Part shown: one piece after another, positions 1 to 64,000 of the stretch
How the letters are laid out: the number at the start of each line of letters is the position of its first letter
How positions within the stretch are numbered: the first letter of the stretch is position 1
Assembly (NCBI GenBank): GCA_963843585.1
Contig: CAWJLJ010000003.1
Span: forward strand, 107,075 to 171,074
Length of the DNA stretch: 64,000 nt
Source: an uncultured Acidobacteriota bacterium
GTDB taxonomy: Bacteria > Actinomycetota > Acidimicrobiia > Spongiisociales > ZC4RG35
Direction: 5' to 3'
Notes under the pieces: generated by a model
Databases searched by the model: none
What the model saw: the letters and a program-made list of their open reading frames with translations, nothing else
Told to the model about the DNA's origin: nothing
Program-made: the position numbers and the translations under genes

Positions 1-136
1 CGACCATTCGACCGGCGCTGGGTACGACGGGCTCGAACCAGCCGGGGTCAACCTGAATCGAGGCGCCGAGTCCACGCTCTCCGCCCTCGGCGCCCTCCAG
101 GCCGGGCACAGCCTCGTCAGGGCACCTGTGGGGTGA
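1..136 (+). CDS. 3' end of an upstream CDS (partial, function unknown)
   Basis: An open frame enters from the window edge (..GVNLNRGAESTLSALGALQAGHSLVRAPVG*). Its TGA at 134-136 overlaps the GTG start of the next gene (GTGA). Too short to assign a family. Confidence 0.3.
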   Translation, partial: DHSTGAGYDGLEPAGVNLNRGAESTLSALGALQAGHSLVRAPVG

Positions 137-1206
137 GCCTCCGCATCGGGATGATCGCCCCGATCAGCCATTCCTATCCACCATCCGGCTACGGCCCTTG
201 GGAGAGGGTCGCACACGATCTCACGGAGCAACTCGTGGCGATGGGCCACGACGTGACACTGTTCGCGGCGGCCGGGTCGGCAACTTCGGCGCGACTGATC
301 GAGACCATCGGTGCCCCGCTCGACTCGAGCGGGGCTGATCCACGTCTGGAGGAGGAGCGTCATCTCTCGGTTGCGATGGAAGCCTCCCGGAACGGGACGT
401 TCGATGTCATCCATTCACATCTCCACGTCCACGCATTGGTGTTCAGTCGTCTGATCGCCACCCCGATCGTCACGACCCTGCACGGGGTGGCTTGGGACCC
501 GGCCACTCATCCTCTGCTGTTGCAATATTCCGAGATGCCCTTTGTGTCGCTCAGTCAGAGCGAGCGTGCGTTCCTGCCCGAGCTCAACTACGTCGCGACC
601 ATCCCCAATGGCATACGGACGAGTGAGATCCCGGTCGGCGGTGGCGACGGTGGATATCTGGTCGTTCGTCGGGCCGCATGGCTCCCGAAAAGGCACCCGA
701 CCTCGCCATCGAGACAGCGCGTTCCGCCGGGCTTCCGCTTCGTCTGGCCGGGATTGTCGAGGATCGGCACCGTGACTTCTTCGAGACGAAGGTGTTGGCG
801 GCCCGCTCGAGAGATGTCGAGTACCTGGGGCCACTGGACCGAGAGGACCTCTGGAGGCTCCTTGGCAGGGCGCTTGCGACTGGTGATGCCGCTCCGCTGG
901 CACGAGCCGTTCGGGCTGGTCGCGGTGGAAAGTCTGGCCACTGGCACACCGGTTATCGCGTGGCGAATGGGTGCGCTCCCCGAGGTCATCGATGACGGAG
1001 TCTCTGGCTTCCTGGTCGAGGATGTCGCAGGGGCGGTTGGCTCGGTCGAGCGCGTAGGCGAACTGGATCGCACTGTCTGCCGAACCATTGCCGAAGCTCG
1101 GTTCGCCGACTCTGTCATGGCTGCCGCCTATTCGGATGTGTATAGGCGACTGTCGGCTACGACATCTGTGAGAGGACCTGCTCGACAGGCACCGTTGCCA
1201 CCCTGA
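133..1206 (+). CDS. glycosyltransferase family 4 (GT-B), with internal compensated frame disruption
   Basis: The N-terminus (MSLRIGMIAPISHSYPPSGYGPWERV) and the C-terminal EPFGLVAVESLATGTPVIAWRMGALPEVIDDGVSGFLVED are GT4 hallmarks. Between about 660 and 890 the conserved block (FVGRMAPEKAPDLAIETARSAGLPLRLAGIV..EYLGPL) lies in other frames (ORF 678..995). This implies three 1-nt indels that net to zero. Confidence 0.8.
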   Translation: MSLRIGMIAPISHSYPPSGYGPWERVAHDLTEQLVAMGHDVTLFAAAGSATSARLIETIGAPLDSSGADPRLEEERHLSVAMEASRNGTFDVIHSHLHVHALVFSRLIATPIVTTLHGVAWDPATHPLLLQYSEMPFVSLSQSERAFLPELNYVATIPNGIRTSEIPVGGGDGGYLVVRRAAWLPKRHPTSPSRQRVPPGFRFVWPGLSRIGTVTSSRRRCWRPAREMSSTWGHWTERTSGGSLAGRLRLVMPLRWHEPFGLVAVESLATGTPVIAWRMGALPEVIDDGVSGFLVEDVAGAVGSVERVGELDRTVCRTIAEARFADSVMAAAYSDVYRRLSATTSVRGPARQAPLPP

Positions 1207-2617
1207 TCCCGTAGTCGGCGTAGCCATAGGGCAGGATCAGATGATCGTCATGGATCATGCTCCCGCACGAGTAGACGACGTCGGGGACGTATCCGAACGA
1301 CTCATCCTCCAGCGGCTCGAGAAGCGGGGAGGTGAGCCGACCGAGGACCTTCGTCGGCTCGTCGAGATCGAGCAGGACCGCGCCGAGCACGTAACGACGC
1401 ATCGGCCCGACGCCGTGGGTGATGAGAAGCCACCCGGCCTCGGTCTCGAGCGGTGAACCGCAATTCCCGGTCTGAATCGCCTCCCAGCCCTGCTCGGGGA
1501 CGAGCACGGCCTCGGCATTGCCCCAATGGCGGATGTTGTCGCTTCGCATGACGAAGGTCGTCTCCTGATCGTGCCGGGAAACCGCGGCGAACTCACCCCT
1601 GATCTTCCTCGGGAACAGTGCGAGCCCTTTGTGATAGGCGGTTGGCCCGCTCATCGTCGTCATCCGGAAATGATGGAAGTCCTTGGTCTTGATCATCTGG
1701 GGCAGGATCCGCATCCCGTCGTAGGCGGTGTAGGTGGCGTAGTAGGTGACCTCACCGTCGTCATCGATGAAGCGCACGAACCTGGCGTCCTCCATCCCGT
1801 GGCTCTCGGCAGGCGCCGCAGGCGAGATCAGATGCTCGGATAGGGGTAAGCGCGGAGTCAAAGATCACCTCGTAGCTCGACGCCGACAGCCAATGGACCA
1901 TCCTGACCGTGTCAGCGAGCAGGATCGGGTCGAGATCGATGTCCTCGGCAGTGGGCAACGCGGAGTAGAGGTCTCGCTGGTGTGAACTCCTCGGGCAAGA
2001 CCGACAGGATTCGCTCCGATACCTCGTTGGCGAAACCCAGCTCTGCCAGCTTGAGGGTGAAGGAGAGACGCTGGTACAGAGGCTCCTTGCGCTCACCGTT
2101 GTCGGCAAAGGGAGAGCGATCATCGAAGACAAGGCTCCCCGCCCGGCCCGCGGTTCCGGTGATGAAGGCGACCGAGGAGATATGCCCTTCACCGATCGCC
2201 GCGTGCACTCATCACGAAAGGCTGCGATCCCCCCGCTCGCTTCGCCGAGCGGGACGATCGACGGGTTGGCTAGCGCGGCGCCCTCGTACGCATAGGCAAG
2301 CGTGAGGTAGGCCCCGATCAGGAGCCGGACATCGGGATCGGTCACCTTCTTGAGATCGTGGCGCCCGCTCACACGCCATGCCGAAATGCTGTATCCAGGT
2401 CGACCGGATGTCTCGATGACGACCAGCGGACCGGTTCAGCGTGTCGGCGAGCAATCGGCTCTGAACCTCAGGAGCCAGGTCGAGGACTCGATCGACGATC
2501 AGCTCGAGTCTGCGGCTGTCGCCTCCGAATGCGGCCGCCCCAGGCAGAAAAGGCCTGGCCGACGAGCCGCCGCGGATCGGGACGTAGCGTCTGCTCGCTT
2601 CGCTCCAAGTCGATCAT
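1157..2617 (-). pseudogene. GH130-type glycosidase/phosphorylase-like protein (PH1107-related), frame broken about 5 times
   Basis: The C-terminal 234 aa are intact in ORF 1157..1861 (DARFVRF, YYATYTAYDG, GNCGSP, GWLLITHGVG, LGAVLLDLDEP, VVYSCG). The N-terminal half can only be followed by hopping between ORFs 1761..2372, 1912..2208, 2212..2454 and a further frame up to ATG 2617 (MIDLERSEQTLRPDPRRLVGQAF). Confidence 0.7.
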
Positions 2618-2660
2618 TTACAGCCTTCATTCTCGCCGACTCCGGCTGCTTTTCCAGGGA

Positions 2661-3824
2661 TCAGTTGGAGACAGTCAGCTGACCTGGGACGAGACTTCGG
2701 ATGAACTCGGCGTAGCGAACGGCGCCTGAGGTCCACGAGAGCTCGGAGCCCTTGGCTGCGGCCGATCTCGCCGCACGGTCGTAGACCTCGGGCGACTCCA
2801 CCAACGCTCCTCACGCCGTCGGCCAGGGCCGCGCTGTCGTGAGTCGACGACGATGCCTGAACCGGACGCGACCAGCTCCTCGGCGTGGGGGAATCGGGTC
2901 GCGACCACCGGTCTGCCGGCGGCGATGGCGTCGGTGACGACACCTGATGTCACCTGGTCGGTGTTGTCGTACGGGATCACGACGACGTGTGACTTCCGTA
3001 CCATCTCGTACAACTCGTCGTCGGCGACGTAGCGGTCGACGAATTCGACCATGTCATCGATGCCCAGGTCTCTCACCATGCTCTCGATACGTCGTCTATA
3101 GGCGACGCCCTGGTTCCGGGCGACCACGGGATGAGTCCGGCCCACGATCGTGTATTGGGGACTGGGATCGAGGTCGCGCAACTCGACCATCGCCTCGAGG
3201 GATCGCTCCAAACCCTTGCCGGGGCCGAGAAGGCCCCAGGTGATCAAGACGCCGGGCCGGGCCGCGGGTGGCGGTGTCGCCGACCACTGCGAACCGTGGG
3301 GTATCACCACGACTTCGCTTCTCGGGATCGAGTGCGAGGAGACGAGAGCAGACCGGGACGACTCGGAGAGCACGACCAGTCGGGACGTCTCATGAAGACG
3401 GTCCATGATCCGACGCTGGCGATCGCTCGGGAGGACCGACGACGGTGTGGACGACCGTGATCAGCGGCCGGTCGATGGAATCGACCAGCTCAAGGACCGA
3501 CTCCCCGTCGTTATCGCCGAAGATCCCGTACTCGTGCTGGAGGATGACGACATCGCAGCGGTCGAGATGACGGGCGGCGGCCCGGATGCTGACCGAGCTG
3601 TTCGGGTCGATCTCCATTCCGACCTGCCCCAGGGCCGAGGTTGGAGGGCGCCCGTCGATGAGACGCACCAGATCCACGTCGATGTCCGGGGCAACTTCGC
3701 CGAGCGACGAGACGAGAGCCGAAGAGAACCTGGCGATGCCGCACCGTGTAGGCGGGAACGTGGAGACAATGCCGACACGAGGACCTTTCGGGTCCCGGGC
3801 CGGGCGATGAACTGTGTCGAACAT
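2661..3824 (-). CDS. glycosyltransferase family 4, frameshifted (about 3 sites)
   Basis: N-terminus is in ORF 3390..3995 (PRVGIVSTFPPTRCGIARFSSALV), the core in ORF 2675..3406 (VVVIPHG, PQYTIVGRTHP, VVIPYDNTDQVTSGVVTDAIAAGRPVVATRFPHAEEL). The C-terminus is split over two more frames (HDSAALADGVRS, then LVESPEVYDRAARSAAAKGSELSWTSGAVRYAEFIRSLVPGQLTVSN*). Confidence 0.8.
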
Positions 3825-3828
3825 GAAC

Positions 3829-3866
3829 TGAAATGCCGTTTCGTTTGAAATGATTGAAGTGAAATG
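3829..3866. promoter_or_regulatory. three TGAAATG direct repeats in an AT-rich divergent promoter region
   Basis: TGAAATG occurs at 3829-3835, 3846-3852 and 3860-3866. They lie in the 132-nt gap between the GT4 start (3824, minus) and the LLM oxidoreductase start (3957, plus). This gap is by far the most AT-rich stretch in the window. Confidence 0.4.
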
Positions 3867-3956
3867 AAGTCGTCTCATTACCCGTTTGCGGCAACCCTCA
3901 AAAACAGACCGCGGGGTCAGGTTTTCTGCGACCGGGGCCGGGGGTAAAGCTGGCTC

Positions 3957-4918
3957 ATGGTCGAGCATGGATTGACCCTCTCCAGCGAGGAGCACTCACC
4001 GAGCAAGCTGGTCGAGATCGCGGTCGCTGCCGAAGAGGCGGGATTCGATTTCGTTTCGATCTCGGATCATTTCCACCCGTGGATCAGCGAGCAGGGGCAC
4101 AGTCCGTTTGTCTGGTCGGTGCTCGGAGCCCTGTCGCAAGCAACCTCGGAATTGAAGGTTGGCGTCGGAGTGACATGCCCCACCGTTCGCATGCACCCGG
4201 CGATCAGTGCCCATGCCGCCGCCACCGCGGCGTGTCTCCTCGAGGGCCGGTTCACCTGGGGGGTGGGCACCGGCGAGGCCCTCAACGAGCACGTGCTCGG
4301 GGATCGCATGGCCACCGGCGGACATCCGTCTCGAGTTGCTCGAGGAGGCCGTCGAGATCATCCGGGGGCTATGGAAAGGCGAGAGCTTCACCCATCGCGG
4401 GCGTCACTACACGGTGGAGGATGCTCGCATCTTCGACATCCCTGAAGAGTTGCCACCGATCGTGATATCGGCCTTTGGGGACGACGCGGTGGAGCTGGCG
4501 GCACGCATCGGAGACGGGCTCTGGATCACCGGTCTCGAAGAAGAGGTGATCGAGAAGTATCGCGACCAAGGAGGGAAGGGCCCGGTGTGGAGCCAACTTT
4601 CCCTCTGCTGGGATCCCGACCGGGAGAAGGCGGTGGACAGGGCATATCGGGTCTGGCCCAACACCGCCCTGACCGGCCAGCTGGCGCAAGACCTGCGGAC
4701 GGTTGAGTCACATGGAACAGGCCGTTCAGATGGTGGACCGCTCCGACATCGAAGAGGCGCTCCCCTGTGGGCCGGACGCAGGCCCCATCATCGAGTCGAT
4801 CGAGAAGGCAGCAGAGATGGGGATCGACCACATCTATCTCCACCAGATCGGCGACCCCCTCGACGGGTTCATCGACTTCTGGCGAGACGAGATACGGCCC
4901 AAGATCGAAGGGCTCTGA
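3957..4918 (+). CDS. LLM-class F420-dependent oxidoreductase (luciferase-like), 2 apparent frameshifts
   Basis: MVEHGLTLSSEEHSPSKLVEIAVAAEEAGFDFVSISDHFHPW..GVGTGEALNEHVLGD continues in ORF 4207..4959 (WPPADIRLELLEEAVEIIRGLWKGESFTHRGRHY) and then in ORF 4703..4918 (SHMEQAVQMVDRSDIEEALPCGPD..IDHIYLHQIG). Shifts are near 4307 and 4700. Confidence 0.8.
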
Positions 4919-4944
4919 TGGAGCCCTCGATCTCGGGCCCAAAT

Positions 4945-4970
4945 CAGGCGGACCCCTGAGGGTCCGCCTG
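4945..4970. terminator. GC-rich hairpin between convergent genes (bidirectional terminator candidate)
   Basis: CAGGCGGACCC-CTGA-GGGTCCGCCTG forms an 11-bp perfect stem with a 4-nt loop. It lies between the LLM stop (4918) and the BON stop (4983). There is no T-tract, as is usual in high-GC actinobacteria. Confidence 0.6.
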
Positions 4971-4982
4971 CAACTTGGCCGG

Positions 4983-5426
4983 CTAGCTCCGCTGCGGGAC
5001 GCTCAACTGATCGTTGATCGAGGCCACACCGGGGACACCCTTGACCAATCTGGATCAGGCCGATCCACGTTCTCGACGTCGATGTTGCCCTTGAGCGTGA
5101 CCACGCCGTTGTCGACGTCGACTTCTACGTCGTTCTTCGGTCCGTCCCATCGCCCGATCGCCTCGCTCTTCACCTTCTGGCGGAGCGTCTCGTCGTCGAA
5201 CTCGCGGCTCGGGGCGGAAAGGCTCGGTCAGATCGTGGGCAAGACCCTGCACCACGCCCTTTTGGTACTCCGCCTGGGCCCGAGTCTTCTCCTCGGCCTT
5301 CCGCGCCAGTGCGGCGGCCTGGTCAGACAACTTCGCCCTACGCGAGCGACCGCGATCAGGGTCGAGAAGATACATGGCGGCAGCGGCCGCGGCTCCGACC
5401 CCAACAATGCGCACAAACTTGCTCAT
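4983..5426 (-). CDS. BON domain-containing small protein, 2 apparent frameshifts
   Basis: The start has a GGAGGG RBS and reads MSKFVRIVGVGAAAAAAMYLLDPDRGRSRRAKL. The BON part (VDVDNGVVTLKGNIDVENV.. then RLVKGVPGVASINDQLSVPQRS*) is recovered only by switching frames. Total length is a multiple of 3, so the shifts compensate. Confidence 0.65.
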
Positions 5427-5500
5427 TCGTCCCTCCGTGACTGGGTTATGTCTGTTGATTACCCGCGCCCGAATCCCGCAAAACGACTCGGGACACTGAA

Positions 5501-7141
5501 TTGAGCACTCCACGCCAGGACCTGGGCGAGGCCTTGTGGCGACTGTCCGACCTGGTGCGGGCGGACGAGCGGAGACGGTCGTTCCGCGCCAAGGCCTACC
5601 GCAGGGCGGTGTGGTCCTTGGATGATCTGGCGCCCGATCTGTCCGACCCATCGGAGAGGGCACTGTCTATCCCCGGAATCGGGACAGGTGTGTTGCGGCT
5701 CATCGAGGAGTTCCGGGAAAATGGGACACTCGAGCTCCTCGAACGGCTCGAGCAGCTCTACCCCGCCGAGTCGGCCAGGATCAGACGTCTGCCCCGAATG
5801 ACGCCGGCAATCCTGCGCGCTCTCAAGGGCGAGCTCGGGATCGACACTACCGCCGATCTGATCGCAGCCATCGAGGCGGGAGGCGTCGAGGCCCTGAGGG
5901 GCGTCGGTCCTGCTACCGCAGAGCGATGGGCGGCGACGCTCCAACTGGCGCCCTCGACGGCGTCGATCCCGTCATTTCAGGCCTATGTGCTGGCGGACGC
6001 CCTCGGCAAGCATCTGATCCGTCATCTCGGTGGGACCGTCCATGCGGCCGGAGCCGTTCGGCGTGGAGAGGAGTGGGTAGAGACCGTCGATCTCGTCTCC
6101 GGGATCGACGACGTCGGCGCCGGGCGCGAATTCCTCGAAGGCACCGCGGTTGCCCGGTTTGTCGGTGATGGGCCTTCAGGGGAGATCGTGCTCCAGACCT
6201 ACGAAGACGTGGAGGCCAGCGTTCACCTGGTCCCGCCCTCCCACCTGGGACGGCGATTGCTCGAGGTGACAGGACCCGATCGGCATGCCCGCCCGCTTCT
6301 GGCAGACATCGACGCGGACGGGCTCTCCGAATCCGAGATCTACGAGCGGAATGGTCGCCTGTGGGTCCCGCCGCCGGCCCGAGCCCTCGATCCTGAGATT
6401 GCGGAGAGCGTCATACGGAACGGCCAGATCAAAGGCGACCTCCATCTGCACACCGACCTCTCCCCCGACGGGCGAATGAGCCTCTTCGAGATCGCGGCTG
6501 AGGCGACGGATCGCGAGTACGAGTACATCCTGATCACCGACCACACGACTGGCCTGCGGTTCGGAGGGCTCGACAGCGCCGGCCTGGACCGTCAGCGTGT
6601 GATGATCGAGGAGGCCAGAGCAGGATTCCCCGACCTGCTCGTGCTCCAAGGAGCAGAGTTGAACATCGATCGGGACGGCAGCCTCGACATCGACGACGAA
6701 GCACTGAGCCGGCTCGACTTCGCCGTTGCGGGTGTGCATTCGCATTTCGACCTCGATCGATTCGAGCAGACGGCCCGGGTGTTGAAGGCCCTCAGCCACC
6801 CCGTGGTCCGGGTCCTGGCCCATCCCACCGGCCGTCGGATCGGCAACCGACCTGCCATCGACCTCGACATCGACGCCGTTGTCGCCGCAGCCATCGAGAA
6901 CCACGTGGCCCTGGAAGTCAACGGACATCGGGATCGTCTCGACCTCTCCGCCGAGTACGCCGCGCTCGCCGTTGCCGCAGGAGCGGTCCTGGCAGCCAAC
7001 TCAGACTCGCATCGGATCGGCGAGATGGGCAACGTCGCAAACTCGGTGGCAACCATGCAGCGCGCCGGCATCGCCCCCTCGTCGGTGGTGAACACGATGT
7101 CCGTCGAGGCTTTCCGGGAATGGGCCGGCGTTATCGGTTGA
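5501..7141 (+). CDS. DNA polymerase X family protein with C-terminal PHP domain
   Basis: Intact 546-aa ORF with a TTG start. It has helix-hairpin-helix regions (SIPGIGTGV, LRGVGPATAE), a GAVRRGEE nucleotidyltransferase-like motif, and a PHP domain (GDLHLHTDLSPDG, ILITDHT, GVHSHF). Confidence 0.85.
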   Translation: MSTPRQDLGEALWRLSDLVRADERRRSFRAKAYRRAVWSLDDLAPDLSDPSERALSIPGIGTGVLRLIEEFRENGTLELLERLEQLYPAESARIRRLPRMTPAILRALKGELGIDTTADLIAAIEAGGVEALRGVGPATAERWAATLQLAPSTASIPSFQAYVLADALGKHLIRHLGGTVHAAGAVRRGEEWVETVDLVSGIDDVGAGREFLEGTAVARFVGDGPSGEIVLQTYEDVEASVHLVPPSHLGRRLLEVTGPDRHARPLLADIDADGLSESEIYERNGRLWVPPPARALDPEIAESVIRNGQIKGDLHLHTDLSPDGRMSLFEIAAEATDREYEYILITDHTTGLRFGGLDSAGLDRQRVMIEEARAGFPDLLVLQGAELNIDRDGSLDIDDEALSRLDFAVAGVHSHFDLDRFEQTARVLKALSHPVVRVLAHPTGRRIGNRPAIDLDIDAVVAAAIENHVALEVNGHRDRLDLSAEYAALAVAAGAVLAANSDSHRIGEMGNVANSVATMQRAGIAPSSVVNTMSVEAFREWAGVIG

Positions 7142-7162
7142 GCGGATGCCGAATAAGAGGGA

Positions 7163-7190
7163 GGCCCAATCGCCCTCGGTCGATTGGGCC
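7163..7190. terminator. hairpin between convergent PolX and ArsR genes
   Basis: GGCCCAATCG-CCCTCGGT-CGATTGGGCC forms a 10-bp perfect stem. Confidence 0.55.
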
Positions 7191-7274
7191 CCGCTCAAAG
7201 CCGACTCCAGAGCCGCGGAGCTGGCCCGGTGCCGTGACGGACTTGTACCCGCCGCGGCAGAGCGCGAAACGGGC

Positions 7275-7916
7275 TCAGGCTTCGGGGCGGACCCTCACAC
7301 AGCAGTACGTCTCGGATGGCTCGAGATAGGCCTTGCGCCCGTCGCCGGAGGCCTCGAGCATCCCTTCCACGAGGCCAAGGTTCAGGTTGCACACCGTGCG
7401 CTGGTCCTGGGTCTTGAGGACGTGGAAGGGGCAATTCCGGAACCGGATCTCCCCCTCCTCCATGACCGGGTCGTAGCCGGTCTCACGCAGTGCCTGATCC
7501 AGACCCACCTCTCCCAGCTCGGCACCGATCCGGTGGGCTGCTGCAGCAAGGTCCTTTCGCTTGATCGCTCCCGTCGAGACCACCTCGAGGAGGATTCGAG
7601 CGGCAAGCCCGTACCGGCGGGGGGGCAAGGACACCTCGTGATCACGGTCTGTTCTCTTGTAGAGCTTGGCCGGCCGACCGGCGCCGGGGCCTGTCCGACC
7701 GCTGCGTCGGAGGAACTCGACATCGACGAGACCCTCCTCGGCCAGTCGGTCCAGGTGATAAGCCGCTGTCTGGCGCGGAATCCCGAGGGCGTCGGCAGCC
7801 TCGTCCCGCCCGACGGGCTCGTTGGACCTCGAGACGAAGACGTAGAGCCGGCGGCGGGTCGGGTCACTCAGTGAGCCGATGGCGCCGAGATCGGCATCGA
7901 GATGGTTTTCGTCCAC
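7275..7916 (-). CDS. ArsR-type winged-helix transcriptional regulator with Cys-rich C-terminal domain
   Basis: Intact 213 aa. The wHTH reads SDPTRRRLYVFVSRSNEPVGRDEAADALGIPRQTAAYHLDRLAEEGLV. The C-terminus carries NCPFH, VCNLNLG and YCCV motifs. Confidence 0.8.
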   Translation of the reverse strand: MDENHLDADLGAIGSLSDPTRRRLYVFVSRSNEPVGRDEAADALGIPRQTAAYHLDRLAEEGLVDVEFLRRSGRTGPGAGRPAKLYKRTDRDHEVSLPPRRYGLAARILLEVVSTGAIKRKDLAAAAHRIGAELGEVGLDQALRETGYDPVMEEGEIRFRNCPFHVLKTQDQRTVCNLNLGLVEGMLEASGDGRKAYLEPSETYCCVRVRPEA

Positions 7917-7941
7917 GGAGTCACTCTAAAACGCGACTTGG

Positions 7942-7983
7942 TTGACACTAGATTCCCGAGATGTAAAAATGGTTTTGACCATT
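7942..7983 (+). promoter_or_regulatory. sigma70-like promoter plus 6-4-6 palindromic operator candidate
   Basis: TTGACA (7942-7947), a 16-nt spacer, then TAAAAAT (7964-7970). This overlaps the palindrome AATGGT-TTTG-ACCATT (7968-7983). AGGAGG and ATG 8004 follow. Confidence 0.5.
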
Positions 7984-8003
7984 CTTAGAAGGAGGTCCCG
8001 GAC

Positions 8004-8402
8004 ATGACGACAGCCACCACCACTGCTCCCCAGACGACGATGGTCACAGAGTCGAAGCGCGCCTATCAGATCCTCCACCTCGGATACACCGTTGCGCCGA
8101 TCCTCTTCGGACTGGACAAGTTCTTCAATGTCATGACCGATTGGGTCGAATTCCTGCCCACATTCGTCACCGATGCCGTGAGCGGGTCGGTGGTCATGGG
8201 CATCGTCGGCGTCATCGAGATCGCGGCCGGGATCGGGGTCTGGCTTCGGCCCAAGATCTTCGCGCCCGTCGTCGCCGCCTGGCTCGGGCTGATCATCATC
8301 ACCCTGATCCTGGCCGGTGGCTTCTGGGACATCGCCCTGCGCGACTTCGGCCTGCTCCTCGGAGCCCTCGCCCTGTGGCGTCTGGCCCGGGCCCACGCCT
8401 GA
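8004..8402 (+). CDS. small integral membrane protein (DoxX-like, uncertain)
   Basis: Intact 132 aa with 3-4 hydrophobic helices and a strong AGGAGG RBS. Divergent from the ArsR regulator. Confidence 0.65.
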   Translation: MTTATTTAPQTTMVTESKRAYQILHLGYTVAPILFGLDKFFNVMTDWVEFLPTFVTDAVSGSVVMGIVGVIEIAAGIGVWLRPKIFAPVVAAWLGLIIITLILAGGFWDIALRDFGLLLGALALWRLARAHA

Positions 8403-8420
8403 CCAACCGGCTTGGCGCTT

Positions 8421-9990
8421 CTACCGCAGCGCTCGCATGAAGCCGTCCCGGGAACCGAGATAGATGGTGTCCTCCCACACCACCGGGGTGGCTTCGAGAC
8501 AGGCCTCGCCCAGACTCAATGACCAGTCCATGACCGGAGCCCGGGGGTCGGCCAGCGAGTAGGCCCGCACGTCACCGAGACAGGTGGCGGTGACGAGGGT
8601 GTCGTCGACGATGGCCGGGGAAGACCAGGAGTGGAAGCCCACCTCGTCCTGCCAGAGCAGTGTCCCGTCGGCGGCATCGACCGCGATCAGCGACCCTTGA
8701 TGCGTGTTGACATAGACGACCCCGTTGCGCACCGCGGGTGTCGACCAGGAGCCCGCGTCCGATGAACCCGCGGTGAGGTCGAGGCCCCACACCCTTGGGT
8801 CACCGTCGGAGTAGGGGTTGAGCTTGATCAACTGTCCCACAGCCAGGTTCCGCTCGATCTCGGTCGCGCTCATCTGCGACGGCTCGTGCTCGATGGAGAC
8901 ATAGATCATCCCCTCGGCGTCGGCGACCATCGTGGCGTCGATGTCGCCACCGGCGTAGTAGTCGAACACGATCGGCGCATTCCCGTTGCGGACGTCAGAT
9001 ACGTCCATCCCCACGATCCGGCCGCCGGAGTTGGAGAAATAGACCCTCTCATCGAAGACGAGGACCGAACTCTCGATCGAGACGTTGCGCCCTGAGTTGG
9101 CGAGAAGCGCTTCGTTGTAGCCGGGCTCCTGGACCAGCTTGACCGGATCGACGACAACGTTGCCCTCGGCGTCGTAACCCCGATTGAGCTGGATGGCGAA
9201 GAACCAACCATTCTCACCGCCCTCGTACATGATGTCGTCGACGATGGCGGGGTTCGAGTCCCAGTCGTCGTTCCAGATCCCATTCACCTCATTTGCGTCC
9301 ATCGACCAGAGCACGGTCGGCTCCTCGCGGTCCAGGGCCAGTATCCGCAGCTGGTTGTCCCTCGAGCCGAAGTACAGGAGGGGGAATCCGTCCGGGTCGA
9401 GGCTGACCGAGCCCTTGATGATGTCGCCGGTCTGAAACTCGGGTCGAAGGTCTTGCCCGGTCGCGGCATCGACGAAATGCACGGCAGAGTCGTAGGCGCC
9501 GAAGATCAGCTCCGTCACGCCGTCGGGACGCTCCCATACCGCGGGTTGGCCGGTCCAACCCATCCCGCACCAGATCCTGGATACACCACCCTCCGAGGAT
9601 GGACTGCACATCTGCTCGTCGGGATAGCGCCAAGCCACCGTCGGATTATCGGGCACCGGGCCCGACCCGTAGAAGGTCCTGGTCGGGTTGCCCCTGAACA
9701 TGGTCATGCCAACCGTTGTCCCCCACGGTCGACCGACGGTGAACCCGGGAACCGTCCCCGGCTCCCGATCCTGCGGAGGCGCCGTGGTGGTAGTGGTCGG
9801 TGGCAGGGTGGTTGCCGGCTGGGTGGGATCCGAGCCGGTCGGCGGCTACAGCTGTGCTGCTCGGAAATGTCGCTACCCCGGCAATCGAGGTCGTCGAAGG
9901 GTCATCGCCGCGAGTCACGAAGTACACCGCCAGCCCGAGGACGAATCCGGCGGCGACGATCATGATCACGCGGCCGGCTCTCTCGTTCAC
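8421..9990 (-). CDS. membrane-anchored PQQ-like/BamB-like beta-propeller repeat protein (1 frameshift in linker)
   Basis: The 428-aa ORF 8421..9707 has repeated propeller blades (..YFGSRDNQL, VYFSNSGGRIVGMD, VVYVNTHQGSLIAVDAADGTLLW, IYLGSRDGFMRAL). An upstream GTG at 9990 with an AGGAGGA RBS encodes a TM anchor (RVIMIVAAGFVLGLAVYFV) and a Thr/Pro linker. That linker joins the main frame only after a 1-nt shift near 9810. Confidence 0.75.
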
Positions 9991-10002
9991 TGCCTCATCC
10001 TC

Positions 10003-11114
10003 CTACGCCGGCGCAGCGCACTCGGCCTCGCCGGTGAGGACAGGATGCCCGTGCGTCTCGATGTATGCGGGGATCAAACAGGAATCGATCGTCCCGTCCG
10101 GGGCTACCACCGCCCTGGCGACGGCGGTGGTTGCACTGGCAACGGAGTTGTGGGGCCAGACGAAGTTCCCCAGCGACCAGAAGACCGCCGCGTCGCCGAC
10201 CGTCTCCAGCGGCTGCATCCGATGGGGGTGGTGCCCGAAGATGATGTCCGCCCCCGCTTCGATCATGGCGTGTGCCCGGTCGATGTCGTCCTGACGGGGT
10301 GTCGTGTCGAGCTCCATCCCCCAGTGGATCGTGACGACGACGAGATCTGCCACTTCCTCGGCCGCGGCCACCGCCTCGACCATCGAGGGAGTGTCATCTC
10401 CGTTCCGCATCCCGGGCGAGTCGGCGGTGGCGTACCAGCCGTCATCGGGGGCGACTCCGCCGAAGCCGACCACGGCGACTTTCCAGCCGTTGATGTCGAA
10501 CAATGCCGGCTCGCCTGCCTCGGCTGCGTTGCGCCCGGCTCCGACTGGCTCGATCCCGGCGGCGAGCAACTGGTCCCGACCGTCGACCAGGGCCTCCTTG
10601 CCGAAGTCGCCGGAATGGTTGTTGCCCAGATTGCCGACGTCGATGCCATTGGCCTTGATCGAGGGCAGGGACTCGGTCGGACAGCGGAACACGAATGCCT
10701 TGTCCAGGGGAGAGCCCAGGTCGGATGTGACACATTCGAGATTGATCACGGTGAGATCGTCTTCGAGGAACAGCCCGTTCAGCCCCGACCAGGCGTGATC
10801 CCACCCCTCGGCAGCAAGAGCCGGGATGTATTCGGGGTCCACGGCCACATCCCCGGTGCCCTGGATCACCAGATATCCCTTCTCCGGGACGGTGGTGGGT
10901 GTGGTCGGTGTGGTCGTGCTCGCCAAAGGCAGAGTCGTCGTGGACGCGATCGTGGTGACATTCGGGAGGGTCGTGGTCGAAGTGCTCCGCCGCTGCCGCC
11001 ACCGTGGTCGGGGTGGTTGCCGCATCACGTGCTCACACTCCAGATGATGAAGGCGACGACGCCAGTGAGGACGCCACCGATCAAGATGATGAGCCAACGG
11101 AAGGTGCGAGTCAC
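10003..11114 (-). CDS. CapA family (metallophosphatase-like) protein with N-terminal anchor, about 2 frameshifts in linker
   Basis: The core is intact in ORF 10003..11097 (GNLGNNHSGDFG, VVVTIHWGMELDTTP, ADIIFGHHPHRMQP). The TM anchor VTRTFRWLIILIGGVLTGVVAFIIW, starting at GTG 11114, is in another frame. Confidence 0.75.
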
Positions 11115-11164
11115 GCTCGAAAGACGGTAATAAGACGTGGGTCGTAGACCTACCAGCCTACAAC

Positions 11165-11180
11165 GGCGGCGAGAGCCGCC
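11165..11180 (-). terminator. short GC hairpin directly after the aap operon
   Basis: GGCGGC-GAGA-GCCGCC abuts the aapP-like stop codon. Confidence 0.4.
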
Positions 11181-11950
11181 TACAGGATCTGACTCAAGAA
11201 CAGCTTGGTGCGCACTTCCTGTGGGTCGGTGAAGAAATGCTCCGGGGTGCCCACCTCGACGATCTCGCCTTCGGCCATGAACACCACCCGGTTGGCCACC
11301 GCCCGGGCAAAGCCCATCTCGTGGGTCACGACGATCATGGTCATCCCACCCCGGCCCAGCTCGACCATGACGTCGAGCACCTCTTTGATCATCTCCGGGT
11401 CGAGGGCCGATGTCGGCTCGTCGAACAGCATCACCTTGGGCTGCATCGCCAGGGCCCGGGCGATGGCGACCCTCTGCTGCTGACCTCCCGATAGCTGGCC
11501 GGGATACTTGCGGGCCTGCTCCGGGATCTTGACCCGTGTCAGCGTCTGCATGGCAAGCGCCTCAGCATCCTTCTTGGGCAGCTTCCGAACCTGGCGTGGT
11601 GCAAGCGTCACGTTTTCGAGCACGGTGAGATGCGGGAACAGGTTGAACTGTTGGAAGACCATTCCGGTCTCCCGACGCACCTCCTGGATGTTGCGGACGT
11701 CGTCGGACAACTCGATCCCGTCGACCACGAGACGGCCTGCGTCGTGTTTTTCCAGACGGTTGATGCACCGAATGAGGGTGGATTTGCCGCCGCCCGAGGG
11801 CCCGATGACCACCACGACCTCCTGCTGACCGACCCGCATGTTGATGTCCTTCAGGGCCTGGAAGTTGCCGAAGAACTTGTCCACCCCCACCAGCTCGATG
11901 ATGGCGTCGCCGGTCGCCCTGGTGGCATCGCTGTAATCGGTCACCGTCAT
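11180..11950 (-). CDS. aapP: amino-acid ABC transporter ATP-binding protein (AapP/BztD-like)
   Basis: Starts MTVTDYSD.., with Walker [10 protein letters not shown], signature [15 protein letters not shown], Walker [12 protein letters not shown] and a C-terminal [10 protein letters not shown]. Its ATGA start overlaps the upstream permease stop. The listed 648-aa ORF is a read-through artefact. Confidence 0.9.
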
Positions 11951-13194
11951 CTCTCGCCCACCCCCAGCTTCCGCTCCAGCCTCCGTGATTCCCTCGACAT
12001 CGTGTAACACCCGACCCAGAAGATGAGGGCTGCGAAGCTCAGGGTCACGACGAAGAGACCTTTGCCCAGGTAAGCGGTTTGTGAGTTGACGACGAAAGTC
12101 GCTTCCAGCAGCTCGGTGATGCCGAGGACCGCCACCAGCGTCGTGTCCTTGAAGAGGCTGATGAACTGCCCGACCATGGCGGGGATGGTGGCCCGAAGCG
12201 CCTGAGGGAGGACGATGAGACGCATCGTTTTCCACGGGGCCAACCCCACCGCCTGGGCTGCCTCCACCTGACCGCGGGGGACCGCTTGAAGCCCGCCCCG
12301 AACCACCTCGGCGATGTAGGCCGCCTCGAAGGCGATGATGGCGATCAGCATCCTGGTGACGAAGCCGGGTCGAATATCCCTCGGGATGATGAAACCGATG
12401 GCAAAGGCACCGGCGATGAGCACGGTGATCAGGGGCACCCCTCTGACCAACTCGATATAGCCCACCGAGATGGTGCGGATCACCGGCAGTGATGAGCGAC
12501 GGCCCATGGCGAGGAGAAGGCCGAAGGGGAAGGCGACGAGGAGCCCGGCGAAGGTCAGGAAGAGATTGAGTTGGAGCCCGCCCCAGCCCTGCCAACCGAC
12601 TCCGCCGAAGCCGGCCAGAGAGATATATGAAGCGGCGATCAGCACCACGGCGATGAGCCAGGTCCACCTCCGGACAGCCCGGGGCAAGACTCGTCCCAGG
12701 TAGTAGGAGCCGAGCCCCACGACCAGCGCCCCGATGGCGAGCAGGGTCGGGGTGATGGTCGTGGTGAAGGAGAGGATGACCGCGATCAATGCGAGGATCG
12801 GCCAGAAGCGAATGACGATCTGGCGAAGAGTGGTGCGCACGTAGGGCAGACCCGCTTCTGATGCCCGATCCCTGGCTCCGGCAGCGAGCGAACCGCCCGT
12901 GACACCGAACATCACGGCCCAGCAGTATGTCGCCGCCCATGGCCGCCAAAGCTGGTCGGCGGGGAACTCCCCGATCATGAACAGCCGCAGGTTGGCCCGG
13001 ATGATCTCGTACTCGGCCGAGAGCAGCCCACGCACCAAGGCAACCAACGCCCAGATCACGAATGCGGCCAGGGCCACGGTGAGCAGGCTGTTGTACCAGT
13101 TGTTGAACAGGTTCTTCCGAGCCCAATCCATCGGGCCCCGGGCCGGCTCCACCTGCGGCGGGGCTTCCTCGAAGACAGGAGCCTCGACCGTCAT
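11947..13194 (-). CDS. aapM: general amino-acid ABC transporter permease (AapM/BztC-like)
   Basis: Intact 415 aa running from [10 protein letters not shown].. to ..RKLGVGER. It has the EAA-type loop ([27 protein letters not shown]) and ATGA overlaps at both ends. Confidence 0.85.
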
Positions 13195-14364
13195 CGGGTC
13201 ACCAGTTGCATGCGTCGATTCACCACATTGACGATGAGAGAGATGATCAAGGAGAAGATGAGGTACCCGCCCATGAGTAGGAAGATCATCTGCGGTGCGG
13301 GTTGGCCGTTCCCGATCAGTTGGAAGGTGATCCGGGTCATCTCGGCGTAGCCGATGGCAATGGCGAGTGAGGTGTTCTTGGTGAAGTTCAGGTACTGGCT
13401 GATGATCGGCGGGATGGCGATTCGCATCGCCTGGGGCATGATCACGTAACGAAGACGCTGGAACGGGGTGAGGGCGATGGCATTGGCCGCCTCGGACTGG
13501 CCCCGAGGCACGGCGAGGATGCTGCCGCGCACGATCTCGGCGACATGTGACGCGGTGTAGAGGACGAGAGCGGCCAGAACCGCCCAGTAGGCGGCCAGAC
13601 CCGTGTACCCGCCCTCGAGGGCCCTGCCGTCGAGGATCGGGCCGGGAGAGACCGATCGGCCCGCCGAGCGCGACGAAGCCGATCAGGGAGATGGCACTGA
13701 AGACACCCAGCGCCCAGAGGAAGCGGTGGTGATGCTCCCCGGTCTGTTCCGAACGTCGGGTCCGCCACCACCAGACCCCAGCCGCGATGAGCAGTGCCAC
13801 AGCCATGATCGCAAGGAAAGGCCCGAAGTTGGGCTGGGCGGTGAACCCGACCATGGCGAGGTATCGGTTGTTGACGATCACCAGGTCGGAGAGGTTCAGC
13901 GACTCCTGCAAGATCGGGAACCGGAGCACCACTGCGTTGAACACGAAGAAGATGATGAGCAGTGGGGGGATGTTGCGAATGATCTCTACGTAGAGCCCGG
14001 CGGCCTTGGCCACCAGCCAGTTGGTGGAGAGACGGGCCACTCCAACCAGCACCCCGATCAAGGTGAGCAGAGGGATGCCCACGACCACCAGGGCCAAGGT
14101 GTTCTTGACCGCGTTGAGCAGCCCCCGCCAGATCGGAGCAGACGGGCTGATGTCGGAGCCGGGGATGTCCACCCCGAGTGGTTGGGTGAGGAAATCGAAG
14201 CCGGTGGGGAGCCCGGCGGCACGCAGGTTGTTGGTCAGGTTGAACCAGAGCACGTAGAGGATGATCAACACAGCCGCCCCGGCCAGCACCTGGATCACGG
14301 CGCGTAGGACCCGCACGTCCCGCCACAACCGAGGCCGGTGCCTGGTCTCCTCCACCACTGTCAC
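13191..14364 (-). CDS. aapQ: general amino-acid ABC transporter permease (AapQ/BztB-like), 1 frameshift
   Basis: GTG start, [20 protein letters not shown].. The C-terminal third is in ORF 13191..13532 ([39 protein letters not shown]). Length is 3n+1, and an extra C near 13650 (CGGCCCGATC) explains the break. Confidence 0.85.
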
Positions 14365-14392
14365 ATGATCACCGCCTGATCACCGCCTGGCC

Positions 14393-14421
14393 GGTGGGGT
14401 GGCCGCACTGGCCACCCCACC
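14393..14421 (-). promoter_or_regulatory. intercistronic 12-bp GC hairpin between binding-protein and permease genes
   Basis: GGTGGGGTGGCC-GCACT-GGCCACCCCACC. It is preceded by a tandem GATCACCGCCT x2 (14367-14388). Confidence 0.55.
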
Positions 14422-14431
14422 TCGTCATTTT

Positions 14432-15607
14432 CTAGCGATATGGCGGCGGGTAGTGCAGTCCGCCGTCGGTCCAAAGCGAGTTGAGCAGTCGCTCGAGAGC
14501 CAAGGGCGAGCCCGGACCCACATTCCGGTCGTAGATCTCGGCATAGTTACCGACCTGGGTGATCACTTGGGCGGCAAAGTCCGTAGCGAGACCGAGACCC
14601 GGGTCGAACGGCGCCGTCCCTTCCTCCGTCTCAACAGGGAGCCCGAGGAAGTTCCTGATGTTGGTGTCCTCGGTGTCGGCGAAGGTGTCGACATTCGTGG
14701 AGTCGATCCCGAACTCCTCTGCCTGCATGGTGGCCAGGACGATCCAGTCCACCACCTGGGCCCACTGCGAGTCGCCGTCGAGCACGGCCGGGCCTAGGGG
14801 CTCCTTCGAGAAGGTCTCCTCCAGGATCACCAGTGCCTCGGGACCGCCCTGATCCTCGGGCCATGCCGAACGCACCCCAGCGAGCTGGGACTTGTCCGAC
14901 GTCCAGCCGTCGCATTGTCCCTCGATGAAGGCCGCCTGGATCTGCGGGTTCTCGTCGAAGGTCAGCGGGGTGTACGGGATGTCGGCCATTCTCGCCGTCA
15001 GGTTCAACTCGGTCGTGGTCCCGGAGAGGACGCAGATCGTGGTGTCGGTCATGTCGTCGATGGTGGTAAACCCGCTGTCGGCGGCGACCATCATCCCCTG
15101 GCCGTCGTAGAAGGTCGTGGTGAGGAAGGTGGCCGCGAGACCGCCATCACGACTCGAGGTGTACGTGGTGTTCCGGACCAGGACATCGACCTCTCCCGAC
15201 TGCAGAGCGGTGAACCTCTGCTCGGCGGTCAGGTCGACGTAGGTCACTGCTTCGGCATCACCGAGCACTCCCGCTGCGATGGCCCGGCAGAAGTCGATGT
15301 CGAACCCGACGTGCTCGCCGGTCTCGTCGACGAACCCGAAGCCCGGAACCGTGTTGTTCACACCGCAGTTCAGCGTGCCTCGGGCCTGGACCTCAGCCAG
15401 GAGCCCATCACCTGCCGGTGCCTCCTCGCCGGCCGTGGTCGTGGTCTCCTCGCCGGCGGCGCTGGTCGTTGTCTCCTCACCGGCGGCTTCGGTCGTCTCC
15501 GGCGTCTCACCGCTGGTGGTGGTCGTCGTGTCTGCCGCTTGTGTACATGCGGCCAGGACCAGCATCAGGGCGGTCAAGGCGGCAAATAGCTTGCTTGCCT
15601 TCATCAC
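14432..15607 (-). CDS. aapJ: general amino-acid ABC transporter substrate-binding lipoprotein (AapJ/BztA-like)
   Basis: Intact 391 aa. It has a lipobox (LVLAAC), a Thr/Glu-rich linker and a type-3 SBP core. A GGAGG RBS precedes it. Confidence 0.85.
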   Translation of the reverse strand: MMKASKLFAALTALMLVLAACTQAADTTTTTSGETPETTEAAGEETTTSAAGEETTTTAGEEAPAGDGLLAEVQARGTLNCGVNNTVPGFGFVDETGEHVGFDIDFCRAIAAGVLGDAEAVTYVDLTAEQRFTALQSGEVDVLVRNTTYTSSRDGGLAATFLTTTFYDGQGMMVAADSGFTTIDDMTDTTICVLSGTTTELNLTARMADIPYTPLTFDENPQIQAAFIEGQCDGWTSDKSQLAGVRSAWPEDQGGPEALVILEETFSKEPLGPAVLDGDSQWAQVVDWIVLATMQAEEFGIDSTNVDTFADTEDTNIRNFLGLPVETEEGTAPFDPGLGLATDFAAQVITQVGNYAEIYDRNVGPGSPLALERLLNSLWTDGGLHYPPPYR

Positions 15608-15729
15608 TACCTCCGTTGGATCACTTTGTGGGCGTCACGAGGCCACGTATCGCACCGGGGGCGACCCTAGCCACCGGGCCGGGGACGGGTCCGTTCGGTA
15701 GCCTGAAATCCACTTCCGAAGGGGCCTCC

Positions 15730-16971
15730 GTGTCAGACCGCATCGTTGCCCGGATCGTGTGGGTGCTCGCCGCCCTGGCCCTCGCCGTCACCGCATTCGG
15801 GATCTGGTACGACGTGCGCAACGCGCTCGGTGACGAATCTCCCCTGTTCGTCGCCGACGGCATCGCCTGGGCTCTGCTTCCCGCGGTCTTCGTCCTCACC
15901 GGGGCGCTGATCGTGTCCCGGCAGCCTCGCAACATCATCGGGTTGTTGTTGATGATCCCCGGTCTCGTCTTCCTCGCCGCAGGAGTGGTCGATGTCGCCT
16001 TCGGCTCGCTGGAACAGGGCGTCCAGCCCGAGGCGATGACGTCGGGCTCTGGCTGCGACTCTGGTTCGACAACTGGTCTTGGGTGCTCCTCATCTTCCCC
16101 ATCTTCCATCTGATGCTGGTCTTCCCGACGGGGCGGCTCCTGTCGTCACGCTGGAGATGGATCGTGGGCCTGGAGATCGCGATGGTCCTCTTCATGATGT
16201 TTGCGAGCGCCTTCAGCCAGGAGATGGGTCCACTCAACGTCGAAGACGAGGATGCCTGGGTCCTTGCCCAACCCGATCGGGTTCCTCCCCGAGAGACTTC
16301 TTCGGCGCGACGTTCGAGGCTGTCTGGAGCGCCGGTCTGCTCATCATGACGGTTTCGTCGCTGTTGGCGCTGGTGCTCCGCTTTCGGCGCGCATCTCAAA
16401 TGGAACGTCAACAGCTCAAGTGGTTGCTCTTCGCCGTCACCGGTGTTCGCCCTGATCTACGGGATCACCGCAGTCACCGCAGGTGAAGCTCGAGACCGGC
16501 GGGTTGGGCGACCTCCTCTTCGTCATCTCGATGATGGGCATCCCGGTGTCGATCGCCGTCGCCGTGCTCAGGTTCCATCTCTACGACCTCGACCGGATCA
16601 TCCGGCGGACACTGCTCTATGCGGTGCTGACCGGTCTCCTCATCGGCATCTTCGCCCTGTCCGTGTTCGTCATCCAAGGTGTGGTCGGCGGCGTCGTCGG
16701 CGAGGATTCTCCGCTCGTTGTGGCCGTGTCCACCCTTCTCATCGCTGCTCTCTTCAATCCGCTGCGCCGTCGTCTCCAGGGTCTGATCGATCGACGCCTA
16801 TACCGGAGCAAATACGACGCCCAGAGAGTCATCGACGAGTTCGTCACCACGGCCCGGAACGAGGCGGACATGAGCCTGCTCTCGGCCGACCTGCTCGATG
16901 TGGTCGACCAAACGGTCCAGCCGTCGCTTCAGGGGCTGTGGATCAAAGGGGCCGAGACCCAGGACGCCTGA
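15730..16971 (+). CDS. multi-pass membrane protein resembling the sensor module of actinobacterial histidine kinases (no kinase domain), about 4 frameshifts
   Basis: The pieces lie in ORFs 15418..16113, 16083..16349, 16079..16486 and 16483..16971. Motifs include LRFRRASQMERQQLKWLLFAV and IDRRLYRSKYDAQRVIDEF. Confidence 0.55.
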
Positions 16972-16975
16972 CCGG

Positions 16976-17716
16976 TCACGTGACCTCCGCCATCAGTCGC
17001 AGGAACCGCCGCGCCCTGTCCGTCGTGGGATTGACCAGGACCTGATCCGGAGGGCCCTCCTCCACGACCCGCCCCTCGTCCATGAACAGCACCCGGTCGG
17101 CCACGTCCCGGGCAAAGGCGAGCTCATGGGACACGACGATCATGGTCATCCCCTCGGCGGCAAGGGTCTTGATCGCACCGAGAACTTCGCCCACCAGCTC
17201 CGGGTCCAGAGCCGAGGTCGGCTCGTCGAAGAGCATCAAGGAAGGGTTCATGGCGAGGGCACGGATGATGGCCACCCGCTGCTGTTGCCCACCGGAGAGG
17301 CGATCCGGGTATTCATCACGCTTGTCGGCCAGGTCGAAGCGGTTGAGGAGATGCTGGGCTGTGATCTGGGCTTCTTCCTTGGAGATCTTCAGCACCTTGT
17401 TCGGGGCCAGAGTGATGTTGTCCAGGACCGACAAGTGCGGGAACAGGTTGAACGATTGGAACACGATGCCGATGCGCCGACGAGCGTCGTCGGCGTCGAA
17501 CTCGGGGTCCGCGATGTCCACGCCGTCGAGAAGGATCTCACCGTCGTCGACCGGCTCGAGCAGGTTGATGCATCGCAGCAGGGTCGACTTCCCCGACCCC
17601 GAAGGCCCTACCACCGCCAAGACTTCGTGGGTGGAGAGGGCGAGACTGACGTCGGCGAGGACGACGAGGTCGCCGAACTGTTTCCAGACGCCGCGAACAT
17701 CGAGCAGGGCACTCAC
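16976..17716 (-). CDS. polar amino-acid ABC transporter ATP-binding protein
   Basis: GTG start in a GTGA overlap with the permease stop. Motifs [30 protein letters not shown] and [10 protein letters not shown] are present. Confidence 0.9.
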   Translation of the reverse strand: MSALLDVRGVWKQFGDLVVLADVSLALSTHEVLAVVGPSGSGKSTLLRCINLLEPVDDGEILLDGVDIADPEFDADDARRRIGIVFQSFNLFPHLSVLDNITLAPNKVLKISKEEAQITAQHLLNRFDLADKRDEYPDRLSGGQQQRVAIIRALAMNPSLMLFDEPTSALDPELVGEVLGAIKTLAAEGMTMIVVSHELAFARDVADRVLFMDEGRVVEEGPPDQVLVNPTTDRARRFLRLMAEVT

Positions 17717-18582
17717 AAGGAGGTCCCGGTGGTCCGTTCCCGTTGACGCCGGATCAGATAGTCGGTGAACCGGGCCAGCGGGATAGTCACGAGCATGAAG
17801 AGAAAGGCTGCGGCCAGATACGCAGTGAAGTTGAAGGTCTCGGCGACATAGATCTGCGATCGGCGGAACGCCTCCTGGACCCCCAGTAGGGCGAGGAGGG
17901 CCGAGTCCTTCTGGAGGGCGACGAAATCGTTGAGCAGCGGGGGGATCACCCGTCGCACCGCCTGGGGCAGCACGACCCATCTCATCGACTGGGCGGAGCT
18001 CAGTCCTAGTGAGCGAGCGGCGGACGTCTGGCTCTCATGAACCGAGTCGATGCCGGCCCGATACACCTCGGCGACGTAGGCCGAGTACGAGATGACCAGG
18101 GTCGTGATGGCCCAGAACTCCTGGCTGTTTGGCACACCTTGCAACCTGAGCGCAGGCACACCGAAGCCGAGGAGGAAGAGCAGGATGATCGTCGGGATGC
18201 CCCGGATGATGTCGACGTAGGCAGTCGCGGCCAGACGCAACGGCGTCAGCACCGGAGCCCGGCTGCTGCGGATCACAGCCAAGATGAGGGCGACGATGAG
18301 GATGAATACCTCGGCGATGAGGAAGATGCGCACGTTGCGGGCAAACCCGGTGAGGATCTCGGGGAACGACGCCTTGAAATCCTCCCAGCTGAAGAATGAC
18401 TCGCGGACCGTCGGCCATCCCGGGGAGGTGACCACCACCAGGATGACGACCCCGAACACCACCACGGTGCTGACCGCACCGATGAGCAACGAGCGGCGGC
18501 GCTGCCGATTCTGATAGGCGAGACGCCGGGCCCGGCCCGGCGAGAGGCCCGGGTCCCGGAGCGGCGCCTCGGCCTCGGTCAT
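17713..18582 (-). CDS. polar amino-acid ABC transporter permease
   Basis: Intact 289 aa. The conserved loop reads AARSLGLSSAQSMRWVVLPQAVRRVIPPLLNDF. Confidence 0.9.
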   Translation of the reverse strand: MTEAEAPLRDPGLSPGRARRLAYQNRQRRRSLLIGAVSTVVVFGVVILVVVTSPGWPTVRESFFSWEDFKASFPEILTGFARNVRIFLIAEVFILIVALILAVIRSSRAPVLTPLRLAATAYVDIIRGIPTIILLFLLGFGVPALRLQGVPNSQEFWAITTLVISYSAYVAEVYRAGIDSVHESQTSAARSLGLSSAQSMRWVVLPQAVRRVIPPLLNDFVALQKDSALLALLGVQEAFRRSQIYVAETFNFTAYLAAAFLFMLVTIPLARFTDYLIRRQRERTTGTSL

Positions 18583-18594
18583 CAGTGGTCTGTG

Positions 18595-19428
18595 CTAGCC
18601 GGTCTCGATGATCGGGGCCTCGACCACATCAGAGAGCCACTCCTGCTGGATGGCTTCGAGATCGACGTTGGCCAGTGCCTCGTTGACGCAGTCCCGCAAC
18701 GGGTTGCCCTCTTCGAAGACCATCCCGAACTGCTCACTCTCCCCGGCTGACGGGAATTGGGCGATCACGGTCGAGCCCTCGATCTCCACCGCCGATACGA
18801 AGAATGCCGTCGGGAGGTCGAGCACCAGGCCATCGAGCTGGCCGGCGTCGAAGGCCGCCTTGGCGTCGGCATTGGTGTCGTAGACAAGGGGCTCGGTCTC
18901 CGGCTGGATCACATCGGTGATGAAGTCGAGGCTGGTGGTGCCGACCTGGGCCCCGAGCCGGTAAGCCTTGAGCTCCTCGATCGAGGTGGCCGATGCGATC
19001 TCGGAGTCGGAGAAACCGAGCAGCGCTTGATTGACGTCGTAGTACCCGTCGGAGAAATCGACCGCCTCTTCGCGCTCCTCGCTGATGGAGACCTGATTGA
19101 TGTCGAAATCGAAATCCTTTTCCCCTGGTGCGAAGGCGTTGTTGAAAGGCACGACGACCCAGGTCACCTCGTCCTCGGTGAAGCCGAGCTCGGCCGCCAC
19201 TGCATAGGCCACGGCGCTCTCGAACCCCGTGCCGGTCTCAGGACCGCCTTCGAAGTCGAACCAGGGCGGGAACGACGGCTCGTCGGTGCCAATGGTGAGG
19301 ACCCCTTCCTGGACCAGAGTCAGGTCTTCCTTCTCACACGAGACATCGCCGCCACCGCCGCCTTCCTCCGCGGCACACGCAGCCAGCAGCATGGCAAGGA
19401 CTGCGATGAGGGCGATGCTTCTCTTCAT
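18595..19428 (-). CDS. polar amino-acid ABC transporter substrate-binding lipoprotein
   Basis: ATG 19428 has a GGAGGAG RBS. Signal and lipobox are MKRSIALIAVLAMLLAAC, followed by a type-3 SBP core. The listed 370-aa ORF overextends upstream. Confidence 0.85.
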   Translation of the reverse strand: MKRSIALIAVLAMLLAACAAEEGGGGGDVSCEKEDLTLVQEGVLTIGTDEPSFPPWFDFEGGPETGTGFESAVAYAVAAELGFTEDEVTWVVVPFNNAFAPGEKDFDFDINQVSISEEREEAVDFSDGYYDVNQALLGFSDSEIASATSIEELKAYRLGAQVGTTSLDFITDVIQPETEPLVYDTNADAKAAFDAGQLDGLVLDLPTAFFVSAVEIEGSTVIAQFPSAGESEQFGMVFEEGNPLRDCVNEALANVDLEAIQQEWLSDVVEAPIIETG

Positions 19429-19564
19429 GTGGAGCTCCTCCGGGGTCAGTGAGATCCCGGGAGCGTAGTGCCCGACCATCATGGGGCCCGCCATAGGGCG
19501 AACCGAGAACTGCCCGATACAATCGCCCGGTCCGCAGGGGCAAGACTCAGGAGGAACAAACTCA

Positions 19565-20502
19565 ATGAAACGACGAATCATCTGGCTGATCGCTGCCATG
19601 GCGCTCATCGCCGCGGCGTGCGGCGGAGGCGAGCGAAGAGACCGCGACCACGGAGGCGACCGGGACCACAGGAGCGACTGAAACCACAGAAGCGACGGCG
19701 ACCACACAAGCCACCGAAACCACAGAAGCGACCGAGGGCGATCTCCTGTCGGCCATCGAGGAGGAAGGCGTGCTGACGGTGTCGACCGATCCCGCCTACC
19801 CGCCCCAGTCCTCCCTCAACGAGGAGACCGAGTGAGTACGAGGGCTTCGACATCGATGTGGCCACGGCGATCGCCGAGGCAATCGGGGTCGAGGTGGCCT
19901 GGGAGGCCCCGGCATGGGAGACGATCATCGCCGGCAACTGGAACGATCGTTGGGACCTCAGCGTCGGCTCGATGACGATCACCCCGGAGCGCGAAGAGGT
20001 GCTCCACTTCAGCACTCCCTACTACTACACACCAGCAGTGGTGGCGGTGGCGGCCGACGACGACTCCATCACCGATCTGACCACCGATCTCGATGGGCAG
20101 ACCATCGGAGTTTGTGGCGGTTGCACATACGACTTCTACCTGCAGGGGAACCTCGAGATCCCGGGGGAGACTTTCGACTTCGTGATCGACGACGCCGAGA
20201 TCGTGACAACCGACACCGACACCACCGCCATCGAGCAGCTGGCCCAGGGCCGACTGGCGGCTGTGATGTCGTCGGCGACGACGATCCAGGCTGCGATCGA
20301 CGCGGGCATCCCGATCAAGGTTGTGGGCGATCCCCTGTTCTACGAGCCCCTTGCGGCGGCGATCGACGGCAGCGCTTCGCTGAACACAGATTCGTTCGTG
20401 GCCCGGGTCTCGGAGATCATCGAAGGGATGCACGAGGACGGGTCACTCAGTGAGCTGTCGAACCAGTGGTTCGGCCTGGATCTGACGACGAAGACCTCTT
20501 GA
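19565..20502 (+). CDS. polar amino-acid ABC transporter substrate-binding lipoprotein, about 2 frameshifts in the linker
   Basis: AGGAGG RBS, then MKRRIIWLIAAMALIAAACGGG. A Thr/Glu linker follows in another frame, and the core is in ORF 19858..20502 (GFDIDVATAIAEAIG.., WDLSVGSMTITPER). Confidence 0.8.
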
Positions 20503-20510
20503 AATCCGGC

Positions 20511-20546
20511 GGCGGGGGCGTGGGACGGAAGTCCCGCGCCCCCGCC
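20511..20546 (+). promoter_or_regulatory. intercistronic 16-bp GC hairpin between binding-protein and permease genes
   Basis: GGCGGGGGCGTGGGAC-GGAA-GTCCCGCGCCCCCGCC, with one G-U pair. Confidence 0.6.
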
Positions 20547-20566
20547 CCGATCGACGAAATCAGGGG

Positions 20567-21436
20567 TTGATGAGAGAGCGCCTCGAACAATGGAGCGCCG
20601 GCATCCCGTTCAAGGTGAAGCTGGGCATGGTGTGGGGCGTGATCGCCCTGATCCTCGTCTTCCTGTTCTCGTTGGCCGACTTCGACGTGCAGTGGATGCT
20701 CGACCATCTCTGGTTCATCACCCAGGGTCTGCCCTGGACGATCATCATCTGCGGGCTGGCCATCATCCTCGCCGTCACCCTCGCCCTGTTCGGGGCACTG
20801 GGGCGTCTTTCCAACAGCGCCATCGCCCAGGGCGTAACCGGTTTCTACACATCCTTTTTTCGGGGCACGCCGCTGATCGTGCAGATGTTCCTCATCTTCC
20901 TCGCCCTACCCCAGCTGGCCCCGCCCAACCTCCCTGGTCTGCGTGATTCACTGACGCTCACCGCGCTCCAGGCCGGGGTCATCGCACTGGGTCTCAACTA
21001 TGGCGCCTACATGACGGAGATCTTCCGGGCCGGCATCCAGTCGGTGGGACATGGTCAGGTGGAGGCTGCCGAAGCCCTGGGCATGACCTATCGCCAGCGG
21101 ATGAGGCGGATCGTCCTCCCCCAGGCGATCCGGGTGATCATCCCCCCCACCGGCAACGAGTTCATCGCCATGCTCAAAGACTCGGCTCTGATCTCTCTCC
21201 TCGGTTCGGTGGTGGCCCAGATGGAGATCTTCCGACGCTCGCAGCTCGTGGGTAGGGCCGATTTCCGACCTCTGGAGGCCTTCGTCGTGGCTGCTGCCCT
21301 CTACTGGATCCTCACGACCATCTTCCAGTTCTTTCAGATGAGGTTGGAGCGGCGTATGTCGACTGGATACGTCCGCACCGCCATCAGGGTGACCACCCAG
21401 CCCGGCGTCGAGCTCGTGGAAAGTGAGCCGGTGTGA
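20567..21436 (+). CDS. polar amino-acid ABC transporter permease
   Basis: Intact 289 aa. The conserved loop reads EAAEALGMTYRQRMRRIVLPQAIRVIIPPTGNEF. Confidence 0.9.
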   Translation: MMRERLEQWSAGIPFKVKLGMVWGVIALILVFLFSLADFDVQWMLDHLWFITQGLPWTIIICGLAIILAVTLALFGALGRLSNSAIAQGVTGFYTSFFRGTPLIVQMFLIFLALPQLAPPNLPGLRDSLTLTALQAGVIALGLNYGAYMTEIFRAGIQSVGHGQVEAAEALGMTYRQRMRRIVLPQAIRVIIPPTGNEFIAMLKDSALISLLGSVVAQMEIFRRSQLVGRADFRPLEAFVVAAALYWILTTIFQFFQMRLERRMSTGYVRTAIRVTTQPGVELVESEPV

Positions 21437-22189
21437 CCAATCCGGTGGTCAGGGTGAGCCAACTCCGCAAGTCGTTCGGCGACCACGAGGTCCTCAAGGG
21501 TATCGACCTCGATGTCAGCCCGGGGAGAGGTGGTTGTCATCTTCGGGCGATCCGGGTCTGGGAAGAGCACCCTTCTCCGCTGCATCAATTTCCTCGAGGA
21601 ACCGACGTCGGGCACCATCGAAGTCGGAGGTGTCCGTCTCGAGCCCGGGTACCGGACTCATCGTCAGCGGGAGGCGATCCGGAGTGTGCGGATCAAGGCC
21701 GGGATGGTGTTCCAGGATTTCAATCTCTTCCCCCACCTGACCGTCCTCCAGAACATCATCGAGGCTCCGATCACGGTCAAGGGTCAGGACCGCGCCCACG
21801 CGGTCGAGGTTGCCGAAGAGCTCCTTGCCCAGGTCGGCCTGGCCGACAAGAAGGACGAGCACCCGATCCGGCTGTCCGGGGGCCAGAAACAGCGAGTCGC
21901 CATCGCCCGCGCCCTGGCCATGGAGCCAGAAGTGATGATGTTCGACGAGCCCACGTCGGCACTCGACCCGGAGTTGATCTCTGAGGTGCTCTCGGTGATG
22001 AAGAGCCTGGCCACCGAGACGCAGATGACGATGATGGTGGTCACTCACGAGATGGGCTTCGCCCGGGAGGTGGCCACCACGATGGCCTTCGTCCACGAAG
22101 GGAACATCGTCGAGAAGGGCCCTCCGACCTCAGTGATCACCGACCCCCAACACGTCCAGACCAAGCGGTTTTTGGAAGCGGTCCTCTAG
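21433..22189 (+). CDS. polar amino-acid ABC transporter ATP-binding protein, 1 frameshift
   Basis: [29 protein letters not shown].. then shifts to ORF 21512..22189 ([37 protein letters not shown]). Length is 3n+1, with the break near 21520. Confidence 0.85.
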
Positions 22190-24039
22190 CCGAGCAAGGC
22201 GACGACTCTCGATGCGACCGAGTCGGGGTCGAGGCCGACCGAATACGCGATGTCGGAGGGGGAGCCGAATGGGAGGAAATGGTCGGGGATGCCGATGCAG
22301 GTGATCTCCTTGACCTGCCCCGCCTCGGCGAATGCCTCCATCACTGCGGCGCCAAATCCCCCGGCGACGACGTTGTCCTCGACAGTGACCACGTGGCGGG
22401 CCGGCGCTGCCCATTCGAGGATTCGGGGATCGAGTGGCTTGACCCATCTCGCGTTGACCACACCGACGGAGAACCCCTTGGTCCTGATGTCGACGGCAGC
22501 CTTCTCGGCGATCTCCACCATCCGGCCCACCGCCACCAAGAGCACATCGGTCCCCTCGGAGAGGAGTTGCGCCTCGCCGATCGGCAAAGCCGCGACCGGG
22601 ACCGCCGGCACCGATACCGCAGCCCCTTTCGGGTAGCGGATGGCGATTGGGCCGTCGTGGTCCACCGCGGTTTCGATCATGGCGCACAGTTCGGTGGCGT
22701 CGGCGGGTGCGCCCACCACCATGTTGGGGATGAGACGCAAATACGACAGGTCGAACACGCCGTGATGGGAGGGGCCGTCGGGGCCGGTGATTCCGGATCG
22801 ATCGACCAGGAAGGTCACCGGAAGGTCGTGGAGAGCGACATCGGCGATGATCTGATCGAAGGCGCGCTGCAGGAAGGCCGAGTAGACGGCCACCACCGGC
22901 CGCTTGCCGGCCATTGCCATGCCCGCGGCGAGCGTGACCGCATGCTGCTCCGATATCCCGGTGTCGAAAACCCGGTCGGGGAACCGCTGCCACATCTGCA
23001 TCAGCCCGGCGGTGGTGACCATCGCCGCCGAGATCCCGACGAGATCGGGCCTGGTGGCGGCGGCCTCGGCTACGGCGTTCCCGGCGACGTCGGTGAGCCT
23101 GAGCTCCTCCTTGATCGCCTTGCCGGTCGCAAGGTCGAATGAGCCCACACCGTGCAGCTTCTCCAGCTCGTCCTCGATTGCCGGCTGGTACCCGTTCCCC
23201 TTCTCGGTGACCACATGGATCACGACCGGTCGGTCAAACTCCTTGGCGACGCGGAACGTCTCCTCGAGCAACTCGATGTCATGCCCGTCGATCTGTCCCG
23301 TGTATTTGAGATCGAGTGCGTCGAAGACGGTGAAGGGCTCCAGGATCTGCTTCACCGCGTCCTTGAGTCGTCCGGCCAGCTCATCGGCGGTCTCCCCGAC
23401 CAGTGGGAGGCCCCTCAGCATCCGGCCCAAGGTTCGCTTCGTCTTCTCGTATCGGGGGTCGATGCGGTAATGGGCCAGGCTGGCGAGGGCAGCGAGGCCG
23501 CCCACCGTGGGGGCGTAGGACCGACCGTTGTCGTTGACCACGATGATCAAGCGCTTCGGCTGGGTCACAGCGATGTGGTTCAGCGCCTCGTAGGCCATCC
23601 CCCCGGTAAGCGCCCCGTCCCCGATGATGGCGACGGTGTAACCGGGGTAGCCGGCGAGTGCATGGCCGAGCGCGTAGGAGAGAGATGTCGACGCGTGGCT
23701 GTTCTCGACGAAATCGTGATCGGACTCCTCGCGACTCGGATAGCCGGACAGCCCGCCGGTGTGACGGAGCTGGTCGAAGCCAGCCATCCGACCGGTGACG
23801 AGTTTGTGCACGTAGGCCTGGTGCCCCACGTCCCAGATGAATCGGTCGGTTGGCGAGTCGAACACGCGGTGCAGGGCAAGGGTCAGCTCGACGACACCGA
23901 GATTGGGGGACAGATGCCCGCCACTCTTGGACACCTTGTCCAGGATGAATGTGCGGATCTCCTCGGTGAGGGCGTCCAGCTCTTCCTTGCTGAGCCCACG
24001 CAGGTCAGCTGGGCTCGAGATTGATTCGAGAATCGCCAT
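22186..24039 (-). CDS. dxs: 1-deoxy-D-xylulose-5-phosphate synthase
   Basis: Intact 617 aa. Starts [17 protein letters not shown], and contains [29 protein letters not shown] and a transketolase-like C-terminus. Confidence 0.95.
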
Positions 24040-24052
24040 GGTTGGAACCGGT

Positions 24053-25791
24053 TCAGGCTAGTTGGATCCAGGGGTTTGGAGCATCGGCAGAATGCACGGT
24101 GAAAGTGGAGCCGGCGCCCAACTCGCTCTCGACCGAGACACTCCCGCCATGACTCTCGACGACGTGCTTGACGATGGCCAGTCCAAGACCCGTGCCCCCG
24201 GTGGCTCGGGCCCGTGCGTTGTCGACCCGATAGAAGCGCTCGAAGACACGCTCCAGGTCACGGGTGGGAATGCCTTCGCCGCTGTCGCTCACCCGGAGCA
24301 CAGCGTCATTCCCGACCACCTCCAACCGGGTCTCGATCGACCCCCCGGCAGGCGTGTACCTGATCGCGTTGTCGAGCAGATTGCGGACTGCGATGGCCAC
24401 ATCACGCCTGCTCCCCGCCACCTGGACCGGCGCTACATCGAGAGTGAGGTCGATTCCGTGCTCGTCTGCGACGGGGCGGACCCGTTCCAACTCCTCCTGA
24501 ACGAGGTGATCGAGGCTCAACGGGTCCAACTCGGGCTCATCGCGCTCCAATCTCGATAGATCGAGGAGATCGGCGACGAGACGATCGAGCTGGCGCGCCG
24601 AGCCCTCGATCTGGCGGGCGAAGCCAAGGGACGAGTCGTCGCCTCGCTCGACCGCCAGCTGCAATGCCTCTGAGGAGGCGATGATGGCCGACACAGGGGT
24701 CTTCAACTCATGGGAGGCGTTGGCCACGAAGTCACGACGGACCGACGCCGCCCGCTCCCGCTCGGTGACATCGACCACAACCAGCAAGATGCGTTTGTCA
24801 TCTGCGAAAGGAGTCGCGATCCCACGAAGCTGGCGCACCGGCTTCCCGTGCTCGACGATGACACGTCGTCGGCGAGCCGATCTCCCTCGCCTCGAGCAGC
24901 ACGTCCTGGAAGGAGAACGGGACGAGACCGGACAAGGTCTCGGGGATGCCGCCGAGGAGGGCGTGGGCAGATGGATTGGCGTATACGACCGAGTCGTCCT
25001 CGTCGAAGAGGATGGTCCCCTGCGGCATAGCGCCGAGGACCACCTCCAGGGTGGAGGATGCCCGTTCCGTCTCCAGCAACCGGGACCGGTTGGTCTCGTC
25101 GAGAACGGCGACAGCAGTCGCCAGTTGATCGATCTCGCGCACACTCGATCGGGTCAGCTTGGGCTCGACCCGTTCCTCGGCCAGGGCCTTGGTCTGTTCG
25201 GTCAACTCGACTATCGGCTGGGACATGCGGCGGGCCAGCCAGGCGGCGACGGCGAGTCCGATCAGTCCCACGATTATGGAGACGAGGATCACCGAGCTCC
25301 TATAGGGCCATGTCTCCGCAGCGACGACGCTGGTAGAAGCCGAGAGCCGAAGGATGGAGCCCCTCGTCAGCGGGAATGGCGACGTAGAGCTGGTCGAACC
25401 CGGTGGTGTCGCTGTCCCTTGCGTCCCTTCCCGTGTCACCGGCGATCGCCGAGGCGACCTCGGGCCGATCGGCGTGGTTGTCCATCGTTGCCGGATCCGA
25501 ATGAGAGTCGGCGAGCACGACGCCGTCCTGTCCGATGACGGTGTACCGGTAACCGCTCACCTCGGCCATCGAGTCAGCCCACGTCTGGAGCTCGGCGTTG
25601 TCGGTGGGCATCCCTTCTGCCGAGATCCGAGCCGCCGACTCGACCTGGTCGAACAGCCCTTCGGTGAAGGCGGCCTCCACCGAGCGGGAGAGGAACCAGC
25701 CCATGGCCACGATCAGAACCAGGTAGAGGAGGGCGAAGGAGAGGACGAATCGAAGAGCGAGCGGGGTCCTCCCAGGCGGTCTACTGCTCAT
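24053..25791 (-). CDS. phosphate-regulon-type sensor histidine kinase (PhoR/SenX3-like), 2 frameshifts
   Basis: Three pieces in ORFs 25300..25791 (TM plus sensor), 24798..25439 (TM/HAMP/PAS-like) and 24053..25144. The last carries the H-box FVANASHELKTPVSAI, the N-box LLDNAIRYTP and the G-box GTGLGLAIVKH. Confidence 0.8.
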
Positions 25792-26497
25792 CGACGAACT
25801 TGTAGCCGAGGCCCCGCACGGTCACGATCAGACTCGGGTGTGACGGGTCTGACTCCAGCTTCTGCCGGAGACGCTTGATGTGGACGTCGAGGGTCTTGGT
25901 GTCACCGAAGTAGCTCGGGCCCCATACCTCGTCGATCAGAGTGTGACGAGCCGCAAGCCGATTCCTCCGGCGCATCAGTGACTCGAGCAACTCGAACTCC
26001 TTGGGTCGGAGGTCGACCGGGTCACCGCCGAGACGGGCCTGATGAGCATCGATGTCGAGCTCGATTGGGCCTCCGCGGAGCACCTCGTTCGACTCGGCCA
26101 GCACACCACTCTTCGTCGCCCTCCGCAATTGCGCTCTGATCCGGGCCACCAGTTCTCGCATCGAGAACGGCTTTGTCATGTAGTCGTCGGCACCGAGCTC
26201 GAGGCCGGCCACCTTGTCCGACTCGGCGTCCTTGGCGGTGAGCATGATGATGGGGACGTCGGAGGACAGCCGGATCTGCCGACATACGTCCAGACCGGAC
26301 ATGCCGGGCAGCATGAGGTCGAGGAGAACGAGGTCGGGTTGGTTGACCCGAGCAGACTCCAAACCTCCGACGCCGGAGTCCGCTACCAGGACGTCGAATC
26401 CTTCGATGTCGAGGGCGTATCGAACCGACTCGGCGAGACCCGGCTCGTCTTCTACGACAAGGACGCGATGCCTTCGGCGCTCATCCGTCCGGGTCAT
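25781..26497 (-). CDS. OmpR-family response regulator (RegX3/PhoP-like)
   Basis: Intact 238 aa. Motifs VLVVEDE, LVLLDLMLPGMSG and GADDYMTKPF, plus a winged-helix C-terminus ending LGYKFV. Confidence 0.9.
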   Translation of the reverse strand: MTRTDERRRHRVLVVEDEPGLAESVRYALDIEGFDVLVADSGVGGLESARVNQPDLVLLDLMLPGMSGLDVCRQIRLSSDVPIIMLTAKDAESDKVAGLELGADDYMTKPFSMRELVARIRAQLRRATKSGVLAESNEVLRGGPIELDIDAHQARLGGDPVDLRPKEFELLESLMRRRNRLAARHTLIDEVWGPSYFGDTKTLDVHIKRLRQKLESDPSHPSLIVTVRGLGYKFVDEQ

Positions 26498-27188
26498 CGA
26501 CCGACTTGTCCAGGCCCGATTCGACGAACTCGGCTCGTTTGCCCGTGATCAGGTAGGCCGTCTGCTCGGCGAAGTCCACCGCCTGGTCCCCGACTCGCTC
26601 CAGGGCCCGGGACGCCATCATCATTTTCGTGGCCCACTCCAGCATCTGCGGGTCTGCGGCAACAGCCACGATCTCTTTGAACATGTTGGCGTTGAGCCGG
26701 TCGACCGGTTGGTCCATGGCGGGTAGGAGCCGTGCTTCGTCCAGGTCCTGACGCAGATATGCCTCGATCGAGGTCCGGATCATCGGCCGCACCAGGTCGC
26801 CCATCTCCTGGATCTGGTCGCAGATGCGCTCCACCCGGGGCAAGCCTTCGTTCTGCTGGGTCACACGAGCGATGTTCACGCACTGGTCGCCCATGCGCTC
26901 GAAGGTTGCGTTGAGCTGAAGAAGGACGCTCATCTTCCTCAGATCGGAGCCGAGTGGCTGAAATCGGGCCATCAAGGTCGTCCAAAGCTGGTGGACCTCG
27001 AAATACGTCTTGTCGATGTCTTCGTCGATGGCGACCACACGATCGGCCAGCTCGAGATTTCCGGTTGTCACCGAGTCCACGGCCATCTCGACCATGTGCT
27101 CGGCGCGGTCGACCATGCCGAGGACGGTGTGCTCCAGGGCCTCCAGCTCTTGGTGGAAATGAAGATTGGTGTCTGGTGCGCTGGTCAT
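26481..27188 (-). CDS. phoU: phosphate signalling complex protein PhoU
   Basis: ATG 27188 is in an ATGA overlap with the pstB stop. Two PhoU repeats are present ([24 protein letters not shown]). Confidence 0.9.
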
Positions 27189-28093
27189 CCGAATCGTCCC
27201 GTGATGTAATCCTCGGTCTGTTTCTGGACAGGAGCCGTGAAGATCTGCTCGGTCTGGCTGAATTCTACGAGGTAGCCAGTTCGCTGACCCTCGTCGTCGA
27301 CATTGACCGAGAAGAAGGCGGTCTGATCCGACACCCGGGCTGCCTGCTGCATGTTGTGGGTGACGATCACGATGGTGTAGTCCTTCTTCAGGTCGAGCAT
27401 CAGCTCTTCGATCTTCAGTGTGGCGATGGGATCGAGAGCCGAGCAGGGCTCGTCCATCAGCACGACGTCGGGGCTCGTGGCGATGGCGCGGGCGATGCAG
27501 AGACGTTGCTGCTGGCCGCCCGAGAGGGCCATACCCGATTCCTTGAGTTTGTCCTTGACCTCGTCCCACAGGGCGGCCTTGATCAGGGACTCTTCCACCA
27601 GATCGTCGTAGTTGCCCTTGAAGCCGGCGATCTTCGGCCCGTAGACGATGTTCTCATAGATGCTCTTCGGAAAAGGGTTCGGCTTCTGGAACACCATGCC
27701 GATCCTGCGCCGGACCTCGACGGGGTCCACCTTCTCGCCGTATAGATCGACACCGTGATAGTCGACCCGACCCTCGACCCGGGCGGACTCGATCAGGTCG
27801 TTCATCCGGTTGAAGCAGCGGAGCACGGTCGATTTGCCGCACCCGGATGGGCCGATGAGGGCGGTGATGTGGTTCTGGTGGATGCGCATGTCCACGTCGC
27901 GCACCGCCCGAAACGATCCGTAATAGACGGTCAGCCCGTGCAACTCGAAAATCGGAGTCCGATCCTCGAGTGCTTGATCCGAAGCCGATTCCACCGCGGA
28001 GCCGTGATCGGTGAGGGCCACCTCGATTGGCAGCTCCTGCTTCCGGCTGGTCTCGGCTTGTGTCGTCATCGGCTCGCCTTCCTGGTCGATCAT
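27185..28093 (-). CDS. pstB: phosphate ABC transporter ATP-binding protein PstB
   Basis: Intact. Motifs [34 protein letters not shown] and a C-terminal EDYITGRFG. Confidence 0.95.
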
Positions 28094-29055
28094 TTATATC
28101 TCTGCTCATAGCGGTCGCGGACCAGGACGGCCGCGGCGTTCACCGTCAACAGCATCACCAACAGCACGACGATGGCTGCTGCGGTCAGGGACACGAATTC
28201 GGCCTGGGGTTGACGGGCGAAGTTGAACACGATGATGGGGAGCGCCGTGTAGGGCTGGGTCGTGATGAGGTCGGCGAACGACGCTTCGCTAGAGACGCTG
28301 AAGAACAGTGACAACTGGGCGCCGGCGAGCAGCAGGGGGGCGGATTCACCAAAGGCGCGGGCGATGGTGAGCACCGTTCCGGTGAGGATGGCAGGGATCG
28401 CAACCGGCAAGACTTGATGCTTGATCGTCTCCCAGCGGGTCGCCCCTACTGCCATCGAGGCCTCCCGGAGTGCCCCCGGCACGGCCCGCAGAGCCTCGGA
28501 GGTGGTGATGATCATTATCGGTAGTACCAGGACGGCGAGGGTGAGCCCGCCGGCGATCACGTTGCGCCCGCCAATGCCGCCCTCGGCACCGAAGACACCT
28601 CGCATCAGGATCTCGACGAAGAGGAACAACCCGAGGATGCCGTAGACGATCGAAGGCACTCCGGCCAGATTGCGGATGTTGGCGTTTATGAACCTGGTGA
28701 ACCGGTTGTCCGACGCGTACTCCTCCAGATAGATGGCGGCCGCCACACCCAACGGGAAGGCAACGGCGATCACGAACGCGGTCAGGGCCAGCGACCCCAT
28801 GATCCCTTGCCAGATTCCCGCAGATGCGGCGGTCGGGGACAGGCTGGCGGTGACGAAGCCGAGACCCCGGGAGGCGAAGACAGGGAGAGCGGCTGCGATC
28901 GTGTCCGCAAGGAGCGTGATGAGGATCACCACTGACGAGAGCAGAGTGAAAAGCATGGTGAAAGCCACCAGCGCGTTTATCGGGCTGAAGCGACGTCCCT
29001 CGATCGAGTGGCGGACTATGTCGGTCGGAGTCAGGGCTGGGGTGACAACCGCCAT
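28090..29055 (-). CDS. pstA: phosphate ABC transporter permease PstA
   Basis: Intact, starting at MAVVTPAL. The conserved loop reads [30 protein letters not shown]. Confidence 0.9.
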
Positions 29056-29056
29056 C

Positions 29057-29986
29057 TCAGTACCTCTGCCTGTAGCGGCGCACGATCCGGCCACTGACCA
29101 CATTGAGCCCCAGGGTCAAGACGAAGAGGACGAGGCCGACGAAGAACAGCGACTGGAACGCGGCTACGTCACCTGCCACCTGATCGGAACCGACAGCCAG
29201 GTTGGCGATGGCGCCGGTCATGGTCAGACCACCCTCGGTGGGGTTGAAAGTCATGATCCCGTTCAGCCCGGCTGCCAGGGCCACGACCATGGTCTCGCCT
29301 ACCGCCCTGGCGATGCCGAGGATGAGCGCGGCGATGATGCCCGAGATCGCAGCAGGGAAGACGACGCGCAACGCGGTGTGCCATTGTTTTGCCCCCAATC
29401 CGTAGGAAGCCTCCCGCAGAGAGCCGGGCACGGCCCTCATCGCATCCTCCGATACCGACGCCACGAGCGGGATGGTGAGTATCCCGACTGCGATGCCGGC
29501 CGCCAGGAAGTTGGCGCTCTGAGCGCCAGGGAACAGTCCGCGCACGATGTTCGGAGTGATGAACTGAAGCGCGAAGAAGCCAAGTACGACCGAAGGAATT
29601 CCGGCCAGGATCTCGAGCGTCGGCTTGAGGACCCGTCGCACTCCTGAGCGGGCATATTCAGAGAGATAGATGGCGGAGCCGAGGCCAAAGGGCGCTGCGA
29701 CCATCATCGCGATCCCGGTGATCATCAGCGTGTGAACGAACAGCGCCATGAGATCGAATCTGCCCCGTCGTGGGAACCAACCGTTTCCCCAGAGCTGACC
29801 GAGCTCGATGGAAGTGAGAAAGGCCCATGCCTTCCCGATCAGAGCGAGAACGATGGCGATCGAGATCAGGATCGAAATCGCCGCCGCGCCGAAGAACACC
29901 GCCTTCACGATGGCCTCACGCCGGCGCCGGCGCACGTCACCGGTCAGATCGATCGTTGTTTCCCGCTGTTGCTCGACTATGGCCAT
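29057..29986 (-). CDS. pstC: phosphate ABC transporter permease PstC
   Basis: Intact, starting at MAIVEQQ. The conserved loop reads REASYGLGAKQWHTALRVVFPAAISGI. Confidence 0.9.
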   Translation of the reverse strand: MAIVEQQRETTIDLTGDVRRRRREAIVKAVFFGAAAISILISIAIVLALIGKAWAFLTSIELGQLWGNGWFPRRGRFDLMALFVHTLMITGIAMMVAAPFGLGSAIYLSEYARSGVRRVLKPTLEILAGIPSVVLGFFALQFITPNIVRGLFPGAQSANFLAAGIAVGILTIPLVASVSEDAMRAVPGSLREASYGLGAKQWHTALRVVFPAAISGIIAALILGIARAVGETMVVALAAGLNGIMTFNPTEGGLTMTGAIANLAVGSDQVAGDVAAFQSLFFVGLVLFVLTLGLNVVSGRIVRRYRQRY

Positions 29987-30047
29987 ACGTCGTCGGATGA
30001 AGGTTAGGACCCGGGGCCGGGCTCGCACCCGGCCCCGGATCGTGTCA

Positions 30048-31130
30048 TCAACCCTTGGCGGTGTCCCACGCCGCCCTCGTCGCTTCGATGTCTTCCGCCG
30101 GCAACTGGACGTATCCGGCGTCGGAAACGAATGCCAGTCCCTCGTCGGAAAGGTAGAAGTCCACGAAAGCGGTGAGGTCAGCGCGGCTTCCCAGGTCATT
30201 GGTCTTCACGTAGATGAACAAGGGTCTGGAGAGCGGGTACTCGAAGCTGGCGATCGTGTCTGCCGACGGAGCGACACAGCCGGACTCGCCGCTGTCGACC
30301 TCGATGGCCTTCAGCACGTCCTGGTTTTCCTCGAAGAAGGCGAAGCCGACCCATCCCAATGATGTCGGGTTCTCAGTGATTCCCTGGACGATCACATTGT
30401 CATTGGCGGACGCGTTGTAGTCGGCCCTCGTGAAGTCGTTGTCCTCGCCTAGACGCTCCTCGGAGATGTCGGCGATCACCAACTCGACGAAGGTGTCGTA
30501 GGTGCCCGATTCCTCGCCAGGTGCCGTGATGACCAGTGGCTCCTCGGCATAGGGGGCGTTCGGTGCCCCCAACTCGGCGGCCAGCTCATTGGCATCCGAC
30601 CAGTTGGCGAACCCCTCCGACTCCGGGCCGAGCAAGGCGTAGAGGTCGGTGAAAGCGAGGCAGCGTCACGGCCTCGTTTTCGGGGCTGGTGAGAACCGTC
30701 AACCCGTCGGTGGCGATGTGCAGTTCGACGTATTCGATTCCTGATGCTTCACAGGCGGCGATCTCCTCTTCGGAGATGGGACGAGAGGCGTCGGAGATAT
30801 CTGTCTCGCCGGCGCAGAATCTGGCGAAACCATCGCCGGTCCCGGGCCCCTCGACTGAGGTGGCCACGCCGGGGTTGGCACCATCGAAGGCCTCACCGAC
30901 CCTCGCGGTGATTGGCTCGACCGTGGACGACCCGGATACGACAATGCTTCCTGAGGCCTCACCGCCGCTACCGCCATCGGCGAGTCGCTGGCTCTCGTGC
31001 CGCGTGGCTCGGTGTCTCTGTGGCCAGTGCAGCTCGATGGCATCACCGGATCCATCGCCACCACAAGCGGCGAGGACGAGGGTCACGGCCCCAAGGTCAG
31101 ACCCAATAGGCGGGTGGTTCGGGATTTCAT
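30048..31130 (-). CDS. pstS: phosphate ABC transporter substrate-binding lipoprotein PstS, compensated pair of frameshifts
   Basis: MKSRTTRLLGLTLG.. (lipobox LAAC) and the C-terminal 195 aa (ORF 30048..30635) share a frame. The conserved core (SGSSTVEPI, GPGTGDGFARFCAGETDISDASRPI) between about 31075 and 30660 is in another frame. A stop follows LGP in the start frame. Confidence 0.8.
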
Positions 31131-31195
31131 CCCTTTGTGCTCCTTGTTCGGGAACGTTCCCCATTCCGAGGCCGCGGGACAACCCCACCGCCCAA

Positions 31196-31254
31196 GGTGA
31201 ACGTATGGGGCGTCGTTTACCGGGCGTTTGCTTGCAGATGAACGAGCGATGAAC
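31196..31254 (-). promoter_or_regulatory. candidate PHO boxes (direct repeat units) upstream of pstS
   Basis: On the minus strand, GTTCATC (31254-31248) and GTTCATC (31243-31237) have centres exactly 11 nt apart. GTTCACC lies at 31202-31196. They sit 66-124 nt upstream of the pstS ATG and resemble the Streptomyces PhoP repeat unit GTTCACC. Confidence 0.45.
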
Positions 31255-31255
31255 G

Positions 31256-32492
31256 TTGGGCTGGGGGCCTACGCTCCGGAGGGTGGCGTCAGCAACACGA
31301 GAGGAGATCGCCGACCTGGCCGGTGTCGACCCGGGTATCGTCGAGCGCTTGACGGAGCTGGGGATCCTCGAGACCGACGAAGATGGCAACCTTCGGGCGG
31401 GAAGCCCGCAACGGGTTCGAATCGTCCAGATGCTGGAAGACGCCGGTCTCCCACTCGACGGGCTCGGCGAGGCTCTCGGCCGTGATCTGGTCTCTCTCGA
31501 CTTCATCGACACGACGTCGAACAACCGATGGGGCTCGCTCACCGACACGACATTCGAGGAGCTGAGCGAGCGAATCGGGGTCCCGATCGAGTTGCTCGGG
31601 GCCATTAGGGAAGCGATGGGATTCGCTCCACCCGACGCCGACGGACCGCATTCAGGAGCACGAGATGGAAGTGGTGCCCCTGGTGCAGCTCCAACACGAG
31701 AGCGGATTTCGCGGTGCCGGTAGTCGATCGCGCCCTGCGTGTGTATGGCGAGAGCATGAGGCGCGTCGCCGAGACCGAATCCGATTGGTGGCGGAGCGAG
31801 GTGCTGATGCCGATCATCCAGTCGGGGAACGACCCGGCAGAGTTGTACCGGGCTTCGGCTGAGCTCTCCCCTGCCCTGGCCGAGGTCATCGACCAGGCCT
31901 TGCTCGCCATCTATCACGGTCAACAGGCGAAAGCCTGGATCAGGAACATCCTCGAGGGTTTCGAGGTCGCGCTGGCCGACTCCGGCCTCCACACGCCCAC
32001 GACAGCGCGTGCCCGCGATCTGCTTCCTCGATTTGACCGGCTACACCCGATTGACCGAGGAACGCGGGGACTCGATCGCCGCCGATCTGGCGCAGAGACT
32101 GGCCTCGATGGTCGAGCGGCACTCGAGACGGCACGGAGGCACACCCGTCAAGTGGTTGGGTGACGGGGTGATGTTTCACTTCCCGGAGCCGGCCGACGGG
32201 GTCCTCGCGGCCCTCGAGATGGTTGAGGCGGCACCTGACCTCGGGCTGCCGTCGGCACATGTCGGGCTTCACGCCGGACCGGTGCTGTTCCAGGAAGGGG
32301 ACTACTTCGGCCGGACGGTCAACGTCGCAGCCCGAATCGCCGACTACGCACGGCCCGGTGAGGTGGTGGTGAGCCAGGAGGTGGTCGATGCCGTCGCCGA
32401 CGACAAGCTCGAGTTCTCAGAAATCGGGCCTGTCGAGCTGAAAGGTGTGACAGGCCCCCATCGGCTCTACAGCGCCAGGAGTCACGCGCTAG
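31256..32492 (+). CDS. class III adenylate/guanylate cyclase domain protein, about 3-4 frameshifts
   Basis: The catalytic domain is in ORF 32009..32806 (AICFLDLTGYTRLTEERGD, KWLGDGVMFHF, GLHAGPVLFQEGDYFGRTVNVAARI). The N-terminal regulatory part is spread over ORFs 31256.., 31665.. and 31714... The listed ORF runs 300 nt antisense into ppk, so the real end is probably the TAG of CTAG at 32489-32492. Confidence 0.65.
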
Positions 32493-34542
32493 AGAACGGC
32501 CGAGGCGCGAGCCCGGGCCAATTCCTGCAGAGCTATGTGGGCATCCACACCTGCCGAAGGCGAGACACGCTCCCAGGTCCCATCGGGACGCAAGGCCCAG
32601 GCCAGATTGTCGTCGGCCAGGAGGACATCGAGCACCTCGTCGACCCGGAATTGGAGATCCGGATCGGTGATCGGAACCAGGGCCTCGACGCGGCGATCGA
32701 GGTTCCGCGGCATCAGGTCAGCCGAGCCGATGTAGTAATGGCGGGTGCGACCCCGAGCGCCGAAGCGATAGACCCGGGAGTGCTCCAGGTACCTGCCGAC
32801 CAGTGACCTGACCCGTGATGTTCTCCGACAGCCCTTCCACTCCGGGGCGAAGACAGCAGATCCCCCGCACGATGAGGTCAACGCGGGTCCCTGCTGTTGG
32901 AGGCCTCGTAGAGCGACTCGATCATGCCGGCGTCGACGAGTGAATTCATCTTCAGGGTGATGTGCCCGTCCGGGCGGGAGGCCTCGTCTTCGATCAGCTC
33001 GGTGAGGCGGCTGCGAATCCCGGTCGGCGACACGGCGAGCCGCTTGAAGGTGGTCTGACGGGAGTACCCGGTCAGATAGTTGAACAGGTCGGAGAGGTCG
33101 GCGCCGATCTCGGGATCGGCGGTGAACATCCCGATGTCCTCGTAGGTCCGCGCCGTCTTCTCGTTGTAGTTCCCGGTGCCTATATGGGCATAGCGCCCCA
33201 CTCCCTCGCCTTCCCGCCGAACCACGAGGGCGATCTTGGTGTGAGTCTTGAGCCCGACCACGCCATAGGTGACATGGACCCCGGAGTCCTCCAACCGCTG
33301 GGCCCACTCGATGTTCCGCTCCTCGTCGAATCGGGCCTTCAACTCGACGAGCGCCGCCACCTGTTTCCCGTTTTCCGCAGCCTTGATCAACGAGGCCATG
33401 ACCGGGCTGTCGCTGGACGTTCGATAGAGCGTGACCTTGATCGCGAGCACCTTCGGATCACGGGCGGCACGCTCCAAGAACGGCTCGACCGACGAACTGA
33501 ACGAGTCGTAGGGATGATGGGTCAGCAGATCGCCCTGTTTGATCACATGGAACATGTCGACGAGCTCACCGGGGGGGCTGACCAACCGCGCCGGGGTCAC
33601 CCCGGCGAAGACCTCGAATTTCAACTCGGGTCGGTCCAGGTCGAACAGCCCCATCAGCCCGGCCAGGTCGAGAGGGCCGTCGATCCGATAGACGTCGTCC
33701 TCGGTGGCCCCCATCTCCCTCATCAGCAGGTCGAGCACCTCGTCGGGCATGTCGGGATGGACTTCCAGCCGAACCACGCTCCCGAACCGTCGCTGGGTCA
33801 GCTCCGACTCGATAGCCATGAGCAAGTCGCCGCCTTCGTCCTCCTCGACCTCGATGTCCGCGTTGCGCGTAACCCGGAACACATCCTGTCCGAGGACCTC
33901 CATCCCCGGGAAGAGTGCGGTCAGGTGGGCGCCGATCACCTGCTCGAGTGGGACGAATCGCTCCAGGTCGGGAAGGACGACGAATCGAGGCAGGATCGGT
34001 GGAATCTTGACCCGAGCGAATCTGGTCAGCCCGGTCTCGGGGTTCCTGACCACCACCGCCATGTTGAGTGAGAGGTTCGAGATGTAGGGGAATGGGTGTG
34101 ATGGATCGACCGCCAGGGGGGTCAGCACCGGGTACACGAGCTCGCGGAACTGGTGGTCGAGGTACTCCTTGTCATCGGGATCGAGCGTCGAGTAGTCGCT
34201 GTACACGATGCCCTCGTTGGCCAGCGCCGGAGCGACCTCGGAGAGGAACTGCTTGGAGATGGCCTCGTACTGGACCTCCACCTCGCTTCGGATCGCCGCC
34301 AGCTGCTGACTCGGCGTGATCCCGTCCGGTGGCGTCAGCCCGACGCCGTGAGCGACTTGTTCCTTGAGACCGGCCACCCTCACCTGGAAGAACTCGTCCA
34401 GGTTCGAGGCCCAAATCGCCAGGAACTTCACCTGTTCGAGCAGGGGGAAATCGGGCCTGCCTGCCAGGGACAGAACCCGCCGGTTGAACTCGAGCCAGGA
34501 GAGCTCGCGGTTCAGGAAGTGGTCTGGGTTGAAAGCTTCCAT
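32489..34542 (-). CDS. ppk: polyphosphate kinase 1, 1 frameshift
   Basis: A 554-aa ORF ([16 protein letters not shown].., [21 protein letters not shown]) joins a C-terminal piece in ORF 32489..33307 ([34 protein letters not shown]). The break is near 32880. Confidence 0.9.
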
Positions 34543-34581
34543 CTATTGCTCACTGTTTAGAGCATCTGGATTACCAAATGG

Positions 34582-35196
34582 TTAACGGTCGAGACGAAGA
34601 CCACCTAAGAGAAACTGTCGTAGGTGGCTCGTCACCGTCTGGGTGTGCTGTTGCGGATCGGAGGCGGATATCACCGATTTGGCCGCTGACATGATCGTGT
34701 CCTGGATGAGCCGTCCGGCCAGCTCGGCAGGCATCGACCGAAACTCCCCTGCTGCCACGCCCTCGTAATAGAGACCGATCATGGCCTCGGCCAGATGCGA
34801 GTGCGCGGCGCGGATCCTTTGCTGAGCCTCCAAACCCATGCGTCCGACCTCACGATGGAGGATCAGACCGAACACGGGGTCGCCGGCGACGAACTCGACG
34901 GTTCGTACCGCGAGATCGGCCAATCGCTCGCCCGCAGTCCCGGATCGGGAGCTCGTGGTGATGAGATCGTCGATCACCCCGGGCAACTCCGCCTCCACCA
35001 TGGTGGCGATCAAGTCGTCCCTGTCGACGAAGTAGTCGTACAGGGTGGTCCGGCCGACCCCGGAAGCGAGGGCGATCTCTCCCAACGGGATCTCGGCCGT
35101 GCCGGCGTCGGCGATCAAGGTCTTTGCCGACGCCAGAAGGGAGGCGCGGGTCAGGGCCTTGTGCTCGTCGATCGAGGTCGCACGGATGCGGGGCAT
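34582..35196 (-). CDS. TetR family transcriptional regulator
   Basis: Starts at ATG 35196. The HTH reads IALASGVGRTTLYDYFVDRDDL. The listed ORF overextends upstream. Confidence 0.85.
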   Translation of the reverse strand: MPRIRATSIDEHKALTRASLLASAKTLIADAGTAEIPLGEIALASGVGRTTLYDYFVDRDDLIATMVEAELPGVIDDLITTSSRSGTAGERLADLAVRTVEFVAGDPVFGLILHREVGRMGLEAQQRIRAAHSHLAEAMIGLYYEGVAAGEFRSMPAELAGRLIQDTIMSAAKSVISASDPQQHTQTVTSHLRQFLLGGLRLDR

Positions 35197-35262
35197 GGGG
35201 AGAGGGTATCCGGGTTGAACGAAAAGGACACTTGTAGATTCTCCTGCGGACAGGAGGACACG

Positions 35263-36297
35263 ATGGGAAACGATCAAGGGAACGCAGAGACGGTCCGGGT
35301 GCGGAAGCAAGCCCGACCCTGGAGCGGCTTCTTCCTGGGACTCCTCCTCGGGCTCGCCGTGGCTGTGCTCCTCCAACAGGCCGGCGTGTGGCCGTTGGAC
35401 AGACTCCTCCTGTACGGGTCGGCCGGTGTCTTCGCCTTGATCGGGATCCTGATGAGCGGGGCGGGGAGAGAGCGGGCCGGGGCTTTCGCCAGCGTCGTGC
35501 CTCTCGTCCTGGCCGTGGCGCTCATCGGTTGGGGCGCAACAGGGATTGCCGAGGTCAACGAGAGCGGTCAGATCAACGGTGGTTGTGCGGTGCAGGCCGA
35601 GTCATCCGTCGACAGCACGACGGTCACCGACACCAGCCGACAGGACCCGTTCCAGGTCGACCCCGAAGGGAGCCTCTCCTGGTCAGCCATATCACCTGCA
35701 CCGATAACCAACCATCTCTGGGAGATCTATGTGGATATCGGCGGCTTCCCCCTCGTTGTGGCGTCCAATGACGAGCCCGAGCCCAACACCGACGAGGACA
35801 CCGAGAACGCGGGTGAAGTTGCCGACATTTCCGCCTACATCGCCGAGGTGTCGGATTTCACCGGTCTCGAGCTCGACGGCGTCTTCGAAGTCGGTGGCGG
35901 CATCGAAGGAGAGGGTGGCGCCTGTGATGGCTTCGGATTCGTCGAGCTGACCGCCGACCCGCTGACAACCCTGTTCTCCCAGATTGCGGCCGGAGTCGGA
36001 TTGCTGGCGTTGATCGGCCTGCTCGTCCTCGCCTTCAACCGGACCCGCGAGGCCGAGGTCGTTCCCGAGCAGCCCGTCGTCGATGACGAGGTCCCGATCC
36101 GACGGTCGACGAGTCCTATCGCCTCCACGGAGACGGACGAGATCACCGACCGCGGCAGCAGCAGGCGCTGCCGCGGCGCTGCGACCGGCGGAGCACACAT
36201 CCGTCCGGAGGAGGCCGAACCCGATGTCGCTCCGGAGCCGCCCGAAGAGTCGGTTGACGGCGAGAAGCCGGAGTCCGACACGGGGAACGAAACCTGA
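35263..36297 (+). CDS. hypothetical membrane protein with acidic C-terminal tail
   Basis: AGGAGGA RBS and ATG 35263. Three N-terminal TM helices, one late TM helix (IAAGVGLLALIGLLVLAF) and an Asp/Glu-rich tail. Divergent from the TetR gene. Confidence 0.6.
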   Translation: MGNDQGNAETVRVRKQARPWSGFFLGLLLGLAVAVLLQQAGVWPLDRLLLYGSAGVFALIGILMSGAGRERAGAFASVVPLVLAVALIGWGATGIAEVNESGQINGGCAVQAESSVDSTTVTDTSRQDPFQVDPEGSLSWSAISPAPITNHLWEIYVDIGGFPLVVASNDEPEPNTDEDTENAGEVADISAYIAEVSDFTGLELDGVFEVGGGIEGEGGACDGFGFVELTADPLTTLFSQIAAGVGLLALIGLLVLAFNRTREAEVVPEQPVVDDEVPIRRSTSPIASTETDEITDRGSSRRCRGAATGGAHIRPEEAEPDVAPEPPEESVDGEKPESDTGNET

Positions 36298-36349
36298 CCC
36301 GAGAACTCGTCGTCTTGGCAAACAAGGGGATCAACGCGAAACTCGCGCT

Positions 36350-36634
36350 ATGAGCACAGGCCCGGTGCAGCTGACAACGGAGCTGGCGGCCGAGTGGAGA
36401 GAGCGAGCCGCATGTTCCGGCTACCGCCACACTCTGTTCTTCCCTGTCGGTGACACGGACGCCACTGCCATCGATCGGGCCCTCGAGATCTGCCTGGGTT
36501 GCGCCGTGATCGACGACTGCCTCGAGTACGCCCTGGAGACGAACCAAAGGGCAGGGATCTGGGGCGGCACGACCGAGGACGAGCGTCGCTCGTTGAGGCG
36601 GAAGTGGTTGGCCACACGTCGTCGCGTCGGCTGA
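36350..36634 (+). CDS. WhiB family transcriptional regulator
   Basis: The four Cys pattern (C..CLGCAVIDDC) and GIWGGTTEDERR are present. 94 aa. Confidence 0.85.
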   Translation: MSTGPVQLTTELAAEWRERAACSGYRHTLFFPVGDTDATAIDRALEICLGCAVIDDCLEYALETNQRAGIWGGTTEDERRSLRRKWLATRRRVG

Positions 36635-36682
36635 CTCGCTGAGGACCCGAAGCTGAACGGCACGAAACGGGCCATCCTCGGC

Positions 36683-37820
36683 GTGGCTCTCCTGTTCTTC
36701 GTCAACGGGGTGGTCGTCGGAAGCTGGCTTCCCCGCCTTCCCGAGTTGAGGGACCGTCTCGGGATCGACCTGAGCACCCTCGGCCTCACTCTGGCCCTCG
36801 GCGGACTTGGGTCGCTGATCGGCTCATCTCTGAGCGGTCTCGTCGTGGGACGCTTCGGTGCTCGCCGGACGGCCGTGATTGCCGGGGCCGCGGTCTATGT
36901 CGTTCTCCCCCTCATTGCTGTCGCCCCCGTGGCCCTGGTGCTCGCGCTGGTTCTTGCGATCATCGGCTTCATCGACGCCCAAGCCGACGTCGGGATGAAC
37001 GCCGTCGGGGTCCGGGTCGAGGAGGCCGTGGGCCGGTCGGTGATGACGAGGCTGCATGGCTTGTGGAGCTTGGGCACACTGCTCGGCTCGGGCTTCAGCG
37101 CGCTGGCCGTCCTGGTGGGGATCGAATTGGGAATCCAACTTCTGATCGTCTCGGTGATCGGTCTGGTTACCGCCCTGTATGCCGCACGCCTGATCCCGGA
37201 AACCGCTCCCCGTCGTCGCGAGGGAGAGCGGTCCGGCCGTCTCGCCCTCGGACTGATGCTGGCCGGCGGTTTTGCCGTGTTCATAGAAGGCGCGCCATTC
37301 GACTGGAGCGCCCTCTTTCTCGTCGACATCACCGGGACCGGAGAGGCCCTGGCGGGGACGGGTGTCATCGTCTTCACCGGGGGGATGCTGATCGGTCGCC
37401 TCGCCGGCGATCACGTGGTCGATCGATTCGGGGCGATTCCGACCCTGTACGCCGGCATCGTCGTCTCGGTGGTCGCTTGCTTGTTTGTGGTCGGGCTCCA
37501 GACAGTGGTGACGTCGTTGATCGGCTTCGCCGTCTGGGGACTGGGCATCTCGGTCGCATCTGCCGGTGCTGTACAAGCTGGCCGGATCACATCGCTCCTT
37601 TGGAGAAGGGTCGGGTCTGGCCGCTCTCACCGTCGGCACCCGTCTCGGGTTCATGGTCGCCCCAGCGCTGATCGGCGTCGCCGCCACCGCTTGGTCCCTG
37701 CCGGTCGCATTGGGCGTGATCGTCACGCTCGCTGCGGTCGCCACGCTTCTCGCTGTCCGACTCACCATCGGCCGGCCCATCCCGGTGGGGGATTCCCTTC
37801 CCGGGGATGCGGTCTCATAA
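36683..37820 (+). CDS. MFS transporter, 1 frameshift
   Basis: Eleven to twelve hydrophobic helices. The last two are in ORF 37566..37820 (LYKLAGSHRSFGEGSGLAALTVGTRLGFMVAPALIG). The break is near 37560. Confidence 0.75.
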
Positions 37821-37848
37821 TGTGTGCTCAACCGATCCGGGAAATGGC

Positions 37849-39174
37849 GTGAACAAGCAGGCCGAATATGTCATGCGCACCGTCGAGGAGCGTGGGATCA
37901 GATTCATCAGGCTCTGGTTCACCGACGTCCAAGGCTTCCTCAAGTCGGTATCGATCAGCCCGGCCGAGCTCGAGGTTGCGTTCGAGGAGGGAATGACCTT
38001 CGACGGATCGGCCATCGACGGGTACGCCCGTATCCAGGAAGCCGACATGCTGGCCCGACCCGACCCGTCGACCTTTGGGGTGCTCCCCTGGCGCACCGAA
38101 CAGCAGGTGGCTCGGATGTTCTGTGACATCGCCACACCCGATGGCGAGCCTTTCTCGGGCGACCCCCGGATCGTCCTCAAGCGGAACCTGGGCCGCGCCT
38201 CGGAGATGGGATACAACTTCTACGCCGCGCCGGAGCTCGAGTTCTTCTACTTCAGGGACTCCGGGCCCGAGCCCGAGGTGCTCGACCACGGGGGCTATTT
38301 CGACATGACTCCGCTCGACGTCGCCCAGGACTACCGGAGAGACACGATCAACGCGCTGGAGCAGATGGGCATCCCGATCGAGCATTCCCATCACGAGGTA
38401 GCGCCCAGCCAGCACGAGATCATCGCCCGCTACACCGATGCGCTGACGATGGCCGACACCATCATGACCTCACGCCTGACGGTCAAGGAAGTGGCCCTGA
38501 AGCATGGGATCTACGCCACGTTCATGCCGAAGCCGCTCGAGGAACACGACGGCTCGGGCATGCACCTGCATCTGTCTCTCTTCGAGGATGATGTCAACGC
38601 GTTCCACGAGCCGGGGACCCCGGGCGGCCTGTCCAAGATCGGCCAAGCGTTCATCTCCGGCATCCTCCGCCATGCCGCAGAGATGACCGCGATCACGAAC
38701 CAATGGGTCAATTCCTACAAACGGCTGGTCGACGGCTTCGACGCACCCATCTACATCTCCTGGGCCCGCAACAACCAATCGGCTCTGGTGAGGGTTCCGA
38801 CGGTGAAGAAGGGCAAGCCATCGAGTGTCCGCGTGGAGTATCGGGCCGCCGACGCCGCCTGCAACCCCTACCTGACACTTTCGGTGATCCTCGCGGCAGG
38901 GTTGGCAGGCATCAAGGAGGGATACGAGCTGCCACCCGAGATCTCGGCCAACATCCATCTCATGACGCCGGCCGAACGCGCCGCCGCCGGGGCGAAGCGC
39001 CTCCCCGAGACTTTGTCCGAGGCGCTCGACCTCATGGAGGGGTCCGAGCTGATCGCAGAGGCCCTCGGGGAGCATGTCTTCGACTGGTTCCTCCGCAACA
39101 AGCGCAAGGAGTGGGACCGCTATCAGCACCACGTCTCGCGCTTCGAGCTAGAGAGCTATCTGCCGGTCCTGTGA
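37849..39174 (+). CDS. glnA: type I glutamine synthetase (GlnA2-like)
   Basis: Intact from GTG 37849. Motifs IRFIRLWFTDVQGFLKSV, EVAPSQHEI, NSYKRLV and SALVRVP. Confidence 0.9.
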   Translation: MNKQAEYVMRTVEERGIRFIRLWFTDVQGFLKSVSISPAELEVAFEEGMTFDGSAIDGYARIQEADMLARPDPSTFGVLPWRTEQQVARMFCDIATPDGEPFSGDPRIVLKRNLGRASEMGYNFYAAPELEFFYFRDSGPEPEVLDHGGYFDMTPLDVAQDYRRDTINALEQMGIPIEHSHHEVAPSQHEIIARYTDALTMADTIMTSRLTVKEVALKHGIYATFMPKPLEEHDGSGMHLHLSLFEDDVNAFHEPGTPGGLSKIGQAFISGILRHAAEMTAITNQWVNSYKRLVDGFDAPIYISWARNNQSALVRVPTVKKGKPSSVRVEYRAADAACNPYLTLSVILAAGLAGIKEGYELPPEISANIHLMTPAERAAAGAKRLPETLSEALDLMEGSELIAEALGEHVFDWFLRNKRKEWDRYQHHVSRFELESYLPVL

Positions 39175-39184
39175 ATCCCGCCCT

Positions 39185-39820
39185 GTGAACGTCGCCATCC
39201 ACCCTCCCGACTGCTCGGAGAGCATCCTCGACGGGTTGCTCCTGGCCGGGGCGACCCATGTCGCGGCCCCCGAGCTGGTGCCCGAGGAACGTGTGATCAA
39301 CGACGCCGACATCCTCTTGGTCGAGCTCGGCGACCAGCCGATCCGGCGTCTGCGAGAGGTGACCCGGATCGTGGAGGAGATCGGACTGCCCGTCATACTC
39401 GCCATCTCCCTCGACCAACTCGCTCTCGTCGATTCCACGAGCGGCATCTCCGACTTCATCACGGCCCCGGTCGACCCGCTCGAGCTCAGGCTGCGCGTCC
39501 AGCGGCTGAACAAGGAAGAGCAGACTGACGATCTGGTGGTGTTCAAGGACCTCGAGTTGAACACCCTCAATTACCAGGCCACGCTGGCCTCCAAGCCGAT
39601 CGACCTCACCTTCATGGAGTACGAACTGCTTCGATTCCTGGTCGCGAATCCGATCCGTGTCTGGTCCCGGGAACAGCTTCTCTCCAAGGTCTGGGGTTAC
39701 GACTACTACGGCGGCGCACGCACCGTCGATGTCCATATCCGTCGCCTCCGCTCCAAGCTCGGCGAGGAGCGCGCCTCCTGGATCACGACCGTCCGCTCCG
39801 TGGGGTACCGCTTCGGGTAG
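39185..39820 (+). CDS. atypical OmpR-family orphan response regulator, GlnR-like
   Basis: The winged-helix C-terminus is canonical (LTFMEYELLRFLVANP, WGYDYYGGARTVDVHIRRLRSKLG, VRSVGYRF). The receiver lacks the N-terminal acidic pair and the conserved Lys (DFITAPV), and has Glu at the phospho-acceptor position (ILLVELG). It lies directly downstream of glnA. Confidence 0.7.
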   Translation: MNVAIHPPDCSESILDGLLLAGATHVAAPELVPEERVINDADILLVELGDQPIRRLREVTRIVEEIGLPVILAISLDQLALVDSTSGISDFITAPVDPLELRLRVQRLNKEEQTDDLVVFKDLELNTLNYQATLASKPIDLTFMEYELLRFLVANPIRVWSREQLLSKVWGYDYYGGARTVDVHIRRLRSKLGEERASWITTVRSVGYRFG

Positions 39821-39832
39821 TTCGGGTGTAAC

Positions 39833-39886
39833 GGCGAACCTGAGGTTCTGCGACCCGGATACGGGCCGAATCGTCTCAGGTTCGCC
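39833..39886 (+). repeat. 54-nt structured quasi-palindromic intergenic element, copy A
   Basis: GGCGAACCTGAGGTTCTGCGACCCGGATACGGGCCGAATCGTCTCAGGTTCGCC. The outer stem is a 12-bp perfect pairing (GGCGAACCTGAG/CTCAGGTTCGCC). The inner hairpin is CCCG-GATA-CGGG. It contains the palindrome GAACCTGAGGTTC. Confidence 0.8.
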
Positions 39887-39917
39887 CCAACCAGCACCGA
39901 CCGACCACAATTGACCG

Positions 39918-41069
39918 ATGGGTTTCCGGACCAAGCAGGTACACGCCGGGGTGACGCCCGACCCGACCACCGGGGCGATCCTCACCCCCATCCACCAGTC
40001 GACGACCTTCGTCCAGGACTCGGTAGATGAGTACATGGGCAAGGGGTACTCCTACAGCAGGGGCGGGAACCCGACGGTGCGCGCCCTCGAGGAGAAGCTG
40101 ACCGCCCTGGAGGAAGGTCATGACACCACGGCCTATGCCTCCGGGATGGCGGCCACCGTCGCCGTCTTCCTCGGCCTCCTGCGGGCGGGGGACCACGTGA
40201 TCATTGCCGACGTCGTGTACGGGGGCACCTATCGATTCGCCGATCAGTTCCTCACCAAGTTCGGAGTCGACGTCACCTTCGCCGACGCCTCGGATGCAGA
40301 CAGAGTTGAAGCGGTGATGCGGCCCGAAACACGCATCGTCTTCACCGAGAGCCCGGCCAATCCGACGCTAAAGGTGACCGATCTGGCGGCCATCTCGGAG
40401 ATCACCCGATCGGCCGGCGCGCTTCATGTCACCGACAACACGTTCCTCACCCCCTACTTCCAGAAGCCGTTCCACCTCGGCGCCAACATCGTCATTCACT
40501 CGACGACCAAGTTCCTCGATGGTCACAACGCGACGCTCGGCGGGGCGGTGGTCGTCGACGACGAGGAGCTCCAGGAGAAGATCTCCTTCGCCCGCATCTC
40601 CGCCGGGCTGGTGATGTCGCCGATGGTGGCCTGGCTCACCTTGCAGGGAGTCAAGACATTGAGCGAGCGCATGGACCGGCAGTCGGCAAATGCCCTGACC
40701 ATCGCCGAGTGGCTTCGGGATCACCCCAAGGTCGACTACGTCAATTACCCGGGGCTGACGTCCCATCCGCAGTACGAGCTCTCGTCGCGTCAGGCCAGCG
40801 GGTTCGGCGCCCTGGTGTGCTTCGAGGTGCACGGCGGTGCGGAGACAGGCAAGAAGCTGATGGACGCGGTCGAGCTGTGGAGTCTCGCCGAGAATCTGGG
40901 TGCGGTGGAATCGCTGATCACCCACCCGGTCACGATGACCCACGCCGCGGTGCCGGCTGAGGAGAGGGTGGCCGCGGGCATCACCGACGGGCTGGTCCGG
41001 CTCTCGGTCGGGCTGGAAGACGTCGAGGACTTGATCGCGGACCTCGAATCCGCCCTCGATCGGGTCTAG
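39918..41069 (+). CDS. Cys/Met-metabolism PLP-dependent enzyme (cystathionine gamma-synthase/lyase family)
   Basis: Intact 383 aa. Motifs YSRGGNPT, ESPANPTL and HSTTKFLDGH (PLP lysine), with a C-terminal LVRLSVGLEDVEDLIADL. Confidence 0.9.
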   Translation: MGFRTKQVHAGVTPDPTTGAILTPIHQSTTFVQDSVDEYMGKGYSYSRGGNPTVRALEEKLTALEEGHDTTAYASGMAATVAVFLGLLRAGDHVIIADVVYGGTYRFADQFLTKFGVDVTFADASDADRVEAVMRPETRIVFTESPANPTLKVTDLAAISEITRSAGALHVTDNTFLTPYFQKPFHLGANIVIHSTTKFLDGHNATLGGAVVVDDEELQEKISFARISAGLVMSPMVAWLTLQGVKTLSERMDRQSANALTIAEWLRDHPKVDYVNYPGLTSHPQYELSSRQASGFGALVCFEVHGGAETGKKLMDAVELWSLAENLGAVESLITHPVTMTHAAVPAEERVAAGITDGLVRLSVGLEDVEDLIADLESALDRV

Positions 41070-41647
41070 GACGTCCTCGCCCTCACCAGGGTGTCTCGGG
41101 CGTACTTGCGGCCCTCGTCCGTGTCGACGGGGCGATTCACCACCTCGGCCTCGACGATGACGAGACCATCGAGCCAGTCGAGCACCTCGGGCACATCCCA
41201 CAAGAGCTCCGGGTACTGGGGCCCGCCCCAGCCATCGGTCGGGTTGGACACATCGTGTCCGATCAGAAACAGCTCGCCCCCGGGGGCGAGCCAATCTCTC
41301 GCCCGCCGCACGATTGTCTCGTAATCGCCCGGGACCAGGTGCAGATAGGCGATGAGCACGAGATCGAAACTCTGCTCGGTTTCCCACGTCCGAACGTCGG
41401 CGACCACGAAGTCGACTGCGTCAGACTGCGCCTTGCCCTTGCTGATTGCCACCTCGGAGAAGTCGACCGCGGTCATCTCCCAACCGAGTGAGGCGAGCCA
41501 GATCGCATTTCGCCCTTCGCCCGCGGCGAGATCGAGGCCTCGGCCCGGAGCCATGCCGCCCAAGCGATCCGCTACGAAGAGATTGGGAGTGACCGACCAC
41601 AGATGGTCGTGAGCGCGATACCGCTCATCCCATTCGGCCGAATCCAC
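41066..41647 (-). CDS. class I SAM-dependent methyltransferase
   Basis: Intact 193 aa. The SAM motif is GLDLAAGEGRNAIWLA. Confidence 0.8.
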   Translation of the reverse strand: MDSAEWDERYRAHDHLWSVTPNLFVADRLGGMAPGRGLDLAAGEGRNAIWLASLGWEMTAVDFSEVAISKGKAQSDAVDFVVADVRTWETEQSFDLVLIAYLHLVPGDYETIVRRARDWLAPGGELFLIGHDVSNPTDGWGGPQYPELLWDVPEVLDWLDGLVIVEAEVVNRPVDTDEGRKYARDTLVRARTS

Positions 41648-41649
41648 TG

Positions 41650-43164
41650 TCAGCCGAACTCGATGCCCTGGGCCAGAGGCAGGTCGTCACCCCAGTTGAT
41701 CGTGGTGGTCTGCCGGCGCATGTACGCCTTCCAGGCGTCGGACCCAGCCTCCCTGCCCCCACCGGTCTCCTTTTCGCCGCCGAATGCGCCGCCGATCTCG
41801 GCACCCGACGTCCCGATGTTGACGTTGGCGATTCCGCAGTCGGAGCCGCCGTCGCTGAGGAATCGCTCGGCATTCTTGATCGATTCGGTGAAGATGGCCG
41901 AGGAGAGGCCCTGGGTCACTCCGTTCTGAATCTCGATCGCCTCGTCGAGGGTGTCGAACTCGATGACCCACAGGATCGGGGCGAAGGTCTCCTGTTGGGT
42001 GATCGACGCCTCCTTGGGCACCACCGCGATGGTGGGCTCGACGAAGAACCCGGGCCTGTCGAGGCGGTTGCCTCCGGTGACGATCCTCGCCCCCTGCTCA
42101 CGTGCGATATCGAGGGCGTCCATCATCTGCACGACGGCGCGCTCCCCGACCAGTGGGCCCATGAGGGTCCCGCTCTCCAGCGGGTCGCCGATGCTCACTT
42201 GTTTGTAGGCCTCGGTGAGTCGGCTCACGAGCTTGTCGGCGACGGCACGGTGGACGAGGAGCCGGCGAAGGCTGGTGCATCTCTGGCCGGCAGTGCCAAC
42301 GGCCGAGAACAAGGTGGCCCGGACAGCGAGATCGATGTCGGCGTCATCCATCACGATCACCGCGTTGTTGCCACCGAGCTCGAGGATCGTCCGGCCCATG
42401 CGCTGGGCGACGGCCGGACCGACGATGCGTCCCATGTTGCAGGACCCGGTGGCTGAGATGAGGGGCAATCTCGTGTCCTGATTCATCCGGTTACCGACCG
42501 TGGCCCCGTCGCCGACGACAAGGTTGAACACGCCCTCGAAGCCACTGCCCTCCATCACCTCGTGAGCGATGCGGGTGACGGCGATAGCAGTGAGTGGGGT
42601 CCGCTCCGATGGCTTCCAAACCACCGTGTCGCCACAGACGGCGGCGAGGGCGGAATTCCACGACCAGACGGCGACCGGGAAGTTGAAGGCCGAGATCACT
42701 CCGACCGGGCCGAGCGGATGCCAATGCTCGTACATTCGGTGATTGGGCCGCTCCGAAGCCATCGTGCTCCCATAGAGCTGCCGGGAGAGTCCCACGGCGA
42801 AGTCACAGATGTCGACCATCTCCTGCACCTCGCCGACACCCTCGGGGAAGATCTTTCCCATCTCGAGGGTGACCAGGGCGCCGAGCGGCTCGATGTTCTC
42901 CCGCAGGGCGTCGCCCAGACGTCGGACGTACTGCCCGCGCTGGGGGGCGGGCAGAAGGCGCCACCGATCGAATGTCTCGACCGACTGGGCGACCACCCGG
43001 TCGTAATCCGCTTCCGAGGCCATGCCAACGGTCGCCAGCGTCTCGCCGGTTGTGGGGTTGACCACTTCGATCTGGTCGCCGGTGGGCTCGAGCCACTCGC
43101 CGGCGAATACACCACTGTTGTGGTCGCCGAGGCCCAGGGCCCCGAAGATCTCTTGCTTGTTCAT
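41650..43164 (-). CDS. aldehyde dehydrogenase, ALDH7/piperideine-6-carboxylate dehydrogenase-like
   Basis: Intact 504 aa. Motifs VWKPSE, ELGGNNA and GTAGQRCTSLRR. Confidence 0.85.
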   Translation of the reverse strand: MNKQEIFGALGLGDHNSGVFAGEWLEPTGDQIEVVNPTTGETLATVGMASEADYDRVVAQSVETFDRWRLLPAPQRGQYVRRLGDALRENIEPLGALVTLEMGKIFPEGVGEVQEMVDICDFAVGLSRQLYGSTMASERPNHRMYEHWHPLGPVGVISAFNFPVAVWSWNSALAAVCGDTVVWKPSERTPLTAIAVTRIAHEVMEGSGFEGVFNLVVGDGATVGNRMNQDTRLPLISATGSCNMGRIVGPAVAQRMGRTILELGGNNAVIVMDDADIDLAVRATLFSAVGTAGQRCTSLRRLLVHRAVADKLVSRLTEAYKQVSIGDPLESGTLMGPLVGERAVVQMMDALDIAREQGARIVTGGNRLDRPGFFVEPTIAVVPKEASITQQETFAPILWVIEFDTLDEAIEIQNGVTQGLSSAIFTESIKNAERFLSDGGSDCGIANVNIGTSGAEIGGAFGGEKETGGGREAGSDAWKAYMRRQTTTINWGDDLPLAQGIEFG

Positions 43165-43542
43165 CTCGCTGCCACCACCTCTATCTCCACCAGGAAGCCT
43201 CCCGGGAGGGCACCCGCCTGAATGGCGGAGCGCGCCGGAGGCTCGGTCCCGAAGTATGAGCCGTACACGTCGTTCACTTTGGGGTAGTCGGCCATGTCAG
43301 CCATGAAGATCGTTGTCTTCACGATGTCCTGGTAGGTCAGCCCGACGTCGCCGAGAATCAACGCCGATGTTGTCCATCACCTGCCGGGCCTGCACCTCGA
43401 CGTCGTCCGGACGGCGCTCACCCGTGGCCGGATCCAGGGCGACCTGCCCGCTCAGGAACACCAACCCACCGGCCTCTGCGGCGAAGGAATACGGGCCCAT
43501 CGCCTTGGGCGCCGACGGGGTCGAAAGGACTTTCTTGGGCAA
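43161..43542 (-). CDS. RidA family protein, 1 frameshift
   Basis: PSAPKAMGPYSFAAEAGGLVFLSGQVALDP.. then shifts to ORF 43161..43361 (VKTTIFMADMADYPKVNDVY, PARSAIQ, LVEIEVVA). An extra T near 43365 explains the break. Confidence 0.8.
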
Positions 43543-43607
43543 ACGAGGGCTCCTGGTCGATACCAGGCTGAGGGTACCCCTGGGGGCGACCCAACCCTCA
43601 AGCGGCG

Positions 43608-43970
43608 TCAGGAGAAGCTGTTGCCGCAGCCGCAGGTGCGACTGACGTTGGGGTTGTTGATGGAGAACCCCGCTCCCATCAGACCGTCCTTGTAGTCGAG
43701 GGTCGAGCCCTTGACCATCTCGGCGCTCTGTGGATCGACGACCACTCTGACGTCGCCGAACTCCTCGACGATGTCGGTGTCGTCGATCTGGCTGTCGAAG
43801 AACATCTCGTAGGAGAACCCGCTGCAGCCGCCGGGGCGGACCGCCATGCGAAGGGCGAGCCCGGGCTCCCCTTCCGCGGCGATCAACTCGCCGATCTTCG
43901 TCACGGCGAAGTCGGTCACCTCGACCGTCTTCTCGGGCTTGTTCGACTTGATGCTGAGGATCTGTGTCAT
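43608..43970 (-). CDS. iron-sulfur cluster insertion/assembly protein (HesB/IscA/ErpA family)
   Basis: Intact 120 aa. Motifs GGCSGFSY and a C-terminal CGCGNSFS. Confidence 0.9.
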   Translation of the reverse strand: MTQILSIKSNKPEKTVEVTDFAVTKIGELIAAEGEPGLALRMAVRPGGCSGFSYEMFFDSQIDDTDIVEEFGDVRVVVDPQSAEMVKGSTLDYKDGLMGAGFSINNPNVSRTCGCGNSFS

Positions 43971-44081
43971 TGCTTTTAACTCTGGTCCTGAACCTGGTGG
44001 CCTGTGTCGTCCATATTAACCGCCTCCGGCCCCTGGACCATTCCCCCTATATCGGTAGTGGAAATTACCATTGGGAGTGCA

Positions 44082-45222
44082 ATGGTCACCCGCAACGACG
44101 TCATCAAGACGCTCGAAGGTGTCCGCGACCCGGAGCTGGGCGGCAACATCGTCGAGTTGGGGATGGTCACCGATGTCGACATCACCGGCACGTCGGTGGT
44201 AGTCGGCATCGCCCTGACGGTTGCGGAGTGCCCGCTGCGAAACCAGATCGAGAACGACACCAAACGCCGGGTGCAGTCGATGCCGGGCGTGGATCACGTC
44301 GATGTGCGAACCACCGCGATGACCAAGAAGCAGCGGGCCGGCCTCATGTCGGTGGCCAGGGCGAAGGCACGGGCGAGCGCCGAGCCGACCCAGGTCTCCC
44401 CCACGACCAGAGTCATCGCCATCGGATCGGGCAAGGGCGGCGTCGGAAAATCATCCATCGCTGTGAACGTCGCAGTGGCCATGTCCCAGGCCGGGTTCCG
44501 TGTTGGCCTTCTCGACGCTGACATCTGGGGCTTCTCCACACCGCGGATGCTCGGTGTCGAGGATCGTCTCGAGGCGAACGAGGACAGCAAGCTGATCGTG
44601 CCGGTCGAGGCTCAGGGCGTGAAGCTGGTTTCGACAGGGCTCATCATCGAGACCGAGGAAACGGCGCTCATGTGGCGCGGGCTCATGTTGTCAAAGGCAC
44701 TGGAGCAGTTCCTCAAGCAGGTGGAATGGGGCGAGCTCGACTACCTGATCATCGACCTCCCACCAGGCACCGGCGACATCCAGATGGCGCTGACCCGCAT
44801 GCTCCCCCAAGCCGAGATGGTGGTGGTCACCACACCGCAACGGGCGGCGCAGAAGGTGGCTGTCCGTGTGGCCGACATGGCGCGGCGCTCCCACATGCCG
44901 GTGGTCGGTGTCATCGAGAACATGGCCGGTCTCGCCTGCGCCTGTGGCCGGGTCCACGACGTGTTCGGCGAGGGAGGCGGGCGTGAGCTGGCCGACGACC
45001 TGGGTGTGCCCCTCATCGCCTCGATTCCGCTCGATCCCGAGGTCGTCCCCGGCGGCGATCACGGAACTCCCGTGGTGACGACCGGTAGCCGACTCACCCG
45101 CAGGCATCGCCATGCGCGACGCCGCCGCCCGACTCGTCGAATTGGTGCCGCCGGCCGATCTCGAGACCTGCACCGGCCGCATCGCCAAGATCCTCACCGA
45201 GTTGGAGGAGTTGCCGGCCTGA
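44082..45222 (+). CDS. Mrp/NBP35/ApbC family Fe-S cluster carrier ATPase, 1 frameshift near the 3' end
   Basis: An N-terminal DUF59-like region is followed by P-loop GSGKGGVGKSS, DLPPGTGD and CxxC (CACG). The tail DSPAGIAMRDAAARLVELVPPADLETCTGRIAKILTELEELPA* is in another frame from about 45085. Confidence 0.85.
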
Positions 45223-45245
45223 CCAGCACTCCCTCCGGCCCTGGG

Positions 45246-45278
45246 CCTCCCCCCACGTCGCTCCGCTCCTGGGGGAGG
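45246..45278. terminator. hairpin between convergent Mrp and DUF937-like genes
   Basis: CCTCCCCCA..TGGGGGAGG forms a 9-bp stem around a 14-15-nt loop. Confidence 0.4.
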
Positions 45279-45282
45279 AAAC

Positions 45283-45897
45283 TCAGCCCTTGCTGCCGCC
45301 TCCGAGCAAACCACCAAGTAGGTCTCCAATGACGTCCGAGGAGCCGCCGGACCCCCCGCTGCCCCCGAGCAGCCCGCCAAGCAAGTCACCGATCCCGCCA
45401 GCCGACCCACCGGCTCCTGTGGCACTGCCGATGAGGTCTTCGAGGCCACCCGTTCCGCCACCTGACGGCACGGGTCCCGAGTCTTGTCCGGGTCCCGCCT
45501 GACCCTGCCCAAGGAACTTGCCCGCCAGCATGCTGAGGACGATCGGGGCGAGGATGGGGAGCAGTTTCTGCATGATTCCCGAGCCACCTCCCTGCTCGCC
45601 CAGCTTGTTGATCACCTGTTCACTGTTGTCGCCGAAAACATTGCCGACGATGGCCTCACCATCGGCGGTGTCGATCGAGCCGAGGTCCAGACCCTCCAAT
45701 GGGCTCCCGGCGTGCTGGCCGAGGGCCTTTTCGAGAGAAGCGGCACCCCCCGGATCCCTCGCATTGGCCTCCATCCCGCCCAACAAAGCGGGCACGGCCT
45801 GACGCACGGCTTGCTCTGCGGTCGCCTCGTCGACGCCGAGCTGTTGGGCGAGTTGATCGAGCGGGATCTGCGAGAGGATCTCGTCCGCAGTATCCAT
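45283..45897 (-). CDS. DUF937-like Gly-rich protein
   Basis: GGAGG RBS, then MDTADEILSQIPLDQLAQQLGVDEATAEQAV. The tail has repeated DLLGGLLGG units. Confidence 0.65.
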   Translation of the reverse strand: MDTADEILSQIPLDQLAQQLGVDEATAEQAVRQAVPALLGGMEANARDPGGAASLEKALGQHAGSPLEGLDLGSIDTADGEAIVGNVFGDNSEQVINKLGEQGGGSGIMQKLLPILAPIVLSMLAGKFLGQGQAGPGQDSGPVPSGGGTGGLEDLIGSATGAGGSAGGIGDLLGGLLGGSGGSGGSSDVIGDLLGGLLGGGSKG

Positions 45898-45968
45898 GAG
45901 ACCTCCTTCCCGCGGCCGCCCAAGTGGCGACCGCACGCGGAGCCTACGCGGTCACGGTTGCGCTGCGA

Positions 45969-46763
45969 TTACGGAGTAACCGGCTGGCCGGTCATCAGCT
46001 TGTAGGCGTACGCCGTTGCGATGATCGTCACCGGGATCGCCACGATCAGCCCGATCCCACAGAGAATGGCGCCGACGATGAAGGCCAGGATCGAGGCGAA
46101 GAAAAGCCCGACCACCGAGCCGAGATTCTTGTTGACCAGGGCGAAGCTGGCCTTGATCGCGTCGAATGCCGGGAGCCCCTTGTCGAGGATGAACTGATAA
46201 GTGAACATGGAGAAGAAGATCAGGATCAGCCCGGGAACGATGCACAGGATCAGTCCGATGGCGGTGCCGATGGCCAACAGGATCGATGCCAGCACCACTT
46301 GACCGAGGTGCTCGGTCGACAGGAACGTGCTGAGCTCGATTCTCTGCCCTTCGGTGATCTTCAGGGCACCACGCACTACCGCGGCCTGAATGAGAAGGCT
46401 CACCAGTGCGCTCAAAAGCGAGAAGATCAGGTAGCCGACCCCGAAGAACATGCCGATGCCGATGTCGTCCGTATCGGTGAGCTCCCCGAATCCTCCACCA
46501 AGAAGAGTGGCGATGAGGTTCACAGCCCCGCCGACGACGATGAAGATCAGCATTGCGATCAGGATCGGTCCCAGGTATTCCTGGAACTTCTTCCATCCAT
46601 AGTTGAAGGCTTCTCCAACCTGGAACGCGGCCGCGCCACCAGGCACCGGCGGGGGAGGCGGGGGCGGAGGTGTCGGCGGGACCGCCGGCTCGCTCGGTTG
46701 TGCAGGTGGGACGGGCTCGATCGGCGCTCCGGAATCCGGTGGAATTGGCGGCTCGGTCGTCAT
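45969..46763 (-). CDS. integral membrane protein with Pro-rich N-terminus
   Basis: Intact 264 aa. A poly-Pro N-terminus is followed by about 6 TM helices. Confidence 0.65.
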   Translation of the reverse strand: MTTEPPIPPDSGAPIEPVPPAQPSEPAVPPTPPPPPPPPVPGGAAAFQVGEAFNYGWKKFQEYLGPILIAMLIFIVVGGAVNLIATLLGGGFGELTDTDDIGIGMFFGVGYLIFSLLSALVSLLIQAAVVRGALKITEGQRIELSTFLSTEHLGQVVLASILLAIGTAIGLILCIVPGLILIFFSMFTYQFILDKGLPAFDAIKASFALVNKNLGSVVGLFFASILAFIVGAILCGIGLIVAIPVTIIATAYAYKLMTGQPVTP

Positions 46764-46965
46764 CTGTCTTCTCCCCTATCAGGTGGGTGAGAGGGTAACG
46801 AGTGACGATCCACCGCGACGACCAGGGTCGCATCTGTCTCCAGGTGACTAGTCATAACGAGTGGGAATGCGAACTGTCCTTTAACGACCACTCTCCGTGA
46901 CGGAAGATGACGACCAGAACGTGCCTCGGTGCGTGGGGGCTAGGGGCATCAGCAGGGAGGCTGAT

Positions 46966-46995
46966 CGGAAGAGGACCCGAAAGGGTCCTCTTTCG
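46966..46995 (-). terminator. 13-bp stem / tetraloop hairpin after the M23 peptidase gene
   Basis: CGGAAGAGGACCC-GAAA-GGGTCCTCTTTCG lies 16 nt downstream of the stop at 47011. Confidence 0.6.
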
Positions 46996-47010
46996 GCATT
47001 CAGGGGGAGA

Positions 47011-48180
47011 TCAGCAGAGATCTCGAACCAGCGGATACGGGTTGACCGCAGAACCTCCACCGGGGTGATATTCGAAGTGGAGATGGGGGAGGAATTCGGG
47101 CGCGTTGCCCGATGTCCCGTTGTAGCCGATCACCTCACCCTCGGACACACTCTGTCCGTCACTCACGTCGGCAAAGCTCTCGAGGTGGGCATAGAAAAAC
47201 GTGTCGCCACCGTCGGAGCGGAACCAGATGGCGAGACCACTGAGGCTGCCATCGGTCAGTCGCTGGATCGTCCCCGAATATATGGCGACGATCGGCGTGT
47301 TCCTGGCAGCGATCATGTCCACGCCCTGATGGGCACGACCCCCTGATCGGGCATCGCCCCAGGAGTCGGAGAACGAGACGGCTCCGGCCACAGGACATGC
47401 TCCGCCACTTGACGACGGAGGCGGCGGCGGTTCGGAGGGGACAGTTGTATCGGGTGTCTCCTCAGGGGGCGTGGTGGTCTCGGTTGGCGCCTCGGATTCG
47501 CCGTCGGTGGGCTCCGTCGAACCGGGCGCGGTGGTGGTCGTGGCGTTGCGCGCCGCCTCCTCCGCTGCCCTGCGACGTGCCTCTTCCTCCGCAGCGCGAC
47601 GGGCCGCCTCCTCGGCGGCCTGCTGTGCGACCAGGCCGTCGTAGACCCCCTGCGCCTCCACCAACTGACCCTGCAGGTCCCCGGCCTTTGACTCCAAATC
47701 GGCGGTCAGGACCTCCTGCTCGGCCGAGGCCTCTTCGAGGCGCCCGGTCTGGCGATCGAGCTCGCCCCGGAAGGAGCGCAGCTGGTTGATCACGTCGGCG
47801 TCGTTGCCGGTCACATTCCTGAGATATTCGACGCCGGCCCCGTAGCTCTCGTCACTCGCCGAGAACAGCACCTGCATGGACGTGGCGGTGGACGAACCCA
47901 TGTACATCTCGACCGCCACCTCTTCCAGCTTCTGCTCGGTGTCGCCGATCTTGACCCTCGCCAGTTCGATCGAAGCGTTGAGATCGGTGATCTCCCGATC
48001 CAGGGCGAACTGGCGGGACCACGCCTCTTGGACCTCGTCGCCGAGCGACTGGGCCTCGGCCATGATCTCGTTGACCTCGCTGCGGGCGCGGTCGATGTCC
48101 TCGTCGGTTACTTGGGCAGTGGCGGGGAGGGCCACAGCCATGACGAGCAGGGCGAGCAGGGTCCTGGCGTAGTGTGTCAC
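47011..48180 (-). CDS. M23 family metallopeptidase with coiled-coil N-terminal region
   Basis: Intact 389 aa with a signal peptide. Motifs HQGVDM and FLPHLHFEY. GTGA overlap with the upstream gene. Confidence 0.85.
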   Translation of the reverse strand: MTHYARTLLALLVMAVALPATAQVTDEDIDRARSEVNEIMAEAQSLGDEVQEAWSRQFALDREITDLNASIELARVKIGDTEQKLEEVAVEMYMGSSTATSMQVLFSASDESYGAGVEYLRNVTGNDADVINQLRSFRGELDRQTGRLEEASAEQEVLTADLESKAGDLQGQLVEAQGVYDGLVAQQAAEEAARRAAEEEARRRAAEEAARNATTTTAPGSTEPTDGESEAPTETTTPPEETPDTTVPSEPPPPPSSSGGACPVAGAVSFSDSWGDARSGGRAHQGVDMIAARNTPIVAIYSGTIQRLTDGSLSGLAIWFRSDGGDTFFYAHLESFADVSDGQSVSEGEVIGYNGTSGNAPEFLPHLHFEYHPGGGSAVNPYPLVRDLC

Positions 48181-48950
48181 GTGGGGTTGGTGGGCAGTGG
48201 GACGAGTACGGGCCCCGAAGAGGCTATCCGCCCTTCCTCAAACAGCAACACCAGGTGCGCCTCGACCGAACGGGCGGCGAGCGGGTGCAGCGCACGATCG
48301 ACGTCCCGATAGACGACCTCGACGATCTCATCGGTAGAGCCGGCGCCGGCCCGGATCGCCTCCAATATCTCCTCATGCCGCTGACGACGATGGGCCAGAT
48401 ACCAATCGATCACGTCGTCGGGACGGTCCATTTCATCGCCGTGACCGGGATTCAGCCTGCTCAGACCCGTCCCACGGAGTTTTTCCAGCGAGGCCAGATA
48501 GCTGCCCATGTCTTCCACCATCACCGAGGATCCGCCCATTATGTGATCGCCGGTGAAGAGAACGTCGGCCAATCGGAAACACAGGTGGTCGTCGGCGTGA
48601 CCCGGAGTGTGGATCACCTCGAGCCGGCTCTCGCCGATATCGATCACAGAGCCTTCGCCGATGCGCAGGTCGGGGTCGAAGGCGGGGCCTGGCGCATACC
48701 CGTAGGCGGGAACACCCAGCTCTCGGGCCAGGGGGTTGGCCAGCGGGGCATGGTCGGAATGGGTGTGTGTGACCAGGACCCCGAGTGGGGTCAGCCGGGC
48801 TGTCTGCTCCACGATCCGATCGCCGTGGACGTCGTCCACCGGGCCGGGGTCGATCACGACGCATCCCCCGCTGTCATCCACGAGCCACGTGTTGGTCCCA
48901 GACCCCGTGAAGGGCCCCGGATTGTTGGCGAGGATCCGTTGGATTCGCAT
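48177..48950 (-). CDS. MBL-fold metallo-hydrolase
   Basis: From ATG 48950 (MRIQRILANNPGPFTG), with THTHSDH and TPGHADDH. The listed ORF overextends upstream. Confidence 0.85.
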   Translation of the reverse strand: MRIQRILANNPGPFTGSGTNTWLVDDSGGCVVIDPGPVDDVHGDRIVEQTARLTPLGVLVTHTHSDHAPLANPLARELGVPAYGYAPGPAFDPDLRIGEGSVIDIGESRLEVIHTPGHADDHLCFRLADVLFTGDHIMGGSSVMVEDMGSYLASLEKLRGTGLSRLNPGHGDEMDRPDDVIDWYLAHRRQRHEEILEAIRAGAGSTDEIVEVVYRDVDRALHPLAARSVEAHLVLLFEEGRIASSGPVLVPLPTNPT

Positions 48951-49642
48951 CAGTCGTCTGCGGGGAGGTGGATGGGCACGAAGCTGCCGTCCTCCATGCG
49001 TCTTGGCTCGACCAGGGAACGGGCGTCGGCACCACTTGCGGCGTTGACGGCATCGTGAACCGTGGCTCTTCGCTCCAGCCAGCGAAGATGGGCGATGGTG
49101 GGCAGAAACATCTCCAAACCTCCATCGGCATGCATGACGAGGGCATCGCCTGGTGCGACCCACATGTGTTCGACCAGTTCATCGCCGTCGATGCGGATGT
49201 CCGGCGTGCCCCCGGCGATGGCCAGATAGAAACGTGTGTCGTACCGGGTTGGAGCCTCCTCGGGAGTGACCCAGCGGGAAACGAGGGTCAGCGCCGACGC
49301 GTCCAGCCGGATCCCGGCTGCGCGCATGGTGGAGAGCAAGCCTTCGCCGCGTCCGTCGGGGGCCGAGGCCACTCCATCGATGGTCAAGGCGAGACCGGTC
49401 TCCTCGGCCAGTTCTCGAAGGGCAGCGACCCGGAACTCCTGGTCAGGGTGGTCGCCGGGCACCACATCGCCGGCCAGCCCGGACGCATCTACGGCCTCGA
49501 CCGCCCCGCCGGGGAAGACGGTCAGGCCACCGAAGAAGCCCCGGGGTCGGCGGCGAACCATGAGCACCTCGATCCCTGCCCCGGTATCCCTGATCAGCAT
49601 CACGGTTGCCGCGGGGCGAGCTTCGACCAGAGGCGCCTCCAT
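48950..49642 (-). CDS. NUDIX hydrolase
   Basis: Intact 230 aa. The Nudix box is GGAVEAVD..AALRELAEETGL. Confidence 0.8.
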   Translation of the reverse strand: MEAPLVEARPAATVMLIRDTGAGIEVLMVRRRPRGFFGGLTVFPGGAVEAVDASGLAGDVVPGDHPDQEFRVAALRELAEETGLALTIDGVASAPDGRGEGLLSTMRAAGIRLDASALTLVSRWVTPEEAPTRYDTRFYLAIAGGTPDIRIDGDELVEHMWVAPGDALVMHADGGLEMFLPTIAHLRWLERRATVHDAVNAASGADARSLVEPRRMEDGSFVPIHLPADD

Positions 49643-49667
49643 CCCGGCATCCTAGGAACGCGACAGT

Positions 49668-49721
49668 GGCGAACCTCAGGTTCTCCGGCCCACATACGGG
49701 CCAATCGCCTCAGGTAGCCGC
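49668..49721 (+). repeat. 54-nt structured intergenic element, copy B
   Basis: GGCGAACCTCAGGTTCTCCGGCCCACATACGGGCCAATCGCCTCAGGTAGCCGC. By hand alignment it is roughly 80% identical to copy A, with one 1-nt indel. The inner hairpin GGCCC-ACATAC-GGGCC is preserved. Confidence 0.75.
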
Positions 49722-49737
49722 TGACCAGTCAGCGCAC

Positions 49738-49792
49738 GACGAACCTGAGGCGGTTGGTTTCATATCCGGGTCGTGGAACCTGAGGTTCGCAG
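49738..49792 (-). repeat. 54-nt structured intergenic element, copy C (inverted orientation)
   Basis: The reverse complement is CTGCGAACCTCAGGTTCCACGACCCGGATATGAAACCAACCGCCTCAGGTTCGTC. It matches copy A at about 41 of 54 positions by hand alignment. Confidence 0.7.
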
Positions 49793-49818
49793 TAGGACGG
49801 ACCTGGCAGACTTGCCCG

Positions 49819-51162
49819 GTGGCTTCCAGCGACAATCCGTATCGGGGGCTCCCGCCGGTCGACCAGGTGGTCGACGGGCTAGGCGAGACCGCTCTCCCCA
49901 GACTGCTCATCGTCGATTGCGCCCGATCGGCGCTCGACCTCGCCCGCGCCGAGATCGCCAGTGGCGGTGAGCCCGACGTGAGCCGCATCGCCGCCGACCT
50001 GGCGGCCGGGCTGCGGCGGTCGGCAAGCCACAAGGTGATCAACGCCACCGGAGTGCTCCTGCACACCAATCTCGGTCGAGCCCCTCTCTCGCCTGGAGCC
50101 GCCGAGTCCGCGCTGAAGGCAGCCGTCTCCTACACCAATCTCGAGCTCGATCTCGACGACGGAGAACGCGGAGGTCGCGGGGGGTACCTACGTGCTCTCC
50201 TGCAGACACTCACCGGTGCCGAAGACGGTCTCGTCGTCAACAACAACGCGGCGGCGGTGCTGCTCGCCCTGGCCGCCACCGCCTCGGGGCGGGCCGTCCC
50301 GGTGGCCAGAGGGGAGCTCATCGAAATCGGCGGATCGTTCCGGCTCCCATTGGTGATGGAAGCGGGCGGCGCACGACTCGTCGAGGTCGGGACCACCAAT
50401 CGAACCCGGATTGGCGACTACGCCACCGCTCTCCAGATCCACGACTGCGGAGCGGTCTTGAAGGTGCATCCCTCCAACTTCCGGGTCGATGGATTCGTCG
50501 CTGATGTGCCTGTTCGAGATCTGGCCGAGCTCGCTCACGACCAAGACGTCCCGCTGATCCACGATCTCGGGTCTGGCTTGCTCGACAGCGACACTCCGTG
50601 GCTCGGCACCAAGCCCCCCTGGTTGTCCGGAGAGCCGGGGGCCCGCCAGTCGATCGAGGCGGGAGCCGACCTGGTCACCTTCAGCGGCGACAAGCTGGTC
50701 GGCGGGCCACAGGCGGGCATCATCGTCGGCTCCGCCGAGGCGGTTGACCAGCTCCGGCGCAATCCGCTCGCCCGGGCCTTGAGGATCGACGCCATGACCG
50801 ATGCCGCCCTGGCCGTGACGCTCGAGGCCTACGCCAACGGCGAGGCCAATCGGATCCCGATATGGCAGATGGCGACGCTGAGTGAGTCGGACCTCGCGGC
50901 CAGAGTGGACGCTCTTGCCGCCCGGGTTGGAGGAGTGGCCCGGCCCGGAGAATCCGTCGTTGGGGCGGGCAGCCTCCCCGGAGTGGGCATTCCGACACCA
51001 CAGATCGTCCTGAAGGATGAGGACCATCTCCATGGCCGTCTTCTCGGGGCCAACCACCCGGTCCTGACCCGGAGGATGGAAAAGGACCTGATCCTCGACC
51101 TCCGAGCAGTGGCCGAGGAAGACGACGATGTGATCGCGGACATGGTGGCCGGTTGCCGCTGA
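49819..51162 (+). CDS. selA: L-seryl-tRNA(Sec) selenium transferase
   Basis: Intact from GTG 49819. Motifs [25 protein letters not shown] and [17 protein letters not shown] (PLP lysine). Confidence 0.9.
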
Positions 51163-52908
51163 TCGGGACCGCGGGCCATGTCGACCACGGCAAGTCGACC
51201 CTGGTCGAGGCGCTCACCGGACGTGACCCCGACCGCTGGGCCGAAGAGAAGGAACGCGGGCTGACCATCGATCTCGGGTTCGCCTGGACCACACTCGGAT
51301 CCGCGGGCGAGGTCTCGTTCGTCGACGTGCCCGGGCACGAGCGGTTCCTGAAGAACATGCTCGCCGGGATCGAGGCCATCGACGTCGCATTGTTCGTCGT
51401 GGCCGCCGACGAGGGCTGGATGCCGCAGTCCGAAGAGCATCTGGCCGTGCTCGACCTCCTTGGGCATCGCTTCGGGCGTCATCGCCCTGACCAAGATCGA
51501 CGCCGTCGACCCGGCGGTCGCCGCAGAAGTCGAGATCGAGATCGCGCAGGAACTGGTCGGCACCACGCTGGAAACGGCACCGATCATCCCGGTATCGGCC
51601 AGGACAGGTGAGGGTATGGATCGGCTGCGGGAGGAACTCGCGGCGCGAGTGGCCGATATTCAGCATGGTGGTGACCGGCCGCGGCTGTGGGTCGACCGGG
51701 CCTTCTCGGTTCGAGGCGCGGGCACGGTGGTGACGGGGACTTTGACCGAAGGCCCGCTGAAGGTCGGGGACCATCTCGAGTTGCTGCCGGGCGGCAAACG
51801 GGGCCGGATTCGCGGCATGCAGAGCCATGAGAGTGAGATCGAGACGGCCGAACCGGGGCGACGGCTCGCCTTGAACCTGACAGGAATAGATCGCGAGGAA
51901 GCCTCTCGTGGAACGATGCTGGGCCTGCCCGGTCAGTGGGAGCCGTCGGCTCGATTCACCGCATTGCTGACAGCAGCCCGATACATCGATGCTCTCTCCA
52001 CCCGAGGAGCTTTCCACATCCATCTGGGCAGCGGTGCCCACTCCGCAACGATCAAACGGCTGGAGGACGGGTATGCCTTGATCGAGGTCCCCGTGGCCCT
52101 GCCGATGAGAACCGGCGATCGCTTCATCCTGAGGGAAGCCGGACGTCGTCAAGTGGTCGCCGGCGGCACGGTGATCGATCCGGCACCCGGGTCACCTTCC
52201 CGGGCGATGGCGACGGCACGGCTCATCGACCCATTGGCCGGGAGGGATGATGTCGCGACGGCGCTCCTGGGGGTGCGCGGAATGGACGACGTCGAGCGTC
52301 TTGCCGCGCACAGTGGTGGAGGGCACCCGCAGGGATCGGTCCTGGTCGGCGACACTGCTCTGACCCACGAACGCTTCGATGAGCTCCGGTCTCGGGCGGA
52401 AGCGATCGTCACCGAGCATCACGAGCAGCATCCGCTCCGGCCAGGAATTCCGTTGGCGACACTCTCGGCAACTCTCGGCACGTCGCCCGAGTTGGCTGAG
52501 CTCCTCGTCGAGAGGAGCGATCAGATCGTTCGCAGTGGCCCTGACGTCTCGACCCGACAGCATCGTTCGAGCTTGGACCCGGATTCACAACTCAGGTGGG
52601 AGAAAGCTCGAGCCAGGTTGAGCGAGAGCTTGGCGGTGCCTGACGCCGACGCACTCGGTCTGGGCGACGAGCTGATCCATTTGTTGATCAGGGAGGCCAG
52701 GCTGGTCCGTGTCTCCGACACCCTCGTCTATCTGCCCGAGCAGATCGAAGAGATCAAGCGAATGCTGGGTGAGATGACAGAGCCATTCACCGTGGCCCGT
52801 TTCCGCGACCACACCGGGCTGTCACGGAAGTACGTGGTGCCCATCCTCGAGTGGGCGGATAGAGAAGGGCTCACCATCCGGCGGGGCGATGTGCGCCACC
52901 TTCGGTGA
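51153..52908 (+). CDS. selB: selenocysteine-specific translation elongation factor SelB, 1 frameshift
   Basis: The TTG start overlaps the selA end. It reads [20 protein letters not shown] and DVPGHERF, then shifts near 51462 (extra G in a G run) to ORF 51460..52908. The C-terminal winged-helix region contains [27 protein letters not shown]. Confidence 0.85.
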
Positions 52909-52930
52909 GCCCTGACTCCGGTGCCGGTGG

Positions 52931-53170
52931 TCATCCAACCAGCGGCATGCTCCTTCTCTCTACTTCGGTAAAACCTCCCCAGATACCGAACGGTTCCCGG
53001 ATCTGGAGGGCGTGTGTGGTGCAGGGGACCCGCACCGGACATACCCCGCAAATCGCTTTCGCCTTCATCTCTCTGCGCTCCCGCTCGTCTTTGCGTTCGA
53101 ACGTCGAGGGCGGAAAGAAGAGGTAGGCATGACTCCCTCTGCAGAGGGCGTCGAGCTGCCAATCGTCCAT
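52931..53170 (-). CDS. WhiB family transcriptional regulator
   Basis: MDDWQLDALC..AICGVCPVRVPC..FGIWGG. Four Cys plus the GIWGG turn. Confidence 0.8.
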   Translation of the reverse strand: MDDWQLDALCRGSHAYLFFPPSTFERKDERERREMKAKAICGVCPVRVPCTTHALQIREPFGIWGGFTEVERRSMPLVG

Positions 53171-53259
53171 GCCCGACAAACGGACTCCTCCCTGTCTAGC
53201 GACAACCGGCGCGAACCTACACAGGGCAATGCCCGGCGGCAAGGAAGAAAATGGGGATT

Positions 53260-54494
53260 TCAAGAATCAGTTTTCGCGGGGTCGGTGGCCGGCTCGACCT
53301 CCAGGAACATCCCATCGACGCCCGAGACCAGTATCTCGGACCCGGCGACGAGCCCCGCCTCACGGTGGGCGGTCGCCCGCCACCGTGCGCCTTTGACCTC
53401 GACGATGCCGTCAGGGTCGAACCCACCGACCGCGATTCCCCTCTCCCCGATGAGACCGTCTCGTCCGATCGTTCTGGTCGAGAACCTCGCTCGTTGCACG
53501 GTGGGCATCGCCAGTAGGAAGAAGAAGAGGGCTGCCAGCACCGAGGGCAGGACCAGATACCAACGAGGGTCGATCTGCCCTGAGCCGAAGACGAAGAACG
53601 ACCCGGCCACCTGGAGCATCACCGCGCCGATCGATGGTGAGGACGAGCACTCCGCCCTTCTGATAGGCGGCCGTCAGCAATGCCCAGCCGGCGACGGCGA
53701 GGGCGAGGGCCCACCACCTCACCGGAAGAGTGACGATGCCCCAGCCGGCGAGGAGGAGGGAAATCGCCGCCACACCGGCTGCCACACCGGGACCGATGGC
53801 GAAGAACTCGAAGGAGGCGATGGTGAGCCCGACTACCAGGAAGAAGAACGCCGCCTCGGGAGTGGCGGCAAGACGCCAGAAGCGGGTGGCCAGACCGGGT
53901 TGCCGGAAGGTCACCGGCTTGAGGGTGACACCGTCCTCGAATGGCTTCAGGGTCTCGACGGTCGACCGGACCTGTCGGCCGTTTCGAAGGTGACCCCGTC
54001 CAGGTCCTGGAGATACTGGCGAATCGAGGGCTAGATCTCGAGTCCCGAATCCTCCTCAGGCGGTCACGTGACCGACCACGAGCGGTGGCTCACCTCCGAT
54101 CCGACGACCTTGGGCGACGAAAGTCCGATGCTCGTAACCGGCGGAGACTGGCACGATGCTCGGCGTCGTAGACGATCTAGCCGCCCCGCCATACGCCACA
54201 GCAGGCGCAGGGCCGACCCAAACCGCCAAGGGCAAGGGGTGGGTTCTCGACCACGTCCAGCAACGCTTCCAGGGCCTCAGGCGATCCAGTACGGCCGGGG
54301 AATTGATCTGGAGCACCGCCATCACCTGATCATTCGACCGCCGCCTTCTCGATCGAGGTGCGCATGAAATCGAGGGCAGAGGCGTCGAGCGGGCCGCTGA
54401 CATCGATTACGTCGATGCCGGGCTCTCCCTCGACGTCACCTGAACATGCGGCGACGACCAGGAGCAGACCGGCGACAAGGAGGGTGCGACGCAC
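53260..54494 (-). pseudogene. NfeD-family membrane-bound ClpP-class serine protease, heavily disrupted
   Basis: The following are recognisable but spread over all three frames with in-frame stops: the signal/lipobox (VRRTLLVAGLLLVVAAC), the ClpP-like part (VLQINSP, LAVWVGPAPAVAYGGAA), the TM bundle (ORF 53411..53914) and the C-terminal OB domain (ORF 53260..53622, GIVEVKGARWRA). Confidence 0.65.
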
Positions 54495-54562
54495 GTTTCG
54501 GGAGGTTAGGAGAGGTTCTGTGGCAAGAAGCCGGGGTCGAACACGTCACTAACGTGCGACCC

Positions 54563-54925
54563 ATGCCCCTGGCCCTCGTGATCGCAGACGCCGAATGGGT
54601 GGTCAATGACATCCTCGCCTCGCTCCCCTGGGGTGACTGGGAGGTCGACGTGCTCGATGACCCCGTTCAATCCGGGGCCAAAGTCGCCGACACCGCCCCC
54701 GACGTGGTCATCGTCGATCTCCAGGTCAGGAACATGGGTGGCATGGCCGTTGTCCGGCAGATCAAGGCGTCGATGGAAGGCGAAGACCTTCCCCGCCTCG
54801 TGATTCTTCTCGATCGTGAGGTAGACGGATTCCTGGCCAAGCGAGCCGGCGCCGACGCATGGGTCGTCAAACCTTTCTCCTCCCACGAACTCCGCGTCGC
54901 CCTCGGCGCCACAACCCCGGTCTGA
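54563..54925 (+). CDS. stand-alone response regulator receiver domain protein
   Basis: MPLALVIAD.., the phospho-acceptor context DVVIVDLQV, and AWVVKPF. An alternative GTG start lies at 54554. Confidence 0.75.
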   Translation: MPLALVIADAEWVVNDILASLPWGDWEVDVLDDPVQSGAKVADTAPDVVIVDLQVRNMGGMAVVRQIKASMEGEDLPRLVILLDREVDGFLAKRAGADAWVVKPFSSHELRVALGATTPV

Positions 54926-54929
54926 ATCG

Positions 54930-55817
54930 CTAGCCCATCGTCCAGCCGCGGGCGTTGGTGACCAGCGTCTTGAAACCACACCGCCCGAGTTGCTCAAGAT
55001 GCTCCTGCGGTTCTTGCTCGGAGTGGTAGTCGATGAGGGTCTCGATCCCACCCTGCAGCAGCCACTCCGCCCCCACCGAATAGAGGTGTGGGACCACCGT
55101 GTCCGGGTCGACTCCGTCCTCGACCTCGAGATTCCCGACATCGGCCCAGCCTCTCGACGCGTTGCTCCTCGCGAGCTCGGCGCTGAGCTGGCAGACCTCG
55201 ATGTAGCCGATGGTGTTGCCCTCCTGGCTGAGATCGAACCGAGTTCCCAGGGTCCCAACGGAACGACGCTGCTCCCACGACTCGGGCCACGGTTGGTTCA
55301 GATCTGCGCAGGGCACCGTTAGGACCATCTCTTCCCGAATGGGAGCGAAACCTGCCTCCGAGTAGAGAGACCTGATGTGAGGCCAGGTGTCGGGCACTCC
55401 GTAACAAGCGGGTGCTGGAAGCGACCCATCTGCGTATCGGACCCTGACCTGCCACGCATCGAGAACCGCCAGACAGCTATCCATGAGTCGGCGACCGGCT
55501 TCGGGTGCCGCTGGTGAAAAGATCAGCCAGCGGATCTCGCCCGCATCCGCGAAATCCGGTGAGACGTCGGGGTCGCTTCCGAAGCGGTGGAGGAGGGCAG
55601 CGGCGTGAAGTCTGTCCTGGTCGTCAGTCGCTACCAAGCACATTCGCTCGACCACCCAGGGATCGACGATCGTCTCGAGTGGCTCCCGTTCGAGCTGGGA
55701 CATGACAGTGTTGACCGAGACCGCCACTCCCGGGATCACCGCCGAGATGTGGAGATTGACCAGTTCGGTGAGCTGATCGCGGTCGTGCCGCTCGAATGAC
55801 CGGACTTTCTGGGGCAT
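54930..55817 (-). CDS. GNAT-like acetyltransferase family protein (two-lobed)
   Basis: Intact from MPQKVRSFERHDRDQLTELVN. The assignment rests on general GNAT-like pattern only. Confidence 0.55.
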   Translation of the reverse strand: MPQKVRSFERHDRDQLTELVNLHISAVIPGVAVSVNTVMSQLEREPLETIVDPWVVERMCLVATDDQDRLHAAALLHRFGSDPDVSPDFADAGEIRWLIFSPAAPEAGRRLMDSCLAVLDAWQVRVRYADGSLPAPACYGVPDTWPHIRSLYSEAGFAPIREEMVLTVPCADLNQPWPESWEQRRSVGTLGTRFDLSQEGNTIGYIEVCQLSAELARSNASRGWADVGNLEVEDGVDPDTVVPHLYSVGAEWLLQGGIETLIDYHSEQEPQEHLEQLGRCGFKTLVTNARGWTMG

Positions 55818-55896
55818 GGCGGATCCTCCATGAATCAGATGTGATCGGATGGAGCCGCTGTCGGTGCGGTGCACGCCTCAGGCTACCGAACGGTAC

Positions 55897-56334
55897 TCAC
55901 GGGCTCGTTGGGATTTCCAACCGGAGGATGAGCATCGGAAGCCCCGACTCATCATCCGTTCGTCGTTCATGGTCGACAAATCCACAGGACCGATAGAAGG
56001 CGATCGCCTTCTCGTTGGCCTCGAAGACCTCGACGAAGACCGGATCATGGAGCAGCCGGGCGTGCTCGACGAGGGCGCGGCCGTGACCGTGTCCCTGATG
56101 GGCCGGGTGAGTGAACAGCCCGCCGATCAAATGATCGATGATCGACATGAAGGCGACCAGCTCACCGTCTTGCTCAACTACCCAGGTCTCGGCGACAGGG
56201 AGCAGCTCATCTCGCACATCCCCTTCCATGGCCCGCCAATGTTCCTCCGGGAGGAACGACTGGCCGGGGATGGTGGAGGCGAGCCAGACATCGACGAGCT
56301 CATCGACCTCGACCGGGTCGAACCGTCGAATCAC
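55897..56334 (-). CDS. GNAT family N-acetyltransferase
   Basis: Intact 145 aa. The acetyl-CoA motif is HPAHQGHGHGRALVEH, followed by AIAFYRSCGF. Confidence 0.8.
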   Translation of the reverse strand: MIRRFDPVEVDELVDVWLASTIPGQSFLPEEHWRAMEGDVRDELLPVAETWVVEQDGELVAFMSIIDHLIGGLFTHPAHQGHGHGRALVEHARLLHDPVFVEVFEANEKAIAFYRSCGFVDHERRTDDESGLPMLILRLEIPTSP

Positions 56335-57123
56335 CTTGCGACTACCTGCTCATCGACAAACACGTTGATCTCCTCGGCCAGCTCGGCTCCCGAGGCCAAT
56401 CCGGGGTCGTTGTGATCGAGGCCTTCCATCTCCACCAGTCGCTTGGGTTCGTTCGCAGCCTCGAAGACCCTCAGGCTGAGCCGGGGCGGCACGATGGAGT
56501 CAGCAGCGCCGAGAATCACGAGGAGCGGCACATGCAACTCTGCCACCGTCTTCTCGACCTCATACCTGTCTCGCAAGAGGACTGTCGGCACGATTCGATA
56601 ATGGGTGCGGGCCATATCGGAGAGAGAGGTGAACGGGGAGCGCAGCACGAGAGCATCAGGCGCGACCTCGGCCGCCAGCAGAGTGGCTACACCCGCACCG
56701 AGGGATTCCCCGAAGTACACCACCGGCAGGTCGGTGTCGAACGCCGGCCCCGCCACGGCCCTCGCATCCTCGAGCAGGCCCTCTTCGCTCGGGCGTCCCA
56801 TCGTGTCGCCGTACCCCCGATAGTCGAAGAGCATTACTTCCATCCCCTCCGCGGCCAGACTGTCGGCAAGGGAGAGACGATGGCTCTTGTTGCCGGCGTT
56901 GCCGTTGAACACCACCAACCGAGCCGCCGCTTCACCTTCCGCCGGGACGAGCCACAGTTCGTGAACGATCCCGTCCGACGTCTCGACCGTCGCTCACCGT
57001 GACCCCTGCCGGTGGTGACGCCGGATTCTGATCGGGCAGATAGATCAGCTGCCGCTGGAACAGCCACAGCGCCGCCATCAGGAGGATCCAGATGCCGGCA
57101 ATTCCGGCCAACGCCCTGATCAT
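56331..57123 (-). CDS. alpha/beta hydrolase with N-terminal anchor, 1 frameshift
   Basis: MIRALAGIAGIWILLMAALWLF.. then shifts near 56990 to ORF 56331..56918. The nucleophile elbow is GESLGAG, and a C-terminal DHND is present. Confidence 0.8.
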
Positions 57124-57203
57124 GGTTCGACTCTGCACACCGCCACCAAGCATCGCGGGCTAATCACCCCGATGCACCGTCGTGGGGCTGCGAACCTGAG
57201 AGC

Positions 57204-57816
57204 ATGGATGCCCCGGAGCTGATCGCAGTCAGGGCGGCCCTGGCGGAGGGCGCCGAGCCGAGCACGGTTGTGCTCGTCGAAGGTGCCAGCGACCAGGCAG
57301 CTCTACAGACTCTGGCCGGACGCTATGGCCGGGACCTAACAGCGGAAGGAGTCTCCATCGTCCCGATGGGAGGAGCGACGACCATCGGACATTTCCTCGA
57401 CCTGCTCGGCCCAAATGGCCACGACTATCAGACTTGCCGGGCTCTGTGACGCCGGAGAAGAGGGCGACTTCAGACGCGAGCTGGAGCGGGCCGGCATGGG
57501 CATCCACCCGACTCGGGACGATCTGGAGTCCGTCGGGTTCTTCGTCTGCGTCGCCGACCTGGAGGATGAGCTGATCCGCGCCCTTGGGCCCGATGCGGTC
57601 GTGGAGATCATCGACGCCCACGGCGAGCTCGGGTCCCTTCGCATCCTGCAGCGACAGCCGTTCCACCGTGACCGCACCATCGAACAGGTCCTGTGGCGCT
57701 TCATGGGCTCCCGGTCCGGACGCAAGTCCACCTATGCCCGCCTGCTCGTCGAGGCATTGGATCTGGATCGCGTGCCACCACCGTTGGACGGTGTCCTGGA
57801 GTACGTGAAGCCCTAG
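57204..57816 (+). CDS. stand-alone TOPRIM domain protein (OLD-nuclease-like C-terminal module), 1 frameshift
   Basis: VVLVEGASDQAALQTLA..SIVPMGGATT, then ORF 57415..57816 (RLAGLCDAGEE, FVCVADLEDELIRALG). The break is near 57425. Confidence 0.65.
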
Positions 57817-58641
57817 AGGATCCTGTTGATCTCGAGTATCAGGTGGCTCAGCCCGGCCAGCGCAGCAGCTGCTGCGAGCCCGGCCCCGAGCCGACGTTGA
57901 ATGAGGCTCGGCTCGGTCTTCCCCCGGATCCGGTCGACCCACCACCAGATCGTCACCAGCGCCGTGGCACAAACGAAGACGCCGGTCCAGATCGGCGGGT
58001 AGGCACGCTCGTCGAAGCCCGGCATGAACTGAAGGAGCAGGCCGAGCGGGACGAAGATCAACCCCACCGCGGTGACCAGCCCATAGACAACTACCGGTCC
58101 CGCCCGATCCGCTCGAGGGAGCCTGCGGTCGAGAAAGCGGTCGAGGGCTGACAGGACCGCACCGAAAACGAACACGAGCGCCAACAGCAAGACGATGTCG
58201 AGAGCCGGCCCTTCGAGAATGTCGAAATCTCTGTTGTCCGAGGAAACCAATTGGAATCCGCCGATGGCGACTGCCCCGAGGCCGACGACCGCCCATCTCA
58301 CGGGTATCCACGGTTTCATCACGACCCACACCGGAGCCGCAATCAGCCCACCGGCGACGCCGCCGAACAACATGCAGGCCGACAGTCCCTTCGACGGTGA
58401 ACACTCCGACCTCGTTGCCGTTCTCGGTGAAGCGCCCGATCGCCTCGGGATGCAGGAGGCGACTGAGGAACATGACCAGCCGACCGCCAAGCCCGAGGAC
58501 CAGAGTCCCTGAGATCAGACTGGCAATTCCACCGACTGAGATGTCACGAAGGATTTGTGGCCCGACGTCCCGGATTCCGCGGCGAGAGATCACATCTGCC
58601 GGGGTGTCCGTCGCGCCGTTGTCGGGATGGACTTCGGCCAT
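57813..58641 (-). CDS. hypothetical multi-pass membrane protein, 1 frameshift
   Basis: The N-terminus is in ORF 57229..58674 (from MAEVHPDN) and the rest is in ORF 57813..58490. About 6 TM helices. The break is near 58385. Confidence 0.55.
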
Positions 58642-58715
58642 CACCAACTCCCAGGCGAACGCGACATCCTCCACAAGCTATTCGCCTGGGTCTGCGGCGA
58701 TCCCTATCCACGAAT

Positions 58716-58741
58716 CAGGGCCGTCCTCGCGAACGGCCCTG
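58716..58741 (-). terminator. 9-bp hairpin just downstream of tRNA-Pro
   Basis: CAGGGCCGT-CCTCGCGA-ACGGCCCTG lies 16 nt from the tRNA 3' end. Confidence 0.5.
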
Positions 58742-58756
58742 ACCTGGGTTTCTGAG

Positions 58757-58830
58757 TCGGGACGGCGGGATTCGAACCCACGACCTCAGCGTCCCGAACG
58801 CTGCGCGCTACCAAGCTGCGCCACGTCCCG
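58757..58830 (-). tRNA. tRNA-Pro (anticodon CGG)
   Basis: The minus strand reads CGGGACGTGGCGCAGCTTGGTAGCGCGCAGCGTTCGGGACGCTGAGGTCGTGGGTTCGAATCCCGCCGTCCCGA. It folds as a full cloverleaf with a 7-bp acceptor stem, anticodon loop TTCGGGA and T-loop TTCGAAT. CCA is not encoded. Confidence 0.95.
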
Positions 58831-58953
58831 ATTGATGGCCCGATGGTAGGCGAGGCGCGGATCCAAGCCCATTCCCTCAGACGAGAAGAACCGCTTCCCT
58901 CCGGGAAAACCCCGGATACTCTTATCCTGCTGTTGCAGACAGGTCAGGGGAGG

Positions 58954-59280
58954 ATGATGACTGCTTACGATGCGCGGCTCCGACTGGACGGAACCGACGA
59001 AGCCCCGATCAGCGTGCTGATCGATCTAACCGACGATCGGCTATCCATGATGGCGGGGGAGATCGAGGTCGGAGACTGGGCACGGAACGAGATCCGTGTC
59101 TCCGCGATGCCCGATGGATTCCATGTGCGAGCGGAGGGTGAGGAGATCATCCTCGACGTCACCGATGACGCCCGCTTCGCCCTCGACCTCGGGCTGCGTA
59201 ATGCCCCGCCCCTGTTGCGGCGTCGCATGTCGGCATTGCTCAGGAACGACGGCCCGACCGCGGAACCGCCTCCGAACTAG
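58954..59280 (+). CDS. small hypothetical protein
   Basis: GGGGAGG RBS and 108 aa (MMTAYDARLRLDGTDEAPISVLIDLTDDRL..). No family recognised. Confidence 0.5.
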   Translation: MMTAYDARLRLDGTDEAPISVLIDLTDDRLSMMAGEIEVGDWARNEIRVSAMPDGFHVRAEGEEIILDVTDDARFALDLGLRNAPPLLRRRMSALLRNDGPTAEPPPN

Positions 59281-60287
59281 AGCAGCTCGGCGATCTGGAC
59301 CGCGTTGAGGGCCGCGCCCTTGCGCAGATTGTCGCCGACCACCCAGAGGTTGATGCCACCCGGGTGACCCACAGTCGGGCGGATCCGACCCACCAGCACA
59401 TCGTCGATCCCGGCCGAGTCGAGCGGGGTTGGCACGTCGTCGGCCCAAACCTGGACGCCGGGCGCTGTCTCCAGGATCTCGGTCGCCTCGTCCGGCTCGA
59501 TCGGCCGCTCGAAGCGAAGTGAGGCAACAACACCATGGCCCACCAGAACGGGCACGCGGACACAGGTTGGCTCCACGTGGAGGCCCGGGAGGTCGAGGAT
59601 CTTCCTCGACTCGTTGACCAGCTTCCACTCCTCGTCGGTGTAACCCTGCTCGGTCACCGACCCGGCCAGCGGGAGGACGTTGAATCCAATCGGTCTGGCG
59701 TAGAGCGACGGTCGGGGATCAGCCCACCCGCCGGTCATCAGGGCGTCGAGGTCGGTACGAAGGAGATCGGTCTGCTCCACCAGCTCCACAACGCCCTGCT
59801 GGCCGGAGCCGGACACCGACTGGTACGAGGTGGCCACCATGCTGCGAAGACCGGCGGCCCTGTGGAGCGGGCCCGCCGCCATCATCAGGGTCATCGTCGT
59901 GCAGTTCGGGTTGGCGATGATCCCGCGATGAGCCCCGACCGCGGCGTCGTTGACTCCGGCAACGATGAGGGGGACGCTCGGGTCCATCCGGAAAGCCGAC
60001 GAGTTGTCGATCACCACGGCACCTGCATCTGCGAATCGTGGTGCGTGGGCCCGGGAGCGATCACCACCGGCGGAGAACAGGGCGATGTCGATTCCGGACG
60101 GGTCGGCCAAGGCGAGATCCTCGATCTCGACTTCGCCCCAACTCGTCTCGATGACCGAACCGGCGGACCGCTCCGACGCCAGAAGGCGCAACGACCCCAG
60201 AGCGAAGTCCCTCGACTCGAGAATCGCCCTCATGGTGCGGCCGACGGCGCCCGTCGCCCCGACCACCGCGACCACCCGGTCGCTCAC
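59277..60287 (-). CDS. asd: aspartate-semialdehyde dehydrogenase
   Basis: Intact 336 aa. Motifs [11 protein letters not shown] and IANPNCTT (active-site Cys). GTGA overlap with the lysC stop. Confidence 0.95.
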
Positions 60288-61516
60288 GCCCCCACCTCCT
60301 CGTAGATGGCCGGAGGGTCGAAGGCCGCATGAAGCGCCTGCACCGCCGCCTCGACATCATCTGCCCTCACCACGCAGGAGATGCGGATGGTGGAAGTGGA
60401 GATCATTTCGATGTTGATACCAGCCGAAGCCAGGGTTTCGAACACCTTGGCGGCGACACCTGGATGTGATTTCATCCCGGCGCCGACCAGCGAAACCTTG
60501 GCGATTTCGGCATCGACGTCGACTGATTCGGCATCTATCTCACCCGCTACCTGCTTGGCGATTCGTTCGGCGTCGACCAGGTTGGCCCTGGGAACGGTGA
60601 AGCTGATATCGGTGCTGCCGTCGTGTGAGACGTTCTGCACGATCATGTCGATGTTCACCCCCGCAGCCGCCAGGGATCCGAAGAGCGCCGCAGCAACCCC
60701 TGGTCGGTCAGGAACGCGGTTCACCGTGACCTTCGCCTCGGACCGGTCGTGTGCGATGCCACTCACGATCGCCTGCTCCATCGGTGACTCGCGCACCCAG
60801 GTCCCTTCGCCGTCGTGGAACGATGACCTGACGTGGATCGGTACCTCGAAGCGGCGTCCGAACTCGACCGCCCGTGACATGAGGACGCCTGCGCCCCCGG
60901 CGGAGAGCTCGAGCATTTCGTCGAATGGGATCTCCTCCAGCTTCATCGCATCGGGCACCATCCGGGGATCTGCGGTGAAGACTCCGTCGACATCGGTGTA
61001 GATCTCGACACTGTCCGCACCGAGTGCCGCGGCAAGGGCGACGGCGGTGGCGTCGGAACCGCCCCGTCCCAGGGTGGTTATCTCCTTCGACTCGGGATCC
61101 ACCCCCTGGAACCCGGCAACGATCACCACGCGGCCCTGGGCCAGGCTGTCGCGGACCCTGGTCCCCTGTATGTCGAGGATCTTGGCCGAGCCGTGGGAGG
61201 AATCCGTCAGAATGCCCGCCTGGGACCCGGTGAAGCTGACGGCGGGGATGCCTCGTGAGTTGAGGGTGATCGAGAGCAGGGCCATCGAGATCCGCTCCCC
61301 TGCGCTGAGCAGCATGTCCATCTCTCTGGGCGAGGGATCGTCGCTCACCTCGGCGGCCAGAGCCACCAGTTGATCCGTGGTCGCGCCCATGGCGGAGACG
61401 ACCACGACAACGTCGTGGCCCTCTCGCCGTGTCGACTCGACACGGTCGGCCACGGCCTTGATCCGGGCCGCGTCCGCCAGCGAGGTTCCACCGAACTTCT
61501 GGACCACGAGGGACAT
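60284..61516 (-). CDS. lysC: aspartate kinase
   Basis: From [13 protein letters not shown]. Motifs [12 protein letters not shown] and [13 protein letters not shown], plus two ACT domains. The listed ORF overextends upstream. Confidence 0.95.
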
Positions 61517-61600
61517 GACCAACAGTTTGGAACGTTTCCCTGCCAAACACGAACACCGGCCTCGGGATTGCGCCGGGTCCGTGCCTAGAGTCGCTCCGCC

Positions 61601-62390
61601 ATGACCGACAGACGCAGGCGTCAGAAGGAGCAACGCGCCGCCAAGCTAGAGGCCGAGAAGAAACAGGAGGCCCGCAAGGAGCTGGGGCGCCGCCTCGGGA
61701 CCGCGTTGGTGTTCGGTGTGGTGGTAGTCGGGATCGTCGTCGCCGGCGCCTATTTCGGCAGTGACGAAGGCGAGCTTCCTCAGGGATATGCGGACTTTCG
61801 AGAGCAGCCCACCGCCTGTGGCGCCGAACAGCCCGAGCCCGAGCCAGTCCTCTCCTTTGCCGCACCCGAGCCACAGACCGACGTGACTGCCGAGTCCACG
61901 GTGACGGTGACCCTGGAAACCTCGTGTGGGGACATCGTCATCGAACTCGACCCGGCTGGTTTCCCGGTCACGGCCAACTCATTTGTCTTCCTGGTTCGTG
62001 AGGGGTTCTTCGACGGGCAGGTGTTTCATCGAATCGTCCAGGATTTCAGGGTCTTCTCCGGCGATCCCGAGGCCAATGGAAGCGGTGGTCCGGGATACCA
62101 GATCGCCGACGAGTTCCCTGCCGACGACTTCGTGCTGGCTCCGGGCATGGTGATGATGGACAACGTGGGCAGGGGAACCACAGGCAGTCAGTTCTTCGTT
62201 CTCACCGGGGAAGCCGCCTCGGCCCTCAATCCGCAGTTCAACCTCCTCGGCGAGGTCGTATCGGGTCGAGGACACGCTCGAGGCGATTGCCGGGGTCGAG
62301 ACGGCGGTCCGGCCCGGATCGACAGAGCAGAGCCTCCCACTGGAGACTGTGTACATCGAACGAGCCACGGTCGACGTAACCGACTCTTGA
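61601..62390 (+). CDS. membrane-anchored cyclophilin-type peptidyl-prolyl isomerase, 1 frameshift near the 3' end
   Basis: A Lys/Arg-rich N-terminus and a TM helix, then [11 protein letters not shown] and GTTGSQFFV. The tail [40 protein letters not shown] is in another frame from about 62265. Confidence 0.8.
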
Positions 62391-62426
62391 CGGCCCGGCG
62401 GGCCATCATCCTTCTCTGAGAATCAG

Positions 62427-63266
62427 ATGGCCGTCGATCTCCACACGCATTCCACGGCCTCCGACGGATCGGAGACGCCTTCCGCCCTCGTCGACATGGC
62501 CGTCGACCTGGGTCTGAGCGCCTTCGCCCTCACCGATCACGACACGCTCCAAGGGATCGAGGAGGCACGTGCTGCTGCAGACAAGGCGGGGATCGACCTG
62601 ATCCCGGGCACCGAGCTTTCTCTGGAGTACGAAGGGGGAATGCACCTGGTCGTGCTCTGGCTGGAGCCGGGGCCCGGACCACTCCAGGACCGGCTCGCCG
62701 GGCTCCAGTTCGGTCGCGAGGGGCGCAACGCCGCCATAGTCGGCGTGCTCGCCGACCGCGGCATGCCAATCACCCTCGACGAAGTATTAGAGGAGTCGGG
62801 CGGCGGCACGGTAGGACGACCCCACATCGCCGCGGTCATGTTGCGAAAGGGCTACGTGGAGTCGATCGCCGAGGCCTTCGATGAGTGGTTGGGGGCCGGG
62901 AAGCCCGCCTACGCCCACAGGCCACGTCTCCCACCCGAAGAGGCGATCGGTCTCGCCCGCGAGTCGGGTGGAGTGCCGGTGCTGGCCCACCCCCACACGC
63001 TCGGCATCAATCGTTCCCATGAGATGTCCGAACTCCTCGCCCGGCTCCGCTCGGCAGGGCTGGTCGGTTTGGAGGCGACCTACTCGGCCTACCAAAGGCA
63101 CGAGCGCGAGGGCTATGCGGATCTCGCCCGTCGCTTCGGACTGATCGTGTCGGGAGGCAGCGACTACCACGGGTCGTACAAGCCGAATCTCGAGCTCGGC
63201 ATCGGGTACGGAGACCTGGTGGTCCCTGAAGAAGTCGTGGATGAGCTCCGGGCGGCGGCGGGATGA
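62427..63266 (+). CDS. PHP domain phosphoesterase (TrpH/YciV-like)
   Basis: Intact 279 aa. Motifs VDLHTHSTASDG, ALTDHDT, LAHPH and GGSDYHG. Confidence 0.85.
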   Translation: MAVDLHTHSTASDGSETPSALVDMAVDLGLSAFALTDHDTLQGIEEARAAADKAGIDLIPGTELSLEYEGGMHLVVLWLEPGPGPLQDRLAGLQFGREGRNAAIVGVLADRGMPITLDEVLEESGGGTVGRPHIAAVMLRKGYVESIAEAFDEWLGAGKPAYAHRPRLPPEEAIGLARESGGVPVLAHPHTLGINRSHEMSELLARLRSAGLVGLEATYSAYQRHEREGYADLARRFGLIVSGGSDYHGSYKPNLELGIGYGDLVVPEEVVDELRAAAG

Positions 63267-64000
63267 GCAGGCCACTCAAGATGGGGGCGGCCGCCGCCGT
63301 GATCTCGGCGAGCATCCTCATCTCCCGTCTGCTCGGCCTGGGCCGTGAGGCCCTCCTGGCCACCCTGATCGGGGTCAACACCGAAGGTGACCTGTACCGC
63401 CAAGCGTTCCTCATCCCCGATTTCCTCAACTATCTGCTGGCGGGTGCATACCTCACCATCACCCTGATCCCGATCCTGAGCCGGCATCTGGAGCAGGAAG
63501 ATCCAGACGGGGCGAGCCGGGCATTCACCTCCGTCTTCCGATTCGTGGCCTGGGCCATCCTCGGTCTGACGACCGTGATGTGGCTGGCGGCGGAGCCGAT
63601 GGTCTCGCTCATATTCCGCAGCGTGCCCGACCCCGAGCGCCTGGTCTCCCTGACCAGGCTGGTGCTCCCGGCCCAGGTGTTCCTGGTGATGGGCGCCCTG
63701 CTCATGGCGGTCCAATACACCCACCGCCGGTTCCTGATGCCTGCATTGGCCCCGATCGTCTACAACGTCGGGATCATCGCCGGCGGGCTCATCGGGGTGG
63801 CGATGGGCGAACCGGGCCCGGAGGCGTTCCTGTGGGGTGCCGTCATCGGCTCTGCGGTGGGCAACTTCGGGCTGCAATGGTTCGGGGCTCGCGCCACCGG
63901 AACCTGGCTGACTCGTGTGCCCCGCGGCACGTCATCTGTGAAGGAGTACCTGATCCTGGCGCTACCACTGATGCTGGGTCAGTCCATCGCGGTGCTCGAC
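63263..64000 (+). CDS. murJ: lipid II flippase MurJ/MviN (5' part, runs off window)
   Basis: Not in the ORF track because it has no stop. ATG 63263 is in an ATGA overlap with the PHP stop. It reads MSRPLKMGAAAAVISASILISRLLGLGREALLATLIG..DLYRQAFLIPDFLNYLLAGAYLTITLIP and stays open to position 64000. Confidence 0.8.
   Translation, partial: MSRPLKMGAAAAVISASILISRLLGLGREALLATLIGVNTEGDLYRQAFLIPDFLNYLLAGAYLTITLIPILSRHLEQEDPDGASRAFTSVFRFVAWAILGLTTVMWLAAEPMVSLIFRSVPDPERLVSLTRLVLPAQVFLVMGALLMAVQYTHRRFLMPALAPIVYNVGIIAGGLIGVAMGEPGPEAFLWGAVIGSAVGNFGLQWFGARATGTWLTRVPRGTSSVKEYLILALPLMLGQSIAVLD

Follow-up and report, generated by a model that had tools for sequence, protein, structure and literature searches.

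The closest described systems are the REP, REPIN, and BIME sequences of proteobacteria, which are associated with RAYT. These are short extragenic palindromes, often lying just past stop codons and in either orientation. They form head-to-head doublets that fold as one long hairpin, as well as clusters and tandem arrays, and they are restricted to particular lineages and conserved at orthologous sites. Classical REPs are marked at one of their ends by a conserved tetranucleotide, GTAG (or CGTC), and the survey of these elements does not mention Actinobacteria, the phylum of our host (Actinomycetota) being outside those surveyed (PMC3733652). A full-text search of the literature for REPIN together with RAYT in Actinobacteria returned no paper. 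The Correia elements (CREE) of Neisseria and similar MITE-like sequences have inverted-repeat ends, are intergenic, are polymorphic for presence or absence between relatives, and possibly affect the transcripts of their neighbors. Intrinsic terminators and the stabilizing hairpins of 3′-UTRs place a stable GC-rich hairpin directly downstream of an operon.

The element analyzed here, copy A, lies between a glnR-like gene and a gene for a PLP enzyme in the window, i.e., the whole stretch of 64,000 nucleotides under analysis. A preliminary description took it for a structured RNA or hairpin-forming DNA, possibly a terminator or a leader with two alternative structures as in riboswitches, and raised a sulfur/selenium regulon as speculation. 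Copy A probably belongs to a family of palindromic repeats that are scattered between the genes of uncultured soil Acidimicrobiia and restricted to this lineage, similar to REP/REPIN or BIME, and is not a riboswitch or a part of a sulfur/selenium regulon. It is best described as a REP-like repeat of a familiar kind, and we found no description of this particular family.

Copy A (39833–39886, forward strand) spans 54 nt and forms a nested palindrome, the outer stem of which pairs perfectly over 12 bp. It is the longest inverted repeat detected in the window. Its full order is GGCGAACCTGAG GTTCTGCGA CCCG GATA CGGG CCGAATCGT CTCAGGTTCGCC, where GGCGAACCTGAG (39833–39844) is the exact reverse complement of CTCAGGTTCGCC (39875–39886). 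The inner hairpin CCCG-GATA-CGGG (39854–39865), with a 4-bp stem and a GATA loop, is part of a variable core hairpin, CGACCCG-GATA-CGGGCCG (39851–39868). The 5′ side holds box 1, GCGAACCTGAGGTTC (39834–39848), which consists of the 13-bp palindrome GAACC-TGA-GGTTC plus GC, and the 3′ arm is half of box 2. The element is found by inverted-repeat search, by folding, and by a covariance model (R1, see following; 73.2 bits). As RNA it folds with −33.5 kcal/mol (z = −4.9, none of 200 shuffles being as good) and as DNA with −18.6 kcal/mol (z = −4.6). The 12-mer of the arm, allowing at most one mismatch, occurs seven times in the window for 0.7 expected, a number reached in none of 100 shuffles. Upstream are genes identified by Pfam as glutamine synthetase (glnA, 37807–39174) and a GlnR-like regulator of the OmpR family (39185–39820, forward strand), whose stop codon (39818–39820) is 12 nt from the element. 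Downstream, after 31 nt, starts the gene of a PLP enzyme of Cys/Met metabolism (39918–41069, forward strand; Pfam Cys_Met_Meta_PP, E = 1.5e-145). The stem, the nested tetraloop hairpin, and the distance to the PLP gene are thus as first described. The same description proposed two mutually exclusive folds. The 5′ arm can indeed fold on itself (GAACC-TGA-GGTTC), but with just −5.4 kcal/mol against −33.5 for the full hairpin.

The covariance model finds two other full copies in the window, B (49668–49721, forward strand, 51.5 bits) and C (49738–49792, reverse strand, 64.5 bits), which are the left and right halves of a head-to-head doublet. The inner hairpin of copy B is GGCCC-ACATAC-GGGCC, as reported initially, and the core of copy C self-pairs poorly. 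Together, B and C fold into one long hairpin of −81 kcal/mol (z = −9.7). They had been regarded as flanking selA; in fact the doublet occupies the gap between a NUDIX gene and selA, so that both copies are upstream of the latter. Two other candidate copies (57189–57203 and 43988–44036) were dropped, as the covariance model does not match them at E up to 1. The selA gene has a −10-like hexamer, CAGACT (49807–49812), followed by 6 nt and a GTG start at 49819; this hexamer and the lack of a visible Shine-Dalgarno sequence suggest that selA is probably a leaderless gene with its own promoter. The start of the longest selA open reading frame (49606) is placed too far upstream. In the same region, selB (51153–52908) is split into two overlapping open reading frames (51153–51611 and 51460–52908), which suggests a frameshift or an assembly error.

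The family was delimited by scanning one genome per prokaryotic species (185,579 species genomes) for the pattern GCGAACCTSAGGTTC-N18-36-CTSAGGT. This yielded 41 loci, for about five expected by chance. Around 36 were judged real, all in Acidimicrobiia-type metagenome-assembled genomes (MAGs), and four look like chance matches (a Streptomyces, an alphaproteobacterium of 33% GC, Mariniblastus, and locus L039). Model R1, built from an alignment of 33 copies, identifies 50 units, which are distributed over 35 sites of the window and the family loci. Merging of orthologous sites leaves about 22 distinct genomic ones. Copy number looks modest, with at most five strict-pattern matches per representative genome. 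The pattern has no match among the viral contigs of IMG/VR. Rfam has no family for the element: at gathering thresholds for the whole window, and at E up to 10 for 39700–40000, the only matches are a tRNA and a chance hit to a pestivirus family.

The repeat unit starts with a perfect 13-bp palindrome, GAACCT-S-AGGTTC, usually preceded by GC, and ends with CTSAGGTTCG. In many copies there is a complete second box 34–36 bp after the first. Between the boxes lies a small hairpin core of varying sequence (GGCCCGG/CCGGGCC, GTTTCA/TGAAAC, GTAACGG/CCGTGAC, GTACCG/CGGTAC, and others). Six of the seven inner pairs of the core show compensatory changes across the 33 copies, with a covariation score of 0.176 against 0.094 in shuffles (none of 500 reaching 0.176) and much lower values in slid controls. 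The suggestion of a hairpin-forming element, whose inner stem is kept while its sequence changes, is thus supported. Some cores pair poorly (copy C, L024, L033). Pairing between the central S of box 1 and the corresponding base of the 3′ arm is seen in only 17 of 32 copies, for about 56% expected by chance from the base frequencies of the alignment. Because this is the chance level, each box acts as a palindrome of its own instead of serving as half of a long stem under selection. Units occur as singles or, at nine of the tabulated sites, as head-to-head (+−) doublets about 125 nt long.

At L007 (4083–4739), a variant of the repeat is found in tandem, with 18.8 near-identical units of 35 bp (CGGTGATCCTGAGGTTCAGGGCGTCATTCGTGGTG) in an array that closes with the perfect palindrome GGGCGTCATATATGACGCCC. 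The orthologous sites (L011:1660–1790, L017:5680–5800, and L027:7315–7370) have one or two units, which indicates a variable, VNTR-like unit number. L041:3669–3722 is a full unit upstream of a gene resembling aminotransferases of class V, identified by eye from its translation. Its relative L012 (reverse complement, ~6880–6930) has only a 23-nt box-like remnant, ACCGAACCTTAGAAAGTAGGTAC, resulting from decay of the copy or partial deletion. Given this remnant, L012 is not decisive as a clean empty site for comparison with L041.

All 35 sites are intergenic according to a rough gene caller based on GC3. Many units begin 3–12 nt past a stop codon. The genes on either side are convergent at four sites and divergent at others, which include divergent promoter regions. 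The orientation of the unit relative to the upstream gene is mixed. When the upstream gene is taken as reference, folding is no more stable for the sense than for the antisense sequence (+1.5 kcal/mol on average over 23 comparisons), so there is no sign of selection specific to an RNA strand. The flanking genes are functionally unrelated and include an EamA transporter, CvpA, a TrpB-like enzyme, a glycerophosphodiesterase, isocitrate lyase, PurE, an ArsR-type regulator, a zincin peptidase, and RNase J. The family thus spreads to, and persists in, intergenic DNA whatever the neighboring genes. In a relative of 68% GC (L021:579–633), two units lie 16 nt upstream of a Cys_Met_Meta_PP gene of the O-acetylhomoserine sulfhydrylase type (E = 2.7e-129). 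With one such gene among about 25 flanking genes examined, this is probably a coincidence. Across 34 loci, the only gene with a copy on either side is the aminotransferase-like one of L041, assigned by eye. Neither a transposase nor another partner enzyme was found in the window and the family loci. A low-sensitivity tblastn search for a DUF559 partner, with Escherichia coli YcjD against these 708 kb, gave a best E of 0.16 at a position that is not near any element.

The evolution of the element is most easily followed at the glnR/PLP site. Six relatives (L020, L022, L034, L042, L043, and L044) have it at exactly the same place. Among these and the window, the 4-fold degenerate sites of glnR and the PLP gene have diverged by 12%–46%. 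At the 26 positions of the boxes, the same seven genomes show zero or one difference, the sole difference being the free central base; box 1 of the window is identical in the six orthologous sites. For a pair at 0.43 divergence of 4-fold sites, the probability of no change at 26 neutral positions is ~5e-7 (0.57^26). The boxes are therefore held constant by selection or homogenization. The cores behave very differently: that of the window differs from the ones of relatives only 0.12–0.14 diverged at 9–10 of 26 nt, yet it matches, together with its 3′ flank CGGGCCGAATCGTCTCAGG, copies at other loci (e.g., L006). Because it has diverged from close relatives and resembles copies elsewhere, the core at this site has been replaced, an event that would most simply reflect gene conversion between copies. 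The selA site and the site shared by L024 and L031 show the same contrast, with constant boxes, swapped cores, and the gain or loss of a whole unit. Cores are thus exchanged between copies, and units come and go. Alignments of sites with one and two units show no clear direct duplication of the target site, the boxes themselves being inverted repeats.

The upstream regions of 80 orthologs of the PLP gene taken from metagenomes place these events in a wider context. The glnR–PLP gene pair is retained down to ~58% identity of GlnR, but the element is present only in the closest relatives (PLP identity of at least 94%) and in one genome at 84% (L055, as a doublet). Most orthologous upstream regions lack it. 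Relatives at 77%–90% PLP identity keep the two genes without any hairpin or with a hairpin of another family. For example, in L054 a −10 hexamer lies 8 nt after the glnR stop with no hairpin, and L076 is likewise devoid of one. Hence, the element is dispensable for both neighboring genes. Other lineages of Acidimicrobiia have, at the same spot, palindromes of another dispersed family (GCGTGTGCA-variable core-TGCACACGC), found in L060, L061, L065 (1372, 2381, 2443), L067, L072 (107, 1113), and L095 (1440, 2438), and recurring at several sites within the contigs of L065, L072, and L095. The glnR/PLP gap thus tends to be occupied by palindromic repeats of whatever family is present in the lineage.

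In about 46 of 50 distinct sequences upstream of PLP orthologs there is a NANAAT hexamer (CACAAT, TACAAT, TAGAAT, or CAGAAT) at about −12 to −7 from the ATG, and the 6 nt in between show no evident Shine-Dalgarno sequence. In the window, the hexamer CACAAT (39906–39911, forward strand) is followed by TGACCG and the ATG at 39918. This geometry matches the actinobacterial −10 motif TANNNT, which is centered 7–12 bp upstream of transcription starts in genomes where many transcripts are leaderless and no −35 is conserved (PMC3898074). We therefore predict that the mRNA of the PLP gene is leaderless and uses its own promoter downstream of copy A. A strict scan for σ70 promoters and a scan for terminators with a T-run found nothing in either case (zero terminators). 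Because the predicted leaderless start lies 3′ of copy A, the element would not be a leader of the PLP gene. The preliminary description had named a stop of transcription at the hairpin under all conditions, together with a separate promoter after 39886, as evidence for a plain intrinsic terminator, and such a promoter is what the hexamer, judging from its conservation, points to. Transcript data come from soil and rhizosphere metatranscriptome contigs of relatives (90%–97% identity), which are fragmentary and carry no direction. At the end of glnR, the contig depth in X25, a poor measure, goes from 51.8 down to 0.7. A contig of 215 nt in X28 covers 39722–39931 and with it the element. Carry-over of DNA is possible. 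As one contig reads across the element, termination there, if any, would be incomplete.

These data bear on the functions that one could assign to copy A. It was initially proposed that the element could be either the terminator of glnA/glnR or the leader of the PLP gene. The second option fails on the predicted downstream start. The first would make copy A an intrinsic, factor-independent terminator of the glnA–glnR operon, selected at this locus for that task. This would fit a strong GC-rich hairpin (−33.5 kcal/mol) 12 nt past the stop, a downstream gene with its own predicted promoter, and, weakly given the measure, the drop of depth in X25. Yet there is no T-run, and for this reason copy A is not a canonical L-shaped terminator. 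The same box is found at about 22 unrelated sites, divergent promoter regions included, L054 and L076 have no hairpin there, and one RNA contig crosses the element. A plain terminator would hardly share its sequence with some 20 unrelated sites, and we regard this simple-terminator reading as very unlikely. Even less credit can be given to copy A as a riboswitch-like leader or operator for the Cys/Met PLP gene and selA within a sulfur/selenium regulon, a cis-regulatory RNA reading that is largely refuted. The possibility of two mutually exclusive folds and the copy 16 nt upstream of the sulfhydrylase-type gene of L021 speak for it. However, the alternative fold is far weaker, Rfam has no match, and copies follow stops, lie between convergent genes, and occur in either orientation. 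Moreover, the predicted leaderless start is downstream of the element, the neighbors elsewhere are diverse, and most orthologous PLP upstream regions, including ones of relatives with the glnR–PLP pair, lack the element. A transcription-factor operator would account for the palindrome but not for the many sites at 3′ ends of genes or between convergent genes. The Cheo box of LexA was rejected from sequence alone, since the box here is GAAC-N5-GTTC and not N4, and lies at gene ends. GlnR boxes have the consensus GTnAC-n6-GaAAC, which the GTAAC flank does not fit.

Boxes as strongly conserved as these could serve the host, for example, as a protein-binding site, instead of reflecting selfish spread. 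They might be bound throughout the genome by a dimeric protein specific to the clade, such as a nucleoid-associated factor or a nuclease or recombinase that has been domesticated. The repeat would then be kept for that host function, the core being secondary. A perfect 13-bp palindrome with a free central base suits a dimer, and the fixed spacing of ~35 bp, with the 35-bp period of the 18.8-unit variant array, the invariance of orthologous boxes despite up to 46% divergence at 4-fold sites, and the lack of strand bias all agree with such sites. On the other hand, no candidate protein was found (the YcjD search in the window and all loci giving no better than E = 0.16), and among 34 loci only the aminotransferase-like gene of L041 is bracketed by two copies. 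The compensatory changes in the core argue that formation of a single-strand hairpin matters, and the uniformity of the boxes could result from nothing more than gene conversion. We thus consider this explanation rather improbable. A related idea, also unlikely, is that the boxes are recognition sites of a clade-specific enzyme or DNA-binding protein that propagates the repeat and catalyzes the exchange of cores between copies. If true, this would be a REPIN-like system in Actinomycetota running on non-RAYT machinery, with box-guided "cassette swapping" as its signature.

The reading as a REP-like dispersed repeat accounts for the properties of copy A as follows. The unit has a small hairpin core between two 13-bp boxes spaced by about 35 bp and occurs as singles or head-to-head doublets. 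At this locus it would have been acquired between the glnR stop and a leaderless promoter that the PLP gene already possessed. Copy A, if it is transcribed, would be the 3′ hairpin of the glnA–glnR message and might act as a terminator or as a stabilizer of the 3′ end. Lying as close as 12 nt to the stop, it might perhaps also damp translation of glnR. An effect of this kind is reported from E. coli, where Liang, Rudd and Deutscher reportedly found in 2015 that a REP within ~15 nt of the stop codon lowers translation of the upstream gene.

Compared with REP/REPIN/BIME, the family shares the position, orientations, doublets, clusters and arrays, lineage restriction, and conservation at orthologous sites described at the outset, including repeated extragenic palindromes (the 50 units at 35 intergenic sites) and inverted doublets forming a long hairpin (the nine sites, among them B and C). 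It differs by the lack of an invariant GTAG/CGTC in the 33 copies, some of which carry CTAC or CGTC beside the core, and by the lack of a RAYT or other partner gene in the window and loci. Its unit is composite, two boxes plus an exchangeable core, and its copy number appears modest. With Correia and MITE-like elements it has in common the traits given above, but it is much shorter (54 nt versus about 100–150 nt), shows no clear target-site duplication, and has no known parental IS. It resembles terminators and 3′-UTR hairpins in its stability, GC richness, and position directly downstream of an operon, but it lacks a U-tract and has a sequence common to unrelated loci, promoter regions among them. 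Finally, its box (GAACCTSAGGTTC) differs from the one of the GAACCCNGGGTT-armed palindromic repeats of Acidimicrobiia.

For annotation, these results remove a false lead to a riboswitch or regulon, indicate that the PLP gene and selA are probably leaderless and transcribed from promoters of their own, and add documented REP-like repeats for Acidimicrobiia. The unusual traits of the family are boxes frozen at up to 46% synonymous divergence and hairpin cores swapped between close relatives, and the most interesting point is why the former stay frozen while the latter swap. If a partner protein exists, its discovery would extend the REPIN concept beyond the hosts of RAYT. A minor point concerns taxonomy. 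Loci from Microflora-Danica MAGs recorded as "uncultured Acidobacteriota" (L006, L010, L012, L022–L024, L028, L031–L034, L038, L040, and L041) are 82%–91% identical in nucleotides to the window in glnR, the PLP gene, and the selA region. Other close relatives are labeled Acidimicrobiia, and the phylum label Acidobacteriota of these records looks wrong.

Follow-up and report, generated by a model that had tools for sequence, protein, structure and literature searches.

A low-copy, REP/REPIN-like palindromic repeat family in intergenic DNA of Acidimicrobiia, with an inverted pair of units between a NUDIX hydrolase gene and selA

Repeat units and neighbouring genes at two loci

In the 64-kb stretch of DNA analysed here in full (the window), a NUDIX hydrolase gene and selA are divergently oriented, and the gap between them holds two copies of a ~54-nt element in inverted orientation (units B and C, a doublet). 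A third copy (unit A, a singlet) lies 12 nt past the stop codon of a gene for a GlnR-like, OmpR-type response regulator, upstream of a gene for a Cys/Met-metabolism PLP enzyme (Table 1). Common to all three units is a perfect 13-nt palindrome (GAACCT-S-AGGTTC), followed by a central hairpin that varies and, at the 3' end, by the arm CTCAGGTTCG. The preliminary description of this DNA had located the three copies and judged B and C roughly 80% and 75% identical to A; sequences and coordinates are as it claimed, and global alignment gives identities of 80.0% for A and B, 76.4% for A and the reverse complement of C, and 71.4% for B and the reverse complement of C, with a mean column identity of 81% in a three-way alignment. 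The internal pairings that it listed are likewise all present: B and C show exact complementarity over their outer 15-nt arms (GCGAACCTCAGGTTC), an inner 10-nt pairing joins CGCCTCAGGT with ACCTGAGGCG, and the apex at 49720-49733, GCTGACCAGTCAGC, forms a palindrome of the 6+2+6 type.

The core AACCTSAGGTT occurs three times in the window, against an expectation of 0.0 +/- 0.1, which excludes chance as the source of the three-unit observation; the 13-mer palindrome has three exact matches in the 64 kb, every one within a unit, and a covariance-model search with filters off detected no fourth unit there. Predicted folding energies are -34.6 kcal/mol for A (z -5.3 versus shuffles), -29.2 kcal/mol for B (z -5.2) and, for the B+C pair, -81.3 kcal/mol (z -8.0) on the plus strand and -79.2 kcal/mol (z -8.1) on the minus strand. 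In agreement with the preliminary description, which could match the element to no tRNA, riboswitch, insertion-sequence end or known REP family, no tRNA or tmRNA was detected at the site, and Rfam searches at gathering and permissive thresholds returned no family, only miRNA-type long-hairpin noise. Two other identities were considered for these units and discarded: a tRNA-like minihelix (GCC-CCA following unit A) is seen at the A locus only, and a LexA (Cheo) box is excluded by sequence and general knowledge, the spacing being GAAC-N5-GTTC, not N4, and the neighbours not being SOS genes.

Table 1. Repeat units, their parts and the adjoining genes and probable promoter elements at the two loci (window positions).
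Feature	Position	Strand	Remarks
Unit A	39833..39886	+	Singlet: 5' palindrome, central hairpin, 3' arm; covariance-model score 77.3 bits
Palindrome P of unit A	39836..39848		13-nt perfect palindrome GAACCTGAGGTTC; best-conserved part of the family
Probable PLP-enzyme -10 box, CACAAT	39906..39911	+	6 nt before ATG, downstream of unit A
NUDIX hydrolase gene	48950..49642	-	Left neighbour of doublet; Pfam PF00293, E = 8e-11
Probable NUDIX-operon -10 box, TAGGAT	49649..49654	-	6 nt before ATG; unchanged in eight close relatives, whether or not these have the element
Unit B	49668..49721	+	Left half of inverted doublet; 3' arm partly degenerate (CTCAGGTAGCC); 52.3 bits
Palindrome P of unit B	49671..49683		GAACCTCAGGTTC; outer left end of doublet
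Spacer between B and C	49722..49737		Holds most of the small palindrome GCTGACCAGTCAGC
Unit C	49738..49792	-	Right half of doublet; hybrid centre ACCCGG-ATAT-GAAAC, no self-pairing; 68.6 bits
Palindrome P of unit C	49776..49788		GAACCTGAGGTTC on the plus strand; outer right end of doublet
Probable selA extended -10 box, TGGCAGACT	49804..49812	+	6 nt before GTG; kept in doublet, singlet and empty-site relatives
selA, L-seryl-tRNA(Sec) selenium transferase	49819..51162	+	Right neighbour of doublet; Pfam PF03841, E = 1e-109

Unit B begins 25 nt from the NUDIX ATG (49642, minus strand) and unit C ends 26 nt ahead of the selA GTG (49819), as described previously, and Pfam supports both gene identities. 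Each of these short intervals contains a -10-like box, and a third lies between unit A and the PLP-enzyme gene; all three blocks are conserved in relatives regardless of the presence of a unit. The block at the -10 region of the PLP-enzyme gene (ACCACAATTG) is conserved in the window and in L016, L018, L027, L061, L062, L063, L064 and L065, and L066 carries ACCACAATTA in its place. A simple sigma-70 promoter scan made no call at either window locus, and an intrinsic terminator scan detected no terminator at either, with no U-tract; the 3' flanks of the units are G+C-rich. Leaderless promoters are common in Actinomycetota. The location of the probable -10 boxes, 6 nt ahead of the start codons, suggests that the NUDIX and selA mRNAs are leaderless, and the CACAAT block is probably the -10 box of a leaderless promoter of the PLP-enzyme gene.

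This arrangement would explain the 25-26 nt spacing, and since the boxes lie downstream of B and C, the doublet is probably not transcribed from the NUDIX and selA promoters. In genomes with an empty site, the two divergent -10 boxes are only ~16 nt apart, and it is exactly this gap that the doublet occupies. Because the doublet would thus fill the only insertion-tolerant stretch between two back-to-back core promoters, the symmetric spacing need not reflect a functional link to the start codons, and the proximity to these codons appears best explained by insertion tolerance. Of the start-codon link proposed in the preliminary description, the distances stand and the functional part appears not to.

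Distribution, copy number and genomic context of the family

Genomes were scanned for the exact pattern of both arms, with one genome per species. Thirty-three genome stretches matched, ~29 of them in Acidimicrobiia-type metagenome-assembled genomes (MAGs), with 1-4 exact matches per genome; two complete chromosomes contained just 2 and 1. The same pattern matched 26 stretches from metagenomes, of which ~18 are true matches, with soil as the main source, and plasmids, phages and viral contigs yielded no match to the family. Matches in Streptomyces, an alphaproteobacterium, Mariniblastus and its marine metagenome twins (L003, L006, L020, L040, L044, L051, L053, L058) were set aside as probable chance or coding matches, as were L039 and L047. 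MAG labels are given as deposited (‘Acidobacteriota’ for some bins), the proteins being 88-97% identical to those of Acidimicrobiia-labelled bins. The search of relatives with a covariance model, which the preliminary description had proposed, brought out further units, and the family is present in ~20 Acidimicrobiia MAG species as well as in soil metagenomes.

The covariance model, built from 32 units, detected partner units beside many of the seeds and few independent extra sites in the flanks (3-4 in ~350 kb, or ~1 per 100 kb). Only 1 of 11 partner units matches the exact pattern; from this fraction, together with the scarcity of extra flank sites, we estimate that a genome probably holds tens of sites, not hundreds. 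The outcomes anticipated in the preliminary description, no further or conserved copies on the one hand and hundreds of copies in random contexts on the other, were neither of them found: additional conserved copies exist, in numbers far from the hundreds. The palindrome never occurs outside units in ~300 kb of loci. As all family members were found by an arm-based search, the conservation of the arms is partly a matter of ascertainment, and unbiased evidence comes from the partner units, whose sequence was not forced, and from orthologous comparisons. The ~50 sampled sites collapse to ~22 distinct loci, the same loci being occupied in several genomes; at the EamA and GDPD loci, occupancy is shared where flanking proteins are just 71-78% identical. 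Such occupancy suggests long persistence, which could mean host-level selection and not selfish spread. A search for the palindrome sequence in the searchable literature returned no relevant paper; to our knowledge, Acidimicrobiia have not been reported to harbour such a family, and the repeat family is apparently new.

All units with identified neighbours are intergenic, in convergent (EamA/CvpA, GDPD/ABC, prfB/GT2), co-directional (GlnR-like/CGL, icd/nadA, rnj/ftsK) and divergent (NUDIX/selA) contexts. They often lie 3-30 nt past stop codons, and some copies between convergent genes lie 3 nt after both stops; gene calls at most loci are crude ORF calls, with a Pfam check for a subset. The neighbours identified by Pfam (selA, NUDIX, GlnR-like regulator, PLP enzyme, EamA transporter, CvpA, GDPD, ABC ATPase, RF-2, glycosyltransferase, isocitrate dehydrogenase, NadA, AddB-like nuclease, CofE, FtsK, RNase J, ArsR-type regulators, H+-pyrophosphatase and others) have no function in common; this is the outcome of the tabulation of flanking genes that the preliminary description had suggested. 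An apparent enrichment of ArsR-type regulators near units traces entirely to one orthologous locus in three genomes. Singlets lie ~6 times in sense and 3 times in antisense orientation relative to transcription by the crude gene calls, a difference that is not significant.

Every relative examined keeps the synteny around both window loci. Among the recurrent flank families, no transposase of any kind adjoins the units, and no recombinase gene recurs beside them. No Y1/HUH protein was detected in 562 kb of DNA with approximate IS608 and IS200 TnpA sequences as queries, the single weak Y1 match coming from a thioesterase gene read in the wrong frame. Comparison of filled with empty sites revealed no consistent target-site duplication or clean insertion junction.

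Anatomy, variable centres and polymorphism of the units

A unit consists, in order, of a weak WAC-N-GCG motif, the palindrome, ~5 nt, a 6-7-bp stem with an ATA(T)-type loop, another ~5 nt, and the 3' arm; the consensus of the 5' flank is A(-6) C(-5) N G C G before AACCT. The central spacer (22-25 nt) keeps its hairpin potential and not its sequence. The 3' arm is an inverted partial copy of the palindrome, some units having a second full palindrome, and every unit is an imperfect palindrome as a whole. In 19 units not forced by the search pattern, AACCTSAGGTT never varies, in contrast to a degenerate 3' arm. G and C share the central S position ~50/50, with no other base seen there and no covariation with the C that is fixed in the 3' arm. 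Half of the units would therefore have C opposite C in an outer RNA helix; such a mismatch fits recognition of a symmetric duplex site and does not fit an RNA helix.

Units occur singly or in inverted doublets. In 15 of 15 inverted doublets (8 distinct loci) the 5' palindromes face outward, never the reverse, and the sequences between the units are unrelated from one doublet locus to another. Singlets are bounded by terminal inverted repeats (GGCGAACCTGAGG / CCTCAGGTTCGCC), and doublets by the palindromes at their outer ends.

In the central stem, 6 of 7 pairs are changed on both sides, with a covariation score above that of 500 out of 500 shuffles. Compensatory-looking changes, which the preliminary description had proposed to look for, are thus present; their reading as a sign of RNA function is weakened by the folding of the spacers, which shows no strand bias (-6.6 and -6.2 kcal/mol on the two strands, versus -3.4 for shuffles; Wilcoxon p=0.30 for the difference between strands). 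The centres belong to recurring types (GGCCCGG..CCGGGCC, GTTTCA..TGAAAC, GTAACG..CGTGAC, GTACCG..CGGTAC) that follow the genome more than the locus. Some are hybrids: ACCCGG-ATAT-GAAAC in unit C, L019, L005 and L026, and GTTCC-ATAT-CCGGGCC in L025, all in doublets. Hybrid centres that do not pair, as in several units including C, are conserved in orthologues. Equal folding on both strands, conserved non-pairing hybrids and centre types that track the genome together argue against a strand-specific RNA. Rescue of the hybrid centres by G-U wobble pairs, considered as a possible sign of an RNA strand, was rejected since the strand that would allow such pairs mostly runs antisense to the flanking genes. 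A resemblance to parS was also dismissed: the Y-type centre (GTTTCAC-ATA-TGAAAC) is parS-like and the other centre types are not.

Out of 14 positions, the stem distance is 3.9 between different loci of one genome, 4.8 for a single locus compared between genomes, and 6.8 where genome and locus both differ; the homogenisation of spacers within genomes is significant by permutation (p<0.0005). At the A locus, the window and L016 have flanks that are ~94% identical, and roughly 9 of ~22 central positions differ. The spacers thus form a within-genome population, and gene conversion would mimic a signal of replication. Block changes in palindromic DNA are the expected product of template switching or gene conversion, and they can mimic compensatory evolution without any RNA function.

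Relatives with 83-97% protein identity were compared at the two window loci. The selA locus carries a doublet in the window, L021, L030 and L043 (the latter three with orthologues of unit C), a singlet in L028, L042 and L014, each keeping a remnant of the 3' arm of B, and nothing in L063 and the independent short-read MAG L065, both with a NUDIX-selA spacer of 45 nt; L061, a more distant relative, likewise has no unit there. The long-read assembly of L063 is rich in indels, but its empty selA site is confirmed by L065, in which the genes are intact and the PLP enzyme is 92-93% identical to that of the window. At the A locus, seven contigs (the window, L016, L018, L027, L036, L046, L057) have a singlet, L062 and L064 a doublet, and L063 and L065 a remnant with point mutations; L060 and L061 have nothing. 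Where both loci are readable in one genome, either both are occupied (the window, JARDZU) or both are unoccupied (L063/L065, L061). Since doublet, singlet, remnant and empty site are all found among close relatives, selA, the NUDIX gene and the PLP-enzyme gene can dispense with the element, which by this comparison is dispensable for all three. Copies appear to decay from doublet to singlet to remnant, their fate being settled genome by genome.

Interpretation and alternatives

Several known classes of repeat offer points of comparison. ERIC (IRU) sequences of Enterobacteria are low-copy, imperfectly palindromic intergenic repeats of ~127 bp, highly conserved across related species at orthologous and non-orthologous sites, with no known transposase or function. 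The present family resembles them as a low-copy palindromic intergenic repeat at both kinds of site with no known transposase; unlike it, ERIC is a single long imperfect palindrome of unrelated sequence, with no variable hairpin spacer. MITEs, such as the Correia elements of Neisseria, are small and intergenic, with terminal inverted repeats, RNA hairpins and effects on neighbouring transcripts. The units share with MITEs the terminal inverted repeats, small size, intergenic location and capacity to form hairpins; they differ in having no visible target-site duplication, no parent insertion sequence with the same ends, a palindrome found only in units, and a far shorter length (54 nt). Integron attC sites have RYYYAAC/GTTRRRY cores and belong to a cassette array with intI. 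Like attC sites, the units have conserved outer inverted cores, a variable structured centre, positions directly after ORFs and similarity among the sites of a genome, but their arms (GCGAACC / GGTTCGC) do not fit the cores, there is no cassette array or intI, and the neighbours are syntenic housekeeping genes.

The closest likeness is to REP, BIME and REPIN sequences. Like REPs and BIMEs, the units are strictly extragenic, short imperfect palindromes, often past stop codons and between convergent genes, with central base(s) that mark orientation and with higher-order inverted clusters. Published REPINs have a spacer that is not conserved but invariably folds into a hairpin, a REP palindrome whose centre shows which way the repeat faces, and singlets that represent remnants in decay (PMC3337134). 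The units match the REPIN definition given there in having two inverted palindromes around a variable, hairpin-forming spacer, and they resemble REPINs further in their within-genome populations, in vertical inheritance, and in singlets and remnants that can be read as decayed doublets (L028, L042, L014; L063, L065). The differences are these: the host belongs to Actinomycetota (class Acidimicrobiia) and not to Proteobacteria; the palindrome is perfect but for one G/C at its centre; on the 5' side, WAC-N-GCG, with no GTAG, stands in contrast to the classical GT(A/G)G tetranucleotide; the single-copy RAYT/Y1 transposase gene that is flanked by repeats in REPIN systems was not found in the 562 kb read here; and the family has tens of sites per genome, versus hundreds for classical REPs. 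Copy number thus lies one to two orders of magnitude under that of classical REPs, a counterpoint to the REP-like reading; some RAYT groups are accompanied by only ~12-14 repeat copies (PMC5581495). We use REP/REPIN-like for this likeness of form and behaviour, without implying membership of a REPIN-RAYT system.

With moderate confidence, we interpret B and C as units of a lineage-specific, low-copy REP/REPIN-like palindromic repeat family of uncultured Acidimicrobiia from soil, one that acts at the level of DNA and is maintained by a putative genome-encoded factor. Two units with their palindromes facing outward would form one long hairpin or cruciform, the element acting as DNA, and the putative factor (a transposase-like enzyme or a DNA-binding protein) would recognise the palindrome. 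Template switching or gene conversion between copies would homogenise the spacers within a genome and, where maintenance lapses, a doublet would decay to a singlet, a remnant and finally nothing. The NUDIX/selA doublet would be tolerated, not required, in the short gap between divergent core promoters. At units past stop codons (A and many others), a transcribed hairpin may secondarily stabilise the 3' end or terminate weakly, as REPs do. The miniature mobile repeat, one of the three natures put forward in the preliminary description, comes closest to this interpretation, given the presence/absence, doublet/singlet and decay polymorphism; the regulatory RNA and the operator array fare poorly.

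The main rival, to which we would assign a rather low probability, is a structure selected by the host and kept at a few dozen fixed intergenic sites: a site bound by some chromosomal protein, for instance an insulator, a nucleoid-associated protein or a gyrase-type topology factor, or else a bidirectional terminator or protector of mRNA 3' ends. The occupancy of the same EamA and GDPD loci at 71-78% flanking protein identity, the collapse of the ~50 sites to ~22 loci, the invariance of AACCTSAGGTT even in unforced units, the many units 3-30 nt past stops and between convergent genes, and a hairpin equal on both strands, as a bidirectional element requires, are all in its favour. However, close relatives lack the element at both window loci with flanking genes and promoters intact, the missing U-tract means that the units are not canonical terminators, B and C lie between divergent promoters with no 3' end to protect, and selection acting site by site does not predict homogenisation of spacers within a genome. 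Selection for protein binding or for a 3'-end hairpin would be compatible with co-option of a repeat, since REPs too have been co-opted. It is very unlikely that the units are sites for a site-specific recombinase or DNA-processing enzyme, with the palindromic arms bound and strands exchanged in the AT-rich centre of the spacer. The hybrid centres, which join halves of different types and all occur in doublets, would then be recombinants, and the ATA(T) loop consensus and the overall symmetry recall recombination sites; yet the flanks hold no recurrent recombinase gene, conserved synteny at both window loci indicates no rearrangements ending at units, and template switching within a doublet accounts for the hybrids equally well. 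A restriction-modification site (CCTNAGG, Bsu36I/SauI-type) was also considered and rejected, as the motif is not avoided in the window (18 observed, 20 expected).

Neither regulatory reading of the preliminary description finds support in the wider family. We give very little credence to a transcription-factor operator, in which the inverted pair would form an array co-regulating the divergent NUDIX operon and selA, even though the 13-bp palindrome is perfect with a G/C-only centre, there is overlap between the doublet and the -35 positions of the two putative promoters, and, in three genomes, a further site precedes a gene for an ArsR-type regulator. The palindrome never stands alone, only within units; many sites, some 3 nt past both stops, lie between convergent genes, where there is no promoter; the flanking genes are functionally unrelated; and the same promoters occur without the element in close relatives. 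A cis-regulatory RNA (a riboswitch or protein-binding leader) in the 5' leaders of selA, the NUDIX gene and the PLP-enzyme gene is the least credible reading of all. It can draw on the stable hairpins, the compensatory-looking changes in 6 of 7 stem pairs with their score above 500 of 500 shuffles, and the nearness of units to start codons at the selA/NUDIX locus. Against it, there is no Rfam match, conserved -10-like boxes 6 nt from the starts place the units probably upstream of the transcription start, folding shows no strand bias, half of the units carry the outer-stem C-C mismatch without covariation, and non-pairing hybrid centres are conserved; moreover, most other copies lie at the 3' ends of genes, template switching can create covariation in palindromic DNA, the flanking genes are unrelated, and close relatives whose neighbouring proteins are 92-93% identical to those of the window have an empty 45-nt spacer. 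The NUDIX/selA element is one site of a small repeat family and no dedicated selA or NUDIX switch.

Returning to the REP/REPIN-like family, a more specific proposal, offered tentatively as a possibility, is that it represents the first REPIN-like system of Actinomycetota, with a non-RAYT partner protein that would read the 13-bp palindrome together with a genome-specific spacer. Spacers would then co-evolve with this protein, and loss of the protein would lead to loss of all units in step, as apparently in L063/L065 and L061.

The removal of a tempting false lead, a selenium or selA riboswitch or operator at this locus, is one consequence of these results. Another is the addition of a clean, low-copy REP/REPIN-like repeat population from an uncultured actinobacterial class, in which gain, decay and homogenisation can be traced site by site across tens of sites, many of them orthologous. 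The combination of within-genome spacer homogenisation, divergence between orthologues and coordinated loss in some lineages leads to a testable prediction, that a single trans-acting factor would maintain the units, and comparative genomics of available MAGs could reveal this putative maintenance factor.

Unit arrangements and the genes between units

Unusual arrangements of the ~54-nt unit occur in two DNA stretches from other sources, here labelled L017 and L029. In L017, beside a unit, a complete palindrome is preceded by two incomplete 5' arms in tandem (GCGAACCTGAAGACA, twice), an arrangement suggestive of slippage, or of aborted copying, at the arm. In L029, which derives from a complete 3.25-Mb Acidimicrobiia chromosome (OY970227), two full units lie in direct orientation, not inverted; their 3' arm is a second, full palindrome, and an extra palindrome copy with one mismatch is found at 4121, just upstream of the pair. 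Two single units in inverted orientation also enclose one gene in each of two stretches: an aminotransferase-like gene of 401 aa (L038) and a 105-aa ORF, cupin-like as judged by eye (L056), neither of which is a transposase.

At the unit A locus, the gene order glnA, GlnR-like orphan response regulator and Cys/Met PLP enzyme is kept in the window and in stretches L060-L066. The intergenic region between regulator and PLP gene is a hot spot: depending on the relative, it is occupied by a gene (for a methyltransferase or a DUF559 protein), by a 145-aa ORF, or by the element as a unit or doublet; in other relatives it holds none of these.

Coordinates of the features discussed
Feature	Location	Strand
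Tandem partial 5' arms with unit	L017 475-640	
Direct unit pair	L029 4118-4299	
Units enclosing 401-aa gene	L038 4568-5858	
Units enclosing 105-aa ORF	L056 1573-2181	
glnA-regulator-PLP gene string	window 37807-41069	
Shorter variant	L032 7852-7899	
Match to 5' arm	window 57189-57203	
Empty selA site	L063 18992-19036	
Filled selA site compared	L028 1690-1798	
selA and next gene (selB-like; Pfam marking in relatives)	window 49819-52908; L065 19042-21152	
tRNA-Pro(CGG), sole tRNA of window	window 58756-58830	minus

Shorter variants, possible remnants and probably unrelated matches

A shorter variant, identical in L032, L050 and L052, consists of the palindrome, 20 nt and then CTCAGGTTCGC; it apparently lies within an ORF, and either represents a unit embedded in coding sequence or matches by chance. 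In the window, TGCGAACCTGAGAG, immediately 5' of a possible ATG at 57204, agrees with the unit 5' arm over the first 12 nt of the latter; this is possibly what is left of a decayed unit.

The search pattern, built from both unit arms, was also fitted by an identical stretch of ~80 nt shared by a MAG of Mariniblastus and five contigs from marine metagenomes (L020, L040, L044, L051, L053, L058; GC 48-49%). This stretch lacks the central hairpin; it probably belongs to conserved coding sequence and has no relation to the family.

The selA site and probable selenoprotein synthesis

In some genomes, filled selA sites carry the pentamer CGGAC on both sides of the element. The empty site of L063 contains one intact CGGAC and one that is interrupted (CGGAC-A-CGGATCGAC), a pattern that could represent an excision footprint or coincidence.

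No tRNA-Sec was found in the window. In relatives, the gene following selA is identified by Pfam as selB (GTP_EFTU and SelB domains); with selA followed by a selB-type gene, the window organism therefore probably makes selenoproteins.
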